Assembly: GCA_016873615.1 (NCBI GenBank)
Contig: VGWX01000004.1
Location: 1-59,441, forward strand
Direction: 5' to 3'
Source of the DNA: Nitrospira sp.
GTDB lineage: Bacteria > Nitrospirota > Thermodesulfovibrionia > Thermodesulfovibrionales > SM23-35
Length of the DNA stretch: 59,441 bases
Shown here: one piece after another, positions 1-59,441 of the stretch
Position numbering within the stretch: the first letter of the stretch is position 1
Layout of the letters: every line of letters starts with the position of its first letter
The notes under the pieces: generated by a model
What the model was told of the DNA's origin: nothing
What the model saw: only the letters and a program-made list of their open reading frames with translations
Databases searched by the model: none
Program-made: the position numbers and the translations under genes

Positions 1-1
1 T

Positions 2-673
2 GCAAGCGTATTGAGACATCTTGCCGGAATGTCTGACGGAGATGCAAGAAAAGCATTGTCGGCGCTGGAAATTGCTGCCCTCACAACAAATCCGGACAGC
101 AATGGCCGGATAATAATTACGATAGAAATTGCAGAGGAATCAATTCAGAAAAAGGTTGTCGTTTATGATAAAAAAGGCGACCAGCACTATGATACCATCT
201 CCGCGTTTATTAAAAGTATGCGCGGCTCAGACCCTGATGCTGCCATCTATTATCTTGCAAAGATGATCTATGCCGGAGAAGATCCTAGGTTTATCGCAAG
301 GCGGATCATCACATGCGCTTCAGAAGATGTCGGCAATGCAGACCCAATGGCATTAGTCGTCGCAGTATCTGCTTTAAGGGCTGTTGAATTTATCGGCATG
401 CCCGAGGGGAAGATACCACTTGCCCAGGCCGCGATTTATGTTGCTAAGGCGCCTAAAAGCAATGCCGGTTATAAGGCTATCGAAGCAGCGCTAAAAGATA
501 TTTCGACTGAAGAAACCATGGAAGTCCCCGACCATTTAAAGGACAGCCATTATCCGGGAGCCAAGAAATTGGGACATGGAACCGGTTATAAATATCCCCA
601 TGATTTTGGCGGATATGTTGAACAGGACTATCTGAAAAAGAAAAAAAAATATTATAACCCTCTGAACGAATGA
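2..673 (+). CDS. rarA: Replication-associated recombination protein A (RarA/MgsA), 5'-truncated by window edge
   Basis: GDAR..L motif, HYDTISAFIKSMRGSDPDAA, ASEDVGNADP, YKYPHDF; frame is open to the window start. Confidence 0.95.
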   Translation, partial: ASVLRHLAGMSDGDARKALSALEIAALTTNPDSNGRIIITIEIAEESIQKKVVVYDKKGDQHYDTISAFIKSMRGSDPDAAIYYLAKMIYAGEDPRFIARRIITCASEDVGNADPMALVVAVSALRAVEFIGMPEGKIPLAQAAIYVAKAPKSNAGYKAIEAALKDISTEETMEVPDHLKDSHYPGAKKLGHGTGYKYPHDFGGYVEQDYLKKKKKYYNPLNE

Positions 674-3036
674 TACCTAAGACTTCTCTCGAGCTGCTCG
701 AATTCAATAAACTCCTCAGGCTGATCTCTGTTTATGCCAACAGCGACGCCTCTAAATTTTCTGTAATGGATATTCATCCTCTGAATAACAAGGCAGATAT
801 AGAAAAAAGACTCAGCCAGATTTCCGATATCCGCAAAATATCCCATGAGGGCAATCCCATCAGCTTAGATACTTTTGCAGATATATCGACCCTTGTTGTA
901 AAAGTAAGACCTGAAGGCGCTGTCCTTGATGCAATAGAGCTTGCAGACTTCATGCCTGTTTTCAGCATTGCATCATCAATATCATCTCAGATGAAAGAGA
1001 GACCCGACCTTCCCTTTTTGCAGGATCTCTTGAATCTTCTTACAGGTTTTCCCGATATCATGAATACCCTGAAGAAATCGATTGACAGTGAAGGGAATAT
1101 CCTTGACAGCGCATCTTCTCTGCTCTCTGAGCTCAGGGCGCGTATAAGAAATTTCGAAGGAAAGATAAGAAAGAAACTCGAGGAGATCGTAAGGGATGAA
1201 AAGCTGTCTGTTTTCCTTCAGGACGATTTTGTCACAACAAGATCAGGCAGGTGGGTCATACCTGTGAGGATGGACTCAAAGGGACTGGTGCCCGGGGTTG
1301 TCCATGATATATCAAAGTCCGGCGAGACAGCATTCATCGAGCCACTGAGCATTATAAACCTTTCTAATGAGCTGGAAAATCTGAAAGCTGAACAAAAGGC
1401 TGAAGAACTCCGCATTCTCAGGAATATATGCTCGATGATACGGACTGAAGTCAATAATATCATCGCAGAATTCAGAACGATTGTTTATCTTGATATGCTG
1501 AATTGCATTGCATCGTTTGCAGATATGCTTCATATGGAGATCCCGCAGATCAATAACTCCAATACCATCAGCCTTATAAGTTCAAGGCATCCTCTCCTTC
1601 AGCTTTCGCTTCAAAAGATTGACAGGAACAAGCAGGTTGTCCCGCTTGATGTGCAATTAGGCGGAGACAGCACTGTAATGGTCATAACCGGCGCAAATGC
1701 AGGTGGAAAAACCATCGCCATAAAAACAATAGGCCTGCTTCTGCTCATGGCCTTATCAGGCATGCCTGTGCCTGCTGACTCCTCATCGAGCCTTCCCTTT
1801 ATTCAGAGTCTTCTTGTTGATATTGGCGATGAGCAATCAATAGAGAATAACCTTTCTACATTTTCTGCTCATATCTCAAACATTTCAGAAATATTAAAAA
1901 GCAGGGAGTCTGAAACCGTCATCCTGATCGACGAACTCGGCACCGGCACTGACCCGGACGAAGGGTCTGCCCTTGCATGCGCTATTTTAAAAGAATTCCG
2001 GAAAAGCAGTGCGCTTGTATTTGCCACAACACATTTATCGGATATTAAGGGGTTTGTACACAGGACAGGAGGCATGGTCAACGCCTCCATGGAATTTGAC
2101 CAGAAGACACTTACCCCACTCTACCGTTTAAGGACTGGAGAACCCGGCCAGTCTCATGCCCTGGAGATAGCGAAAAAATATGGTCTGCCTGAGAATATAT
2201 TAGCTGATGCAAAAGGGATGCTTGGCAGCATGAAGATAGAGTTTGATCACCTGATATCAGATCTGAATACAAAAAGACTGGATTATGAAAATGCACTGAA
2301 CATTTTACAGAAGCAGCAACTGGAATTGGAGGAGAGAAACAGATTAGTTGAAAAGATGCTGTCTGATTCAAAAGAAAAACAGAAAGAAATTCTCGCTAAT
2401 GCATATAGAGAGGCTTCTGACGTTATTGTAAATACAAAAAGACAGATGAATGCCCTCCTTGATGAGATAAGAAAAAAAGAAAAAGCTGAGAGGCACAGGA
2501 TTATAAAAGAAGTTGAGACACATCAGGAATATGTCATTGAAAAGCTCAGGGAGATTGATATTGAAGACAGCGAAGCCCCTGCTTTGGACGATATAAAAAG
2601 AGGTGATGTTGTTTTTGTTACATCTCTTGGTTATGATGCATCAGTCATAGAAGTGAATCGTAATAATAACCGTTTGAAGGTGGCGGCAAAAAGCATTGAA
2701 TTTGAAGTTCCTGCAACGGATATACGTTTCAGCAGAGGGAAATCCCTGCCGGCAATGAAAGATACTGCTCATCCCGATAAATATGATGCGCCTGTTTCAT
2801 CCAGGCTGAACCTTATAGGACTGAGGGTTGATGAATCGCTTTCGAAGCTTGAACATTTCCTTAATCACGCTTCATTAGGTGATCTCCGTGAAGTTACTGT
2901 AATTCACGGCATGGGAAAGGGATTATTGAAAAAGGCAATACATGATCATCTGAACGAACACCCCTTAATAAAACATTACAGGAGCGGAACCATAGAGGAA
3001 GGAGGCTTTGGAGTAACTGTTATAACCATGAAATAA
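670..3036 (+). CDS. mutS2: Endonuclease MutS2
   Basis: Walker A TGANAGGKT, DELGTGTDP, C-terminal Smr domain (LNLIGLRVDE...IHGMGKG...GGFGVT). Confidence 0.95.
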   Translation: MIPKTSLELLEFNKLLRLISVYANSDASKFSVMDIHPLNNKADIEKRLSQISDIRKISHEGNPISLDTFADISTLVVKVRPEGAVLDAIELADFMPVFSIASSISSQMKERPDLPFLQDLLNLLTGFPDIMNTLKKSIDSEGNILDSASSLLSELRARIRNFEGKIRKKLEEIVRDEKLSVFLQDDFVTTRSGRWVIPVRMDSKGLVPGVVHDISKSGETAFIEPLSIINLSNELENLKAEQKAEELRILRNICSMIRTEVNNIIAEFRTIVYLDMLNCIASFADMLHMEIPQINNSNTISLISSRHPLLQLSLQKIDRNKQVVPLDVQLGGDSTVMVITGANAGGKTIAIKTIGLLLLMALSGMPVPADSSSSLPFIQSLLVDIGDEQSIENNLSTFSAHISNISEILKSRESETVILIDELGTGTDPDEGSALACAILKEFRKSSALVFATTHLSDIKGFVHRTGGMVNASMEFDQKTLTPLYRLRTGEPGQSHALEIAKKYGLPENILADAKGMLGSMKIEFDHLISDLNTKRLDYENALNILQKQQLELEERNRLVEKMLSDSKEKQKEILANAYREASDVIVNTKRQMNALLDEIRKKEKAERHRIIKEVETHQEYVIEKLREIDIEDSEAPALDDIKRGDVVFVTSLGYDASVIEVNRNNNRLKVAAKSIEFEVPATDIRFSRGKSLPAMKDTAHPDKYDAPVSSRLNLIGLRVDESLSKLEHFLNHASLGDLREVTVIHGMGKGLLKKAIHDHLNEHPLIKHYRSGTIEEGGFGVTVITMK

Positions 3037-3060
3037 AGACAGAAAGCGATGGAGCAGAGG

Positions 3061-3282
3061 TTACTGTATAATCACCTCAATGTCAGGCAACTGCTCCTTG
3101 ATCGCTCCTTCAATGCATCTGTTGTCACATTTCACACAAGGTCCGCCGCAGTAAATCACTGCCCTGTTATCCTTAAACTCTGTCAGTTCCGCACAGCTGT
3201 CGTGTGCCGTTAAAATACATTCCAAACCCTGCAGAATCTCTCTGATCTTTTCTTCAATACTGACAGTTGTTCTATCAGCCAT
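3061..3282 (-). CDS. Small NifU/Nfu C-terminal-domain-like protein
   Basis: IEEKIREIL...AHD..AEL.....AVIYCGGPCVKC pattern resembles the Nfu domain; purine-rich SD-like sequence before the ATG at 3282. Confidence 0.55.
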   Translation of the reverse strand: MADRTTVSIEEKIREILQGLECILTAHDSCAELTEFKDNRAVIYCGGPCVKCDNRCIEGAIKEQLPDIEVIIQ

Positions 3283-3338
3283 AACCTGCCTCTCTTTCAT
3301 TCATTGACTTAGAGCATATCTTTAAGGTATTTTTCATT

Positions 3339-3587
3339 ATGGATTTTCATAATAATTTCTATGCTGTTCTTATGCTATCCGCTTTTGCCCTGCTGATAAA
3401 CCTGCCATTCGGCTATGTCAGGGCAAAGTCAAAAAGATATTCCCTGCGCTGGTTCCTTTACATCCATCTGCCTATTCCTATTATATTGATTGCAAGGACT
3501 ATTTCCCATATCGAATTAAATTATGTGCCTTTCTTTGCTTTTGCTGCCATTGCCGGACAAATACTGGGCGGCAAACTGGAGCTTTAA
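3339..3587 (+). CDS. Small membrane hypothetical protein
   Basis: 82 aa, three hydrophobic segments, NLPFGY.R...WFLYIHLPIP; lies directly upstream of the dehydrogenase. Confidence 0.75.
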   Translation: MDFHNNFYAVLMLSAFALLINLPFGYVRAKSKRYSLRWFLYIHLPIPIILIARTISHIELNYVPFFAFAAIAGQILGGKLEL

Positions 3588-3589
3588 TT

Positions 3590-4588
3590 TTGCTCGTCAA
3601 CATCCTTGTTAAACCAGGCAAGATAGAGCTTCGTGAAATACCAAACCCAAAGCCATCTTATGGTGAAATACTAGTCAGAATTAAGGCTGCATTGACATGC
3701 GGGACAGACCTGAAGGCATTCAAACAGGGGCACCATGTAATCCCGATGCCTGGTGTTTTCGGGCATGAGTTTTCAGGCATAGCTGCAGAAGTTGGTAAAG
3801 GAGTGAAAAATTTCAAGACGGGTGACGAGATAATGGCAGTCCATAGCGCCCCGTGTCTTGAATGCAGCTATTGCAGAAAAAAGCTTTTTAACCTGTGCGA
3901 AAATATAATGCATACAAAAATCCTCGGTGCATTTGCAGAATATATTTTATTGCCTCCTCATATTGTGCGGCAGAATACATTTCATAAACCAAAAAATCTC
4001 TCATTTGAAGAAGCGGCTTTTCTTGAGCCCCTCTCCTGTGTAGTTCACGCTATGGAATCTCTCGATATCCGGAAAGGTGATAATGCGTTTGTTATAGGCT
4101 CCGGCCCGATAGGTCTTTTGCATCTCCTGCTGCTTAAAGAAAAAGGGGCAGTGGTAACAGTCATAGACAAACATAAAAATAAATTGTTAACTGCAAAAGA
4201 CCTTGGCTCTGATTTCGTATTAATAAAAAAGAATAAATTTGCCGACTTCATCGGCTTCGATTATGTCTTTGAATGCACAGGAATACCCGAGGTCTGGGAG
4301 GCATCGGTGAATTATGTGCGAAGAGGCGGAACCGTTGTCCTTTTCGGTGGCTGCAAATCAGGCATAACAGTAACCTACGACACAGGAAGACTGCATTATG
4401 ACGAAATAAATCTAAAAGGGACTTTTCATTACACACCTTCTGACGTAAAAAAAGCATATAAGCTCCTGTGTGAGAAGAAAATCAATGTATCAAGCCTTAT
4501 ATCAGGGAGTTATCCACTCAGGCAGACACAGAAAGCCTTTGAAAGATTGGCAAAAGGCGCCGGAATAAAATATGCCATCATACCTTGA
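3590..4588 (+). CDS. Zinc-dependent alcohol/polyol dehydrogenase (MDR family)
   Basis: CGTD, GHEFSG, C..C..C.......C structural Zn site, GSGPIG Rossmann motif. Confidence 0.92.
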   Translation: MLVNILVKPGKIELREIPNPKPSYGEILVRIKAALTCGTDLKAFKQGHHVIPMPGVFGHEFSGIAAEVGKGVKNFKTGDEIMAVHSAPCLECSYCRKKLFNLCENIMHTKILGAFAEYILLPPHIVRQNTFHKPKNLSFEEAAFLEPLSCVVHAMESLDIRKGDNAFVIGSGPIGLLHLLLLKEKGAVVTVIDKHKNKLLTAKDLGSDFVLIKKNKFADFIGFDYVFECTGIPEVWEASVNYVRRGGTVVLFGGCKSGITVTYDTGRLHYDEINLKGTFHYTPSDVKKAYKLLCEKKINVSSLISGSYPLRQTQKAFERLAKGAGIKYAIIP

Positions 4589-4652
4589 ATTTACCCATTA
4601 GTTGCTTAAAAAAATGCAAAAAGGAGCATTTCGGAGATGTTTTACCCATCTA

Positions 4653-4690
4653 AATGAAGACCCCTGCTTGGAGAGACCGCAGGGTATCTT
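4653..4690 (+). repeat. IS200/IS605-end-like hairpin repeat, copy 1
   Basis: aatgaagacccctgcttggagagaccgcagggtatc; related copies at 5666 and 52389. Confidence 0.5.
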
Positions 4691-4709
4691 AACGCAAAGA
4701 ATTGTTTTT

Positions 4710-4883
4710 TTATATTCGCTCTCTATCCGTTTCAAGTTCTATTTTCCCGGTTGTTATATCCAATGCTTTCTTTATCGCTTCAACATTGTCCTTAATCTTT
4801 AAAAACCTTTTAACTTTATCCATATCGCTTTTTTTTATTTCAAATTTTTCTATTCTGACAACATTCGCCTTTTTGAACGTCAA
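4710..4883 (-). CDS. Orphan VapB/RHH-like antitoxin, 57 aa (absent from ORF track)
   Basis: Hand translation from TTG: MTFKKANVVRIEKFEIKKSDMDKVKRFLKIKDNVEAIKKALDITTGKIELETDRERI; strand-helix-helix pattern. Confidence 0.45.
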   Translation of the reverse strand: MTFKKANVVRIEKFEIKKSDMDKVKRFLKIKDNVEAIKKALDITTGKIELETDRERI

Positions 4884-5000
4884 TAGTTGGGGTTTATGCC
4901 TTTTTTTATTATTGATTCAGCTTTATTTACCGCATTATTAGATATTGGTCAATTCTTCCTTTATCAATAAATCCCCCGTACTGCACTGATACTGGGCCAG

Positions 5001-5049
5001 GATATGTAACTATTATTTAGTTGCAATATCTTTATTTCATTGCTATCAT
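5001..5049 (+). promoter_or_regulatory. hicAB promoter with inverted-repeat operator
   Basis: TTGCAA(5021-26)-17 nt-TATCAT(5044-49) with extended-10 TG; IR tgtaacta-N5-tagttgca overlaps the -35. Confidence 0.7.
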
Positions 5050-5055
5050 ATTCAT

Positions 5056-5316
5056 ATGAGCAAAACCGAGAAGCTCCTGAAGAGGTTTCAGTCAAAACCA
5101 AAGGATTTTACTTTTGAGGAAATAGGAGCTACCCTTAAGAGCCTCGGATATACAGAAGTGAAAACAGGCAAGACGTCAGGTTCACGTGTTACGTTTTACA
5201 ATAAGGCATTGGATGACATGATCAAATTTCATAAACCTCATCCGTCATCTGTTATGAAACAATGCTACTTAAAAGAAATTGAAAGACATTTAAAAGACAA
5301 GGGGGCTATAAAATGA
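5056..5316 (+). CDS. hicA: HicA family toxin
   Basis: KDFTFEE...GKTSGSRV.F...HKPHP. Confidence 0.92.
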   Translation: MSKTEKLLKRFQSKPKDFTFEEIGATLKSLGYTEVKTGKTSGSRVTFYNKALDDMIKFHKPHPSSVMKQCYLKEIERHLKDKGAIK

Positions 5317-5648
5317 GCGATTCAATGAGTTATAAAGGTTATATCGGCACTGTCCGCTACAGTGAAGAGGACGAGGTTTTTTACGGTAAAATTGAAGCTA
5401 TTAACGACCTCATTATGTTCGAAGGAAAGAGCGTTAAAGAACTTAAAAAGGCATTCCATGAGGCAGTGGATGATTACCTTGAAACTTGCAAGGATATGGG
5501 AAGGGAGCCGCAAAAAACATTCAAGGGCAGCTTCAACGTAAGAATACCGTCCGAGCTTCACAGAAAGGCTGCAGAGAAAGCGACCATAATGGGGCTGTCC
5601 CTGAATCAACTTGTTCAGAAGGCACTTGAAGAAAAGGTAACCGTATAA
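5313..5648 (+). CDS. hicB: HicB family antitoxin
   Basis: YKGYIGTV.YSEED.VFYG...F.EAVDDYL...FKGSFNVRI..ELH; ATGA overlap with hicA. Confidence 0.93.
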   Translation: MSDSMSYKGYIGTVRYSEEDEVFYGKIEAINDLIMFEGKSVKELKKAFHEAVDDYLETCKDMGREPQKTFKGSFNVRIPSELHRKAAEKATIMGLSLNQLVQKALEEKVTV

Positions 5649-5665
5649 TCACTCGGTAATTTCAC

Positions 5666-5697
5666 AATGAAGAACCCCGCAGCAAGCTGCGAGGAAT
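5666..5697 (+). repeat. IS200/IS605-end-like hairpin repeat, copy 2
   Basis: aatgaagaaccccgcagcaagctgcgagga hairpin. Confidence 0.55.
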
Positions 5698-5731
5698 GCG
5701 CTCGCTATCCGATTCAAAAAACTTATCATTT

Positions 5732-5805
5732 GAGGCTCTTGCAAAAGTCTTATTCTGGTAGCCGCAGGCTTTCCGCCAGTGAAAAGATATTTATGCTTAG
5801 CCTGA
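5732..5805 (+). repeat. Decayed MITE end plus GTAG-type REP remnant
   Basis: gaggctcttgcaaaagtc (IS-end-like) followed by gtagccgcaggcttt...agcctg. Confidence 0.35.
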
Positions 5806-5976
5806 CACAGCCTTTTCGAGTTCTTCTTCACTTATCTGGAGTTCCTGCGAAAGGACTTTCAGCATTGCACCTGACTGAATTTAAAACTGACATTACATAC
5901 AACATGTGTCCACTTCCCTTTTTTCCTTATGCCCTTTATAATAAAGCCAATTTTATATTAAAATATAAAGAGATAA

Positions 5977-6468
5977 ATGCTTGTTGGTTACAACACAAAC
6001 ATACCTTACAAAGATAAGACATATCATGTCCAGACAGAGGATAATGGAAAAAACAATCCGGTGATAGTAACCCTTCTCTATTCAAAAGGCGCAATCCTTG
6101 CATCTAAAAAAACCAGTTATGCAGACATTGTTTCAGACCATGATTATGAGCATAAGGTCAGGGAGCTTATGAAAACACAACATAAGATCATGATAAAAGA
6201 GCTTATAGCTGGTAAATATACAGAAGAGGCTAAGGTTGAGGTCAAGATAACGGAAAAGGCAAAAGAAAAGGAAAAGGTAAAGGTAGAAGAAAAAATAAAA
6301 GGAGTTTTAAAAACTGCAGCAGTTATAGATGGATCAGAACAAAAAGAAAAACAGGAACTTCCAATGAAAAACATCCAACAGCGTGATGCGAAGGCAGAGG
6401 CTATGGATCAGCTTGCAAAAAGCCTTGATGACATTCTGCTGAATTATATAATGAAGAGGGCTAAATAA
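5977..6468 (+). CDS. Conserved hypothetical protein
   Basis: GYNTNIPYK..YHVQTEDNG..NP.IVTLLY..GAILAS globular N-terminus, charged low-complexity middle; abuts transketolase. Confidence 0.8.
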   Translation: MLVGYNTNIPYKDKTYHVQTEDNGKNNPVIVTLLYSKGAILASKKTSYADIVSDHDYEHKVRELMKTQHKIMIKELIAGKYTEEAKVEVKITEKAKEKEKVKVEEKIKGVLKTAAVIDGSEQKEKQELPMKNIQQRDAKAEAMDQLAKSLDDILLNYIMKRAK

Positions 6469-7302
6469 ATGAAATCAACTGTTTCTGAGAAGGATATAGC
6501 TGTTCTGAGGGAGAAGGCAAAAACCCTCAGGATAGAAATCCTCAAGATGCTGACTGAAGCCGGCTCCGGCCATACGGGCGGTTCATTATCTGCGGCTGAC
6601 ATAGTAACCGCACTTTATTTCTACAAGATGCGGCACCGTCCGGATGATCCAAAATGGATAGAAAGAGACAGGTTTATCCTTTCAAAGGGACATGCAGCGC
6701 CGGTCCTCTATGCAGCGCTTGCCCTGTCAGGATATTTTGATAAGACGTTACTTGGTACATTGCGCAAGCTCGGCAGTCCTTTGCAGGGTCATCCATGCTC
6801 CAGGAAACTGCCCGGCATTGAGATCTCGACCGGTTCCCTCGGACAGGGTTTATCAATTGCAAACGGGATCGCCATCGGGTTGAAGCTTGACAAACTTAGT
6901 TCAAGGGTCTATTGCCTGCTTGGAGACGGTGAGATTCAGGAAGGACAGGTATGGGAGGCGGCAATGACTGCTTCACATTACAAACTCGATAATCTCTGCG
7001 CTATTATCGACAATAACGGTCTTCAAATAGACGGCCATTGCTGTGATGTTATGTGCGTAGAACCGATAGTGAATAAATGGGCGGCTTTCGGCTGGCATGT
7101 CCTTGATATTAACGGGCATGATATGGAGGCAATTGTCAGTGCATTAAATGAGGCGGAAATTTTAAAGGGGAAGCCGACAATGATCGTTGCACGAACAGTT
7201 AAAGGCAAAGGCGTTTCATTTTTTGAAGGCAAGGTTGAGTATCATGGTTTGGCGCCTACTCATGAAGAACTCGAAAGAGCATTAAAGGAGCTTAAAGGAT
7301 AA
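6469..7302 (+). CDS. Transketolase, N-terminal (TPP-binding) subunit
   Basis: SGHTGGSLS, DRFILSKGH, LQGHP, GDGE..EG...DNN. Confidence 0.95.
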   Translation: MKSTVSEKDIAVLREKAKTLRIEILKMLTEAGSGHTGGSLSAADIVTALYFYKMRHRPDDPKWIERDRFILSKGHAAPVLYAALALSGYFDKTLLGTLRKLGSPLQGHPCSRKLPGIEISTGSLGQGLSIANGIAIGLKLDKLSSRVYCLLGDGEIQEGQVWEAAMTASHYKLDNLCAIIDNNGLQIDGHCCDVMCVEPIVNKWAAFGWHVLDINGHDMEAIVSALNEAEILKGKPTMIVARTVKGKGVSFFEGKVEYHGLAPTHEELERALKELKG

Positions 7303-8279
7303 TGGGCGAAAGAAAAGAGAAGTCTGAACAAGGGAAACAGTCAATAGAAAAGAAACCTATCGCAACTCGCGATGCGTATGGAGAAGCGCTTCATGAACTC
7401 GGTAAAAAGAGACAGGATATCGTAGTTCTGGATGCAGACCTTTCAGGTTCTACAAAAACAGGAAAATTTGCCAAGGCGTTTCCTGAAAGGTTTTTTAATA
7501 TAGGCGTCTCCGAACAGGATTTAATCGGCACCGCAGGTGGTCTTTCACTTACAGGGAAACTTCCATTTGCATCAACGTTTGCGGTCTTTGAGACCGGCAG
7601 AGCCTGGGAACAGATACGTCAGACCGTCTGCTACTCAAATCTCAATGTGAAACTTGTGGCAACACACAGCGGTATTACTGTCGGCGAAGATGGCGCCTCA
7701 CATCAGGCAATAGAAGACGTGGCTATCATGAGGGTTCTCCCTAATATGACGGTCATTGTCCCTGCTGACGGCATCGAGACAAAGCAGGTCATTAATGCCA
7801 TAGCAGATTATAATGGCCCGGTATACGTAAGGCTCGGAAGGTCTAAGGTTCCGGTTGTAATGCCTGATGATTACGATTTCAAAATTGGAAAAGCTCATAC
7901 ATTCCACCTTGGCAAGGACGCAAATATAGTTGCCATGGGAATTATGGTTACTGCCTCTCTTGAGGCTTCAAAAATTCTGAAGAATGAATGCCTGGATGTC
8001 GGCGTCATTAATATGTCTACTGTTAAGCCGCTCGATACAGAAACAGTTCTTAATGCTTCAAAAATATGCAGGCTGATCGTCACCGCTGAAGAGCATTCGA
8101 CAATAAGCGGTCTTGGCGGCGCTGTGAGTGAATTTCTCTCCGAAACCAATCCTACAAGGATTATCAGGATCGGCATAAAAGATGATTTCGGCTGTTCCGG
8201 AACATCAGAAGAATTGCTGAAACTGTACGGACTTACTGCCGAGAACATTGTTAAGACTATTAAAGAGGGACTGAAATAG
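7302..8279 (+). CDS. Transketolase, C-terminal subunit
   Basis: ATRDAYG, DADLSGST, GEDGASHQ, AEEH. Confidence 0.95.
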   Translation: MGERKEKSEQGKQSIEKKPIATRDAYGEALHELGKKRQDIVVLDADLSGSTKTGKFAKAFPERFFNIGVSEQDLIGTAGGLSLTGKLPFASTFAVFETGRAWEQIRQTVCYSNLNVKLVATHSGITVGEDGASHQAIEDVAIMRVLPNMTVIVPADGIETKQVINAIADYNGPVYVRLGRSKVPVVMPDDYDFKIGKAHTFHLGKDANIVAMGIMVTASLEASKILKNECLDVGVINMSTVKPLDTETVLNASKICRLIVTAEEHSTISGLGGAVSEFLSETNPTRIIRIGIKDDFGCSGTSEELLKLYGLTAENIVKTIKEGLK

Positions 8280-8327
8280 TGTCAGAAACAATTTTTTACG
8301 TTCTGCATTTCACTTTTAACTGAACAA

Positions 8328-8990
8328 ATGATTCACTTTCAGGACGTATCAAAACACTACGACAATCATACAGCCCTGAGGAAAATAACTTTTTACATAG
8401 AAAAAGGCGAGATGGTTTTTGTAACCGGGCCGAGTGGTTCAGGCAAGTCAACGCTTTTGAAACTTATATATATGGCTGAAAAACCTGATGAAGGAGAGAT
8501 AACAGTAGCTGAATGGGAAATAAACAAGCTTAAAGATTCAGCCATTCCGTTATTACGGAGGAATATCGGCGTGGTTTTCCAGGAATTCAGACTGCTCGAT
8601 AACCGGAATATATTTGAGAACATAGCCCTTACACTGCGGATTAGGGGGTTTGACGAAAGAGAGATTAAGGCACGAGTCTTTGAATCACTGAAGATGGTAA
8701 ATTTAAGACATAAAGCTGATAATTTTCCTTCTGCTTTATCAGGCGGGGAACAGCAGAGAGTGGCTATCGCCAGGGCTATTGTTTCTGAGCCTAGGATTCT
8801 TCTTGCTGATGAGCCCACCGGCAATGTAGACCCTGACACCTCGGCAGGAATAATTAGGACTTTCAAGGATATCAATGCAAAAGGCACAACTATCCTTATA
8901 GCAACACATAACAGAGAGATGTTCAGGGAGACGGGCAGGAGGGTAATGAAACTGGATTTCGGGAATTTTACCGGTGAGGAACCCGGATAA
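8328..8990 (+). CDS. ftsE: Cell division ATP-binding protein FtsE
   Basis: GPSGSGKST, LSGGEQQRV, LADEPTGN; context with ftsX. Confidence 0.93.
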   Translation: MIHFQDVSKHYDNHTALRKITFYIEKGEMVFVTGPSGSGKSTLLKLIYMAEKPDEGEITVAEWEINKLKDSAIPLLRRNIGVVFQEFRLLDNRNIFENIALTLRIRGFDEREIKARVFESLKMVNLRHKADNFPSALSGGEQQRVAIARAIVSEPRILLADEPTGNVDPDTSAGIIRTFKDINAKGTTILIATHNREMFRETGRRVMKLDFGNFTGEEPG

Positions 8991-9866
8991 ATGAGTCTTT
9001 CCTACTCTTTCAAGCTCGCAACCCGCAGCCTGCTGCATGAGAAATGGATAAATCTGCTATCAATTCTTACAATAGCAGCCGGCCTTCTCATCACAGCCCT
9101 TACTATATTCTCTGTCTATAACATAGATATTGCGACACAGAAACTCCCTGATAAATTTTCCGTGATGCTTTATCTGAAGGATAATATTTCAAGGCAGGAT
9201 GTGGACCATATCATCGATACTGCCAGGAGAGACAGTGTGGTAGAAAAGGTGAAATACATCCCTAAAGACGAGGCGATGAAGGAACTGAAAACTGTCCTGA
9301 AAAATACGGAATATGTGCTCGACGGCCTGGGAGAGAATCCACTGCCGGATACTATAGAAATAAAATTAAAGAGCGAGACAATAACTCCGGATATCGTAAA
9401 AAGATTTTCCGCGAGGCTTAAAGAAACAAAAGGGATCAACGAGATAGAGTATGGCGAAAAATTCCTGTCTTCGATATATTCCTTAAGGGTTGGAGTGAAA
9501 GCAATAGGCATTATCTTTATAATCATTATGTCTGCCGGAATGCTCTTCGTCTGTTACAGCACAGTTAAAATTCTCTTTTACAGAAAACATGAGGAGATAG
9601 AAACTTACAAGCTGCTTGGCGCTACAAAGACCTTCATAAGGGGTCCTTTCATTATAGAAGGCGCAGTCATTGGCTTTTTCGGCGGAATGCTGAGTCTTGC
9701 AGGAATGCTGTCCTTATATTATTTGTTCATTCTCAGGATAAGCGCTACATTTCCCCTTTTCAAGACAATACACTTCCCTGTTGAGATAGCCTTTACCCTC
9801 CCCCTCGCAGGACTTCTCCTTGGCATATCAGGAGCCGTGATAGCAATAGGCAGGATTCGGTATTAA
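8991..9866 (+). CDS. ftsX: Cell division permease FtsX
   Basis: 4-TM layout, ENPLP, EIE..KLLGAT..FIR.PF..EG. Confidence 0.9.
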   Translation: MSLSYSFKLATRSLLHEKWINLLSILTIAAGLLITALTIFSVYNIDIATQKLPDKFSVMLYLKDNISRQDVDHIIDTARRDSVVEKVKYIPKDEAMKELKTVLKNTEYVLDGLGENPLPDTIEIKLKSETITPDIVKRFSARLKETKGINEIEYGEKFLSSIYSLRVGVKAIGIIFIIIMSAGMLFVCYSTVKILFYRKHEEIETYKLLGATKTFIRGPFIIEGAVIGFFGGMLSLAGMLSLYYLFILRISATFPLFKTIHFPVEIAFTLPLAGLLLGISGAVIAIGRIRY

Positions 9867-9871
9867 ACAAA

Positions 9872-11116
9872 ATGCAAAGAGCGAATAGCATAGGGTTTAA
9901 AGCTAAAAGGAAAATTATAATTGATGAAATAATTGAAAATCCAAGCATTCAACACTTCATACTCGTTGTCTTTTGTTTGTTACTCTTTGCTCTATGCTCC
10001 ATGCTCCATGCTGATTTTTGTCTTGCTGCTACGCCTCAGGAAGAATACAAAAAAATACAAAAAGAGATCAAAACACATAAAAAGAAACTGGCTGATGCAA
10101 AAAAGCGTGAATCCTCTATCCTAACCGATATCGAATATGCAAACAGACATCTGAAAGCAATAGAGTCTGACCTGAAGGAATACAGGAATCAGCTTCAGAA
10201 CACTGAAGCCCGCATTGCAAGGGTAGAGCATGAAATCTCTCAGCATAAAACCAATATCGAGAAGATCAGGGAATGGATACAAAGAAAACTCAGGGCAATC
10301 CACAAATATGGACACAGTTCAGACGTTGTAATGCTCCTCCTGAGCGCCGATGACAGTTCTCAACTCATGCGAAGCAGCAAATATCTGCAGTATATTGCTG
10401 TTTATGAACACAATTTACTGAATACCTATAAAGCGGACCTGGAAGATTTGAATAAGAAAGAAAAACAGCTTTCAACGCTCAGGAAAGACCTCATAAAGAA
10501 CAAGGAGAAAGTTAAAGCAGAAGAGCGATCTCTTGAAGAAAAGAAGAAGCGTAAGGAAATATTGCTTGCATCTGTAAAAAAAGAAGGGGTCTCCCATTCA
10601 AGGATGCTGCAGGAGTTGAAAGACGCCTCAAAAAAAATAATGGAGATTATCAGGGAGTCTGAAAAGTCTGAAACTGCTAAGGAAAAAGAAGGAATCTTCA
10701 CCGGTAAAAATTTTTCGGGTCTGAAGGGCAAGCTTCCATGGCCTGTAGACGGCAAGGTTATAATCCCCTATGGTTCCCAAAAGGATCCCCAGTTCAATAC
10801 CCCTATTTTCAGGAACGGCGCATATTTTCAGTCAGGCGCCGATTCGTATGCAAAAGCAGTGCACAATGGCAAAGTGGTTTTTGCAGAATGGTTCAAAGGA
10901 TACGGTCAGCTCGTAATCGTTAACCATGGGGACGGGTACCATACCCTGTATGGAAGCTTATCAGAGATTTTTACAAAAGTTGGAGATATAATAAAAGGAA
11001 AACAGATTCTCGGCAGGGTTGGGAATTCAGGTCTCTTGAATTCGTCCGGCCTCTATTTTGAACTGCGATATAAAGGCAAGCCGCTTGATCCATTACAGTG
11101 GCTGCGCAGGAGATAA
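9872..11116 (+). CDS. envC: EnvC-like murein hydrolase activator (coiled coil + M23 domain); start uncertain
   Basis: Long coiled coil, KGKLPWPV.G, GYGQLVIVNHG, LYFELR; degenerate Zn ligands. Confidence 0.85.
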   Translation: MQRANSIGFKAKRKIIIDEIIENPSIQHFILVVFCLLLFALCSMLHADFCLAATPQEEYKKIQKEIKTHKKKLADAKKRESSILTDIEYANRHLKAIESDLKEYRNQLQNTEARIARVEHEISQHKTNIEKIREWIQRKLRAIHKYGHSSDVVMLLLSADDSSQLMRSSKYLQYIAVYEHNLLNTYKADLEDLNKKEKQLSTLRKDLIKNKEKVKAEERSLEEKKKRKEILLASVKKEGVSHSRMLQELKDASKKIMEIIRESEKSETAKEKEGIFTGKNFSGLKGKLPWPVDGKVIIPYGSQKDPQFNTPIFRNGAYFQSGADSYAKAVHNGKVVFAEWFKGYGQLVIVNHGDGYHTLYGSLSEIFTKVGDIIKGKQILGRVGNSGLLNSSGLYFELRYKGKPLDPLQWLRRR

Positions 11117-11134
11117 ATCTTGGAGGATAAATAA

Positions 11135-12448
11135 ATGGGTAAAAGGATGATGGGTAAAAGGATAATCCTGATGGTGGCTCTCATATTTGCTGTCGCATCA
11201 ACAGGTATTCTCATTGGCAGATGGACTATAAGCAGTGTTGATGCTGAAATGAGCGGATATGACGAATTGAGGGTTTTTTCAGAAGCCCTGTCTATCGTAA
11301 GGAAAAACTATGTAGAAGATACAAAACCGAAAGATCTCGTATACGGTGCGATTAAAGGAATGCTTGGTTCCCTTGACCCACATTCTGCTTTCATGTCACC
11401 CGAACAGTATAAAGAGATGCAGGTGGACACAAAAGGAAAGTTTGGAGGTATTGGTATACAGATAGGCATAAAAGATGGAATGCTGACGGTAATTGCCCCT
11501 ATCGAGGACACCCCGGCATACAAGGCCGGAATAAAGGCAGGCGATAAAATAATCAAGATTAACAATGAATTTACAAAGGATATGAGTCTGCATGATGCTG
11601 TCAGCAAGATGAGGGGAACTCCGTCGAGTTCTGTGAAGATAACCATCATCAGGGAAGGTTGGAAAGAAACAAAGGACTTTACCATGGTAAGAGAGATAAT
11701 AAACATCAAGAGTGTAAAGTCAAAGCTCATCGAAGACAGTATAGGATATGTCAAGATAAACCAGTTCCAGGAGCAGACTTCATCTGATCTTTCTTCTGCC
11801 ATTGAGAAACTGACAGAGCAGAATATAACTGCTCTCATCCTTGATCTCAGGAACAATCCCGGAGGTCTCCTGAACAGCGCAATTGATGTCTCAAGCCAGT
11901 TTCTGCAATCAGGCAAATTGGTGGTATTCATAAAAGACAAAAAGGGAGAAAAGATCGAGTACCGCAGCTCAACGAACAAATTAAACTCCAACATACCGAT
12001 GGTTGTTCTGGTTAATCAGGGCAGTGCAAGCGCATCAGAGATCGTTGCCGGAGCGCTGAAAGACTGGAACAGGGCTGTAATCATAGGCACCCAGACCTTT
12101 GGCAAAGGGTCTGTCCAGTCAGTCGTGCCCCTTGGGGATGGCTCTGCACTCAGACTCACTACAGCACGTTATTACACACCGAAAGGAGTATCCATACAGA
12201 CAACGGGGATTACACCTGACATCATGGTAAAGCCCGAGGTCAAAGAAGGGGAGAAGAGCCGGCCTGCAATAAGAGAAAAAGACCTCGAGAGGCATCTTAA
12301 GAATGGTGTGGAGATGGAAGAAAAACCAGATGAGCCTGAGGACGTGATTCCCATTGAAGTTGATGAAAAAGAGGATATACAGCTTCAAAGGGCGATAGAC
12401 CTTCTCAAGACATGGAAGGTCTTTAAGGAACTGCCAAAGGCATCATAA
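11135..12448 (+). CDS. ctpA: C-terminal processing protease, S41 family
   Basis: LDPHS, PDZ domain, DLRNNPGG, SASASEI, TFGKGSVQ. Confidence 0.93.
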   Translation: MGKRMMGKRIILMVALIFAVASTGILIGRWTISSVDAEMSGYDELRVFSEALSIVRKNYVEDTKPKDLVYGAIKGMLGSLDPHSAFMSPEQYKEMQVDTKGKFGGIGIQIGIKDGMLTVIAPIEDTPAYKAGIKAGDKIIKINNEFTKDMSLHDAVSKMRGTPSSSVKITIIREGWKETKDFTMVREIINIKSVKSKLIEDSIGYVKINQFQEQTSSDLSSAIEKLTEQNITALILDLRNNPGGLLNSAIDVSSQFLQSGKLVVFIKDKKGEKIEYRSSTNKLNSNIPMVVLVNQGSASASEIVAGALKDWNRAVIIGTQTFGKGSVQSVVPLGDGSALRLTTARYYTPKGVSIQTTGITPDIMVKPEVKEGEKSRPAIREKDLERHLKNGVEMEEKPDEPEDVIPIEVDEKEDIQLQRAIDLLKTWKVFKELPKAS

Positions 12449-12491
12449 AAACAGCAGACAGTAGAGTGTAAACAGCATATAGAGAGTTTTA

Positions 12492-12635
12492 TACTAATAT
12501 GACCATAAGCAAGGTTACATTTGTCATTCCCGCTCTACGAGTCGTAGACTTGTCGGGTCGCCTCGGCGAGTCGCCTGAGGTGACCCGACAAGCGGGAATG
12601 ACATCCATGTAGCCTTACTTTTGCACTTATTAGTA
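12492..12635. repeat. Nested palindromic element (TGTCATTCC family), copy A
   Basis: tactaata...tattagta ends; inner tgtcattcccgc...gcgggaatgaca with additional hairpins. Confidence 0.8.
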
Positions 12636-12665
12636 ACTCGCAACTTTTAACTATTAACTTTTTTT

Positions 12666-12790
12666 ATGTTAACCACAAAGGATGCTATTGAACAGAGACG
12701 GAGTATCGGGAAGTTTAAGCCTGATCCTGTACCCGATGAATATATAATGGCCCTCCTTAACGCCGCGAGACTGGCCCCTTCAGCCTCAAG
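12666..12790 (+). pseudogene. Truncated nitroreductase (N-terminal ~41 aa)
   Basis: AIEQRRSIGKF.PDPVP....LLNAARLAPSAS, then similarity is lost. Confidence 0.8.
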
Positions 12791-12944
12791 TCAACGTTTT
12801 GATGATTACGGCTCCGACAACAACTTCTACTTCATCTACTACGCGCATCAATTCATCTCAAATTGTTGATCACTTCAGTTGAAAATGAGCATTTTTCAGT
12901 TCACTCCCTCCCCATGAAGGAGGGAGCATCCATGATCAAGTTTT

Positions 12945-13334
12945 TTAGTGATGTTCCGCAGCCTCAGCAGCATCTGCTTCGGCCTTTGTCTTATGCACCG
13001 TCCCATCAGGATGATTGGGTGGACTGTAAATCGTGTAGAGCCTGAGTGGTTTTGTTGGGGATGTATTAATAACATTATGGTATGTTCCGGCAGGAACCAT
13101 AACTGCGTCACCATCACCGGCGATGTGTTTTTCCTTTTCGTTAAAAACGAATTTTGCAGTGCCTTCTTCGACCCTGAAGAACTGGTCGACAGACGGATGT
13201 ACTTCATTGCCGATTTCCTCTCCCCCTTGCAGACACATCACCACTAACTGGTTGTACCTACCGCTGAAAAGCACCTTGCGGAAGAAGTTATTATCTAACG
13301 TCTGTTTCTCAATAGGTCCAAAATACCCTGTCAT
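12945..13334 (-). CDS. Cupin domain protein
   Basis: GEEIGNEVH..VDQFFRVEEG, VPAGTYHNVIN, LYTIYSPPNH. Confidence 0.9.
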   Translation of the reverse strand: MTGYFGPIEKQTLDNNFFRKVLFSGRYNQLVVMCLQGGEEIGNEVHPSVDQFFRVEEGTAKFVFNEKEKHIAGDGDAVMVPAGTYHNVINTSPTKPLRLYTIYSPPNHPDGTVHKTKAEADAAEAAEHH

Positions 13335-13429
13335 TAAGCACCTCCTTTTAGTCTTATTTCATTGATCCCTGTTTTTTAAATAACTTATTTGAGCAATTTC
13401 AACTATATAATAGGCCCTTTATGCTACGG

Positions 13430-15664
<2,235 letters not shown>

Positions 15665-15750
15665 TTATCGTTATGTATTATTCATTATTCACCAGCGGGG
15701 AACAGTTATCTTAACGCATTGTTATCACCTTCTCAAGATTATGAAAATTT

Positions 15751-15771
15751 ACTATATAGTAATCAATACTA
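15751..15771 (-). promoter_or_regulatory. Per-box-like operator next to the katG -10 element
   Basis: TAGTAAT-C-AATACTA 7-1-7 IR (15757-71); shares actatatagtaat with the site upstream of perR. Confidence 0.7.
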
Positions 15772-15789
15772 TTAAAGAAGAAAAAAATA

Positions 15790-16233
15790 TCAGCCTTTTC
15801 TGCACTTGCTGCAAAGACCTTCAAGCACTACCTTTTTACTTATCACCGTAAACTGCTTACTGATTTCATCAGGAACAGTTATATTGTCAAACTCGCTGCT
15901 ATGAAAATCTATTATGCTGCCACAGTGAATGCACCTGAAATGGTGATGGATATCCATATCAGGATCATACCGCTTTGCCTGTCCGTACCCCTCAACTACA
16001 TTTGTAATGCCAATTTTAGAGAAAGTCAAGAGGGTCCTGTTCACCGTATCGAATGAAATATTCGGTATCTTCTTGACTATTCTCTTATAAATGTCATCAG
16101 CAGTAGGGTGATCCTTGGCTTTAAGAAGTTCCTCGTAGATAGCTGTGCGCTGAGGAGTTATCTTCATACCATGTTCTTTGGATCTCTGATAAAACATTTC
16201 TATCTTTTTATTTTGTTGTAATTTCGATTCCAT
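15790..16233 (-). CDS. perR: Fur family peroxide-responsive regulator (PerR-like)
   Basis: KITPQR, HPTADDIY, RYD..HHHFRCIHC, C-terminal CSKC; adjacent to katG. Confidence 0.85.
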   Translation of the reverse strand: MESKLQQNKKIEMFYQRSKEHGMKITPQRTAIYEELLKAKDHPTADDIYKRIVKKIPNISFDTVNRTLLTFSKIGITNVVEGYGQAKRYDPDMDIHHHFRCIHCGSIIDFHSSEFDNITVPDEISKQFTVISKKVVLEGLCSKCRKG

Positions 16234-16240
16234 ATTTAAA

Positions 16241-16269
16241 ACTATATAGTAATTATTCTTAATTGTCAA
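16241..16269 (-). promoter_or_regulatory. perR promoter with Per-box in the spacer
   Basis: Minus strand TTGACA-17 nt-TATAGT; TAGTAAT-T-ATTCTTA at 16247-61. Confidence 0.75.
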
Positions 16270-16795
16270 GTTAAATTTGCACTATCTCCTTCCAATCCGT
16301 TGAATGTTATATCTTTGCCTTTTTTCGAATAATTGCTGATGAATCACTGGATACGAATTAAATAGCTTGATGTGTCTTTTATCTGACCTGTCACCAATCA
16401 TTGTATCACATTTAACTTAGCGGTTAATGTCACTTGCTGCATGACGTCTACAGATTATCATTTGGTTATGATATCTCTCCTATGTGGCGCATAAGGTGCA
16501 CCACAATAACTTCCCCTATAAAATAATATTTATCATAAAAGACATTAAGAAAACATTGCAAGATGTGCTGATGTAGATGTGAGTTTCATAATCAACATAA
16601 GTTGGATATGTTCTAAGTGCCGACTACTATGTGCACTGTGGTTCCCCAAGGCAATTCCGTTGTGCATTGACTTTAGGGAGTTATGTTGAGTTCCCCGTTA
16701 TGTGAAGTAAACGTTGTAAGCAAAGCCCTTATCGTTGATTCTTAGTAATGGCTTTTCTACACACATATTTTAAACACAAATCCATACTACAACAT

Positions 16796-18730
16796 CTAAC
16801 GACTCCCGGAAAATCTTGATAAAAAAGATGTATCCATAGGTCTTTTATCTTTATCTTCCTTAAGCATAATAGTTTGTCTCTCTTTTATTTCTTTCTGATA
16901 ACCTGGAGCGATTTCTTTCTGCTTCCCGGTCGTTATATTCTTCCTTTCTTCAGGCATTAATCTTGGTTTATCTGTAAATCCCTGTTGTAGATGAGCCCTG
17001 TTAAACTCCCTGTTCAGCATATTCAGCCTCTGAGTATCTTCACCAGGCGCTATCCTCTGTCTCCCGCTTATTCCATTGGGTCCTGCTGTTTTATTCATTT
17101 CCTTCTGCTTTACAGGGGGTCTGACCGCGCCCTCTTTAGGTAGTGCTACAGGTCTGTCCTTCTGTTTTTTCTGCATTTTATCCTTACCAATCCCGTGGGT
17201 TGGAACAGGCGTCTTTTTCTTGTCCTCTCCCTGAATCACTTTTGGTCTTTCTCCTGTTGCCTTCTGTTCCTGTGGCCTGACCGCCTCTGGTTTCTGAACT
17301 GATTTAACTGGTTTCGGATAACCTATTCTATTAAGAGGCATGGGATTAACCTGTTTGCCGGTTTTGAAACCTGACTCATACCTGTTAACAGCAACAGGTC
17401 TGCCACTCATCTTGCCTGTCTCTTTAGTCTCTATTATTTTCTTTGGAGGCAAAGATTTCTGTGGCACAGCCTTCATAGGCAAAGGCAGGGAGGTAGTTTT
17501 ACCGGGTTTGATTTCCGGTCTGCCAGGCGATACCTTTATCCCTTCGATAAAAGGATTCGCCGGAGCTCCGCTGACCTTCACAGGCCTTCCGGTAACAAAG
17601 GTCTCACGGTTTATAACCGTTACTGAATCAGCGACTCTGGCATTGTTATAGATATTTGTTATGTTTATGTTCTTAACATTAACCTTTGTTATATTGACGC
17701 TGTGAGGACCATAGTGGCCGTGTCCATAATATGTTTCCCCAGGGGCAAGAGGAACCCATGAGACATAAGTTGGTGTGTATATCCATGCTACAAACCCGGG
17801 CGCCCAGAAAGCAGCATTGATTGCAGGCGGCACCCAGAACCAGCCTATTCCTACCCTGAATGCCCATCTGCCATAATGATATGGAGCCCACCCCCATGGT
17901 TCATATGATACCCAGATATAGTCGCTGTTTATCCAGCACCATCTGCCTGTTCTGTACGGAGCCCAGTTATTAACTACAATCAGAGGCCTCCATACATATC
18001 CGTAATCAGACGTATAAACCCACCTGCCGTTCTCATCGAAATCACTGCTGTAAACGTCAAGCTCAGGCGGCAGATACCGCGAACTTGTCCTTGCCCCTGT
18101 CAGGTAAGAATCACGCGAAAGGTTCCATTTAATCCATTCATCCCTGGGTCTGACGGGAGATAGCTCGGCATAATTATCAGCCCTTACAGAAATCATATTG
18201 CCTGCATCCACCTTTGAGTTGCCATTCTGACTTTCTACATATACAACACCTGCTGTTACGGAAACCTCTGTATGCCCGTTTTCATAGACATTAATATCAA
18301 ATTTCGCTCTTCCATAGGCCATTGCTGACACAAAGGGGGTATCAACCTGAAATACAGAATCCCCTGCAGCAGCGCCCCTGTAATTCACATATATTCTTCC
18401 CTGAGGCATTGCCGCCTGAATGACCTTTCCTTCCTCATCCCTTTTAAGTTTAGTAATATCAAGACTTGTATTTCTGTCTGCCCGCAGATATGTCCCTCCA
18501 AGGAACTGTATCTCTGCCCTGCCGTCATCAGTAACCCATATTTTATCTCCAGGCAGTAACGGCAGGTTTATCGATGCGGCAGCCCATTCAGGGTCCGTGT
18601 CCCTGGATTGAACAACAACATCCCCCTGTACAAGACTCAGACGCGCAGCGCCGATCACATCTGCATGTACCGCTAATGATGTGCCGGTTATGAAAAACAA
18701 CATAAATATTACGAATATCAGCCTTTTCAT
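16796..18730 (-). CDS. Secreted FecR/DUF6600 domain protein with Pro/Lys-rich tail
   Basis: Signal peptide, ARLS..GDV, W.PY..GRW, EPWGWAPYHYGRW, WVPLAPGE. Confidence 0.85.
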   Translation of the reverse strand: MKRLIFVIFMLFFITGTSLAVHADVIGAARLSLVQGDVVVQSRDTDPEWAAASINLPLLPGDKIWVTDDGRAEIQFLGGTYLRADRNTSLDITKLKRDEEGKVIQAAMPQGRIYVNYRGAAAGDSVFQVDTPFVSAMAYGRAKFDINVYENGHTEVSVTAGVVYVESQNGNSKVDAGNMISVRADNYAELSPVRPRDEWIKWNLSRDSYLTGARTSSRYLPPELDVYSSDFDENGRWVYTSDYGYVWRPLIVVNNWAPYRTGRWCWINSDYIWVSYEPWGWAPYHYGRWAFRVGIGWFWVPPAINAAFWAPGFVAWIYTPTYVSWVPLAPGETYYGHGHYGPHSVNITKVNVKNINITNIYNNARVADSVTVINRETFVTGRPVKVSGAPANPFIEGIKVSPGRPEIKPGKTTSLPLPMKAVPQKSLPPKKIIETKETGKMSGRPVAVNRYESGFKTGKQVNPMPLNRIGYPKPVKSVQKPEAVRPQEQKATGERPKVIQGEDKKKTPVPTHGIGKDKMQKKQKDRPVALPKEGAVRPPVKQKEMNKTAGPNGISGRQRIAPGEDTQRLNMLNREFNRAHLQQGFTDKPRLMPEERKNITTGKQKEIAPGYQKEIKERQTIMLKEDKDKRPMDTSFLSRFSGSR

Positions 18731-18794
18731 TTATTCCTCCTGTAACACCTTATAGTATTTATATTTTTTCTCTAAGCAGTCCTTATCATATTAA

Positions 18795-18810
18795 AGCATT
18801 TAGTGTGCCA
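18795..18810 (-). promoter_or_regulatory. Sigma-54 (-24/-12) promoter of the DUF6600 gene
   Basis: Minus strand TGGCAC-ACTAA-ATGCT with GG-N10-GC spacing. Confidence 0.65.
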
Positions 18811-18965
18811 TATTTAAATTGCATTAGTTTATAATGGGTTAGAGAATTTCCTTTTGTCAGACTTTCCTTTTTAGGGATTGCATAACCTTTTTCGGAAAAC
18901 TTTTAGTAATCCTGTCTTTTCTGTGGAAACTGTCGGAAAAGGACAGATATAATATGTAAGGTAAA

Positions 18966-19640
18966 ATGTCCAGAATTATATTTGACATTGAGACAGTCGG
19001 AAAAGATTTTAAATCTCTTGATGAGCCGGTTCAGGAATACTTTCTGCGATATGCAGAGACTGCCGATGAAAAAAAAGAGATGAAAGAACAGTTGTCTTTT
19101 TACCCGCTAACAGCCGAGATCGTTACCATCGGGATGCTCAATACGGACACACGTGAAGGCTTTGCATTCTTTCAGACAACAGGAGATCCTCTGCTGCCTT
19201 TTGAAGAAGATAATGTCCGCTATGAAACCGGCACAGAAAAGGAAATTCTTCAGAAATTCTGGAAAATCATGAAAGGCTGCGATAAATTTATTACCTTTAA
19301 CGGAAGAGGTTTTGATTGTCCTTTCATTCTCATCCGTTCTGCTGTTCATAAGATAAAGCCGACAAAGGACCTGATGCCGAACAGATATAGTGACATACAT
19401 GTAGATCTTCTTGACCAGCTCAGCTTTTACGGCGCATCACGGAGAAGGTTTAATCTTGACATGTGGTGCAGGACTTTCGGGATAAAGAGCCCAAAAGAGG
19501 GCGGCATTACAGGTTACGAGGTGAAAGATCTCTTTAAGGCAGGCAGACACCTTGATATTGCGAAATACTGCGTCGGCGACCTCAGGGCAACAATGGAACT
19601 TTTCATGTATTGGGAAAAGTACATAAAGTTCTCGCCATAA
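18966..19640 (+). CDS. PolB-like 3'-5' exonuclease (RNase H-like domain)
   Basis: FDIET, ITFNGRGFD.PF, H.DL, YC..D. Confidence 0.88.
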   Translation: MSRIIFDIETVGKDFKSLDEPVQEYFLRYAETADEKKEMKEQLSFYPLTAEIVTIGMLNTDTREGFAFFQTTGDPLLPFEEDNVRYETGTEKEILQKFWKIMKGCDKFITFNGRGFDCPFILIRSAVHKIKPTKDLMPNRYSDIHVDLLDQLSFYGASRRRFNLDMWCRTFGIKSPKEGGITGYEVKDLFKAGRHLDIAKYCVGDLRATMELFMYWEKYIKFSP

Positions 19641-19739
19641 GATCCGGAAGCAGATAAAATCATTCAGGAACAGAAATTATAATTGTTTTTCTCTCAATAA
19701 TCGTAAAGAAATCAAGTCCGGCCAGAATTTCAAGGAGTA

Positions 19740-20813
19740 TCAGATTCTGCTCTGCAAGTAATCATTGACACTGTCAATCCTGAACCTGTCGTCATCAAGA
19801 ACATTATGAACAAAGTTGAAGATAAGCTTTCTCTGATCGGAGGTTAGTCCGGGATAAAAAACAGGGTTCGCGACTACCGCTCCCCTGAAGGCAAAAAAAG
19901 GCGCAACAACTTCTGTTATTTTTGTATCTCCTGAGGCCTTTATGTATTCATCGAAAAACAGGTGAAGTCCCTCAAGATATGCTCCTCTGACGTCACTAAA
20001 GTTTTGTACAGAGAAAAAAATATAGTTTATGGCAAGCGCTGTTATGTCATCTGCAGGTTCTCCCCATGGCCCCCTGCTCCTGTCGAGGAGGATGAAGTCT
20101 ACCCCCCCACTCCCTCCCTTACCAGGTGGGGCAAACCAGATATTCCCCGGATGAAAATCGCCGTGTATCTGGGAAAGTCTTTCATATCCCGGTTTTAACC
20201 GTGTATACCAGTCAACTGATTTTTTAATGATATCTGCCATCTCTTCATATGTCATTGTTCCATCGGGATATGTATCAAAAACACCCATCAGACATTCACC
20301 ATGTCCGACAGTATCTCTCAGCTTCCTCCAGTAGAGGGTCTTTGAATCCTTTTTGATCGCATGAATCTCTGCGAGGTATGATGTCATTGCCTTTATTTTA
20401 TTTATATCCTTTTCATCAAGATGATACTTTCTTGATGATTCGGCCAGGTCATTAAAGTAATGTTCACCTTCTGCTTTCTCCATCAGCAGATAATATTCCC
20501 TGCCTCCTCCGACAGACTTCACAGAACCATCGCTCATTTCAGAAAGCACGTCTACAGCCTTTACATGTTTTGGCAGGTTGCCATATTCATCAAGATCAAG
20601 AAGGAATACCGAGGCCCTGTCAGAAGGATAGTCGTGGCCCAGGCCTTCAGGAATAAGCGCTTTTATAACATATGACCGGTTACCGGCTGATGTCCTCATC
20701 TCGATAAGGAATCCGGAGCCCTGAACACCCGAACCGAGTTTCCTGATATCCACATCAATAATGTCCTTGAATGTGTTAAGAAGATAGGCCTTTATCGCAG
20801 TTTCATTGATCAT
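19740..20813 (-). CDS. Aminoglycoside phosphotransferase-like kinase
   Basis: LGSGVQGSG loop, HGDFHPGNI, LLDRSRG.WGEPADD. Confidence 0.85.
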   Translation of the reverse strand: MINETAIKAYLLNTFKDIIDVDIRKLGSGVQGSGFLIEMRTSAGNRSYVIKALIPEGLGHDYPSDRASVFLLDLDEYGNLPKHVKAVDVLSEMSDGSVKSVGGGREYYLLMEKAEGEHYFNDLAESSRKYHLDEKDINKIKAMTSYLAEIHAIKKDSKTLYWRKLRDTVGHGECLMGVFDTYPDGTMTYEEMADIIKKSVDWYTRLKPGYERLSQIHGDFHPGNIWFAPPGKGGSGGVDFILLDRSRGPWGEPADDITALAINYIFFSVQNFSDVRGAYLEGLHLFFDEYIKASGDTKITEVVAPFFAFRGAVVANPVFYPGLTSDQRKLIFNFVHNVLDDDRFRIDSVNDYLQSRI

Positions 20814-20850
20814 TTCAGCTTTCCTGCCTGCAAGCTCGCAGGCTTTTCAG

Positions 20851-21789
20851 CTATTCCAAATTTCCGAAATTATCTCTGTATCTCGCTGTGAAATCTTCAT
20901 ATGTGAAGTGATGCTCCTGTGTCCCATATTTTTCTATGGCATATGCAGCAGCAATGGTTCCCATCCTTCCGGCAGTTTCAATATCCCTGCCTGTAACAAC
21001 CGCCTTCAGCAGTCCTGCCCTGTATGCATCGCCGGCGCCTGTCGGATCTAAAACACCGTTGACCTTTGCAGGAGGAATGTATGCTTCATCATCAGGTGAA
21101 AGTATGACAGAACCTTTCTCCCCGAGAGTCGTAACTATCCTTTTTGTCAGTTCCAATAATCCGCTTTTATCCATGCCGGTCATCTTCATGACCAGTTCCA
21201 TCTCATAATCATTTGAGATAAGCAGCATTGATCCATCTATCCAATCCCTGAGAGCCTTCCCATCCCACTTTGAAAGAGACTGACCGGGATCGCAGACATA
21301 GCGAATCCCATTTTCTCTGCATATCACAGCATATTCGATCATATCCTGAAGGTTCCCGGGTGCGATCAACACAATCGAGTTTTCAAAATCTGCATCTTCG
21401 AACCTGTATTCTGACGGATATTTCATAGCGCCGGGATTGAATCCTGTTATCTGGTTATCCGACATATCAGTTGTTATATATGCTCCGGCGGTAAATTCAT
21501 TCTGTACTATTTTGATCCCTTCAACAGGCATGTTGTTCTTTATCAACCAGTCAAAATAACTCTGATAGTCTTTCCCTATAGCTGCAATAATAAGCGGCTT
21601 CTCATTCAGCAGGCTTAGTGTATAGGCTATGTTCCCGGCAGTGCCGCCAAATTTCTCTATCAAGCCATTAACATTAAAACATACATTCAGGATATGTATC
21701 TTGTCCGGAAGGATGTGATCTGCAAATTTCCCTGGAAAATCCATAATCCTGTCATATGCCATCGAACCGGATATGTAAATATTCATCAT
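20851..21789 (-). CDS. PfkB family carbohydrate/nucleoside (adenosine) kinase
   Basis: GSMAYD.IM.FPG, FGGTAGNIAY, DPTGAGDAYRAG. Confidence 0.9.
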   Translation of the reverse strand: MMNIYISGSMAYDRIMDFPGKFADHILPDKIHILNVCFNVNGLIEKFGGTAGNIAYTLSLLNEKPLIIAAIGKDYQSYFDWLIKNNMPVEGIKIVQNEFTAGAYITTDMSDNQITGFNPGAMKYPSEYRFEDADFENSIVLIAPGNLQDMIEYAVICRENGIRYVCDPGQSLSKWDGKALRDWIDGSMLLISNDYEMELVMKMTGMDKSGLLELTKRIVTTLGEKGSVILSPDDEAYIPPAKVNGVLDPTGAGDAYRAGLLKAVVTGRDIETAGRMGTIAAAYAIEKYGTQEHHFTYEDFTARYRDNFGNLE

Positions 21790-22382
21790 TCAAGCAACCG
21801 GAGCTCAGATTCTATGGATGACTTCCTTTGAACAAGATCAGCCTTTTTTTGCTGAACAGCATACAGCTCCTGTTTTAGAGGTTCTACCTCTTTTTCCAAT
21901 TGCTTAATTTGGATAAGATTGTAACTTAATCTCCTGCCGGTCTTTTGATTTATTGTTGTTACTAAACCGGCTTCCTGTTCTTCTGCAGCCTTAATCTCTG
22001 AAATTACTGATTGCAGTTCTGTTCTTAACGCATTTATCTGGTCGCTCTTGTCGTTCCCGGTTTCTTGAGATTGAGTGCGGGGTTGTTCTTGGGGTTGAGA
22101 TTGATCAGGCGCTCTTTCAGTTCTCTCCTGTCGCTGCTGTATATCTGTGACGTCTGTTTTTTGAGTTTCCTTTTCTGCAGGTTCTGTACCGCCGATTTTC
22201 AGGACATCTTTTTGAGATATGGTCATTGATCCTGTTCCGAAATAGACAATAACATCCCCATTCATCTCTTCATATGATCTTACTTCTGATATAACAGAAC
22301 CGTTCTTAAGGTAGATTTTATACTCTGCTGCTGCATAAACAGGAATGAGCAGGATTAAAACAATAAACAGTATCTTTTTCAT
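21786..22382 (-). CDS. Exported hypothetical protein with coiled-coil C-terminus
   Basis: Signal peptide, IYLKNG motif; overlaps both neighbours. Confidence 0.75.
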   Translation of the reverse strand: MKKILFIVLILLIPVYAAAEYKIYLKNGSVISEVRSYEEMNGDVIVYFGTGSMTISQKDVLKIGGTEPAEKETQKTDVTDIQQRQERTERAPDQSQPQEQPRTQSQETGNDKSDQINALRTELQSVISEIKAAEEQEAGLVTTINQKTGRRLSYNLIQIKQLEKEVEPLKQELYAVQQKKADLVQRKSSIESELRLLE

Positions 22383-24163
22383 GTATGCCTCCCCAGTTCA
22401 GTTAAAAGTTTTTCAGCAATATTTCTATGAAAACCTTTAATCTTTGCAATATCATCAATGGTAGCATTTCTTATACTTTCTATACTACCAAAAACCCTTA
22501 AAAGTTCAAGCCTTCGCTTCTTGCCTATGCCTGATATCTTCTCAAGGGGAGATCTCAGGAGATTTTTACCCCTTAATTTTCTGTGATAGCCTACGGCAAA
22601 TCTGTGCGCTTCATCCCTTATGCTTTTCAGGAGAAGCGATGATTGGCTTCTGTCTTCAAGCCCTACTGCTTCATCTGAATTGGTCAGGTAAGCCCTGTCC
22701 GGATCCTTAGCGACCGCAACAATCTCCGGAGATTTTTTTCTTGATCCAAATTCCCTGTTGATAATCTTTTTAGCTGTTTCGAGATGTCCTTTTCCTCCAT
22801 CAATAATAAGCAGATGAGGCAGATTCCCTTCTGAATTATGTATCATCCGCTCTATGATTTCTTCCATCATTGAATAATCATCAATCCCCTGTACTGTTTT
22901 TATCCTGAGCCTTCTGTACATATCCTTTTTGAACTCGCCGTCCGACCAGTAAATAAATGCTCCCACAGCTTCATTTCCTGAGATATTCGAAATATCAAAT
23001 GCGCCTATGCTTTCGGGTATGTTCATGAGGTTCAATCTTGATTTTATATCATTTAAGAGTTCCCCGGTCTTTACATCTCTTCTCGATCTGTAGAGCAAGC
23101 GTGCATTTTCTGACGCCATATCAAGAAGCTCTTTTTTCTTTCCGGATCCCGGAGACAGTATCTTTACACGCCTTCCTTTACGCTGACCAAGCCATCTGCC
23201 TAATGGTCTTGATTCTTCCGGCAATACAGGGGTTGCTATTTCCGACGGTGGCATGATCTCCCCTGAATAAAGCTGCAATATAAAAGTATGCATCAATTCC
23301 TTATCCGGGACATTTTCGATATTTTTAACAATAAATTCCTTTGAACCTGTCATGGCGCCATTCCTTAAAAAAAACAGATTGAATAATACTTCACCATCTG
23401 CCCTGTAATATCCAATGACATCGATATCTCCAAGTTCAGGAGCTGCAACCTTCTGTGACTCCCATGTCTTTTCTATCGCCCTGATTCTGTCCCTTATCCC
23501 GGCAGCCTCCTCAAACTTCATCTCCTCAGAAAGTTTCTGCATATTTTTTTCAAGTCCCCTGATCAGATCCTTTCTTTTGCCGCTCAGGAACAACCTTATC
23601 TCATCTATAAGTCTTCGATATGCTCCTCTGGTTATTTTCCCGGCACACGGTGCAAGACATTTTCCCATCTGATGCTGGATACATGGCCTCATTGGTTTCT
23701 CAAGTAAATAACTGCAATTTCTTATCTGAAAGTTTCTCCTTATAAAAGCAAGGGTTTCCCACATAGAGCCGGCCGGAACATATGGTCCGAAATATAATGA
23801 ACCGTCATTTTTCAATTTTCTGACGACTTCGAGTCTTGGCCATTCCTCATTGACGGTCAGTTTAATATATGGATAGTTTTTATCATCTCTCAGGATTATG
23901 TTAAACCTGGGTTTATATTGTTTTATCAGATTCGCCTCGAGCACAAAGGCTTCAAGCTCGTTATCAGTGACTATATAATTAAACCCCCTGACGTCTCTCA
24001 TCATGGAAGCCTTACGGCTGTCAAGACCTGAATATTTCCGGAAATAACTTCTCAGGCGATTCCTGAGATTTTTTGCCTTGCCAACATACAGCGCTTTTTG
24101 CTTTGCATTGCTGAAAGTGTAGACACCTGGCTTTGAAGGGACGCTGGAGAGTTTCATGAGCAT
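22379..24163 (-). CDS. uvrC: Excinuclease ABC subunit C
   Basis: PGVY...YVGKA GIY-YIG domain, LRDDKNYPY, FDISN, IDGGKG, RDEAHRFA, HhH. Confidence 0.96.
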   Translation of the reverse strand: MLMKLSSVPSKPGVYTFSNAKQKALYVGKAKNLRNRLRSYFRKYSGLDSRKASMMRDVRGFNYIVTDNELEAFVLEANLIKQYKPRFNIILRDDKNYPYIKLTVNEEWPRLEVVRKLKNDGSLYFGPYVPAGSMWETLAFIRRNFQIRNCSYLLEKPMRPCIQHQMGKCLAPCAGKITRGAYRRLIDEIRLFLSGKRKDLIRGLEKNMQKLSEEMKFEEAAGIRDRIRAIEKTWESQKVAAPELGDIDVIGYYRADGEVLFNLFFLRNGAMTGSKEFIVKNIENVPDKELMHTFILQLYSGEIMPPSEIATPVLPEESRPLGRWLGQRKGRRVKILSPGSGKKKELLDMASENARLLYRSRRDVKTGELLNDIKSRLNLMNIPESIGAFDISNISGNEAVGAFIYWSDGEFKKDMYRRLRIKTVQGIDDYSMMEEIIERMIHNSEGNLPHLLIIDGGKGHLETAKKIINREFGSRKKSPEIVAVAKDPDRAYLTNSDEAVGLEDRSQSSLLLKSIRDEAHRFAVGYHRKLRGKNLLRSPLEKISGIGKKRRLELLRVFGSIESIRNATIDDIAKIKGFHRNIAEKLLTELGRHT

Positions 24164-24224
24164 TATATATATTTTAACAGAACTTCTCTGCATGATAGGA
24201 ATGGAATTTAAGTATGAGAGCTTG

Positions 24225-26123
24225 CTAAAAAGCTCTGAGAACAGAAACCGGCCGTTTCTTTTTCTTGTACTTATACATCAGTTTGTCCGCCCTGGCCAGC
24301 AACTCATCAATTGAACAGGGGTAGCCGGGGTCATAGCGGGAAATGCCTATACTGGCTGAGAGGTCATAAGCCTGTTTTCTCACGGCGTTATAATCCCTTA
24401 GGCTGTCTGATAAACGTGCAGTGATAATATCAGCATTTGTCTCTTCAGTTTCTACTGCAAGGACTGCGAATTCATCTCCTCCTATGCGTGCGATGAGGTC
24501 TGATTCACGAAACGTCTTTTTGAGAATATTCGCAATCTCGATCAATGCAAAATCACCTTCATTGTGACCTAAATTGTCATTAATCCACTTCAGGTCATCC
24601 AGGTCGGCAAAAAGAAGCAATATATTTTTCTTCATCCGGTTAGCTATTTTCAATTGCTGCTCTGCAAGGGTAAAAAACCCCCGCCTGTTATAAAGACCTG
24701 TCAGTTCATCAGCGAGTGATAATTTGCGGAGGGCTTCTTCATTACGCTTGCGATCAGTAATATCCAGCAATGCGCCAACAATCTCCTCTGGTTCACCTTT
24801 TTTATTCCTTATGAGAACTGCCTGGTCACGGAACCAATTATAAGAACCATTGGCAGACTGCCATCTGTATTCTGTTACAATTGTGCCTTTGCTATGAATA
24901 GATTCAATCTCATCCAGCACCCTTCTATGGTCCTCAGGGTGTATTCTCGAAATTCTGAGATGCGGCTCCTTATTGAATCTTTCAGGGAGAAATCCGGAAA
25001 TGCGATCGATTTGTTCACTAACCCATATCGTACAGAAATCCCTGAATGGCTGCGCAGTGTAAAAAGCCATCGGCAGGTAGCTCAGCATGAGAGTCTCACG
25101 TTCCTCTTTCTCACGCAGCGTATTTTCAGTAAGCTTTTTATCGGTAATGTCAATGCCGACACTGACGAGATAATTCTGGTTGTTCGATGTAAATCGCAGT
25201 TCAGTAAAAAGATAGGGTCTTTTCCTGCCATCCTTTGACGCCAGATGAGCCTCTACAGTTGACTGACCTGTAACATAAACTTCCTGAATTTTATCCTCGA
25301 TTAACTTTTTTTCCTCACCATCAAAAAAATCAACAGGGCTCATCTTCGAAATTTCCTCGGATGAATACCCTGTAACCACTTCCAGGTTGCGGTTCCATCG
25401 CAGGGTCCGGCCATTTTCGTCTATCAGGAAAAAAACACATGGCAGGCTGCTGATTGCCGAATCACTCAAGCTCTTTTCCTTCATTAAATTCTTTTCTGCT
25501 TCAGTGCGCTTCATTATTTCCAGGGATATGTTTTCGATTGTTTCGTTCGTCACCTTCTTGAGAGATTCCAGCAACTCAACTTCTGATCCTCCGGATACCC
25601 TGCTGTTCAGGTCACCCGTAGAGACTCTGTGGAGCACGTCGAAATGCTCAGCAAGACAGATGGCAAATTCATGAGACTGATCAACGATCTCACCGATATT
25701 TTCCGCGGTTATATTAACCATATGCTTTAGCTTTGCAATCAGTTCTATCTTTGACTGCTCTGGTATTCTCACTGTTGGATCACCCGTTGAAATCTTCTTT
25801 AATGCCTCAAATACCTCTGACAGGCTTAATGCTAATTCCAGAATTATGCTTTCCAGTTCCCTGTCCCTTGCTTTCACAATCCTATCGAATTGTTTGAATT
25901 GTTTATTAATTACTGTTAAGGTACCCCTCATAGCTGCAATATCCATATTTGCCTTGAAAACCTTGCAACTAACGCATATCTCGATCTTATCTATGAATTT
26001 ACCCTGAAACTCGTTCCAACAATGAGTTCCCGGGATAAGCCAGCATTTCAGGTCATCTATTCTATAAGCCGGGCATTTTTTTTCAGCACACGCAAAAAAC
26101 TCCCAGCACTTAACCTTTCCCAT
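24225..26123 (-). CDS. PAS-PAS-GGDEF diguanylate cyclase with Cys/Trp-rich N-terminal domain
   Basis: CWE..C....CPA...CW....C N-terminus, two PAS domains, RESD I-site, intact GGDEF. Confidence 0.92.
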   Translation of the reverse strand: MGKVKCWEFFACAEKKCPAYRIDDLKCWLIPGTHCWNEFQGKFIDKIEICVSCKVFKANMDIAAMRGTLTVINKQFKQFDRIVKARDRELESIILELALSLSEVFEALKKISTGDPTVRIPEQSKIELIAKLKHMVNITAENIGEIVDQSHEFAICLAEHFDVLHRVSTGDLNSRVSGGSEVELLESLKKVTNETIENISLEIMKRTEAEKNLMKEKSLSDSAISSLPCVFFLIDENGRTLRWNRNLEVVTGYSSEEISKMSPVDFFDGEEKKLIEDKIQEVYVTGQSTVEAHLASKDGRKRPYLFTELRFTSNNQNYLVSVGIDITDKKLTENTLREKEERETLMLSYLPMAFYTAQPFRDFCTIWVSEQIDRISGFLPERFNKEPHLRISRIHPEDHRRVLDEIESIHSKGTIVTEYRWQSANGSYNWFRDQAVLIRNKKGEPEEIVGALLDITDRKRNEEALRKLSLADELTGLYNRRGFFTLAEQQLKIANRMKKNILLLFADLDDLKWINDNLGHNEGDFALIEIANILKKTFRESDLIARIGGDEFAVLAVETEETNADIITARLSDSLRDYNAVRKQAYDLSASIGISRYDPGYPCSIDELLARADKLMYKYKKKKRPVSVLRAF

Positions 26124-26297
26124 AAATCTCCCTCAATTCATGTAATAGTTAATTAAAAGTTTATTCGACGTCTCATTTGGTTCTTTTAAATAGTTTGAAC
26201 TGTAGACAATACTTATAATTATTATTGGATCGAATTATAGCATATGCTTAATTACAAATGGAAGTTAGAAAAAATGGATTTTGGAAACAAGAAAGGA

Positions 26298-27278
26298 TTA
26301 TTCTGTCTCTTCTATGAAACTGCCTATTTTCCTGAACCTTTTATATCTCTCTTCTACAAGCTTACCGGGTGTCTTTGTTTTAAGTTCTTCAAAAGCCGCT
26401 ACGATATGTTCAGATATATTCTTTGCTGTACCCTCGGGGTCTCTGTGCGCTCCGCCGAGCGGTTCAGGGATTATGCCGTCTATTATCTTATAAGCCAGCA
26501 GGTCCTGGGCTGTCAGTTTCAGGGCATCTGCCGCCCTTGAGAAATCATCAGTCCCAAGATCGTTCTCTTTTTTCCATAGAATTGCTGCACAACCTTCAGG
26601 AGAGATGACAGAATAACAGGAATGCTCAAGCATAAACAATCTGTCTGCTACACTGAGGGCTAATGCGCCTCCGCTCCCGCCTTCACCGATGACTATAGAT
26701 ATGATCGGCGTCCTGAGCTTTGACATTTCCATAAGATTTACAGCAATTGCCTCTGCCTGTCCCCGCTCTTCTGCTCCTATTCCCGGATAAGCGCCCGGTG
26801 TGTCAATAAATGTAATAACAGGTCTTTTAAACCTCTCTGCGAGCTTCATCACCCTGAGCGTTTTTCTGTAACCTTCAGGATGCGGCTGCCCAAAGTTGCG
26901 GTAGATCCTCTCTTTTGTACCCCGGCCTTTCTGATGCCCTGCGATGATTACAGGCATATCCTGTATCTTTCCTATTCCGGCAACTATTGCAGGATCATCA
27001 GAGTATCTTCTGTCACCGTGCATTTCGATAAAGTCACTTGTTATCATGTTTATATAATCAAATGTATATGGCCTGTCAGGATGCCTTGCGATAAGGGTTT
27101 TCTGCCATGGGGTGAGTGAAGAAAAAATCTCTGAGCGGATATCTCTGACCTTCTTTTCCAGTTTTTTTATCTCACTCGATATATCAATATCCTTCCCGTC
27201 AGATATACGTTTAAGTTCGTCTATCTTAACCTCAAGCTCCTCTATGGGTCTTTCGAATTCAAGGTAATATCTGATCAT
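26298..27278 (-). CDS. accA: Acetyl-CoA carboxylase carboxyltransferase alpha subunit
   Basis: [35 protein letters not shown]. Confidence 0.97.
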
Positions 27279-30200
27279 TGAAAAGTCACTGCCCCTTTCC
27301 CTGCGATTTCTTCAATTTTACTGATGATATCCCTGTCATCTGATATTTTTATACCTGTAGTTATCAATGTTTCAGTATTCTTGTGAAATACTCTCAGATA
27401 AAGAGGATACCTGCCCTTCCCGTCAGATAGCAAGATAGACTTCAATGTCTGTAAACGTACATTCTCATTTAATGGAAGTTTCAGGCTTATCTCAGCCTTC
27501 TGTCCCATTCTTGTTGCAAGTGTATCCAGCAATGTTATATCGGAAGAAACGATTTTCAATCCTTTTTCTGTCTTATCAACAGTGCCTTTTACAAGAACCG
27601 ATTCGTCTTTCTGCAGGATTGTCATGCTTGCCTTGTACAGATCAGGGAAAATTATTATCTCCACATTACCTGAAGGATCTTCAACTGTGCAATATGCCAT
27701 TAGTTCAGCCTTTGATTTGGTCTGTATCTTTCTTATGGTTGTTAAAATGCCTCCTATTTTAACCTCCTGCCCATCAGGTATTTCATCAAGCTCGGATATC
27801 CTCTTTGTTCCGATTTTCTCAAGTTCTTTATCATATTTTGTCAACGGGTGTCCTGTTATATAAAAACCGAGCGACTCTTTTTCATGCCTTAAAAGCTCCT
27901 CGGTACCCCAGTCCTGTACATCCCCTGTTGTTTCCTCTGCAGAATCACCAAAGATGCTCTGCTGGCCATGTGCCCGGGCAGAATGCGCCCTTGAGCCGCC
28001 ATTCAGAACCCTGTTCATGAATTCCATTGCCTGTGCCCTTGCTGTGCCTGTAGAGTCAAAGGCCCCTGCCTTTATAAGACTTTCGACAACCTTTTTATTT
28101 ACCCTCCTCTGATCTGCCCTTTCGAGAAAATTCGATATGGACGGGAAAGTACCGTCAGTATCCCTCGATTCAATTATGGCCTCTATGGCAGATGATCCAA
28201 CTCCTTTAACCGCCTCAAGTCCGAATCGTATGGAATTACCAACAACCTTGAACTCTTTTCCGGACATGTTTATATCAGGCGGTAGAATAGCTATCCCCAT
28301 TTCCCGGCATCCTGCTATAAATTTTACAATCTTATCGGTATTGTCCATATCAGCGCTAAGCGTAGCTGCCATAAATTCCACAGGGAAATGTGTTTTTAAA
28401 TAGGCTGTCTCGTAGGTAACGTATGCGTAGGCGGCTGAATGGGATTTATTGAAGCCGTATTCGGCAAAAAGCGCCATCAGATCAAATATTTTTATCGCCT
28501 TTCTCTCTGTGATGCCTTTTGCAATAGCCCCCTTTATAAAAGCCTCTTTCTGCTTCTCCATTTCTTCAGGTCTTTTCTTCCCCATTGCCTTTCTGAGGAT
28601 ATCCGCCTGTCCCATAGAAAAGTTTGCGAGTTTGTTTGCAATACTCATAACCTGTTCCTGATAGAGAATGACCCCATATGTTTCATCAAGGATTTCCTTT
28701 AACTGGGGAAGATCGTATTTGACCGGAATCTTCCCTTTTTTCCTCTTAATAAACTCATCGATCATTCCGCTTCCTATGGGGCCCGGTCTGTACAAAGCGA
28801 CGATTGCGATAAGATCTTCAAACCTGTCCGGAGTCATTTTAACAAGCAGGTCCCTCATGCCGGCGCTTTCAAGCTGGAAAATACCTGTGGTATTCCCTGA
28901 ACTCAGAAGGTCATATGTCTGCTTGTCCTGGAACGATATATCCTTTAGTGAAAATTCCTTTCCATTGTCCCTGATATAATGCAGGGTCTTGTCTATTACA
29001 GTGAGGGTCTTTAAACCAAGGAAATCGAATTTCAAAAGCCCTATCCTTTCGATGGATCCCATATCAAACTGTGTCATAATGCTTCCATCCGAAGGATTCC
29101 TGTATAGGGGGGTATAGTCTGTAAGGGGAGCCGGCGATATAACAACACCTGCGGCATGAGTAGATGCATGTCTGCATAGTCCTTCGAGTCTTATTGCATT
29201 ATCTATAAGTTCTTTTATCCTTGGATTCGAATTGTAGAGCGCCTTGAACTGCGGCTCAATTTTTAACGTCTCATCAATTGTAATGTTCAGAGTGTTTGGT
29301 ATCAGTTTTGCAATTTTATCCACTTCTCCGTAAGGGATTTCAAGCGCCCTGCCGACATCCCGTATCGCGGCCTTAGCAGCCATTGTCCCAAAAGTAATTA
29401 TCTGGGCTACATGATCCTTGCCGTATCTTTCAGAAACATAAGCAATGACTTCCGACCTCCTGTCTTTGCAGAAGTCCACATCTATATCCGGCATGCTTAT
29501 CCTTTCAGGGTTTAGAAAGCGTTCAAAAAGGAGGTTATATTTGACCGGGTCAATATCTGTTATGCCAAGACAGAACGATACGATACTCCCTGCTGCAGAG
29601 CCCCTGCCCGGGCCCACAGGAATGCCTTTTTTCTTTGCATAGGAGATGAAGTCCCATACTATAAGGAAATAAGAGGAATAGTCCATCTTTTTTATTATGT
29701 CGAGTTCTACCCTGAGCCTCTCTGTATACTGCTTGCCCGGGTCCTTTCCCAACCTGCTGGACATGCCTTCAAATGCAAGTGTTTCAAGCAGAGAATCCGG
29801 CGTCTTGCCATCTTCGAGTTCATATTTAGGCAGCAGGGTAGTTCCCAAATTGAATTTTACATTACACCTTTCAGCAATGGCCCTTGTGTTTAGAACCGCC
29901 TCTGGTATGTCTTTGAAGGCATTCTTCATTTCATCAGGCGACTTGAAATAGAAGTTATCCGATGTAAAGTGCATACGGTTTTTGTCATTTACTGTCTTGC
30001 CTGTCTGGATGCATAGAAGGATATCATGAGCCCTCGCATCCTCACGTTTCATATAATGGCAGTCATTGGTGGCGACAAGTCCGATATGCAGTTCTTTTGA
30101 GAGTTCAACGAGTTTCCTGTTTACTTGTTCCTGTTCGGGGAGTCCGTTATCCTGAACTTCAAGATAAAAGTTTTCCGGTCCCAGAATATGTTTGTATTCG

Positions 30201-30694
30201 AGAGCTTTTTCCCGGGCCTTATCTACCATCCCGTTATGAAGATAAAAAGGGATCTCACCTTTCAGACATGCTGAAAGTCCGATCAGACCTCCGCTGTACT
30301 GTTCAAGCAGGCTGCTGTCTATTCTTGGTTTATAATAGAATCCTTCTGTATATGCCTTTGTTACCAGGGTGACAAGATTGCGGTATCCTTTGTTATCCCT
30401 TGCAAGCAGAATCAGGTGGAATGAAGACTCATCCGAATCAGACCCATGTTTCTTTTCAAGACGGCTTCCCGGCGCAACATATACCTCACAGCCGATGATC
30501 GGCTTTATCCCGGCTTTCGTTGCAAGACGGTAAAATTCTACTGCGCCGAAAAGATTCCCGTGGTCTGTTACTGCAACAGCAGGCATTTTAAAGGCATTCG
30601 CCTGCTCGATAAGCTCCCTGATCTTTATTGCTCCGTCCAGCAGGCTGTATTCTGAATGCAGGTGGAGCGGGACATAGTCTGAATGCTGAGGCAT
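27275..30694 (-). CDS. dnaE: DNA polymerase III alpha subunit
   Basis: [14 protein letters not shown] domain, [25 protein letters not shown]; no intein. Confidence 0.98.
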
Positions 30695-30788
30695 ATAAAA
30701 ATATTAACCTCAGGAGTATTTATAAGTCAATGCGACAGACACATAAATTCAGGCCGATTTCACATGAAAAAAAGCATATAAAAAGCGT

Positions 30789-31736
30789 CTATAGGGGTGA
30801 TTTTTTGTTTATTATTGAACTGTTTATTCCTGAACTTGGCTCCTTTATGACCTTAATCATTTCATCTGTATAGTAAATCTTCTCATATGCAATCCAGCGT
30901 CCATCTTTTTTTTCAAAATAGACCAAATCATTGTCAATTAAAGTAGACATCGTTTGCTTGCCTACGCGCCACCTGCCAGCACTGCCATCAGGGGCAATCG
31001 GATAAACCTTTTTCCCGTCTGGAGCAGTTATTGGGAAATACATCTTAGGTCTATCTTCACGGCGTGCAGTGTTTCCCCACTTTGCTAATTTCACAATATT
31101 GAATTTCCCATCCTTATCTTCTCGTTTGAACGACGATTCCTCAACATCAACGACTTCGTCGAGCCATGTGAACAGAGACGACTTTTGATACACGTGTATG
31201 TATTCGTGCTCAGTTACAAAGTATTGGTCTGCTTGCCCGCCGCCTTCCTTCTTCCTCCAGATTAGCGTCCCAACAAAGTTGTCCTCACCGAATATTTCAT
31301 CCATGAGTTCACGCAAGCGATGCTGTTCATTATTCTCAATGTTCACAAATATGACGCCATCATCATCAAGGAGATCGCGTAATAAACGTATTCTGGGCGT
31401 CATCATACAAAGCCATTTGTCGTGACGAGTCAGATCATCTCTGCCTACTTCCTTGCCAAGCCATTCTTTAATGAGTGGGCTATTGACCCTGTCGTTATAT
31501 ACCCATCTCTCATTGCCAGTATTGTAAGGTGGGTCAATACAGATACATTTAATTTTCCCAGCATATTGCGGAAGCAATGCTTTAAGCGCAAGAAGATTAT
31601 CGCCTTCGATAATCAGATTACCATCACCCTTATCTGCCTGGAAATTCAGCTTTGATATCTCTTCAAGTGAGTGATAAGGGATGGAAAGATGATGATTCCA
31701 GATTATGTTCTTACCCTTAAATTGAAGTGTCGGCAT
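30789..31736 (-). pseudogene. Truncated type III R-M Mod DNA methyltransferase
   Basis: MPTLQFKGK, IEGDNL.AL, IDPPYNTG present; C-terminal SAM-binding F.GSGT motif and res gene absent. Confidence 0.82.
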
Positions 31737-31754
31737 ATTTATTACCTCATTGTT

Positions 31755-31892
31755 GCTAATAGTTCATAAGTATGTTTACATTGCATGTCATTCCCGCTTG
31801 TCGGGAATCATTCTGAAAAGCAAGAAAGATTGCGGACAAGCCGCAATGACAATAGTATCCGTAATGTACTCTTACTTTTCAACTCCTTGGTA
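31755..31892. repeat. Palindromic element (TGTCATTCC family), copy B
   Basis: tgtcattcccgcttgtcgggaatc...gattgcggacaagccgcaatgaca with outer arms similar to copy A. Confidence 0.8.
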
Positions 31893-31931
31893 GATATTCA
31901 TCGTGTTCAAGTATAGCAAACTGTCTACTCA

Positions 31932-32543
31932 TCATTTCAAATATTTCTTCTTAAGCTCATCTTTCTCCACCCTCTTCTCGATGACATCCGGTGACACAAG
32001 AAAAGCTTTTGCAACATGCTCGGTGATCAAGTCCCATGCAAAATCCCAGTTCTTTTCCATGGAAATCCCTCTGTCTCTGATTTTCCGTGTCCATTCGGAC
32101 ACGGATTTGAGCAACTTCTCTTTTGGAACAAGGACAAGTCCTGCAAATGCATAGCCCTGATATTCAAGCCAGCTATGCTCCTCTTCGGTCATTGAATTGA
32201 TAAATCCTTTCCAGCCATAAATGGAGTCGAATTTATGGTCTCTGTACAAATGACGGTGCAGCACTATATGCCCGATTTCATGTGCCAATGTGAACCGGTA
32301 GCGGGTGATACGGTCTGTATGCACATATTCGTCAACATAGATATTTTTCAGGTCGCTGGAGGTAAACCCCTCTACCTCAAACTCTCTTTGAAGCCCTAAA
32401 ACAGGCACGATATTAATCCTGAATTCAAATTCTACGATTTCCTCGATAGGTATCGGGATATTTCCAGAGGAATGATACTTATGAAGAAATTCATCTGCCT
32501 TTTTGCGCAAATCCTCATAACTGTAGATGGGTATATCAGTCAT
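31932..32543 (-). CDS. ImmA/IrrE family metallopeptidase
   Basis: PIPIEEI, RYRFTLAHEIGH, LEYQ...FAGLVLVP. Confidence 0.9.
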   Translation of the reverse strand: MTDIPIYSYEDLRKKADEFLHKYHSSGNIPIPIEEIVEFEFRINIVPVLGLQREFEVEGFTSSDLKNIYVDEYVHTDRITRYRFTLAHEIGHIVLHRHLYRDHKFDSIYGWKGFINSMTEEEHSWLEYQGYAFAGLVLVPKEKLLKSVSEWTRKIRDRGISMEKNWDFAWDLITEHVAKAFLVSPDVIEKRVEKDELKKKYLK

Positions 32544-32547
32544 TGAT

Positions 32548-32922
32548 TTACGCTTTCTTAATCAGTTCAACCAGTTTTTCAAGCTTCTTTTCAGAAATCT
32601 TCTGACCGCGCAAGGTCCTGAACAGGATCGGCAGACTTGCAACGACTGCCTCATCCTTCATCAATTCATCAGGAATACGGCCTGCTTCAATCCTGGCAAG
32701 ATCAAAGAACCGATACCAGTCGTCGGAGCCCTTTTTGATCTGTAAATACCGTGCGTACTCCTCCAACTTGTCGCTCCCCTGCGGCGGAGGCATAAGCCCA
32801 CGCTCAAGCCTGCTGACGTTTCCCGGGTCCAGTTTGTTATCGGCACAGAACTGGCGTAGGGTTTTTCTGAGATCTATACGTTTTTGCTTAAAAAACTCTC
32901 CGAATGTCAACTTAGGCATCAT
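32548..32922 (-). CDS. XRE family HTH regulator
   Basis: FGEFF..KR....TLRQFC.....D.GNVSRLERG; SD GGGAGG before ATG at 32922. Confidence 0.88.
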   Translation of the reverse strand: MMPKLTFGEFFKQKRIDLRKTLRQFCADNKLDPGNVSRLERGLMPPPQGSDKLEEYARYLQIKKGSDDWYRFFDLARIEAGRIPDELMKDEAVVASLPILFRTLRGQKISEKKLEKLVELIKKA

Positions 32923-33084
32923 TATTCCCACCTCCCTCACTTGGTGTTGTATTAATACTACAACGTTCCATATGTTGTTGTCAAGATACAACAGCGTTGT
33001 TTGTTGTTCTTGATATTCTTTATTTTTTGAACGAGTGACAAGTGTTTCTTTGCAGGTGTTAGAAACGTTTTTATTTTCTGTCGG

Positions 33085-33486
33085 TCACTTTCCACAACAT
33101 TTCACTATCCTCGCCCTATCCTCACTCGCTTTATCTCCCTTGTAATAAATCTCAATGAACTCGATCCTGTCCTCTTCTTCGTGATAAGCATATATGATCC
33201 TTATCCCCGACTGCACGCCTTTCCCTTTCAGTGTCTTGCAGGCAAACTTCCTGGCCTTATATATTTTCGGTGAATGGATACCGAGTTCGGGTATTTGAAG
33301 GATCGCCCGGCTATCGACATTCTGTTTGTGAAATGCATTCATCGCGACCTTGATGAAAATCTGCAAATCCTCTTCAAGTGAAGTGAACCGTCTGACGAGT
33401 TTCTTTAGGTCTTTCTCGAATTCTGGAACATGGGAAATCTTCTTGAACAGCTTCTCGACATATAGACTGTAGAACGGGCCACTCAT
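33085..33486 (-). CDS. RelE/ParE-superfamily toxin-like protein
   Basis: EFEKDLKKL..RF.SL..DL, IYKAR, SGIRIIYAY, FIEIY.K.DK; overlaps the upstream antitoxin. Confidence 0.75.
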   Translation of the reverse strand: MSGPFYSLYVEKLFKKISHVPEFEKDLKKLVRRFTSLEEDLQIFIKVAMNAFHKQNVDSRAILQIPELGIHSPKIYKARKFACKTLKGKGVQSGIRIIYAYHEEEDRIEFIEIYYKGDKASEDRARIVKCCGK

Positions 33487-34271
33487 CCGTTCTCTTCCGC
33501 ATACGCCCGCACAGAATAGGGTGGCGTGCGGTAAAAGACTGCTTCGTACTCGATAACCTCGCCCTCGCTGGTCGTGATCCAGGGGATATCTCCATGCAAA
33601 TGCTCGCTGATCTGGCTGGCATTCATGTCCGAGAGCTTGTTCAGTACGTCATCAATCACCTCTATCTCGCTCGCCTTGAACTTGGTGAGATCAGGTTTGT
33701 TTCGCGGGAGGTATTTCGTCTGTGGGTAGTTGAAATAGTCGCTCTTTACCTTTTCTATTTCCGCTTTCTTGATCATTTGTTCAACGATCCTGGCAAACTC
33801 AATAGGCGTCGGGCCATATTGATTCTTCATATACGTCGCGCCGATAAGTTGCTCTTCATACTTCTCATAGAAGTTGAAATCTATGAAATAGAGAAGTTTA
33901 TAGATGACTGTTTCGCCGATGTTCGGCTTCGAACCAACTTTGTTAAGGATGTACAGCATCACTTCCTTGAATTTCTGAAGATTCTTTTGCGGTACGCTAA
34001 TCCGCATCCGCGGCTTAGGTTCCTTTTCTTCTTTTCCTTCATGTAAGCGAACTTCCGGCTCTTTTCCGGGATTAAGCAGATCATCTACCGGCACATGGAA
34101 TATCTGCGAAAACCTGAGAAGTTCATCAGTAGCGACCTTCCGTGATCCGTTCTCTATTTGAGATATGGCCGGACGGGGCAGTTTCATTTTCCGCGCAAGC
34201 ACATCCTGACTCATTCCGGTCTTTTCCCTCAATTTATTGATCCGAAGTCCTATTTTTTCATAAATGTTCAT
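33483..34271 (-). CDS. HTH + DUF4065 (SocA/Panacea) antitoxin
   Basis: N-terminal XRE HTH; KLLYFIDF, YGP.P, H.D.PW motifs. Confidence 0.87.
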   Translation of the reverse strand: MNIYEKIGLRINKLREKTGMSQDVLARKMKLPRPAISQIENGSRKVATDELLRFSQIFHVPVDDLLNPGKEPEVRLHEGKEEKEPKPRMRISVPQKNLQKFKEVMLYILNKVGSKPNIGETVIYKLLYFIDFNFYEKYEEQLIGATYMKNQYGPTPIEFARIVEQMIKKAEIEKVKSDYFNYPQTKYLPRNKPDLTKFKASEIEVIDDVLNKLSDMNASQISEHLHGDIPWITTSEGEVIEYEAVFYRTPPYSVRAYAEENG

Positions 34272-34426
34272 TGGATCCCTCCCTGTATGACGTTATATTA
34301 ACACAGGTATGATTATCTGTCAATAAATTGTTAGATATTATTACAATAACAGATTTTTTGAAGAAATAAGAAAAGATTCGGAATTTTGACAGGTTTTTTC
34401 TTTCACAGGTATAATTCAATACAGTT

Positions 34427-36736
34427 ATGAGAATAAAACGTATCATCATTTTTACAGTTATTGCAGTTGTTCTTGGAATCTCTGCCGGCGCCTACCTTGC
34501 GCTAAGCATGGGGATACCATCCATTGAGGAGATGAAGGACTATAAACCATCGGCAGGCACCAAGATATATGCCGACGATAATGTTTTCATCGGCGAACTC
34601 AAGGCAGAGAAAGGCATATTTGTCCCGATAAATAAAATTCCTGAACACATGATCAATGCTGTTATTGCGGTTGAAGATTCACGGTTCTGGAGGCACAAAG
34701 GCATAGATTATCTTGCTATTGGAAGGGCGATTGTAAAAGATATCCTGCATGTGGGACTCAAGGAGGGAGGCAGCACCATAACCCAGCAGCTTGCCAAGGT
34801 CATGTTTCTTACCCCTGAGAAAACGTTCAGAAGAAAGATCAGGGAGGCAGCGCTTGCAATAAAGATAGAAAAAAATCTTACCAAGTATGAAATCCTTGAA
34901 CTGTATCTGAACAAGATCTATTTCGGCCATGGTTCCTACGGAGTTGAAATGGCTTCAAGGACATATTTTGGAAAATCAGTAAAAGATATCACTCTTTCAG
35001 AATCTGCCATGATAGCAGGTCTCATTAAGGCTCCGACATCATATTCACCATTCAATGACCTCACAAGAGCCAAAGAAAGGCAGCAGATTGTGCTTTTCCG
35101 GATGGAAGAAGAAGGCCTTATCAAAAGGTCTGAGAAAGATAATGCGCTGAGACAGCCACTTCTTCTCTCAAATGTAAGAAAAGGCCTGGAGGCCAACAAC
35201 TATTTCATAGATTATATAAGAAAATATCTTGAGGAAAAATATGGTCTGGAGACCATATACAAAGGCGATCTTAAAGTATATACAACTCTGGATAGGGGGG
35301 CACAATCTCTCGCAGCCAGGGCAGTTCAGAATGGGCTGAGAGAACTTGACAAGAGAAGAGGATGGCGTGGGCCTTTAGATCATAAAAAGGACATTGACAT
35401 CGAAAAAGAGATGAAGACAAAAGAACTGGCACACGTTGTTGCAACAAGCCCCGGAGATATATCTTCGGGGCTTGTTATCAAGGTCGGCAGCAGGGAAGCC
35501 TTGATAAAAACGAGGGGAATTATCGGAAAGTTGTCTATCGAAGATGCCAGATGGGCATCAAAAACTATTGAACCCAAAAAAGGCACGACAAAGGTTTTAA
35601 AAGATTTTACATTAACCCGGATACTTTCCCCCGGTGACGTTGTTAAGGTGAGCATTAAAAATATACGCGGCAGTATTGTTCAACTCTCTCTTGAACAGGA
35701 GCCCGCTGTTGAAGGGGCATTGGTAGCCATAGAACAGGATACGGGATTCATAAGGGCGCTTATCGGGGGTTATGATTTTGTAAAAAGTGACTTTAACAGG
35801 GCTGTATACGCCAAACGCCAGCCGGGTTCTGCATTTAAACCGGTTATCTACGCATCTGCCTTGGATCATGGTTACACTCCGGCAAGCATTATACTTGACG
35901 AACCGGTTACATATCCCGGCGGACTGAAAGGAGATTGGTCCCCTGCAAACTATGACCATAAATTTTATGGCCCTACAACTCTCAGGGAGGCTTTGACATA
36001 TTCAAGAAATGTAGTGACAGTAAAACTGGTTGATGCAGTCGGCATAAACAATGTGCTGGATTTTGCACGGAATATAGGCATTCAGGGAGACATGCCGAGA
36101 GACCTTACGCTTGCACTCGGTTCATTGAGCGTTTCCCCTCTTGAAATCGCCCTCTGTTACGGAGTATTTGCGAATCATGGCATGAAGGTCAAACCTATTG
36201 CAATTAAGTATGTCGAAGACTCAAAGGGCAGGGTACTCGAGAGCAACGAACCAGAGGCAGAAGAGGTTATCGCTCCACAGACTGCTTTCCTTATTACATC
36301 AATGATGGAAGACGTTGTGAAACATGGAACCGGATGGAGGGCAAAAGAACTCGGCAGAGCTGTTGCAGGAAAGACAGGCACTACAAATGAATATAGAGAT
36401 GCCTGGTTTGTAGGATATACACCAGATATTACCACTGCTGTTTGGGTAGGATTTGATGATACGCGACCACTCGGTTCTCAGGAGACGGGTGCAAGGGCGG
36501 CATCTCCTATCTGGGTATCATTCATGAAGAATTTTCTGATCGGTGAACCTGAAGATTTTACTGTCCCGGATGGCATAGTCAGTCATACAATAGACCCGAC
36601 GACCGGTCTCCTGACAAAAGACGCATCATCAGGTGTAAGGGAATATTTCAAGACAGGCACTGAACCAAAACAATTTACCGCATCTCCTCCTGTTCGCAAG
36701 ACAAGGGAAAAAGATTTAAACCTTAATTTTGATTAA
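34427..36736 (+). CDS. mrcA: Penicillin-binding protein 1A
   Basis: EDSRF..H.G, GGSTITQQL, RK..E; SAFK, SRN, KTG transpeptidase motifs. Confidence 0.95.
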   Translation: MRIKRIIIFTVIAVVLGISAGAYLALSMGIPSIEEMKDYKPSAGTKIYADDNVFIGELKAEKGIFVPINKIPEHMINAVIAVEDSRFWRHKGIDYLAIGRAIVKDILHVGLKEGGSTITQQLAKVMFLTPEKTFRRKIREAALAIKIEKNLTKYEILELYLNKIYFGHGSYGVEMASRTYFGKSVKDITLSESAMIAGLIKAPTSYSPFNDLTRAKERQQIVLFRMEEEGLIKRSEKDNALRQPLLLSNVRKGLEANNYFIDYIRKYLEEKYGLETIYKGDLKVYTTLDRGAQSLAARAVQNGLRELDKRRGWRGPLDHKKDIDIEKEMKTKELAHVVATSPGDISSGLVIKVGSREALIKTRGIIGKLSIEDARWASKTIEPKKGTTKVLKDFTLTRILSPGDVVKVSIKNIRGSIVQLSLEQEPAVEGALVAIEQDTGFIRALIGGYDFVKSDFNRAVYAKRQPGSAFKPVIYASALDHGYTPASIILDEPVTYPGGLKGDWSPANYDHKFYGPTTLREALTYSRNVVTVKLVDAVGINNVLDFARNIGIQGDMPRDLTLALGSLSVSPLEIALCYGVFANHGMKVKPIAIKYVEDSKGRVLESNEPEAEEVIAPQTAFLITSMMEDVVKHGTGWRAKELGRAVAGKTGTTNEYRDAWFVGYTPDITTAVWVGFDDTRPLGSQETGARAASPIWVSFMKNFLIGEPEDFTVPDGIVSHTIDPTTGLLTKDASSGVREYFKTGTEPKQFTASPPVRKTREKDLNLNFD

Positions 36737-36873
36737 CAGGCAAATGCTCCTGCTCTTGAAAGAAAGTTTAAGTTGCGAAAAAAAAATAATAATAATTTCA
36801 GCTGTAATCTATTGACTTTTCAAAAGAGCTTATGTAATATAACTACGATTTTAATCCCCGGAAGGAGGTAGTT

Positions 36874-37554
36874 ATGGAAGAAGTCCTGTTAATCGATGCC
36901 ATCGTTAACCCTAATGTGATACCCCACAATGTAACCCATGCTTTTCTTGTTTCAGGAATTTTAATTGTCTCTGCTCTTGCTATTAGAGGTTCTCTGAGTT
37001 TAGTGCCCAAAGGCCTCCAGAATTTCCTGGAAATGTTAGTTGAGGGAATACTGAAATTAGTTGAGGAGAATTTGCATCACTGGGGCAAAACAATGTTCCC
37101 TTTTATCTGTACAATATTTCTCTTTATACTCCTCTGTAACATTATGGGTCTGATACCCGGATTTACTGCTGCAACATCCAATGTAAACACAAACGCTGCT
37201 ATGGCAGTGCCCGTCTTTTTGACAACCCATTATCTTGGGATTAAGGTCCATGGCATTGGTTACCTCAAGCATTTTCTCGGGCCTATCCGTTCCATAGCCG
37301 CACTCCCTCTCATGATAATGATTTTCATCACAGAGTTCATCGGTCACCTTGCAAGGCCTTTAACCCTTACAGTCCGGTTATTCGGCAATATGACAGGAAA
37401 ACATATAATTCTTCTCGTTCTTGCAATTATCTCTCCATGGGTTCTTCCGACTGCAATTCTGGCTCTTGGAGTATTAGTTAGCGTTGTTCAGGCATTGGTC
37501 TTTACACTTTTAAGCACATTGTATTTTGCTGGTGCTCTCGAAGAAGCACATTAA
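36874..37554 (+). CDS. atpB: ATP synthase F0 subunit a
   Basis: P.GLQN..E, RPLTLTVRLFGN, QALVFTLL. Confidence 0.96.
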   Translation: MEEVLLIDAIVNPNVIPHNVTHAFLVSGILIVSALAIRGSLSLVPKGLQNFLEMLVEGILKLVEENLHHWGKTMFPFICTIFLFILLCNIMGLIPGFTAATSNVNTNAAMAVPVFLTTHYLGIKVHGIGYLKHFLGPIRSIAALPLMIMIFITEFIGHLARPLTLTVRLFGNMTGKHIILLVLAIISPWVLPTAILALGVLVSVVQALVFTLLSTLYFAGALEEAH

Positions 37555-37585
37555 TTCATTATTAATGAAAGGAGGAAGGAAAAGA

Positions 37586-37948
37586 ATGAAGAAGACTGGT
37601 TCAGTAGTTCTTATCGCTCTCACACTGTTAGTGGCATTAGCTCCTGTATGCTTTGCTGAGGAGGCTGCCGCAGCTACCACAGGTAAAAGTTCAAACATCT
37701 TTTATTATGCAATGGCTGCGCTCGGATGCGCCGTTGGAATGGGGCTTGCAGCATTGGGGACAGGCGTTGGCATGGGTCACGGTCTCGGCGGCGCTTGCGA
37801 AGGTATCGCCCGGAACCCTGGAGTTATGCCTAAAATAATGACAACCCTCATCATCGGTCTTGCGATGATCGAGTCACTCGCAATTTACGCCCTGGTTGTC
37901 GTTCTGATCATCATCTTCGTAAACCCGTTCGGCAAGCTCCTTCAGTAA
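37586..37948 (+). CDS. atpE: ATP synthase F0 subunit c with signal-peptide-like N-terminal extension
   Basis: GxGxGxG helix, ARNP loop, MIESLAIY; SD before ATG at 37586. Confidence 0.95.
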   Translation: MKKTGSVVLIALTLLVALAPVCFAEEAAAATTGKSSNIFYYAMAALGCAVGMGLAALGTGVGMGHGLGGACEGIARNPGVMPKIMTTLIIGLAMIESLAIYALVVVLIIIFVNPFGKLLQ

Positions 37949-37963
37949 GAACATACAGAATTC

Positions 37964-37997
37964 AAAAGGGCAGGATATACATATCCTGCCCTTTTTT
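37964..37997 (+). terminator. Intrinsic terminator after atpE
   Basis: aaaagggcaggatat-ac-atatcctgccctttttt. Confidence 0.9.
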
Positions 37998-38034
37998 ATT
38001 TTTAGCTGCTATTGTTTCTCGCTTAAAGTACACT

Positions 38035-38200
38035 TACTAACAGGACTATAAATAAGTATATTTTCACCCTTCCCTATTTCCCATCCTCTACGAGTCATTG
38101 ACCATCAAGGGTAAGGAAATAATAAATCCCCTCTTGTTCGCCTCGGCGAATCCGCCTGAGTGCGGAAGAAGGGTGCAGGGGTGTGTTTCCTCTCTCCCTT
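38035..38200. repeat. Composite REP-like element
   Basis: Contains modules found elsewhere: ctctacgagtc, cgcctcggcga, ccgcctgagtgcgg, tcccctctt...caggggtgtgt. Confidence 0.65.
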
Positions 38201-38334
38201 CTCCTCTGGTTTGTCATGCCAAAATTACGTGTTGACATTGATTAAAGCAATTGTTAATATCTTGCATCATGGGGTAACAATCAGCAGAGATAATTCAAAT
38301 AGGACAACAGTCTCCTTCCCTAATAGCCCTTCCC

Positions 38335-38805
38335 TTGTCCAGTGGATCGAAAAAAAGATACAGATTTGAGTTAGAGAGATTAACAAAAGAATTTAAGGGA
38401 GAATTAACGGCGGCTATCGGTTTGGAAATAGCTGACGATTCCATATTAAAACTGTTGAATAAAGGCTTTAATCTGAAAGATGTTGAGAGAACATATTCAG
38501 TCCTTGATGGGATGGGCATATTTTCACGAGTCTACATCTTCGTAGGCACACCTTTTGTTAAAGACCCAAAGACAGCAGCATTGGACTCAGTAAAGTATGC
38601 TAAAAAGATATGCTTCACAGAGATATCCATGTTAGGCGCATATCCGATGAAAAAGTCCGAGGGTTACCGATTATGGGAAAAAAGGGAGTGGTTGCCTCTG
38701 AAGAAAAGCGATTTTGATGGAATTATAAGATTAGCACAAGAAATAGAGTCGGATATAAATTATTCGTCTAAGGGACTTGAGCGTTTCTGGAGAGAGGAGA
38801 AGTGA
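38335..38805 (+). pseudogene. C-terminal fragment of a radical SAM protein (RaSEA/Elp3-like)
   Basis: AIGLEIADD.IL..LNKGF, VYIFVGTPF; no CxxxCxxC and no credible start. Confidence 0.65.
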
Positions 38806-38941
38806 AACTCGCCGTGGCAAGCCGCGAAAAAGAAAAAAAATACGGGTCTATTTGGAGAATGCCCGAAACTTCATTTGCCACGTTGCAAAAGATTTACGTT
38901 CAAACCTTTCGGACTTCTTTTACAACAGAACCGTTATCTCC

Positions 38942-38972
38942 ATTGTCTTTAAGACAATAATTTGTTTATGAT
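38942..38972 (+). promoter_or_regulatory. TA promoter with perfect 8-1-8 operator
   Basis: ATTGTCTT-T-AAGACAAT over the TTGTCT -35; TATGAT -10 lies 6 nt before the ATG. Confidence 0.65.
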
Positions 38973-38978
38973 TTATTT

Positions 38979-39260
38979 ATGAATGCTCGTTATTATATCG
39001 ATCCGGAAACAGGGTTGCCTCATATCTACAGGCATAATGTATTTGAGAACGAAGTGGAAGATGTTTTATTAGAACCTGGAGAAGACCGTCTTGGCAAAGA
39101 AGGTTCACGAATAGCTATGGGTCAGACAAATGCAGGACGTTATCTTAGGGTCATTTATGTTCCAGACCCAGAGCCGAGAAGTGTTTTTGTCATAACTGCA
39201 TTTGAGTTGACCGGCAAACCATTAACAGCATATAAACGCAGGAGGCGAAAGAAGAAATGA
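38979..39260 (+). CDS. DUF4258/BrnT-like putative toxin
   Basis: HI.RH.V...EVEDVL, GQT.AGRYLRVIY, VITAF. Confidence 0.75.
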   Translation: MNARYYIDPETGLPHIYRHNVFENEVEDVLLEPGEDRLGKEGSRIAMGQTNAGRYLRVIYVPDPEPRSVFVITAFELTGKPLTAYKRRRRKKK

Positions 39261-39487
39261 AAAAAAGTAGATTTCCAAAAGGGTGGGACGAAAAAAGGGT
39301 AAAGAAAGTTCTTGCCCATTATGAAAAACAAACGGAAGAAGAAGCCTTGGCCGAGGATGAAGCGGCATATGAAGATAAAACTCAGGCCATAATAGAAATC
39401 CCGGTTCAATTAGTCTCTACTGTTAGGGAGCTTATTGCAAAACATCAAGTACGCCATTTGAAGACAACGGCAGGCAACAGAGGTTAG
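39257..39487 (+). CDS. Putative antitoxin
   Basis: 76 aa with acidic centre; ATGA overlap with the toxin-like gene. Confidence 0.7.
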   Translation: MKKSRFPKGWDEKRVKKVLAHYEKQTEEEALAEDEAAYEDKTQAIIEIPVQLVSTVRELIAKHQVRHLKTTAGNRG

Positions 39488-39518
39488 ACGGTTTCTCTAC
39501 TGAAAATAGCAGAACAAA

Positions 39519-39562
39519 AAACACACCACTTAATCCCCTCTTGATAGAGGGGACACACAGAT
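39519..39562. repeat. REP-like hairpin (CCCCTCT family)
   Basis: acacaccacttaatcccctcttgatagagggga. Confidence 0.6.
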
Positions 39563-39634
39563 TCCATAATCTTCAGTAGTAATAGAGTGAGGAGATATTT
39601 AATAAAAACGATGACATGAACAAAAAGTAGGTTT

Positions 39635-40786
39635 CTATTTTCCGAAAAGATTCTTCGTGATGAGATGGCGGATAAGGTAGGAGATGACGTCTTTGTGCCA
39701 GTCAAAATCTGCTTTCTGAATTAACGGCAATACACCGTCCCTTTTTGCAAGGTCCATAAGGAAATCAATCTGCCTGTCAGACAGTTTAGAATATATCCTT
39801 CTGAGCATGGCGCCTGCCCTTAATTCAGGCTCTAACCTTTTCCTCCATGAGTGTTCATACTCATAAAATGCATTTTCGCTGTAATCTTTATATCTGATTG
39901 CTTTTATAATCGACTGTACTGCGATCTCCGAACACAGCATTCCAAAATAAATCCCGCCTCCTGTTGTAGTTTTAACCTGACCTGCTGCTTCGCCGACTAT
40001 GACAAGCCTTTCAGCATAGCTTTTCTGAATTCTCCTGACCGGGATAGGACTGCATTTGACATCATTGACATCTGATCTCATTCGCTCGGCAATAAAAGGA
40101 TGGCGGATGAACCTTTTTAAGAAGTCTGCCGGATTTTTTTTCACAATAAGCCCTATTTTCGCTGATGCACCATTTGTCGGAACGACCCACGCAAAAGATC
40201 CTGGCGCAATTTTCTCTCCGAAATAGACCTCAACATCCCTGATATCTTCCATCTTTACATCTTTCTGAATACCAAATAAAAAATTAGCAGGCTTTCTGAA
40301 CATCTTATGCAGGGAATGCAGTTCAAAACCAGTTGCAATTACTCCCACCTTTGAACTGAAAACCTGTTCCCCTTCTTCTGTCTTTACTTTTATATTAAAA
40401 GCTCTATCAGTAATATTAATCTCTTCTGCTTTTGCATGGAGATGGGTTATCGCACCTTCTTTAACAGCCATTTTGTTGATCTGCTGGTCAAAGAGACTTC
40501 TGTTGACGATATAAGCTAATGGTTTTGCAGACTGGTATCTAAGGTAGTGACCTGAAGGAGCAATTGCCCTTATTGAATTTACCTGTCTCAGGATAATTTC
40601 ATCCGGCAGTTCAAATTTCTTAAGGCATTCGACGCTTATAATGCCCGTACAATTCACATCCTTGCCGATTACAGGATTTTTTTCAAAAATACCCACATCC
40701 AGACCTTCTTTTGCCAGCAAATACGCTGTATAACTGCCAATCGGTCCGGCTCCAACTACTATAACGTCGTGCATTTTACTGCTCAT
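39635..40786 (-). CDS. Geranylgeranyl reductase family FAD-dependent oxidoreductase
   Basis: VVGAGPIG, CTGII, R..FD, FAWVVP, GEAAGQVK.TTGGGI. Confidence 0.88.
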   Translation of the reverse strand: MSSKMHDVIVVGAGPIGSYTAYLLAKEGLDVGIFEKNPVIGKDVNCTGIISVECLKKFELPDEIILRQVNSIRAIAPSGHYLRYQSAKPLAYIVNRSLFDQQINKMAVKEGAITHLHAKAEEINITDRAFNIKVKTEEGEQVFSSKVGVIATGFELHSLHKMFRKPANFLFGIQKDVKMEDIRDVEVYFGEKIAPGSFAWVVPTNGASAKIGLIVKKNPADFLKRFIRHPFIAERMRSDVNDVKCSPIPVRRIQKSYAERLVIVGEAAGQVKTTTGGGIYFGMLCSEIAVQSIIKAIRYKDYSENAFYEYEHSWRKRLEPELRAGAMLRRIYSKLSDRQIDFLMDLAKRDGVLPLIQKADFDWHKDVISYLIRHLITKNLFGK

Positions 40787-41001
40787 TTATATATCAGCCT
40801 CTTAAAACCATTATTAAATTCGGTTATAATTTTCACAAATCTGCACCTTTTTTTCAACTAAAAACAAACAATCTCAATAACATGTATTAAGCGGATCGTC
40901 TTGATTTAAATATTCATAACCTAAAAGTCTGCAGCTGCAATATAACTATTCCAAAGTTTTATATGATAAAATATAACATAAAAGAAGATCGGAGGATATA
41001 A

Positions 41002-42633
41002 ATACCAGCACTTTACGGTAATCTCTCAGGGCTCAAGTCCAGTTACATCAGCTCTCTTGAAAGGATATACAGGAGAAAGGTACATCGTGAATTAGCAACC
41101 CATGAGCTTGCACGATTCCTCACAGAAATCTCCTTTGAAATAAACCGGCAGATAGGAATTCTTGTCAACAGAGCAGGTAATATTACCCATGTAATTATCG
41201 GTGATGCAAAGGGACTATTTATACCTGAACTCCAGGATTATCCTTTAGGCAGAAAAGCATTAAGGGGCCTCAGACTTGTGCACACCCACCTGACCGAGGA
41301 ATCCCTTACTCAGGATGACCTGACAGACCTTTCCCTTCTAAGACTTGATCTTATTGCTGCAATAGGTGTAAAAAACGGTCTTCCCGGCAATATCTTTGTT
41401 GCCTATTTGATGCCAACTGGTGAAAAGCCATTTGAGATTTTGCATCATCAGAACTTCTATGCCTTTGAATTAGACTTCCCGCCTTTCATCCGTTCTCTTG
41501 AGGATGAAATGGAACGGCACAGGGTTTTTAGTCCGGACGACAAAAGAGAACGGGCAATACTGGTTAGTGTTTCAAAAAGACCGCGATATGAACAGGAAGA
41601 CTCTGTTGAGGAATTAAAAGAGCTTGCCCGGTCAAGTGATATTCTCGTACTTGATACTGTTATTCAAAGGCCCAAAGAGATAAATCCGAGGTATCTCATG
41701 GGTGAAGGCAAAATGAAAGAACTCGTTATTAATGGACTGAACAAAGGCGCAACGCTTCTTGTATTCGATCAGGAATTAAGCCCATCGCAGGTAAAAGCAA
41801 CAGGAGAACTTACAGAACTTAAGGCAATTGACCGTTCTCAGCTTATCCTTGATATCTTTGCACAGCGTGCCCACAGCAGAGACGGAAAAGTTCAGGTTGA
41901 GCTCGCACAGCTAAAATACAGGCTTCCGAGATTAACAGGCAAAGGCACTGCAATGTCCCGACTTATGGGCGGCATTGGCGGAAGAGGACCTGGTGAAATG
42001 AAGCTTGAGATAGACAGAAGGCGAGTCCGGGACAGGATATCCCTCCTCGAAAAAGAACTCAAATCTCTCAGCGCAGCAAGAATACAAAGAAAACAGAGAA
42101 GGGTTGAAACGGGAATACCTATTGTATCTATAATCGGATATACGAACGCAGGAAAATCAACACTCCTGAATTCACTCACGAAAAGCTATGTTTTTGTTGA
42201 GGACAAATTATTTGCAACGCTGGATACCGCAAGCAGGCGATTGCGTTTCCCGCGTGAGCGGGATGTTATCGTTACAGACACTGTCGGCTTCATAAGAGAC
42301 CTTCCAAAGGATCTCCTGACGGCATTCAAGGCAACGCTCGAAGAACTCGAGGATGCAGATTTATTGCTGCATCTCATTGATGCTTCAAACTCACGCTTTG
42401 AGCAACACATCGGGTCTGTAGAAAACATCCTCCGTGAACTTCACCTCAATGAAAAGCCCCGTATTATTGTCTTTAACAAAATCGATAAAATAAGCGCCGA
42501 AGAGGCAAATAACCTTGCCCTGCGTTATAATGGTGTCACAATCTCTGCACTCGACCCAACGACATTTATTCCTCTTCTCAGATCAATAGAAGAGAATATC
42601 TGGCCCATGAAACTGGCAGAGGCAAAGGTATAA
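41002..42633 (+). CDS. hflX: Ribosome-splitting GTPase HflX, long N-terminal form, predicted ATA start
   Basis: GYTNAGKS, LFATLD, DTVG, NKID; open frame continues 92 codons upstream of the ORF-track start (IPALYGNLSGLKSS..SLERIYRRK). Confidence 0.93.
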   Translation: MPALYGNLSGLKSSYISSLERIYRRKVHRELATHELARFLTEISFEINRQIGILVNRAGNITHVIIGDAKGLFIPELQDYPLGRKALRGLRLVHTHLTEESLTQDDLTDLSLLRLDLIAAIGVKNGLPGNIFVAYLMPTGEKPFEILHHQNFYAFELDFPPFIRSLEDEMERHRVFSPDDKRERAILVSVSKRPRYEQEDSVEELKELARSSDILVLDTVIQRPKEINPRYLMGEGKMKELVINGLNKGATLLVFDQELSPSQVKATGELTELKAIDRSQLILDIFAQRAHSRDGKVQVELAQLKYRLPRLTGKGTAMSRLMGGIGGRGPGEMKLEIDRRRVRDRISLLEKELKSLSAARIQRKQRRVETGIPIVSIIGYTNAGKSTLLNSLTKSYVFVEDKLFATLDTASRRLRFPRERDVIVTDTVGFIRDLPKDLLTAFKATLEELEDADLLLHLIDASNSRFEQHIGSVENILRELHLNEKPRIIVFNKIDKISAEEANNLALRYNGVTISALDPTTFIPLLRSIEENIWPMKLAEAKV

Positions 42634-42646
42634 TATATTTATATTT

Positions 42647-42808
42647 ATTATATTGTTGTCATTCCAGCTTGTCTGGTCTCCTCGGCGACTCGCCCGAGGC
42701 GAGAATCTTTTCTAAGAAGGATTCTCGCCCCGGCGAGTCGCTCCCGCACTCAGGCGGGTTCGCTGAGGAGAAGAAGTGACTGGACAAGCCAGAATGACAG
42801 AATATAAT
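42647..42808. repeat. Nested palindromic element (TGTCATTCC family), copy C
   Basis: tgtcattccagcttgtctgg...ctggacaagccagaatgaca with inserted GC-rich hairpins. Confidence 0.8.
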
Positions 42809-42861
42809 TGTTTTAGATTACAGTAAATTTATATCAAATAACATAAGGAGCATGACACTAA

Positions 42862-43938
42862 ATGGAATTCACTCCGAAATGGATAGCATGGGAGATAACA
42901 AGGAGATGCAATCTGCGGTGCGTTCACTGCCGTTCTTCCTCTGAGCTTGAAGCAAAGGCTCACCCTGATTTTCCTGCTGAAGAAGCTTTCAGAATATTAG
43001 ATGACATCAGCGGTTACGCAAAACCTGTTATCGTCCTCTCAGGAGGCGAACCTCTGCTGAGAAAAGATGTTTTTGAAATTGCTCAATACGGCACAGACAA
43101 AGGCTTAAGGATGTGTCTTGCAACAAACGGAACTCTCGTAACTGAAGAAATATGCGAAAAGATCAAGGATTCCGGAATCAGGATTGTCTCTCTCAGCCTC
43201 GATGGTTCTGAAGAAGCCGTACACGATAACTTCAGGAGTCAGAAAGGCGCATTTGCCGGAACGATTCATGCTGCAAATCTTTTTAAGCAATACGGCATCG
43301 AGTTTATCATCAATTCATCCTTTACAAAAAGGAACCAGGAAGAAATTCCAGGGGTATATAACCTTGCCAGAGAACTCGGAGCGACCGCCTGGTATTTGTT
43401 CATGATAGTTCCTACAGGCAGGGGTGAAGAGATCATGAATGAACTTATTTCAAAAGAGGATTATGAAAAAATCCTTGAGTGGCATTATCAGATGGAAAAA
43501 GATGAAAAAGATCTGCTTGTGAGACCGACCTGTGCGCCGCATTACTACAGGATTGTACTGCAAAAATCAAAAGAGGAAGGTTCAGGGTTTGAGAGAAGGA
43601 CGCTTAAGTTTTCCACAGGCGGTTCAAAAGGATGTATTGCAGGTCAACTTATAGCGCTGATTGACGTCGACGGAAATGTGTTGCCCTGCAGTTACTTTCC
43701 AAAGCCTGCCGGCAATATCAGGAAACAATCATTTCAGGATATATGGGAAAAATCAGAACTTTTCAGGGAACTCCGCGATTTCAGAAAATATAAGGGGAAA
43801 TGCGGTTCGTGCGAATACATACATGTCTGTGGAGGATGCCGCGCAAGGGCATATGCCATCCATGGCGATTATCTCGCTGAAGAGCCGTTTTGCGGATATA
43901 AACCACACAGATTATCACTGAAAGAAAAACACAGATAA
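42862..43938 (+). CDS. ahbD: Radical SAM/SPASM heme synthase (AhbD/NirJ-like)
   Basis: [28 protein letters not shown] cysteines ([17 protein letters not shown]); heme operon context. Confidence 0.8.
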
Positions 43939-43947
43939 TCACTGATA
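43901..43947 (+). repeat. Left arm of repeats flanking the GxxExxY gene
   Basis: acacagattatcactga and acacagataatcactga direct repeats. Confidence 0.8.
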
Positions 43948-43955
43948 AAAACAAG

Positions 43956-44363
43956 ATGACCAAAGAAAAAGATATAGATTATATTTATAAAGATCTTACT
44001 TACAAAATCATAGGAGCTATTTATGATGTCCATAAAGAATTAGGGAGTGTGCATAAAGAGATTATTTATCATAAAGCTATTTCTATAGAATTATCTAATA
44101 GAGGAATACCATTTATGGAAGAAAAACCTATTGATGTTAAATATAAAGGGAAGAAGATAGGGACATATAAGCCGGATTTTATTATTGATGATAAAGTTAT
44201 TTTAGAAGTTAAAGTAGCACCTGTTATTACTAAAGCTATGACTGATCAGGTTTTCTATTATGTTAAAGGCACGAAATATAAACTTGTATTACTGGCTAAC
44301 TTTGGAACAAGTAAGGTTGGGATAAAAAGACTTATATACACAGATACCGCGGATGAACACTGA
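43956..44363 (+). CDS. GxxExxY protein (PD-(D/E)xK nuclease fold)
   Basis: LTYKIIGA..DVHKELG...EIIY, KPDFIIDDKVILEVK, LANFG; conspicuously AT-rich. Confidence 0.9.
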   Translation: MTKEKDIDYIYKDLTYKIIGAIYDVHKELGSVHKEIIYHKAISIELSNRGIPFMEEKPIDVKYKGKKIGTYKPDFIIDDKVILEVKVAPVITKAMTDQVFYYVKGTKYKLVLLANFGTSKVGIKRLIYTDTADEH

Positions 44364-44426
44364 TTAGACATGGATCTCTACAGATATCTGTGATCATCTG
44401 AATATACATCTGTGATCTTCTGCGGT
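44338..44426. repeat. Right arm of repeats flanking the GxxExxY gene
   Basis: acacagataccgcggatgaacactgat...atctgtgatcatctg...atctgtgatcttctgcggt. Confidence 0.8.
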
Positions 44427-44439
44427 AAAGGAGGGGTTT

Positions 44440-45471
44440 ATGAATGATACTTTTTTGAGAGCATGCCGTGGTGAAGAAGTGGAATATACTCCAGTATGGC
44501 TTATGCGACAGGCAGGGAGATACCTACCTGAATATCAGGCTGTGCGGTCTAATGTTGATTTCCTGACTCTTTGTAAAAACCCGAAGCTTGCTGCAGACGT
44601 TACGCTTCAGCCTGTTGATATTCTCGGGGTTGATGCTGCCATCCTCTTTTCAGATATCCTCATCCCTGTTGAAGCAATGGGCATGCGCCTTGAATTTTCC
44701 GAGAAAGAGGGGCCGGTCCTCAGTGAGCCGGTAAGAAGCAAATCCGCTGTTGAAAAGTTGACCATTCCGGATGTTGAAGAAGATATGCCTTTTGTCTTTG
44801 ATACGATAAGAATCTTGATAAAAGAGCTCGAAAATAAAGTGCCTTTAATAGGGTTTGCCGGAGCTCCTTTTACATTAGCTACGTATATGATCGAGGGAGG
44901 AACATCAAAGAATTTTTTACATACAAAAAAGTTGATGTTCCAGTATAACCAGGTATTCCATTATCTTATGGAAAAGCTGACTGACTCTGTAATTTCATAT
45001 CTTTCCGCCCAGATAAAGGCAGGCGCCCAGGCAATACAGATATTTGATACCTGGGCCGGCATCCTTGCTCCTTTAGACTATAAGAAGTTTGCATTCCCTT
45101 ATGTCAGGAAGGCAATTTCCGAGCTGAAAAAAGAAGGCGTGCCGATAATCTATTTTGCAAATAATTGTGCGGGGATTCTCGGTGAACTAAAAAAAGTAGG
45201 GGATGATGTTTTGGGGATCGACTGGAGGATCGACATTTCTGATGCAATCAAAAAACTCGGCAAAAAAATTGTTGTACAGGGCAATCTGGATCCCTGTGCG
45301 CTCTTCCTTCCAAAGGAAAAACTTGAAGAAAGGGTAAAAGAGATACTATGGAAAGGAGAGGCTGCAAAGGGGCATATCTTTAATTTGGGCCACGGCATCC
45401 TGCCCCAGACGCCTCCGGAAAATGTTGCAGCTATGGTCGAAGCTGTCCACACCTATGGAAGAAAAAAGTAA
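44440..45471 (+). CDS. hemE: Uroporphyrinogen decarboxylase
   Basis: PVWLMRQAGRYLPEY, AAILFSDIL, FNLGHG. Confidence 0.97.
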   Translation: MNDTFLRACRGEEVEYTPVWLMRQAGRYLPEYQAVRSNVDFLTLCKNPKLAADVTLQPVDILGVDAAILFSDILIPVEAMGMRLEFSEKEGPVLSEPVRSKSAVEKLTIPDVEEDMPFVFDTIRILIKELENKVPLIGFAGAPFTLATYMIEGGTSKNFLHTKKLMFQYNQVFHYLMEKLTDSVISYLSAQIKAGAQAIQIFDTWAGILAPLDYKKFAFPYVRKAISELKKEGVPIIYFANNCAGILGELKKVGDDVLGIDWRIDISDAIKKLGKKIVVQGNLDPCALFLPKEKLEERVKEILWKGEAAKGHIFNLGHGILPQTPPENVAAMVEAVHTYGRKK

Positions 45472-45482
45472 GATTTCCTGAT

Positions 45483-46526
45483 ATGACATTAGGCATTATA
45501 CTTCTCAATCTCGGCGGCCCGGATTCGCTGCAGGCAGTGAGACCATTCCTGTATAACCTTTTCTCGGACAGACAGATTATCCGTCTTGGCCCTTCGTTTA
45601 TGCAGAAACCGCTGGCATGGCTCATTTCAACAATACGTTCAAAAAAGACAGAACAATACTATAAACTCATCGGCGGGAAATCACCGATCCTCGATATAAC
45701 AAAAACTCAGGCAAAAGCGCTCGAAGAAGCGCTAAATGAGAATTTCCCCCCACCCTCCCCTCCCCCTCAAGGGGGGAGGGTTAGGGAGGGGGTGGCAGAA
45801 ATCAATTTTAAGGTCTTTATAGGCATGCGTTACTGGAGTCCCTTCATAGAGGATATTATTCCTGAGATATACGGCAAGGGGATAAGGAAAGTTATAGCCC
45901 TGAGTCTTTATCCGCAATACTCTGTTGCAACATCAGGCTCATCAATCTCAAAACTGAAAGAAGTTCTATCCGATTATCAAATGGAAACTGTTTATATATC
46001 ATCATGGCATGCTCATCCATTGTATATAGAAGCGCTTGTGGATGTGATCAAAAAAGGGATTGAATCCTTTGCTGTAAACGCAGAACGCAGAACAGAGAAC
46101 GCAGAACCTGAAGTTCATGTCCTCTTCAGCGCCCATAGTCTGCCGCAGAAAATAATAGATGAAGGTGATCCATACGCAGACCAGACCATAGAAACGATTG
46201 AAGAGATCACGAAAAGAATTCCCCTGAAATGGCATTTAAGTTATCAGTCCAAAAGTGGTCCGGTTCAATGGCTTGAACCATCTACAGAAGATAAAATTAA
46301 AGAACTCGCAGGTGAAGGCGTTAAAAATCTTCTCGTTGTCCCGATAAGCTTTATCTCAGACCATATCGAAACCCTGTACGAAATAGATATTCTCTATAAG
46401 AAGTTGGCTGAAAGCCTTGGTATAAATCTTAAAAGGGCAGATTCTTTGAATACTCACCCCACATTTATAAAAGCATTAAAAGAGATCGTGATAAGTGAAT
46501 TAAAAAAAACGGGCAGCAAATCTTGA
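45483..46526 (+). CDS. hemH: Ferrochelatase (probably coproporphyrin type)
   Basis: LLNLGGP, MRYW.P, LYPQYS, FSAHSLP, DHIETLYEID. Confidence 0.95.
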   Translation: MTLGIILLNLGGPDSLQAVRPFLYNLFSDRQIIRLGPSFMQKPLAWLISTIRSKKTEQYYKLIGGKSPILDITKTQAKALEEALNENFPPPSPPPQGGRVREGVAEINFKVFIGMRYWSPFIEDIIPEIYGKGIRKVIALSLYPQYSVATSGSSISKLKEVLSDYQMETVYISSWHAHPLYIEALVDVIKKGIESFAVNAERRTENAEPEVHVLFSAHSLPQKIIDEGDPYADQTIETIEEITKRIPLKWHLSYQSKSGPVQWLEPSTEDKIKELAGEGVKNLLVVPISFISDHIETLYEIDILYKKLAESLGINLKRADSLNTHPTFIKALKEIVISELKKTGSKS

Positions 46527-46609
46527 TTTTGACAAATACCTTGTGTTAAATATTAGGACTTTTCTTAAAATCTTCATCTGCTTCAGATAGTTGACGGGAG
46601 AAATACTGA

Positions 46610-47917
46610 ATGGCTGTCTCGACATTCAAAGGCGGGGTACATCCCGCTGACAAAAAGGAATTATCGGCAGATAGTCCGATAGTAGAATCAAAACCGCCTC
46701 AAAGGGTCGTTATCCCATTAAGCCAGCATTTAGGCGCACCCTGCAAACCAATAGTAACCATCAATCAGGAAGTAAAAAAAGGTGAGATGATAGGCGAACC
46801 AACAGGATTTGTATCAGCTCCCGTACACTCCTCTGTCTCCGGCAGGATAATTGCGATTGGAGAATTTGCGAATGCAATGGGAAGATTGGTTACATCAGTT
46901 GTCATAGAAAATGACTGCAGGGAAGAATGGACTATCCTCAAAGACAATCCTGACTATATGCAGCTTTCATCAGATGAGATCAAGGAGAAGATAAAGAATG
47001 CCGGCATCGTCGGAATGGGTGGCGCTGCATTCCCAACCATTGTAAAACTCTCTCCCCCTAAAGAAAAAACGGTTGATACGGTAATCCTGAACGGTTGTGA
47101 ATGCGAACCATATCTGACCGGAGATTACCGGCTCATGATTGAAAAACCGAAAGAGATTATTGAAGGGTTGAAAATTCTCATGAAGGTACTGGGAGTAAAC
47201 AGGGGCTTTGTAGGGCTTGAAGACAACAAGCCACTTGCCATAAAAGCCTTGAAAGAAGCTGCTGAAGGACAAGGGAATATTGATGTATGTGCACTTCATA
47301 CGAAGTATCCTCAGGGCGCAGAAAAGATGCTTATTAAATCATTGACCAACAGAGAAGTCCCACCAAGAGCGCTTCCCATGGATGTAAAGGTTGTTGTCCA
47401 GAATGTCGGCACCTCTTTTGCAATCTTTGAGGCTGTAAGATATGGCAAACCTTTAGTTGACAGGGTTGTGGCAGTAACCGGTGAAGGCGTCAACAAACCC
47501 GGGAATATACTGGCAAGAATCGGGACAATGATATCTAATCTTATTGAGGAATGCGGAGAGATTAAGGAAGAAAGCGCAAAGGTTATTTCAGGCGGACCCA
47601 TGATGGGTTTTGCCGTTTCTTCACTGGACATACCTGTAACCAAAGGCACATCAGGCATAGTTGTATTAAGAGAAGGAGACTTTTTTCATGCTTTTGATTT
47701 CGGGCCGTGCATACGCTGCGGCAGATGTATCGATGCATGTCCGATGGGACTTATGCCCTCAATGCTCAGCATCTATGCTGAAAAGGGATTCTATGAAGGC
47801 GCAAAGGAATACAATCTCTTCGACTGTTTTGAATGTGGCTCCTGTGCATTCGTATGTCCTTCCAAAAGACCGATAGTCCAGCTTGTACGTCTCGCAAAAT
47901 CACAGGTAAAACCATAA
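46610..47917 (+). CDS. rnfC: Rnf complex subunit C
   Basis: FKGGVHP, GMGGAAFPT, ECEPYL, GGPMMG, two 4Fe-4S motifs. Confidence 0.95.
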   Translation: MAVSTFKGGVHPADKKELSADSPIVESKPPQRVVIPLSQHLGAPCKPIVTINQEVKKGEMIGEPTGFVSAPVHSSVSGRIIAIGEFANAMGRLVTSVVIENDCREEWTILKDNPDYMQLSSDEIKEKIKNAGIVGMGGAAFPTIVKLSPPKEKTVDTVILNGCECEPYLTGDYRLMIEKPKEIIEGLKILMKVLGVNRGFVGLEDNKPLAIKALKEAAEGQGNIDVCALHTKYPQGAEKMLIKSLTNREVPPRALPMDVKVVVQNVGTSFAIFEAVRYGKPLVDRVVAVTGEGVNKPGNILARIGTMISNLIEECGEIKEESAKVISGGPMMGFAVSSLDIPVTKGTSGIVVLREGDFFHAFDFGPCIRCGRCIDACPMGLMPSMLSIYAEKGFYEGAKEYNLFDCFECGSCAFVCPSKRPIVQLVRLAKSQVKP

Positions 47918-48140
47918 GGACAGTCAAACGTGAACAGTGAACAGTTTATTAAGGTTCTCAGAATTTTAATAAGAAAATCCCTCCTGACCTCCCTTTACCA
48001 AAGGGAGGGAATGTCCCCTCTTGAGAGGGATGCAGGGGTGTGTATCCCCTCTTTAGCAAAGAGGGGTAAGGGGAGATTTTCTGATAAATATCTATTCTAT
48101 TTTGAGAATAATAATAACTTTTCACTTTTAACTTTTCACT
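47918..48140. repeat. Nested palindromic element between rnfC and rnfD
   Basis: Outer 7-mer arms (gtgaacagtgaacagtt / aacttttcacttttaacttttcac), ttctcagaat/attttgagaa arms, inner CCCCTC hairpins. Confidence 0.8.
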
Positions 48141-48150
48141 TGGAGTGGCC

Positions 48151-49164
48151 ATGGAGGTAACAAAAAGGCCTCTTATCATATCAGTAAGCCCCCACATAAA
48201 GAGCGATGAAACAACAGGCAGAATCATGTGGAGTGTTTCTGCTGCGCTCCTGCCTGCTGCAATCATGGGGTCTTATTTTTTTGGAGCCGGAGCAGTTATA
48301 GCGGTCGCCCTTTGTATCATATCCGCCGTACTCTCAGAATATATATATCAGAAGGCGCTGAACAAAAAGATTACTGTCAATGACGGCAGCGCTTTTCTTA
48401 CAGGACTACTGCTCGGCTTGAATTTACCGTCGTCTGTACCATTTTATATTCCAATCATAGGTTCATTTGTAGCAATAGTCATTACCAAACAATTATTCGG
48501 CGGTCTTGGCTACAATATCTTTAATCCTGCATTAATCGGACGGGCCTTCCTGCTTATTTCCTTTCCAAAACTCATGACCATATGGAGTGAACCGGCATCA
48601 GCCTTTCTGCTTTTTGATGCTAAAACCACTGCAACGCCCCTTGGCATCCTGAAAGAAGAAGGCTATGCAAAATTAATAGAGGTCTTTGGAGACCAGATGA
48701 GCCTTTACACACAACTCCTGATTGGTCAGAGGGCAGGCTCTATCGGTGAGACATCATCCGTTGCCCTGCTTCTCGGCGCAGCATTTCTCTTTTATAAAAG
48801 ATACATCACATGGCATATCCCTCTGTCATTTCTTGGAACAGCAGCATTGATAGCATGGATATTCGGGGGCAAAGACGCTTTATTTGCCGGAGATCCTTTA
48901 CTGCACCTCCTGAGCGGCGGCATGATACTCGGCGCTTTCTTTATGGCAACCGATTATGTAACAAGCCCTTCGGTAAAGAATGGACAGATACTCTTCGGCA
49001 TCGGCTGCGGTTTTCTCACTATGCTCATAAGGCTTAAAGGAGGGTATCCGGAAGGCGTCATGTTCGCCATTCTCATCATGAACTGTTTTGCTCCTCTCAT
49101 TGACAGAGGTTTTAAGTCAAAGGTATTCGGCGCTCAGAAGACGCCAAAAGGAGATAAAAGTTGA
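48151..49164 (+). CDS. rnfD: Rnf complex subunit D
   Basis: SPHI, KQLFGGLG.NIFNPA, TTATPL FMN site, FMATD. Confidence 0.95.
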   Translation: MEVTKRPLIISVSPHIKSDETTGRIMWSVSAALLPAAIMGSYFFGAGAVIAVALCIISAVLSEYIYQKALNKKITVNDGSAFLTGLLLGLNLPSSVPFYIPIIGSFVAIVITKQLFGGLGYNIFNPALIGRAFLLISFPKLMTIWSEPASAFLLFDAKTTATPLGILKEEGYAKLIEVFGDQMSLYTQLLIGQRAGSIGETSSVALLLGAAFLFYKRYITWHIPLSFLGTAALIAWIFGGKDALFAGDPLLHLLSGGMILGAFFMATDYVTSPSVKNGQILFGIGCGFLTMLIRLKGGYPEGVMFAILIMNCFAPLIDRGFKSKVFGAQKTPKGDKS

Positions 49165-49754
49165 CCGCAAAGGACATATTCAAGATAACTCTTAACCTTG
49201 TTGTCATCTATCTCATAGGAGGTCTTATCCTTGCAGTGGTTTATGCAAAAACCTCACCGATCATGTATAAAAACGCAGTTCATGAAAAAGAAACCGCATT
49301 AAAGGAGCTTATGCCGGATGCTGATAAAATCGAAATATTGGGCGACTGGTCCATACATGATAAACCTTCAGAATATTTTATTGCAAAAAAAAACAATGCC
49401 ATTATCGGGTATATAATACAATCCCATGGCAAGGGATATTCAAGTTATATCAACACGCTCATTGCAGTTGATAAGGATTTCAAAGTGCAGAGGATAAATA
49501 TTCTCGGACATGCTGAAACACCGGGACTGGGAGACGAGGTTGAGACAGAAAGCTTCAAAAACCAGTTTATCGGTAAGGATATGGAACATCTTAAGGCAGT
49601 TAAAACCGAATCAACTGAAAATATACAGGCAATATCAGGGGCAACGATTTCCAGCAGGGCAGTTACTGAAGACGCTGTAAGGAATGGCGTCGATTTCCTT
49701 ATAAAGACATTAAAAGACAAAGGAACAGATCATGGAACAGACAGGCGCAATTAA
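49161..49754 (+). CDS. rnfG: Rnf complex subunit G
   Basis: ETPGLG, ISGATISS FMN site. Confidence 0.93.
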   Translation: MTAKDIFKITLNLVVIYLIGGLILAVVYAKTSPIMYKNAVHEKETALKELMPDADKIEILGDWSIHDKPSEYFIAKKNNAIIGYIIQSHGKGYSSYINTLIAVDKDFKVQRINILGHAETPGLGDEVETESFKNQFIGKDMEHLKAVKTESTENIQAISGATISSRAVTEDAVRNGVDFLIKTLKDKGTDHGTDRRN

Positions 49755-50352
49755 TTATATTGACCTCATAAAAAACGGCATTTTCAAAGAAAACACAATA
49801 TTCAAGCTCGCGCTCAGTCTCTGTCCTTCTATCGCAGTTACCAATAACCTGAGAAACGGCGTTTTAATGGGCATCGCAGTGCTTTTTGTACAGGTAATGG
49901 TTAATATTACAGTCTCTCCAATGAGAAAATTCATTCATCCAAGGATACGGCTGCCGATCTTCATGCTTATCATCTCCGGATGGGTAACGGTCACTGATAT
50001 GACAATGGCAGCATTTGCACCTGATGCATACAAACAGATGGGTCTGTACATTCAGTTGATCGTTGCCTTTGCATCAATCCTTGCAAGGGCCGAGATGTTT
50101 GCAAGTAAAAATAAGATCATGCCTTCTCTGTTTGACGGAATCGGCATGGGGCTCGGGTTTCTGTTTGCGCTCTCCATAATAAGCCTTTTCAGGGAACTGC
50201 TCGGCAAGGGATCACTCTGGGGTTACCAGATTATCCATGCAAAACCCCTTCTTATCCTGGTCCTGCCGGCCGGCGGTTTTTTTGCTGTAGGGTTATTGAT
50301 GGGCTTCTTTAACTGGATGAGCATGAGAGGTGAAAAAAATGGCCATGTATAG
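49732..50352 (+). CDS. rnfE: Rnf complex subunit E
   Basis: LSLCPSIAVT, RAEMFA, RELLG, LPAGGF. Confidence 0.93.
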   Translation: MEQTGAINYIDLIKNGIFKENTIFKLALSLCPSIAVTNNLRNGVLMGIAVLFVQVMVNITVSPMRKFIHPRIRLPIFMLIISGWVTVTDMTMAAFAPDAYKQMGLYIQLIVAFASILARAEMFASKNKIMPSLFDGIGMGLGFLFALSIISLFRELLGKGSLWGYQIIHAKPLLILVLPAGGFFAVGLLMGFFNWMSMRGEKNGHV

Positions 50353-50453
50353 GACGGATATAGCATTTTCGCTCATTCTCGATCGTTCCGACCTCCGAGG
50401 GAAATTCTTTCTTCGAAAGAATTTAAATCCGCTCAAATACTATATCCATCCTA
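50350..50453. repeat. Palindromic element between rnfE and rnfA
   Basis: taggacggatatagcattt / aaatactatatccatccta IR; inner aaattctttc-ttc-gaaagaattt hairpin. Confidence 0.75.
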
Positions 50454-50477
50454 CCTTAAAAAGGAACAGGGGATAAT

Positions 50478-51065
50478 ATGGAATTCGCGAAACTCTTTGA
50501 AATCATTATTGCAGCATCATTGATCAATAACTTTGTTTTCACCAGGTTCCTTGGTCTCTGTATATTCTTCGGGGTATCACGAAAGATGGAGACTGCCGTT
50601 GGAATGAGCATAACGTTCACATCAGTAATGATGATAAGTTCTGCATTGAGCTGGCTTGTTTTTAATTATATAATGTTACCGCTTGATATCACCTTTCTGA
50701 AGATTATTATTTTCATCGGTATCGTGGCAGGTTTTGTTCAGGCGTCGGATACAGTGATGCGGAAGGTTTCACCGGGTCTTTACTATAAACTCGGCATCTA
50801 TCTCGCCCTCATATCTACAAACTGTATCATACTCGCTGTACCCTTGATTAACGCAGGAGAACGTTACAGCTTCATCGAGAGTCTTGTGTTTGCCCTCGGG
50901 TCAGGCATCGGATTTGCGATCGCATTAATAATCATGGCAAGCATCCGGGAGAAACTCGAACTCGCTGATGTCCCTAAACCATTCAGAGGCACACCCATCG
51001 CATTTATCGTTACCGGCTTGATTGCGCTTGCATTTACAGGGTTTTCCGGACTGATAAAATTATGA
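50478..51065 (+). CDS. rnfA: Rnf complex subunit A
   Basis: NNFVF.RFLGLC, LI.TNC, IRE.L...DVP..FRG.PI. Confidence 0.94.
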   Translation: MEFAKLFEIIIAASLINNFVFTRFLGLCIFFGVSRKMETAVGMSITFTSVMMISSALSWLVFNYIMLPLDITFLKIIIFIGIVAGFVQASDTVMRKVSPGLYYKLGIYLALISTNCIILAVPLINAGERYSFIESLVFALGSGIGFAIALIIMASIREKLELADVPKPFRGTPIAFIVTGLIALAFTGFSGLIKL

Positions 51066-51082
51066 TGTGGTAAAATAATATT

Positions 51083-51230
51083 TATTAACAGTCTCATAAT
51101 AATGACAAGATTAACTGTAAAATCCCTCCTACCCTCCCTTTACCAAAGGGAGGAATATTCCCCTCTTTGGCAAAGAGGGGGAAGGGGAGATTTTATAATA
51201 AATGACCCTTCAAATTTTAGATGATTAATT
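51083..51230. repeat. Palindromic element between rnfA and rnfB (CCCCTC family)
   Basis: aaatccctcct..cctccctttaccaaagggagg..tcccctctttggcaaagagggg.aaggggagatttt; nearly identical to the core at 47975-48080. Confidence 0.82.
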
Positions 51231-51233
51231 AAA

Positions 51234-52391
51234 ATGTTTGAAATTCATAATCTCATAAATGATATCTTCGGCTTTCTCCAGATAACCGATATCTACCAAT
51301 TTTTAATCCCTCAGGTCGGAGTTGGAGGAGGAGTTGAAGCAAAAGAATACGTTGAATTACTCCCATTGATAAAATCCACTTTAATCTTTCTTGCCGGGGT
51401 TGGTACAGTATTCGGCCTTGGACTTGCCCTCACTGCAAAAAGGTTCACTGTTCAGATAGACCCGCGGGTTGATAAAGTGCTGGACGTGCTTGCACACGCA
51501 CATTGAGGCGCATGCGGGTTCGCAGGTTGCGAACAGTATGCAGAGGCAGTCGTTACAAAACCTGAGGTTGCTCCGAATTTGTGCATCCCTGCAGGAATGC
51601 AGGGTGCGGAGGCAGTTGCCTTTATTACGGGCAAGAAGGCTGAAGCAAGAGAACCCGTTTTTTCAAGGATCATGTGCAAAGGCGGATCAAGTAAATCTCT
51701 CAGGAAATTCTTGTATGAAGGGGTTCAGGATTGCAGGGCTGTCATTCTTGCAGGAGGAGGGGATAATGCCTGCAGATATGGCTGTTTAGGCTATGGAACC
51801 TGTTCAAGAGTCTGCCCTTTTGATGCCATATCGATGTCTGACGACCGCCTGCCCATTGTTGACATCAAAAAATGCACAGGATGCAGAAAATGTGAAGCAG
51901 CCTGCCCTGTTAAGGTCATTGAGGTTCTCCCTGCATCTTGTCAGGTACTGGTAACATGTCACTCAAAAGACAAGGCTGCTGATACCAGAAAGAACTGTCA
52001 GACCGGCTGTATTGCGTGCGGGATCTGCGTAAAGGTCTGTCCTTTTGATGCGCCTTCTGTTGAAAATAATCTTTCGAAAATAGCCTTGCATAAGTGTACC
52101 GTATGCGGACTTTGTGTCAAAAAATGCCCCACAAATGCCGTCTCTGATTTTATTCCGCAAAGACCAAAGGCTTTTATCTTAGACCATTGTAACGGCTGCG
52201 AGATATGTGCTAATGTATGCCCTGTTGATGCGCCTGCTGGAGTTCCGGACAAAAAACATATTATCGATCAATCAAAATGTACAGGCTGCGGCATATGCAC
52301 GGCAAAATGCCCTGTTCAGGCAATTGCCGGCACTTTCAATGCATTAGCAGTGTTTGCTGCAGCAGAAAAGGATAAAACAAAAGCTGCGTGA
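51234..52391 (+). CDS. rnfB: Rnf complex subunit B, polyferredoxin type, predicted selenoprotein (UGA at 51504-51506)
   Basis: ORFs 51234-51506 and 51579-52391 share a frame; LAHAH-U-GACGFAGC matches the CxxCxxxxC Fe-S motif; six ferredoxin-type motifs. Confidence 0.9.
51510..51541 (+). promoter_or_regulatory. Bacterial SECIS-like hairpin
   Basis: gcatgc-gg-gttcgca-GGT-tgcgaac-a-gtatgc; loop starts with G after an 18 nt spacer from the UGA. Confidence 0.8.
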
Positions 52392-52422
52392 AAAACCCTC
52401 CGGCAGAGACCGCAGGGTGTAC
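52389..52422 (+). repeat. IS200/IS605-end-like hairpin repeat, copy 3
   Basis: tgaaaaaccctccggcagagaccgcagggt; shares agagaccgcagggt with copy 1. Confidence 0.5.
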
Positions 52423-52454
52423 CAATTATAATTTCTATTATTCTTTTTTTCTAT

Positions 52455-52484
52455 AAGGCCTGTGTATTTACACAGGCCTTTTTT
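52455..52484 (+). terminator. Intrinsic terminator of the rnf operon
   Basis: aaggcctgtgta-tt-tacacaggcctttttt. Confidence 0.88.
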
Positions 52485-52582
52485 ATTGCGCTCAAAATCC
52501 CGTGGGACTGCGTTGTGTTGAATAAGACCTCTCCTCTTTGATATCATTAAAAAGAGGCAAAATCCCATTTTAAATATATGTT

Positions 52583-54388
52583 ATGGATAAAATATTAATC
52601 AATTTTCTCAGGGCCAGTCCGATAATTTCCAGGTATAATTTATCCGAGCAGGAAATCATTGATCTTGCCGACTACCTCAGAAAAAATTGCATTTCATCAA
52701 AAGTTGAGGAAGTAGTCAGGATGGTCGAAGAAATAATCAGCATAGATCCAACCCTGGACTGGAAGGAGATACTCGAAGCCGCTGCAAAAAAGATTGTTCT
52801 TTTTCTTGATGCAGCTGCAGCTTCAATCCGGATCTTCGATCCGGAGACAGGCAAGCTGGTTGCCTTTGGATCCCATCAGTATTCAGAAACCGGAAGGGCC
52901 AAGAGCATACCTGTTGAAAAGTCTGTAGCCGGAAAGGTTATAAGCAGCGGCAGAAGTTATCTTGTTCCGAATATTCTGTTAGAGCCTGATTACACCAACA
53001 AGGATGTTGTTAAAGATCAGGGACTTAACTCTCTGATGGCAGTGCCGGTAATCATACCGGGTTTTCTTAAGAATGAGGCTGTCATTCAGGGGTCTCTGCA
53101 GATATATTACAAAGAGATAAATAAGGAATTTGATACCCTTGAGGTTGCAAACGCCGAGTTGCTGGCCAGAAGGATCAGCTATGTACTTGCAAAAAAGCGC
53201 ATCCTCGACCTTCAGAAACTTAATTTTCAGAAAGAAAAGATCGTTGAAAAGATTTTTGTAAAACTCAGTCATCGTGAAGGCATCAAGATGAAGGACGTCT
53301 TCAGTATGATGATCCCTGAACTGATTAATATAATCCAGGTGCAGAGTTGTACATTATTCTCAATTGAACCTGACAGAAAACATGTTCTCATTGAGCTTGA
53401 ATACCCCGCAGGCCAGGAAAGCCATGAAATAAGCTGCATGTTCACCATTAAGGATCATCCGTATTTTGATGCGCTGATAAACAATACTGAAAAGCGCGGA
53501 GATTATCAATATGAGAAAATAAATCCGTCCTACATCCTGATCAAAGACCCGTTGAACAGCAGACTCTCAAATAACGAGCTGAAAAGATATTCAGCAAAAT
53601 ACAATGTTAACTCCGTCCTGTTGATTCCGCTCAAGGCAGTGGATGAAATAAACTATTTCCTTGTCTTTTATGCAAAAGACAGACGTCAGGAATTCACTGA
53701 CCACGAGATCGAGCTATTGAGCTTTTTCGGGAAAGAGATAATGAAGGCATTGAGGATTGAGAAACTTGATGACGTCCTGCATGATTTCAAAAACCCCGGG
53801 ATTGCCATTGCAGGCTTTGCTAAAAGGGCAAAAAAGCTTCTTGAAACCGAGGATATCAACAGTGTCAAGAATAAGATAGGCGAGTATCTTGATATCGTTA
53901 TGCAGGAGACAATCAGGCTGCAGGAAATGTCTATCTACCAGAACATCGAAGGCCGTGAAAGGGTTTTGGACCTTACAGCGGTTCTTAAAAACCGTTTCAG
54001 GATCAACGAAGAAGCTGTTAAAGAGCAGAAGAGAATGGGAATCAAATTAACCGCGGGAAGCCTGGAACCGGGGTTGATGATATACTGCTCTCCTTTTGGT
54101 TTTGAACGTGTTCTGGACAATCTGCTCGATAATGCTTCAAAGGCAATACCTGAAGCAGGAGGGGAGTTGTCCATAAAGAGTTACAGAAGCGGAGATATGG
54201 GATGTTTTGAAATTCATAATTCAGGCAAAATTCCCGAAGAAAATATTGAACAGATCAGGAGAGGAGAAGTCAAAGGCCGCGGCCTGAATATAATCTATCG
54301 TTTCATTCAGGCTATACACGGCAATCTGGAGGTTTCCACAGATATTGATTCAACAACCTTCAGGGTAATGATCCCTCTGCATAAATAG
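52583..54388 (+). CDS. Cytoplasmic GAF-GAF sensor histidine kinase
   Basis: Two GAF-like regions, H-box LHDFKNP, N-box LDNLLDNA, G2 GRGL. Confidence 0.82.
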   Translation: MDKILINFLRASPIISRYNLSEQEIIDLADYLRKNCISSKVEEVVRMVEEIISIDPTLDWKEILEAAAKKIVLFLDAAAASIRIFDPETGKLVAFGSHQYSETGRAKSIPVEKSVAGKVISSGRSYLVPNILLEPDYTNKDVVKDQGLNSLMAVPVIIPGFLKNEAVIQGSLQIYYKEINKEFDTLEVANAELLARRISYVLAKKRILDLQKLNFQKEKIVEKIFVKLSHREGIKMKDVFSMMIPELINIIQVQSCTLFSIEPDRKHVLIELEYPAGQESHEISCMFTIKDHPYFDALINNTEKRGDYQYEKINPSYILIKDPLNSRLSNNELKRYSAKYNVNSVLLIPLKAVDEINYFLVFYAKDRRQEFTDHEIELLSFFGKEIMKALRIEKLDDVLHDFKNPGIAIAGFAKRAKKLLETEDINSVKNKIGEYLDIVMQETIRLQEMSIYQNIEGRERVLDLTAVLKNRFRINEEAVKEQKRMGIKLTAGSLEPGLMIYCSPFGFERVLDNLLDNASKAIPEAGGELSIKSYRSGDMGCFEIHNSGKIPEENIEQIRRGEVKGRGLNIIYRFIQAIHGNLEVSTDIDSTTFRVMIPLHK

Positions 54389-54394
54389 CTGTTC

Positions 54395-54952
54395 ATGCCA
54401 GGAAATACACCCGAAATCATTTCAAAAAACATAATCGGCAAAGGTAAATTTCTCAGATTCGTCCTCACGACCTATATTGATTCCTCAGGAAAAAAACGGA
54501 AGTGGGAATATTTTGAACGAATCAACTGTAACGGTATTGTTGCAATAGTTCCGGTTACAGATAACAATGAATTCATTCTGATAAGGCAGTACAGACCTCC
54601 GGTAAACAGTTACGTCATTGAATTTCCTGCGGGTCTCAATGATAAGGGAGGCACGTTGGAGGAAGCTGCAAAAAGAGAACTTCTCGAAGAGACCGGTTAT
54701 TCCGCAAAGGATATGATTTTTCTCACTGAGGGACCCATGTCATCAGGCGCTTCAGGAGAGATTCTCACCGTGTATCTTGCAAAGGGTCTTGAGTTTCGGG
54801 GCATTGCGCAGAGGGATGAGACTGAGGATATTGAGGCGCTGAAAATCCCGATTGACAGGCTTGAAACTGAGTTGTCCGGACTGAAATCAGAAGGCAACCA
54901 TATTGACCTGAAGATATTCGGCCTTGCAGAGCTGGCAAAGAAATTCCTGTAA
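54395..54952 (+). CDS. NUDIX hydrolase (ADP-ribose pyrophosphatase-like)
   Basis: RQYRPP, EFPAGL......EEAAKRELLEETGY. Confidence 0.92.
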   Translation: MPGNTPEIISKNIIGKGKFLRFVLTTYIDSSGKKRKWEYFERINCNGIVAIVPVTDNNEFILIRQYRPPVNSYVIEFPAGLNDKGGTLEEAAKRELLEETGYSAKDMIFLTEGPMSSGASGEILTVYLAKGLEFRGIAQRDETEDIEALKIPIDRLETELSGLKSEGNHIDLKIFGLAELAKKFL

Positions 54953-54962
54953 TGTACAGCTT

Positions 54963-56219
54963 TTATTCAACGATTATCTTATAAAATCTCCTCTTGCCTA
55001 CTCTGATAATATGCTCGCCAAGTTGCAGGCTGGTATCCGGATCAGTGACTGTAACGTCGTTTACCTTCACCCCACCCTGCTTTATCAGCCTGATTGCTTC
55101 ACTGGTGCTCTTAGCAAGACCGGTCTCTTTCATTACCTGGGGCAGCCAATTGTTCTTCTCTGAAATTGCATCCATTCCAATGTTAATATTTCTTACAGGT
55201 ATATCATCCGGGAGATCCTTTTTCTGAATAAGTCGATTAAACTCCTCTCTCGCCCTGATAGCCGCATCCTTCCCCCAATAACGCTCAACGATCTCAAGCG
55301 CAAGGGTTTCCTTGACATTCAGGTCATTGAAAGAGCCATCCAGCATCTGCTTTTTCAGGAACTCAAGCTCTTCCAGAGATATATGGCTTAATAACTCATA
55401 GTAACGGATTATTAATGCAGTCGGTATCCTCATGATTTTGGGGAATATACCGGTTGCCTCCCCTGTAGTGCTTTCTATCTCAAAAGCAGGTTCAGTGATA
55501 CCGATGTAGTTTCCGAGACTTTTGCTCATTTTTTTTACACCGTCGAGACCTTCGAGCAATGGCATTAGTATAAGACTCTGAGGTTGCTGACCGTATTCCT
55601 TCTGGAGCTCCCTGCCGACAATAAGATTAAATTTCTGGTCTGTGCCGCCAAGCTCCACATCAGCACGAAGCGCGACAGAATCATACCCCTGTACTAATGG
55701 ATACATGAACTCATGAATAGCAATAGGACTCTGATTGATCCATCTCTGCTTGAAATCCTCTCTTTCAAACATCCTCGCAACGGTATATTTGCTCGCAAGC
55801 AGAATCATGTCTTCTGCCCTCATAGGACTCATCCATTCCGAGTTGAAGACAACCCTGGTTCTTTTCGCATCGAGGATTTTGTATATCTGCTCTCTGTAGG
55901 TTTTTGCATTTTCGAGAACTGCCTCCCTTGTAAGAGGTTTTCTCATCTCGCTCTTTCCGCTTGGATCGCCGATCATGCCCGTAAAGTCGCCTATGAGGAA
56001 GATAATCTCATGACCGATTTCCTGGAACTGCCGCATCTTTTCAAGCAATACTGTATGGCCTAAATGGATATCTGGTGCAGTTGGGTCAAACCCTGCCTTA
56101 ATTCTCAGGGGCCTCTTTTCTGAATACGATTTCTCAAGTTTCCTGATGAGTTCACTCTCAACAATTACCTCGACGGCACCCCTCTTTATTATTTCAAGTT
56201 GTTTGTCAGGTTTAAGCAT
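54963..56219 (-). CDS. tyrS: Tyrosine--tRNA ligase
   Basis: [26 protein letters not shown]-terminal S4 domain. Confidence 0.97.
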
Positions 56220-56348
56220 AAGATGTATAATAAACCTTAAAAAAGACTTACGTCAATTGCAGCCGTTTTTTATGAACATTTTCATTAAAATTTGATAACT
56301 GCTATTATATTTTATAAAATGTTAAATGCGGTTATGAGGAGGAAAGAG

Positions 56349-56930
56349 ATGAAGCGTTCTATTGTATTAATAGGCTTTTTATTGCTATTGATTAACTGTG
56401 CTCCGTTCAGCATAAGCTATGACTTCGATACAGAAGCCAATTTTGCCGGTCTTAGAACATACGACTGGTTGCCCGTACCTGAGAAAGCACAGGGGATAGC
56501 GAAAACAAACGAATTGACCACAAAGCATATCAAACTTGCTGTGAACAGGGAATTAAAATCAAAAGGGCTGGAACTGAGATCTGAAAACCCTGATATGCTG
56601 ATTGCCCTGCACGGAGGAAAAGAAAAGAAAGTGGATGTGCAGGAATGGGGATATGCATACGGGGACCGTGATAACCGGTATTGGGGTTACCATCCAAGAC
56701 CATGGGGTCCTGAGCCTGCGGGGAGAGACCATTTCGAATACAGGCGCGGTATGGACACATATGAATATGAGGTAGGAACGCTCATTGTCGATTTTGTTGA
56801 TGCTAAAACAAAATCATTGATCTGGAGGGGCACAGCAACCGGTGTAGTAGACCCTGATATAGGATCGGAGAAAATCAACGAGATTGTTAAGAAATTACTC
56901 GAAAATTTTCCGCCTCTGAAAAAGAAATGA
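56349..56930 (+). CDS. DUF4136 family lipoprotein
   Basis: Lipoprotein-like signal (LLINC), YEVGTLIVDFVDA....IWRG.A, FPP. Confidence 0.82.
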   Translation: MKRSIVLIGFLLLLINCAPFSISYDFDTEANFAGLRTYDWLPVPEKAQGIAKTNELTTKHIKLAVNRELKSKGLELRSENPDMLIALHGGKEKKVDVQEWGYAYGDRDNRYWGYHPRPWGPEPAGRDHFEYRRGMDTYEYEVGTLIVDFVDAKTKSLIWRGTATGVVDPDIGSEKINEIVKKLLENFPPLKKK

Positions 56931-56955
56931 TTTCAGCCGGCAATCGAAAATATCA

Positions 56956-57312
56956 ATGGTAGTCCATTTTGAGATACCCGCAGATGATATCGAAAGGGCA
57001 AAATTGTTTTACACAAAACTTTTTGGCTGGGAAATCAATGCGTTAGATGGCAGATCGAACTATCTGCTTATTCGCAGCACGGACAGGACATCATTAAGCG
57101 GAGGTCTGCTGAAACGATTTAATCCAAAACAGACAACCATACTATATTTTGACGTCTCATCCGTTGATGAATATACTGCAAAAGTCAGAGACCTTGGAGG
57201 CAGGATCGTAGCGGCAAAAAAATCTGTGCCTGAAACAGGTTATTTCGCAATATGTCTCGATACGGAAAACAACACCTTCGGTATCTGGGAAGAAAACCCG
57301 AATGCAATATAA
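56956..57312 (+). CDS. VOC/glyoxalase family protein
   Basis: VVHFEIPADD.ERA..FY..LFGW, DTENN.FG.WE. Confidence 0.9.
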   Translation: MVVHFEIPADDIERAKLFYTKLFGWEINALDGRSNYLLIRSTDRTSLSGGLLKRFNPKQTTILYFDVSSVDEYTAKVRDLGGRIVAAKKSVPETGYFAICLDTENNTFGIWEENPNAI

Positions 57313-57468
57313 CAGGCCCCTTTACTCTGGAACCATGTTTACAACGAACTCCTCAATACACAAAGATAATCAAATTTCAGGACTTTGGAGTCATTACCCG
57401 CAAACTGAATAATTTAAAAAGTGATTTTTTGTTATAGCGTCTCACCCATTCTTAAGGATAAGATTTTT

Positions 57469-57518
57469 TGGCGGTCCCAACGGGATTCGAACCCGTGTTT
57501 TAGCCTTGAGAGAGCTAA
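57469..57518 (-). mobile_element. 3' fragment of tRNA-Glu(CTC), probable att site of an integrated element
   Basis: Minus strand ttagct-ctctcaa-ggcta-aaa-cacgggttcgaatcccgt-tgggaccgcca; D-arm and 5' acceptor strand missing. Confidence 0.82.
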
Positions 57519-57866
57519 TAGGCAGAACCGACAAGTGCTTGAAAATACTAATAATATCCTTATAGATCCAATTGTTAACTGCCCTTCCCTTTTCTATATG
57601 TTTCTATATGTTTATATCGTTTTTGATATGTTTACTTCACGTTTTCTTCACGGTATGGAGAAATTTGGAACGGAGATTGCCCTCTGCAAATAAGAAGAAT
57701 AAGCTTCGCAATATTTTCCAACAATATTTTAGATTTATACTCTCACATACCGTAGAAACATAGTTGTTTGAGCCAGCCCAAAAATGAGGGATATGAGTAT
57801 TTTGCTTGTCAAATACTTGAGGATTTTCAGATAATAATGGCTTTATGGATTTTTTATTGAAACTCA

Positions 57867-59441
57867 ATGACTAAAGAACAATATATCCAACAGGAACAGG
57901 GAAAGCTTGAAAGAGCTTTTTGTCCGAAGCTGCTTATTCTGGGAGCTCTGGCTATTTTAGGTCTCGGAATTTTTGATTATTTCGCCTCGCCTCAGAATCT
58001 TTCACGATTTCTTTTTTACCGCTCTATCGCTGCATTTGGATATCTTGTTCTTTATTTGATCAATCAGCGTACTCGGGGCAAGCATGTCAAAACAATGTTT
58101 TTCTTATTGACGGTTATTGTCTCAGGAATGCTTGCAGTCATGGCGTTTCAGACAGGAGGGGACAGTTCGGTATACCTTGACGGCGTTATCGTTGTATTTG
58201 TATTCCTCTTTGGTTTTGTTCCAATGCAAATGAAAATGACTTCATTCCTTGCAGGAGTTATATATATAACGTACTATTTTCCGGTATTGCTTTTCGACCG
58301 ATCAATAAACTTCGACGCATTCATGGCAGACAATATTTTAATGGCCGTGATTGTAATCAGTGGTCTTGTCTGGAGATATTACAATGCCAGGCTTCTTGTT
58401 AGTAAGCTTGGGTTAGAATTTGACTTGTTGCAAAAAAACAATGAAACTCATCAAGCCTGGGGGGAGAGCATAGAGAAATTTCATGCGATAGCAAATAATG
58501 CAACCGATGCAATCGTATTGATGGATGATCAGGGCAGGATATTCTACTGGAATCCAGCAGCAGAAAAGATGTTTGGCTATAGCAGCATGGAAGCCATGGG
58601 AAGGGAACTGCACATACTGATTGCCCCAAAAGAATATCACGAGTCATACAGGTGCGGGTTTGAAGAATTCAAATATTCTGGACAGGGTATTGCTATAGGA
58701 AATACCCTCGAGTTTTTTGCGCTTCACAAGGACGGCACAAGGTTTCCTATCGAGGTTTCCACATCAGCCCTTAAAATCAAAGATAAATGGCATGCTGCCG
58801 GAATAATCCGTGATATTACCGACCGGAAGAAAGCTGACGAGGCCCTGAGGGATAGCGAAGAAAAATACCGTTCGCTGGTGAATAACGTCAACATAGGGAT
58901 TTACAGGAATACCGGGGACGCGAGTGGAAGATTCCTTCAGGCGAATCCGGCAATTGCCAAGATGTTTGGATACGACACGGTTGAAGATTTCATGAAAATA
59001 CATACTGCTGACCTTTACCAGGATGCAGAAGAGAGACAAAAATTCGTAGATAAGATAGAAAAATATGGTCTTGTAACGAATGAAGAATTAAAACTGAAGA
59101 AGAAAGACGGGACCCTCATTTCCGGATCTGTAACCGCAAAAGTCCAACATGCTGAAGACGGCAGCATTGCATGGATTGATGGTGTTATTGAGGATATCAC
59201 CGAAAGAAAGAAGGCATTAGAAGAACTGAGGCAATCAGAAGAAAAGTTCCGGGATCTTGTTGAAAACCTCAATGATGTTGTTTATTCGGTTGACAGGAAT
59301 GGTTTTATAACCTATATCAGCCCGAATATTACTAATATCCTTGGCATGTCGGCTTCTGAATTGACTGGCGTTCATTTTACGAAGATTTTATATGAAGATG
59401 ATAGAGAAAAGATTACGGAAAGATTCCGCCAGCTGATAACA
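57867..59441 (+). CDS. Membrane-anchored multi-PAS sensor protein, 3'-truncated by window edge (absent from ORF track)
   Basis: Hand translation MTKEQYIQQEQ...; hydrophobic N-terminus, then in-frame PAS motif DAIVLMDDQGRIFYWNPAAEKMFGY and further PAS repeats. Confidence 0.88.
   Translation, partial: MTKEQYIQQEQGKLERAFCPKLLILGALAILGLGIFDYFASPQNLSRFLFYRSIAAFGYLVLYLINQRTRGKHVKTMFFLLTVIVSGMLAVMAFQTGGDSSVYLDGVIVVFVFLFGFVPMQMKMTSFLAGVIYITYYFPVLLFDRSINFDAFMADNILMAVIVISGLVWRYYNARLLVSKLGLEFDLLQKNNETHQAWGESIEKFHAIANNATDAIVLMDDQGRIFYWNPAAEKMFGYSSMEAMGRELHILIAPKEYHESYRCGFEEFKYSGQGIAIGNTLEFFALHKDGTRFPIEVSTSALKIKDKWHAAGIIRDITDRKKADEALRDSEEKYRSLVNNVNIGIYRNTGDASGRFLQANPAIAKMFGYDTVEDFMKIHTADLYQDAEERQKFVDKIEKYGLVTNEELKLKKKDGTLISGSVTAKVQHAEDGSIAWIDGVIEDITERKKALEELRQSEEKFRDLVENLNDVVYSVDRNGFITYISPNITNILGMSASELTGVHFTKILYEDDREKITERFRQLIT

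Follow-up and report, generated by a model that had tools for sequence, protein, structure and literature searches.

In the 59,441-nt stretch of Nitrospira sp. DNA analysed here (referred to as the window), a small AT-rich gene lies between ahbD and hemE and is enclosed by short repeats that are complementary to one another. This arrangement raises the question whether the gene and its repeats form a single insertable element, and what part the encoded protein would play in it. An initial examination of the letters alone (the sequence-only reading) had proposed a minimal selfish or intervening element with no transposase, in which a GxxExxY nuclease acts on the repeats.

The whole insertion unit, consisting of left arm, nuclease gene, inner sense units and right arm, occupies 43901..44427 on the + strand (527 bp), on which all features described below are located. 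The upstream host gene (42862..43938) encodes an AhbD/NirJ-type radical SAM/SPASM protein, whose best match was the heme b synthase model TIGR04545 with 438.8 bits, under the model cut-off of 500. hemE including its ribosome-binding site (44428..45471; profile match 453 bits, cut-off 303) is located directly 3' of the right arm, with the ribosome-binding site AAGGAGGGG at 44428-44436 and the ATG at 44440. The left arm (43903..43952) contains four units in sense orientation (CACAGAT / CACTGA), which begin at 43906, 43916, 43930 and 43940. The unit is CACAGATnAT with a CAC-to-CAC spacing of 10 nt, and the 9-nt period first assigned to the repeats was wrong. The two upstream direct repeats described in the same reading were recovered at 43905-43927 and 43929-43951 (87% alike). 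As also stated there, the left arm supplies the end of ahbD, namely its final 12 codons and the TAA stop (43936-43938) and thus its C-terminal tail; in relatives with a plain spacer the tail differs (MPVKLKK type). The nuclease gene (43956..44363, 135 aa, GC 0.28) ends within inner sense-orientation units ACACAGAT ... GAACACTGA (44338..44364), which provide its last codons and stop. These inner units repeat the left arm in direct orientation and could pair with the right arm in its place, and their layout is identical in the G003 and G125 copies of the cassette. The right arm (44384..44427) consists of antisense units (ATCTGTG / ATCTGAA / TTCTGCG) starting at 44386, 44396, 44408 and 44418, with a palindrome centre at 44385/44386. 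No Shine-Dalgarno-like motif was visible upstream of the nuclease gene. No target-site duplication was found at the cassette edges, which lie in an A-rich tract before the ribosome-binding site, where a duplication can be neither called nor excluded.

Pairing between the arms was evaluated against shuffled sequences. The upstream repeats have their complement in the right arm, in the units at 44386 and 44408, and the left-right arm duplex had an energy of -27.9 kcal/mol compared to -10.9 +/- 3.0 in shuffles, none of which was as low (0/300). The duplex of inner sense units and right arm (-23.4 kcal/mol) was likewise not reached by any of 300 shuffles, and this local hairpin, proposed earlier as an alternative fold, appeared in the minimum free energy (MFE) structure of the whole region. 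The long-range stem was absent from the MFE of the 551-nt RNA. For the earlier suggestion that the gene could lie in the loop of a long stem, the complementarity of the arms was confirmed, but not a long-range stem in the MFE. Folding of the region as a whole was unremarkable (z -0.34). An Rfam scan of 43700-44600 (E<=1) returned two snoRNA chance matches and nothing else. Terminator-like sites were not detected (0), and promoter-like sites showed no clear excess (8 vs 4.5 +/- 2.1).

The window protein matched PF13366 (PDDEXK_3) with E 7.2e-33 and 113.9 bits (cut-off 22) and TIGR04256 with 112.7 bits (cut-off 35). The literal G-x-x-E-x-x-Y motif is not matched: the protein and its subfamily have VHKEIIY, in which E and Y are kept and G is replaced. 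Since both profile matches are strong, the family name GxxExxY was retained, in agreement with the first assignment of the AT-rich frame. E35, D74, E84 and K86, corresponding to the helix Glu, the Asp and the Glu-x-Lys of PD-(D/E)xK enzymes, are intact and invariant over 64 homologues, so that the catalytic residues noted earlier were borne out; Q98 and Y102 are conserved in at least 90% of the 64 sequences. The structure was predicted with a pLDDT of 88.6. Nearest folds to the prediction were the ACE1 Cas4-family protein (9iac, E 4.7e-4), lambda exonuclease, RecE and SSO0001, with TM-scores of 0.34-0.52. No match was obtained in a PDB sequence search (E<=1), PADLOC gave weak Cas4 matches only, and a homodimer prediction scored 0.00. 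Comparison with the G003 and G125 copies gave a dN/dS of 0.07-0.17, and the nuclease gene is under purifying selection. We know of no assigned function for GxxExxY (PF13366) or for the '23S rRNA IVS protein' (PF05635), both large families of small proteins.

For analysis of the insertion site, the ahbD-hemE slot of the window genome (G000) was compared with that of 29 relatives. The slot is a plain short spacer in 17 of them, so the empty sites looked for by the sequence-only reading do occur. One relative carries the same cassette, three carry a gene-less hairpin built from the same units at the same site, five carry another structured insert and two are ambiguous. In one further relative (G015), the slot is occupied by a PF05635 gene of the 23S-IVS four-helix-bundle type within arms of 7-nt units. 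The limits of the element were given by close strains. In a near-identical strain, a DNA contig (X7) links 43900 to 44428 via 150 different letters, and the same-genus G001 departs from the G000 sequence at precisely these edges, with flanks 95-100% identical up to them. In place of the cassette, G001 and the strain contig have another element, which is gene-less and has identical boundaries; the limits proposed at the outset (43901-44426) match this polymorphic unit almost exactly. On the ahbD side, the X7 contig is G001-like (it shares 14/20 differences); on the hemE side it is identical to G000 (0 differences over 473 nt). The differences among G000, G001 and X7 can be explained by homologous recombination between strains. 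Metatranscriptome contigs from two runs (X19, X20), representing relatives 90-95% alike, covered ahbD and hemE, and none of them spanned the cassette.

In the phylogeny of the nuclease, 10 junction cassettes form a single clade (99/100). Because the junction cassettes are one clade and the strain differences are explicable by homologous recombination, there is no evidence of recent transposition at ahbD-hemE. All sampled copies at this junction stem from one insertion, and the slot was later emptied, swapped between strains or taken by other hairpin elements. Presence of the cassette on the hemE tree requires 5 changes. The cassette tree was also compared with the host tree, and a conflict in topology was not established: in an AU test the host tree did not significantly reject the cassette-like grouping (p 0.112). 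G001, G019 and G002, the nearest relatives of G000, carry another tail and hairpin, homologous among themselves, and the G000 cassette therefore looks like a gain inside that clade.

Base composition sets the cassette apart from its surroundings. In the window the nuclease gene has a GC content of 0.28 compared to 0.44 in the flanking genes, and over the copies compared the range was 0.28-0.32 for cassettes and 0.40-0.51 for host genes, with G125 combining a cassette of 0.30 and a host region of 0.50. Between G003 and G125, DNA identity was 85-90% for the cassettes and 60-78% for the flanks; dS was 0.56-1.1 for the cassette and 1.5-2.0 or saturated for the flanks, although extreme AT bias may account partly for the low cassette values. 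Between G000 and G003, cassette (85%) and flanks (86% and 83%) were similarly identical.

The survey was extended to 99 GxxExxY loci from the order of the window plus more than 10 phyla. In 78 of these, the inverted flank match (upstream sequence vs reverse complement of downstream sequence) exceeded 30/30 shuffles, and an inverted score of at least 30 was reached by 65/99 loci vs 23/99 for the direct-orientation control. The motif CRCRRAK, which was picked after looking at the data, had a density of 13.4 per kb in the upstream flank (sense) and 14.5 per kb in the downstream flank (antisense), compared to 1.1-1.4 per kb farther away from the genes. The repeats are thus enriched around GxxExxY homologues, as the sequence-only reading had anticipated. 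A contig scan with a 7-sequence alignment gave 80 loci and was biased towards the LGPGLLES subfamily; the cultivable species Rhodopila globiformis and Stieleria tagensis were among the carriers. Metagenome loci encoding proteins of 66-87% identity numbered 37 and were divided into 22 flank-context groups, and CACAGATGAT-type arms were present in 35/35 of those loci with flanks inspected; at two loci with 59% identity both arms had changed jointly to CACGGATTAG. The 22 contexts in which relatives of the gene share these arms support gene plus arms as a self-contained insertable element, and the earlier proposal of an element with no transposase gene is supported to this extent. The arm period was 8-11 nt in 69/71 GxxExxY cases and 10 in 23/24 arms of the window's subfamily; around PF05635 genes it was 7 in 23/28 cases, with another unit vocabulary. 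Arms can be unequal, as in L139, where about 8 units on the right face 2-3 on the left and a right-arm unit pair is repeated about 5 times. From copy to copy, the number of units varies too strongly for the right-hand hairpin to be aligned column-wise for covariation analysis.

Copy numbers were low. G000 contains 2 GxxExxY genes; in the order sample, the family was found in 15/121 genomes with 1-3 matches each, and a phylum-wide search with the window protein (E<=1e-25) matched 3/401 genomes including G000. In five genomes searched for it, the double-unit motif had a single occurrence in G000 and between 5 and 9 in each of the four relatives. Searches of a phage collection (2 records, both of one haloarchaeal virus, 36% identity) and a plasmid collection (7 records, 27-38% identity) gave no evident vehicle. 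PF05635 genes in inverted arms were present at two further places in G000. Since similar arms enclose this unrelated four-helix-bundle gene, the nuclease is not their sole possible occupant.

Survey and slot taken together, the element is therefore best described as a mobile cassette without a promoter of its own, similar in build to the rRNA intervening sequences that contain an ORF. Gene and arms travel together as a single unit, which occupies short intergenic spacers and is mostly co-oriented with the neighbouring genes. That an insertable cassette family exists is considered very probable. For the full reading, a foreign cassette of a cross-phyla family in which a small PD-(D/E)xK nuclease gene is carried inside inverted short-unit arrays, together with the following mechanism, the chance is put at somewhat better than even. 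The cassette would be transcribed by read-through from the promoter of the host operon, and its arms would fold the insert aside in the transcript, as in ORF-bearing 23S rRNA intervening sequences, which would make insertion between co-transcribed genes tolerable. A contribution of RNA-level stem processing is conceivable at a little short of an even chance. On the DNA, the nuclease would recognise its own unit arrays and help the cassette to spread or to be retained, for instance through a cut at or beside the hairpin arms and subsequent repair from a filled copy. Action of the nuclease on its own arms is hinted at solely by the cargo-dependent arm period (8-10 nt vs 7 nt) and the Cas4/lambda-exonuclease-like predicted fold, and it is regarded as less likely than not. 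The gene could be lost via deletion between the direct repeats (left arm and inner sense units), and such a deletion would yield the solo hairpins of G022, G010 and G013.

The closest competitor places the element at the RNA level: RNase III would cut the arm stem in the transcript, free the ORF loop and split the ahbD and hemE messages, the complementarity being kept for that purpose and the protein being incidental or translated after processing. The same architecture of stem, loop ORF, low GC and RNase III cut in the stem is given for the Coxiella IVS in PMC4990558. Cassettes are co-oriented with both neighbours at 56/99 loci and opposite to both at 7/99, start codons often lie within the last left unit and stop codons within the first right unit, terminator-like sites and a clear promoter excess are lacking, and an IVS-protein gene occupies the same junction in G015. 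As a sign of selection on the RNA, a G.U bias was looked for in the arms and not found. Mismatches in the significant arms comprised 125 of G.U type on the sense strand, 107 of G.U type on the antisense strand (A.C type on the sense strand) and 210 of transversion type, and no G.U bias was found over all loci (104 vs 99); these counts support a palindromy that would be maintained at the DNA rather than the RNA level. The long-range stem missing from the MFE, the sometimes very unequal arms and the fact that none of 249 other loci, all GxxExxY and PF05635 cassette loci included, matched the 23S rRNA region of G000 also speak against the RNA-level explanation, which would leave the arrival of the DNA at new sites unexplained; it is held to be rather unlikely. 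On a more conservative account, the gene would be an old one, domesticated by the host and passed on vertically, and its intercistronic hairpin would be regulatory; after a single insertion in an ancestor of the order it would have been kept where useful and lost elsewhere, and it would be immobile now. With a single junction clade (starred) and an AU p of 0.112, long vertical descent with losses is conceivable for the junction copies, and the low dN/dS, the even identity of cassette and flanks between G000 and G003 and the recombinational explanation of strain-level swaps all agree with it. It is at odds with the same-armed relatives of 66-87% identity in 21 other flank contexts, the GC contrast in G125, G003 and G125 cassettes that are far closer than their flanks, and the apparent gain in G000 among relatives sharing a different tail and hairpin, and is judged unlikely.

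Alternatively, the arrays could be non-autonomous repeats whose movement depends on a different enzyme acting in trans, such as a RAYT-like Y1 transposase, with GxxExxY and four-helix-bundle genes as passive cargo or lodgers in the loops. G000 has 6 PF01797 matches and dozens of gene-less periodic-unit hairpins of several unit types (76 rows), and two unrelated gene families do sit inside the same kind of arms. PF01797 was, however, unmatched in 5/15 GxxExxY-bearing genomes of the order sample, and in G099 PF05635 was matched 8 times and PF01797 not once. Passive lodgers would also fit badly with arms whose period and vocabulary depend on the cargo, which co-vary with the protein subfamily and which contain start and stop codons; movement by another enzyme is deemed distinctly unlikely. 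That slippage-prone simple-sequence arrays flank a small gene by chance is very improbable. Unit arrays do expand and contract, as in the right arm of L139, but the systematic polarity (sense upstream, antisense downstream) at tenfold the background, the shuffle test at 78/99 loci and the same arms with the same protein subfamily in 22 contexts contradict such a reading, and the edges of the polymorphism are exact.

The preferred reading, a mobile promoter-less cassette, would have consequences beyond this locus. If autonomous and driven by a 125-135-aa nuclease, these cassettes would rank with the smallest self-contained mobile genes so far known; they would also provide a function for thousands of 'hypothetical' genes and account for a frequent type of intergenic hairpin. 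The ahbD-hemE slot itself amounts to a small-scale natural experiment with plain, hairpin, nuclease-cassette and four-helix-bundle-cassette alleles; since its states vary among relatives and close strains, questions of gain, loss and replacement are testable on it. A much broader proposal would make GxxExxY proteins the mobility enzymes of undescribed minimal DNA elements, which have inverted arrays of 8-10-nt binding units as ends, colonise intercistronic spacers and leave gene-less hairpins. S23p/Avd-like four-helix-bundle cassettes with 7-nt units would be a parallel class, and both together would be the origin of ORF-bearing 23S rRNA IVS and of many 'word-array' hairpins in bacteria and archaea; this is offered as speculation of doubtful probability. 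No description of hairpin-armed GxxExxY cassettes was found in the literature, supplementary files being outside the scope of the search, and the family is apparently undescribed in print.

Among known systems, ORF-bearing 23S rRNA IVS are the nearest in architecture. In PMC4990558, the IVS of Coxiella burnetii is described with terminal inverted repeats forming a stem, an ORF in the loop and low GC, and RNase III cuts within the stem; the distribution of IVS is patchy, and their mobility mechanism is an open question since they were first described. The cassette shares with such IVS (C. burnetii, Leptospira; S23p/PF05635 four-helix-bundle ORF) a size of about 0.4-0.5 kb, terminal inverted repeats around one small ORF, a GC content below that of the host and a patchy distribution (PMC4990558), and the PF05635 gene in inverted arms at ahbD-hemE in G015 is a further point in common. 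In contrast to IVS, the cassette sits in a protein-gene spacer and not in an rRNA helix, in line with the 0/249 matches to G000 23S, its ORF is a PF13366 PD-(D/E)xK nuclease instead of S23p/PF05635, and its arms are short-unit arrays whose mismatch spectrum has no RNA-type wobble bias.

Cas4, RecB and lambda-exonuclease domains resemble the window protein in the fold matches and in the conserved E..D..ExK..QxxxY residues, but the window protein has just 135 residues and no cysteine cluster seen in its sequence, and its gene has no CRISPR context. REP/REPIN sequences with their RAYT (Y1 HUH) enzymes are short hairpin repeats between operon genes, with the enzyme gene flanked by inverted repeat copies and with many gene-less copies. 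Intergenic hairpin repeats, a small enclosed enzyme gene and gene-less copies are thus common to both systems. The cassette enzyme is, however, PD-(D/E)xK and not Y1 HUH (PF01797 genes are located elsewhere in G000), copy numbers are low without many dispersed near-identical copies per genome, the arms are multi-unit arrays with a sequence varying by subfamily, and a third of the carriers (the 5/15 noted above) have no PF01797 match. Homing endonuclease genes, PD-(D/E)xK types included, are selfish nuclease genes with one conserved site. They resemble the cassette in an occupied conserved site, a patchy presence in relatives and a lower divergence than the flanks. The cassette differs from them in having its own inverted arms and no intron or intein, and its close relatives occur in at least 22 unrelated contexts, which speaks against a single homing site.

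The region 43901-44427 is a genuine, well-bounded cassette and a member of a widespread family of insertable elements. It consists of a GxxExxY (PF13366) nuclease gene between inverted arrays (arms) of a short unit, here CACAGATnAT. The upstream radical-SAM/SPASM gene (ahbD, 42862-43938) had heme b synthase TIGR04545 as best match, at 438.8 bits under a model cut-off of 500. It is co-directional with the nuclease ORF (43956-44363, 135 aa) and with hemE (44440-45471), which is followed downstream by the ferrochelatase gene hemH (45483-46526). The ORF was AT-rich, as the sequence-only reading had stated (GC 0.28; neighbour genes 0.44, genome 0.425), and clearly belonged to PF13366/TIGR04256 (E 7e-33 and 1e-32). 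The left arm comprises four sense units (CAC at 43906, 43916, 43930 and 43940) and contains two 23-nt repeats that are 87% alike; it codes for the final 12 codons and TAA stop of ahbD, in agreement with the claim that it supplies the end of the host gene. Four antisense units (starts 44386, 44396, 44408 and 44418) make up the right arm, which ends at 44427, one base 5' of the AAGGAGGGG of hemE. Outside the cassette, hemH carries a G/C-tract palindrome (45744-45800; C-runs, then G-runs) in frame, read as PPPSPPPQGGRVREG. Similar AATCCCCCCTTnCCCCCCTTT palindromes were seen in the source genome (G000) on contigs C7:32465, C9:17854, C10:42953, C38:19363, C49:7454 and C124:486.

Pairing energy was -27.9 kcal/mol for left with right arm and -23.4 kcal/mol for the right arm with additional sense units at the 3' end of the nuclease gene (inner units, 44338-44364); none of 300 shuffles reached either value. 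The arms of the proposed long stem thus pair beyond chance, but the long-range stem is missing from the minimum free energy (MFE) structure of the 551-nt RNA, which contains only the local 3' hairpin that had been suggested as an alternative. Overall, folding of the 551-nt region did not surpass that of shuffles (z -0.34; opposite strand -0.69). The structural reading was right except for the period, claimed as 9 nt and measured as 10 nt.

A DNA contig from X7, a sequencing run of another sample, joins 43900 and 44428 via 150 other letters. In G001, a genome of the same genus, a 125-nt gene-less hairpin with unrelated units has the same two edges, up to which ahbD and hemE are 95-100% identical to those of G000. 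Both differ from G000 at identical edges, so 43901-44427 acts as a single exchangeable block. The X7 sequence is mosaic: 14 of its 20 ahbD-side differences from G000 are common to G001, and 473 nt on its hemE side match G000 throughout, a stretch with 12 differences in G001. This mosaic indicates that the two strain alleles are shuffled by ordinary homologous recombination between strains; clean edges by themselves are therefore no evidence of site-specific insertion.

ahbD was present in all 41 genomes searched (including G000), and the slot from its conserved FCGY motif to the hemE start was read in 29 relatives. Empty sites, as sought for a mobile cassette, were found in 17 of the 29 as plain, scarcely structured spacers 13-81 nt long. 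The same cassette was present in one (G003, protein identity 85%), gene-less hairpins of CACAGAT/CGCAGAT units in three (G022, G010 and G013) and other structured inserts in five; two were ambiguous. In the remaining relative, G015, the slot (locus L028, 2553-2999) held a 116-aa gene of PF05635 (E 3e-35), the four-helix-bundle protein of 23S rRNA intervening sequences (IVS), within inverted AGTAGTT-type arms. Homology is visible among the gene-less hairpins that make up the inserts of G001, G019 and G002; by eye, their AGTAG/AGCAG units resemble the arms of the G015 cassette, and on this visual impression they may be relics of a PF05635 cassette. A further copy of the nuclease cassette occupies the junction in G125, from another family of the order. 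Direct repeats (left arm and inner sense units) flank the gene in G000, G003 and G125, and left plus right arm together are collinear with the solo hairpin in each of G022 and G010. A cassette could be reduced to a solo hairpin simply by deletion between left arm and inner sense units.

A tree built from the DNA of 38 cassette genes placed all 10 copies from the junction in one starred clade (99/100), which points to one origin for cassettes at this site. Five changes are needed to explain cassette presence on a hemE tree with 20 hosts, and the nearest relatives of G000 were all without cassette. G003 and G125 share 85-90% DNA identity in the cassette and 60-78% in the flanks. dS was 0.56-1.1 for the cassette, a value that extreme AT bias depresses, and 1.5-2.0 (G000-G003) or saturated beyond computing for host genes. 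In G125, GC is 0.30 in the cassette and 0.50 in the surrounding region. With divergence lower in the cassette than in the flanks, these data favour later spread between lineages, subject to the AT bias and to an AU test on the host tree that did not reject a cassette-like grouping (p 0.112). dN/dS of the nuclease gene was 0.07-0.17, which shows that purifying selection acts on the protein.

Scanning metagenomes with the window protein yielded 76 loci. The 37 at 66-87% identity (8 at the ahbD-hemE junction, 29 elsewhere) fell into 22 context groups by translated flank similarity, and all 35 inspected had CACAGATGAT / ATCTGTGATCATCTGTG arms. In two loci at 59% identity both arms were jointly switched to CACGGATTAG / ATCCGTGCTAAT. 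Typically, arms start a few bases past the upstream stop codon and end immediately 5' of the downstream ribosome-binding site; the cassette ATG often lies inside the last left unit and the stop inside the first right unit. By a crude ORF-based call on 135 cassettes, both neighbours were called for 99, of which 56 had both co-stranded with the cassette and 7 both opposite. At one junction of two fatty-acid-synthesis-like (fab) genes, two genomes of one genus carried different GxxExxY genes (L048, G076:C46; L053, G096:C37) with different but related arms, the aligned sequences clearly differing by eye.

PF13366 was found in 15 of 121 genomes of the order, with 1-3 matches each; the second such gene of G000 (two in all) has inverted CCACAGAGA-type units on either side. 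A survey of 99 loci combined 19 from the order with 80 from genome contigs titled as Acidobacteriota, Planctomycetota, Proteobacteria, Bacteroidota, Chloroflexota, Cyanobacteria, Verrucomicrobiota, a Methanothrix and others; the latter are no unbiased sample because they were found with a one-subfamily alignment. In 78 of 99 loci the match of the upstream flank to the downstream reverse complement exceeded each of 30 shuffles, and the inverted-flank score was ≥30 in 65 (direct-orientation control, 23). The unit core CRCRRAK, picked after looking at the data, had a density of 13.4 per kb upstream (sense) and 14.5 per kb downstream (antisense), compared with 1.1-1.4 in distant flanks and 0.7-1.1 within genes. 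The expected recurrence of repeats around GxxExxY genes was thereby borne out.

Arm period (n = 71 GxxExxY arms) was mostly 8 (29), 9 (25), 10 (8) or 11 (7); in the subfamily of the window protein, 23 of 24 arms had period 10. Far more frequent than PF13366 is PF05635, with genes in 74 of 121 genomes. PF05635 loci had significant inverted arms in 28 of 30 cases, with period 7 in 23 of the 28 and units quite different from those of GxxExxY. Arrays expand and contract and may be lopsided: in L139, a junction cassette, 2-3 units on the left stand against about 8 in an expanded right arm, whose unit pair ATATCTGTGATCATCTGTGAT is repeated about 5 times in tandem (~536-700). RNA-level selection on stems should yield more G.U-type than A.C-type mismatches on the sense strand; such an excess was absent (125 and 107, respectively; 210 transversion-type). 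Because inverted short-unit arrays stand at both ends and their period is tied to the encoded protein, we infer that the arms resemble DNA end arrays bound by protein more closely than they do a purely RNA-level stem.

Two PF05635 genes of G000 lie in 7-nt-unit inverted arms (C198:1481-1795, L213; C92:1055-1372, L214), of the types GGTGAAA/AAGTTAA and ATAGCTC, and a third is without arms (C5:50754-51053, L215). The armed unit types recur in gene-less hairpins at other genomic positions. A hairpin scan of G000 (76 rows, many overlapping) gave dozens of gene-less hairpins outside the window with arms of 7-9-nt units (AAGTTAA, GGGTTCAA, AGAGCAT, ATAGCTC, AGTAGAC, CCACAGAGAA), for example at C1:83019, C1:87396, C3:63449-63726, C5:15534, C11:37831, C23:10450, C26:22126, C47:12493, C80:3680 and C94:4107. 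GGGTTCAA-type hairpins occur at seven places, none gene-bearing in G000. The 23S rRNA match at C29:9472-12620 (L250) spans 3149 nt for 2925 model positions, so this gene may contain some 220 additional nt; a hairpin of the ATAGCTC type is located close by (C29:14130-14242).

The AlphaFold model of the nuclease was confident (pLDDT 88.6, pTM 0.83). Foldseek against the PDB gave Cas4-family ACE1 as top match (E 4.7e-4), then 3ijm (uncharacterised restriction-endonuclease-like fold), alkaline exonuclease, RecE, Cas4 SSO0001 and lambda exonuclease, at modest TM-scores (0.34-0.52); PADLOC returned weak Cas4 hits only. The conserved E, D, ExK and QxxxY fit DNA nucleases of the Cas4/lambda-exonuclease clade. 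Action of the nuclease on the repeats, as the sequence-only reading proposed, is a hypothesis. Alternatively, a RAYT-type enzyme could move the elements in trans, and G000 does have six matches to the Y1 HUH/RAYT-like transposase family PF01797. This family is, however, absent from 5 of the 15 GxxExxY-bearing genomes and from G099, which has eight PF05635 genes, and the gene enclosed by the arms is not HUH. IVS-type RNA processing could possibly explain why the insert is tolerated; the 23S rRNA region of G000 had no match among 249 other loci, all cassette loci included.

Full-text searches of article main texts found no description of such armed cassettes, and the family appears to lack a published account. 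A 2012 PD-(D/E)xK survey gives 'function unknown' for PF13366, and in an RT-classification paper GxxExxY occurs only as a stray domain label. PMC4990558 states the origin and mobility of IVS as unclear; the Coxiella IVS treated there is the closest published architecture to the armed cassettes.
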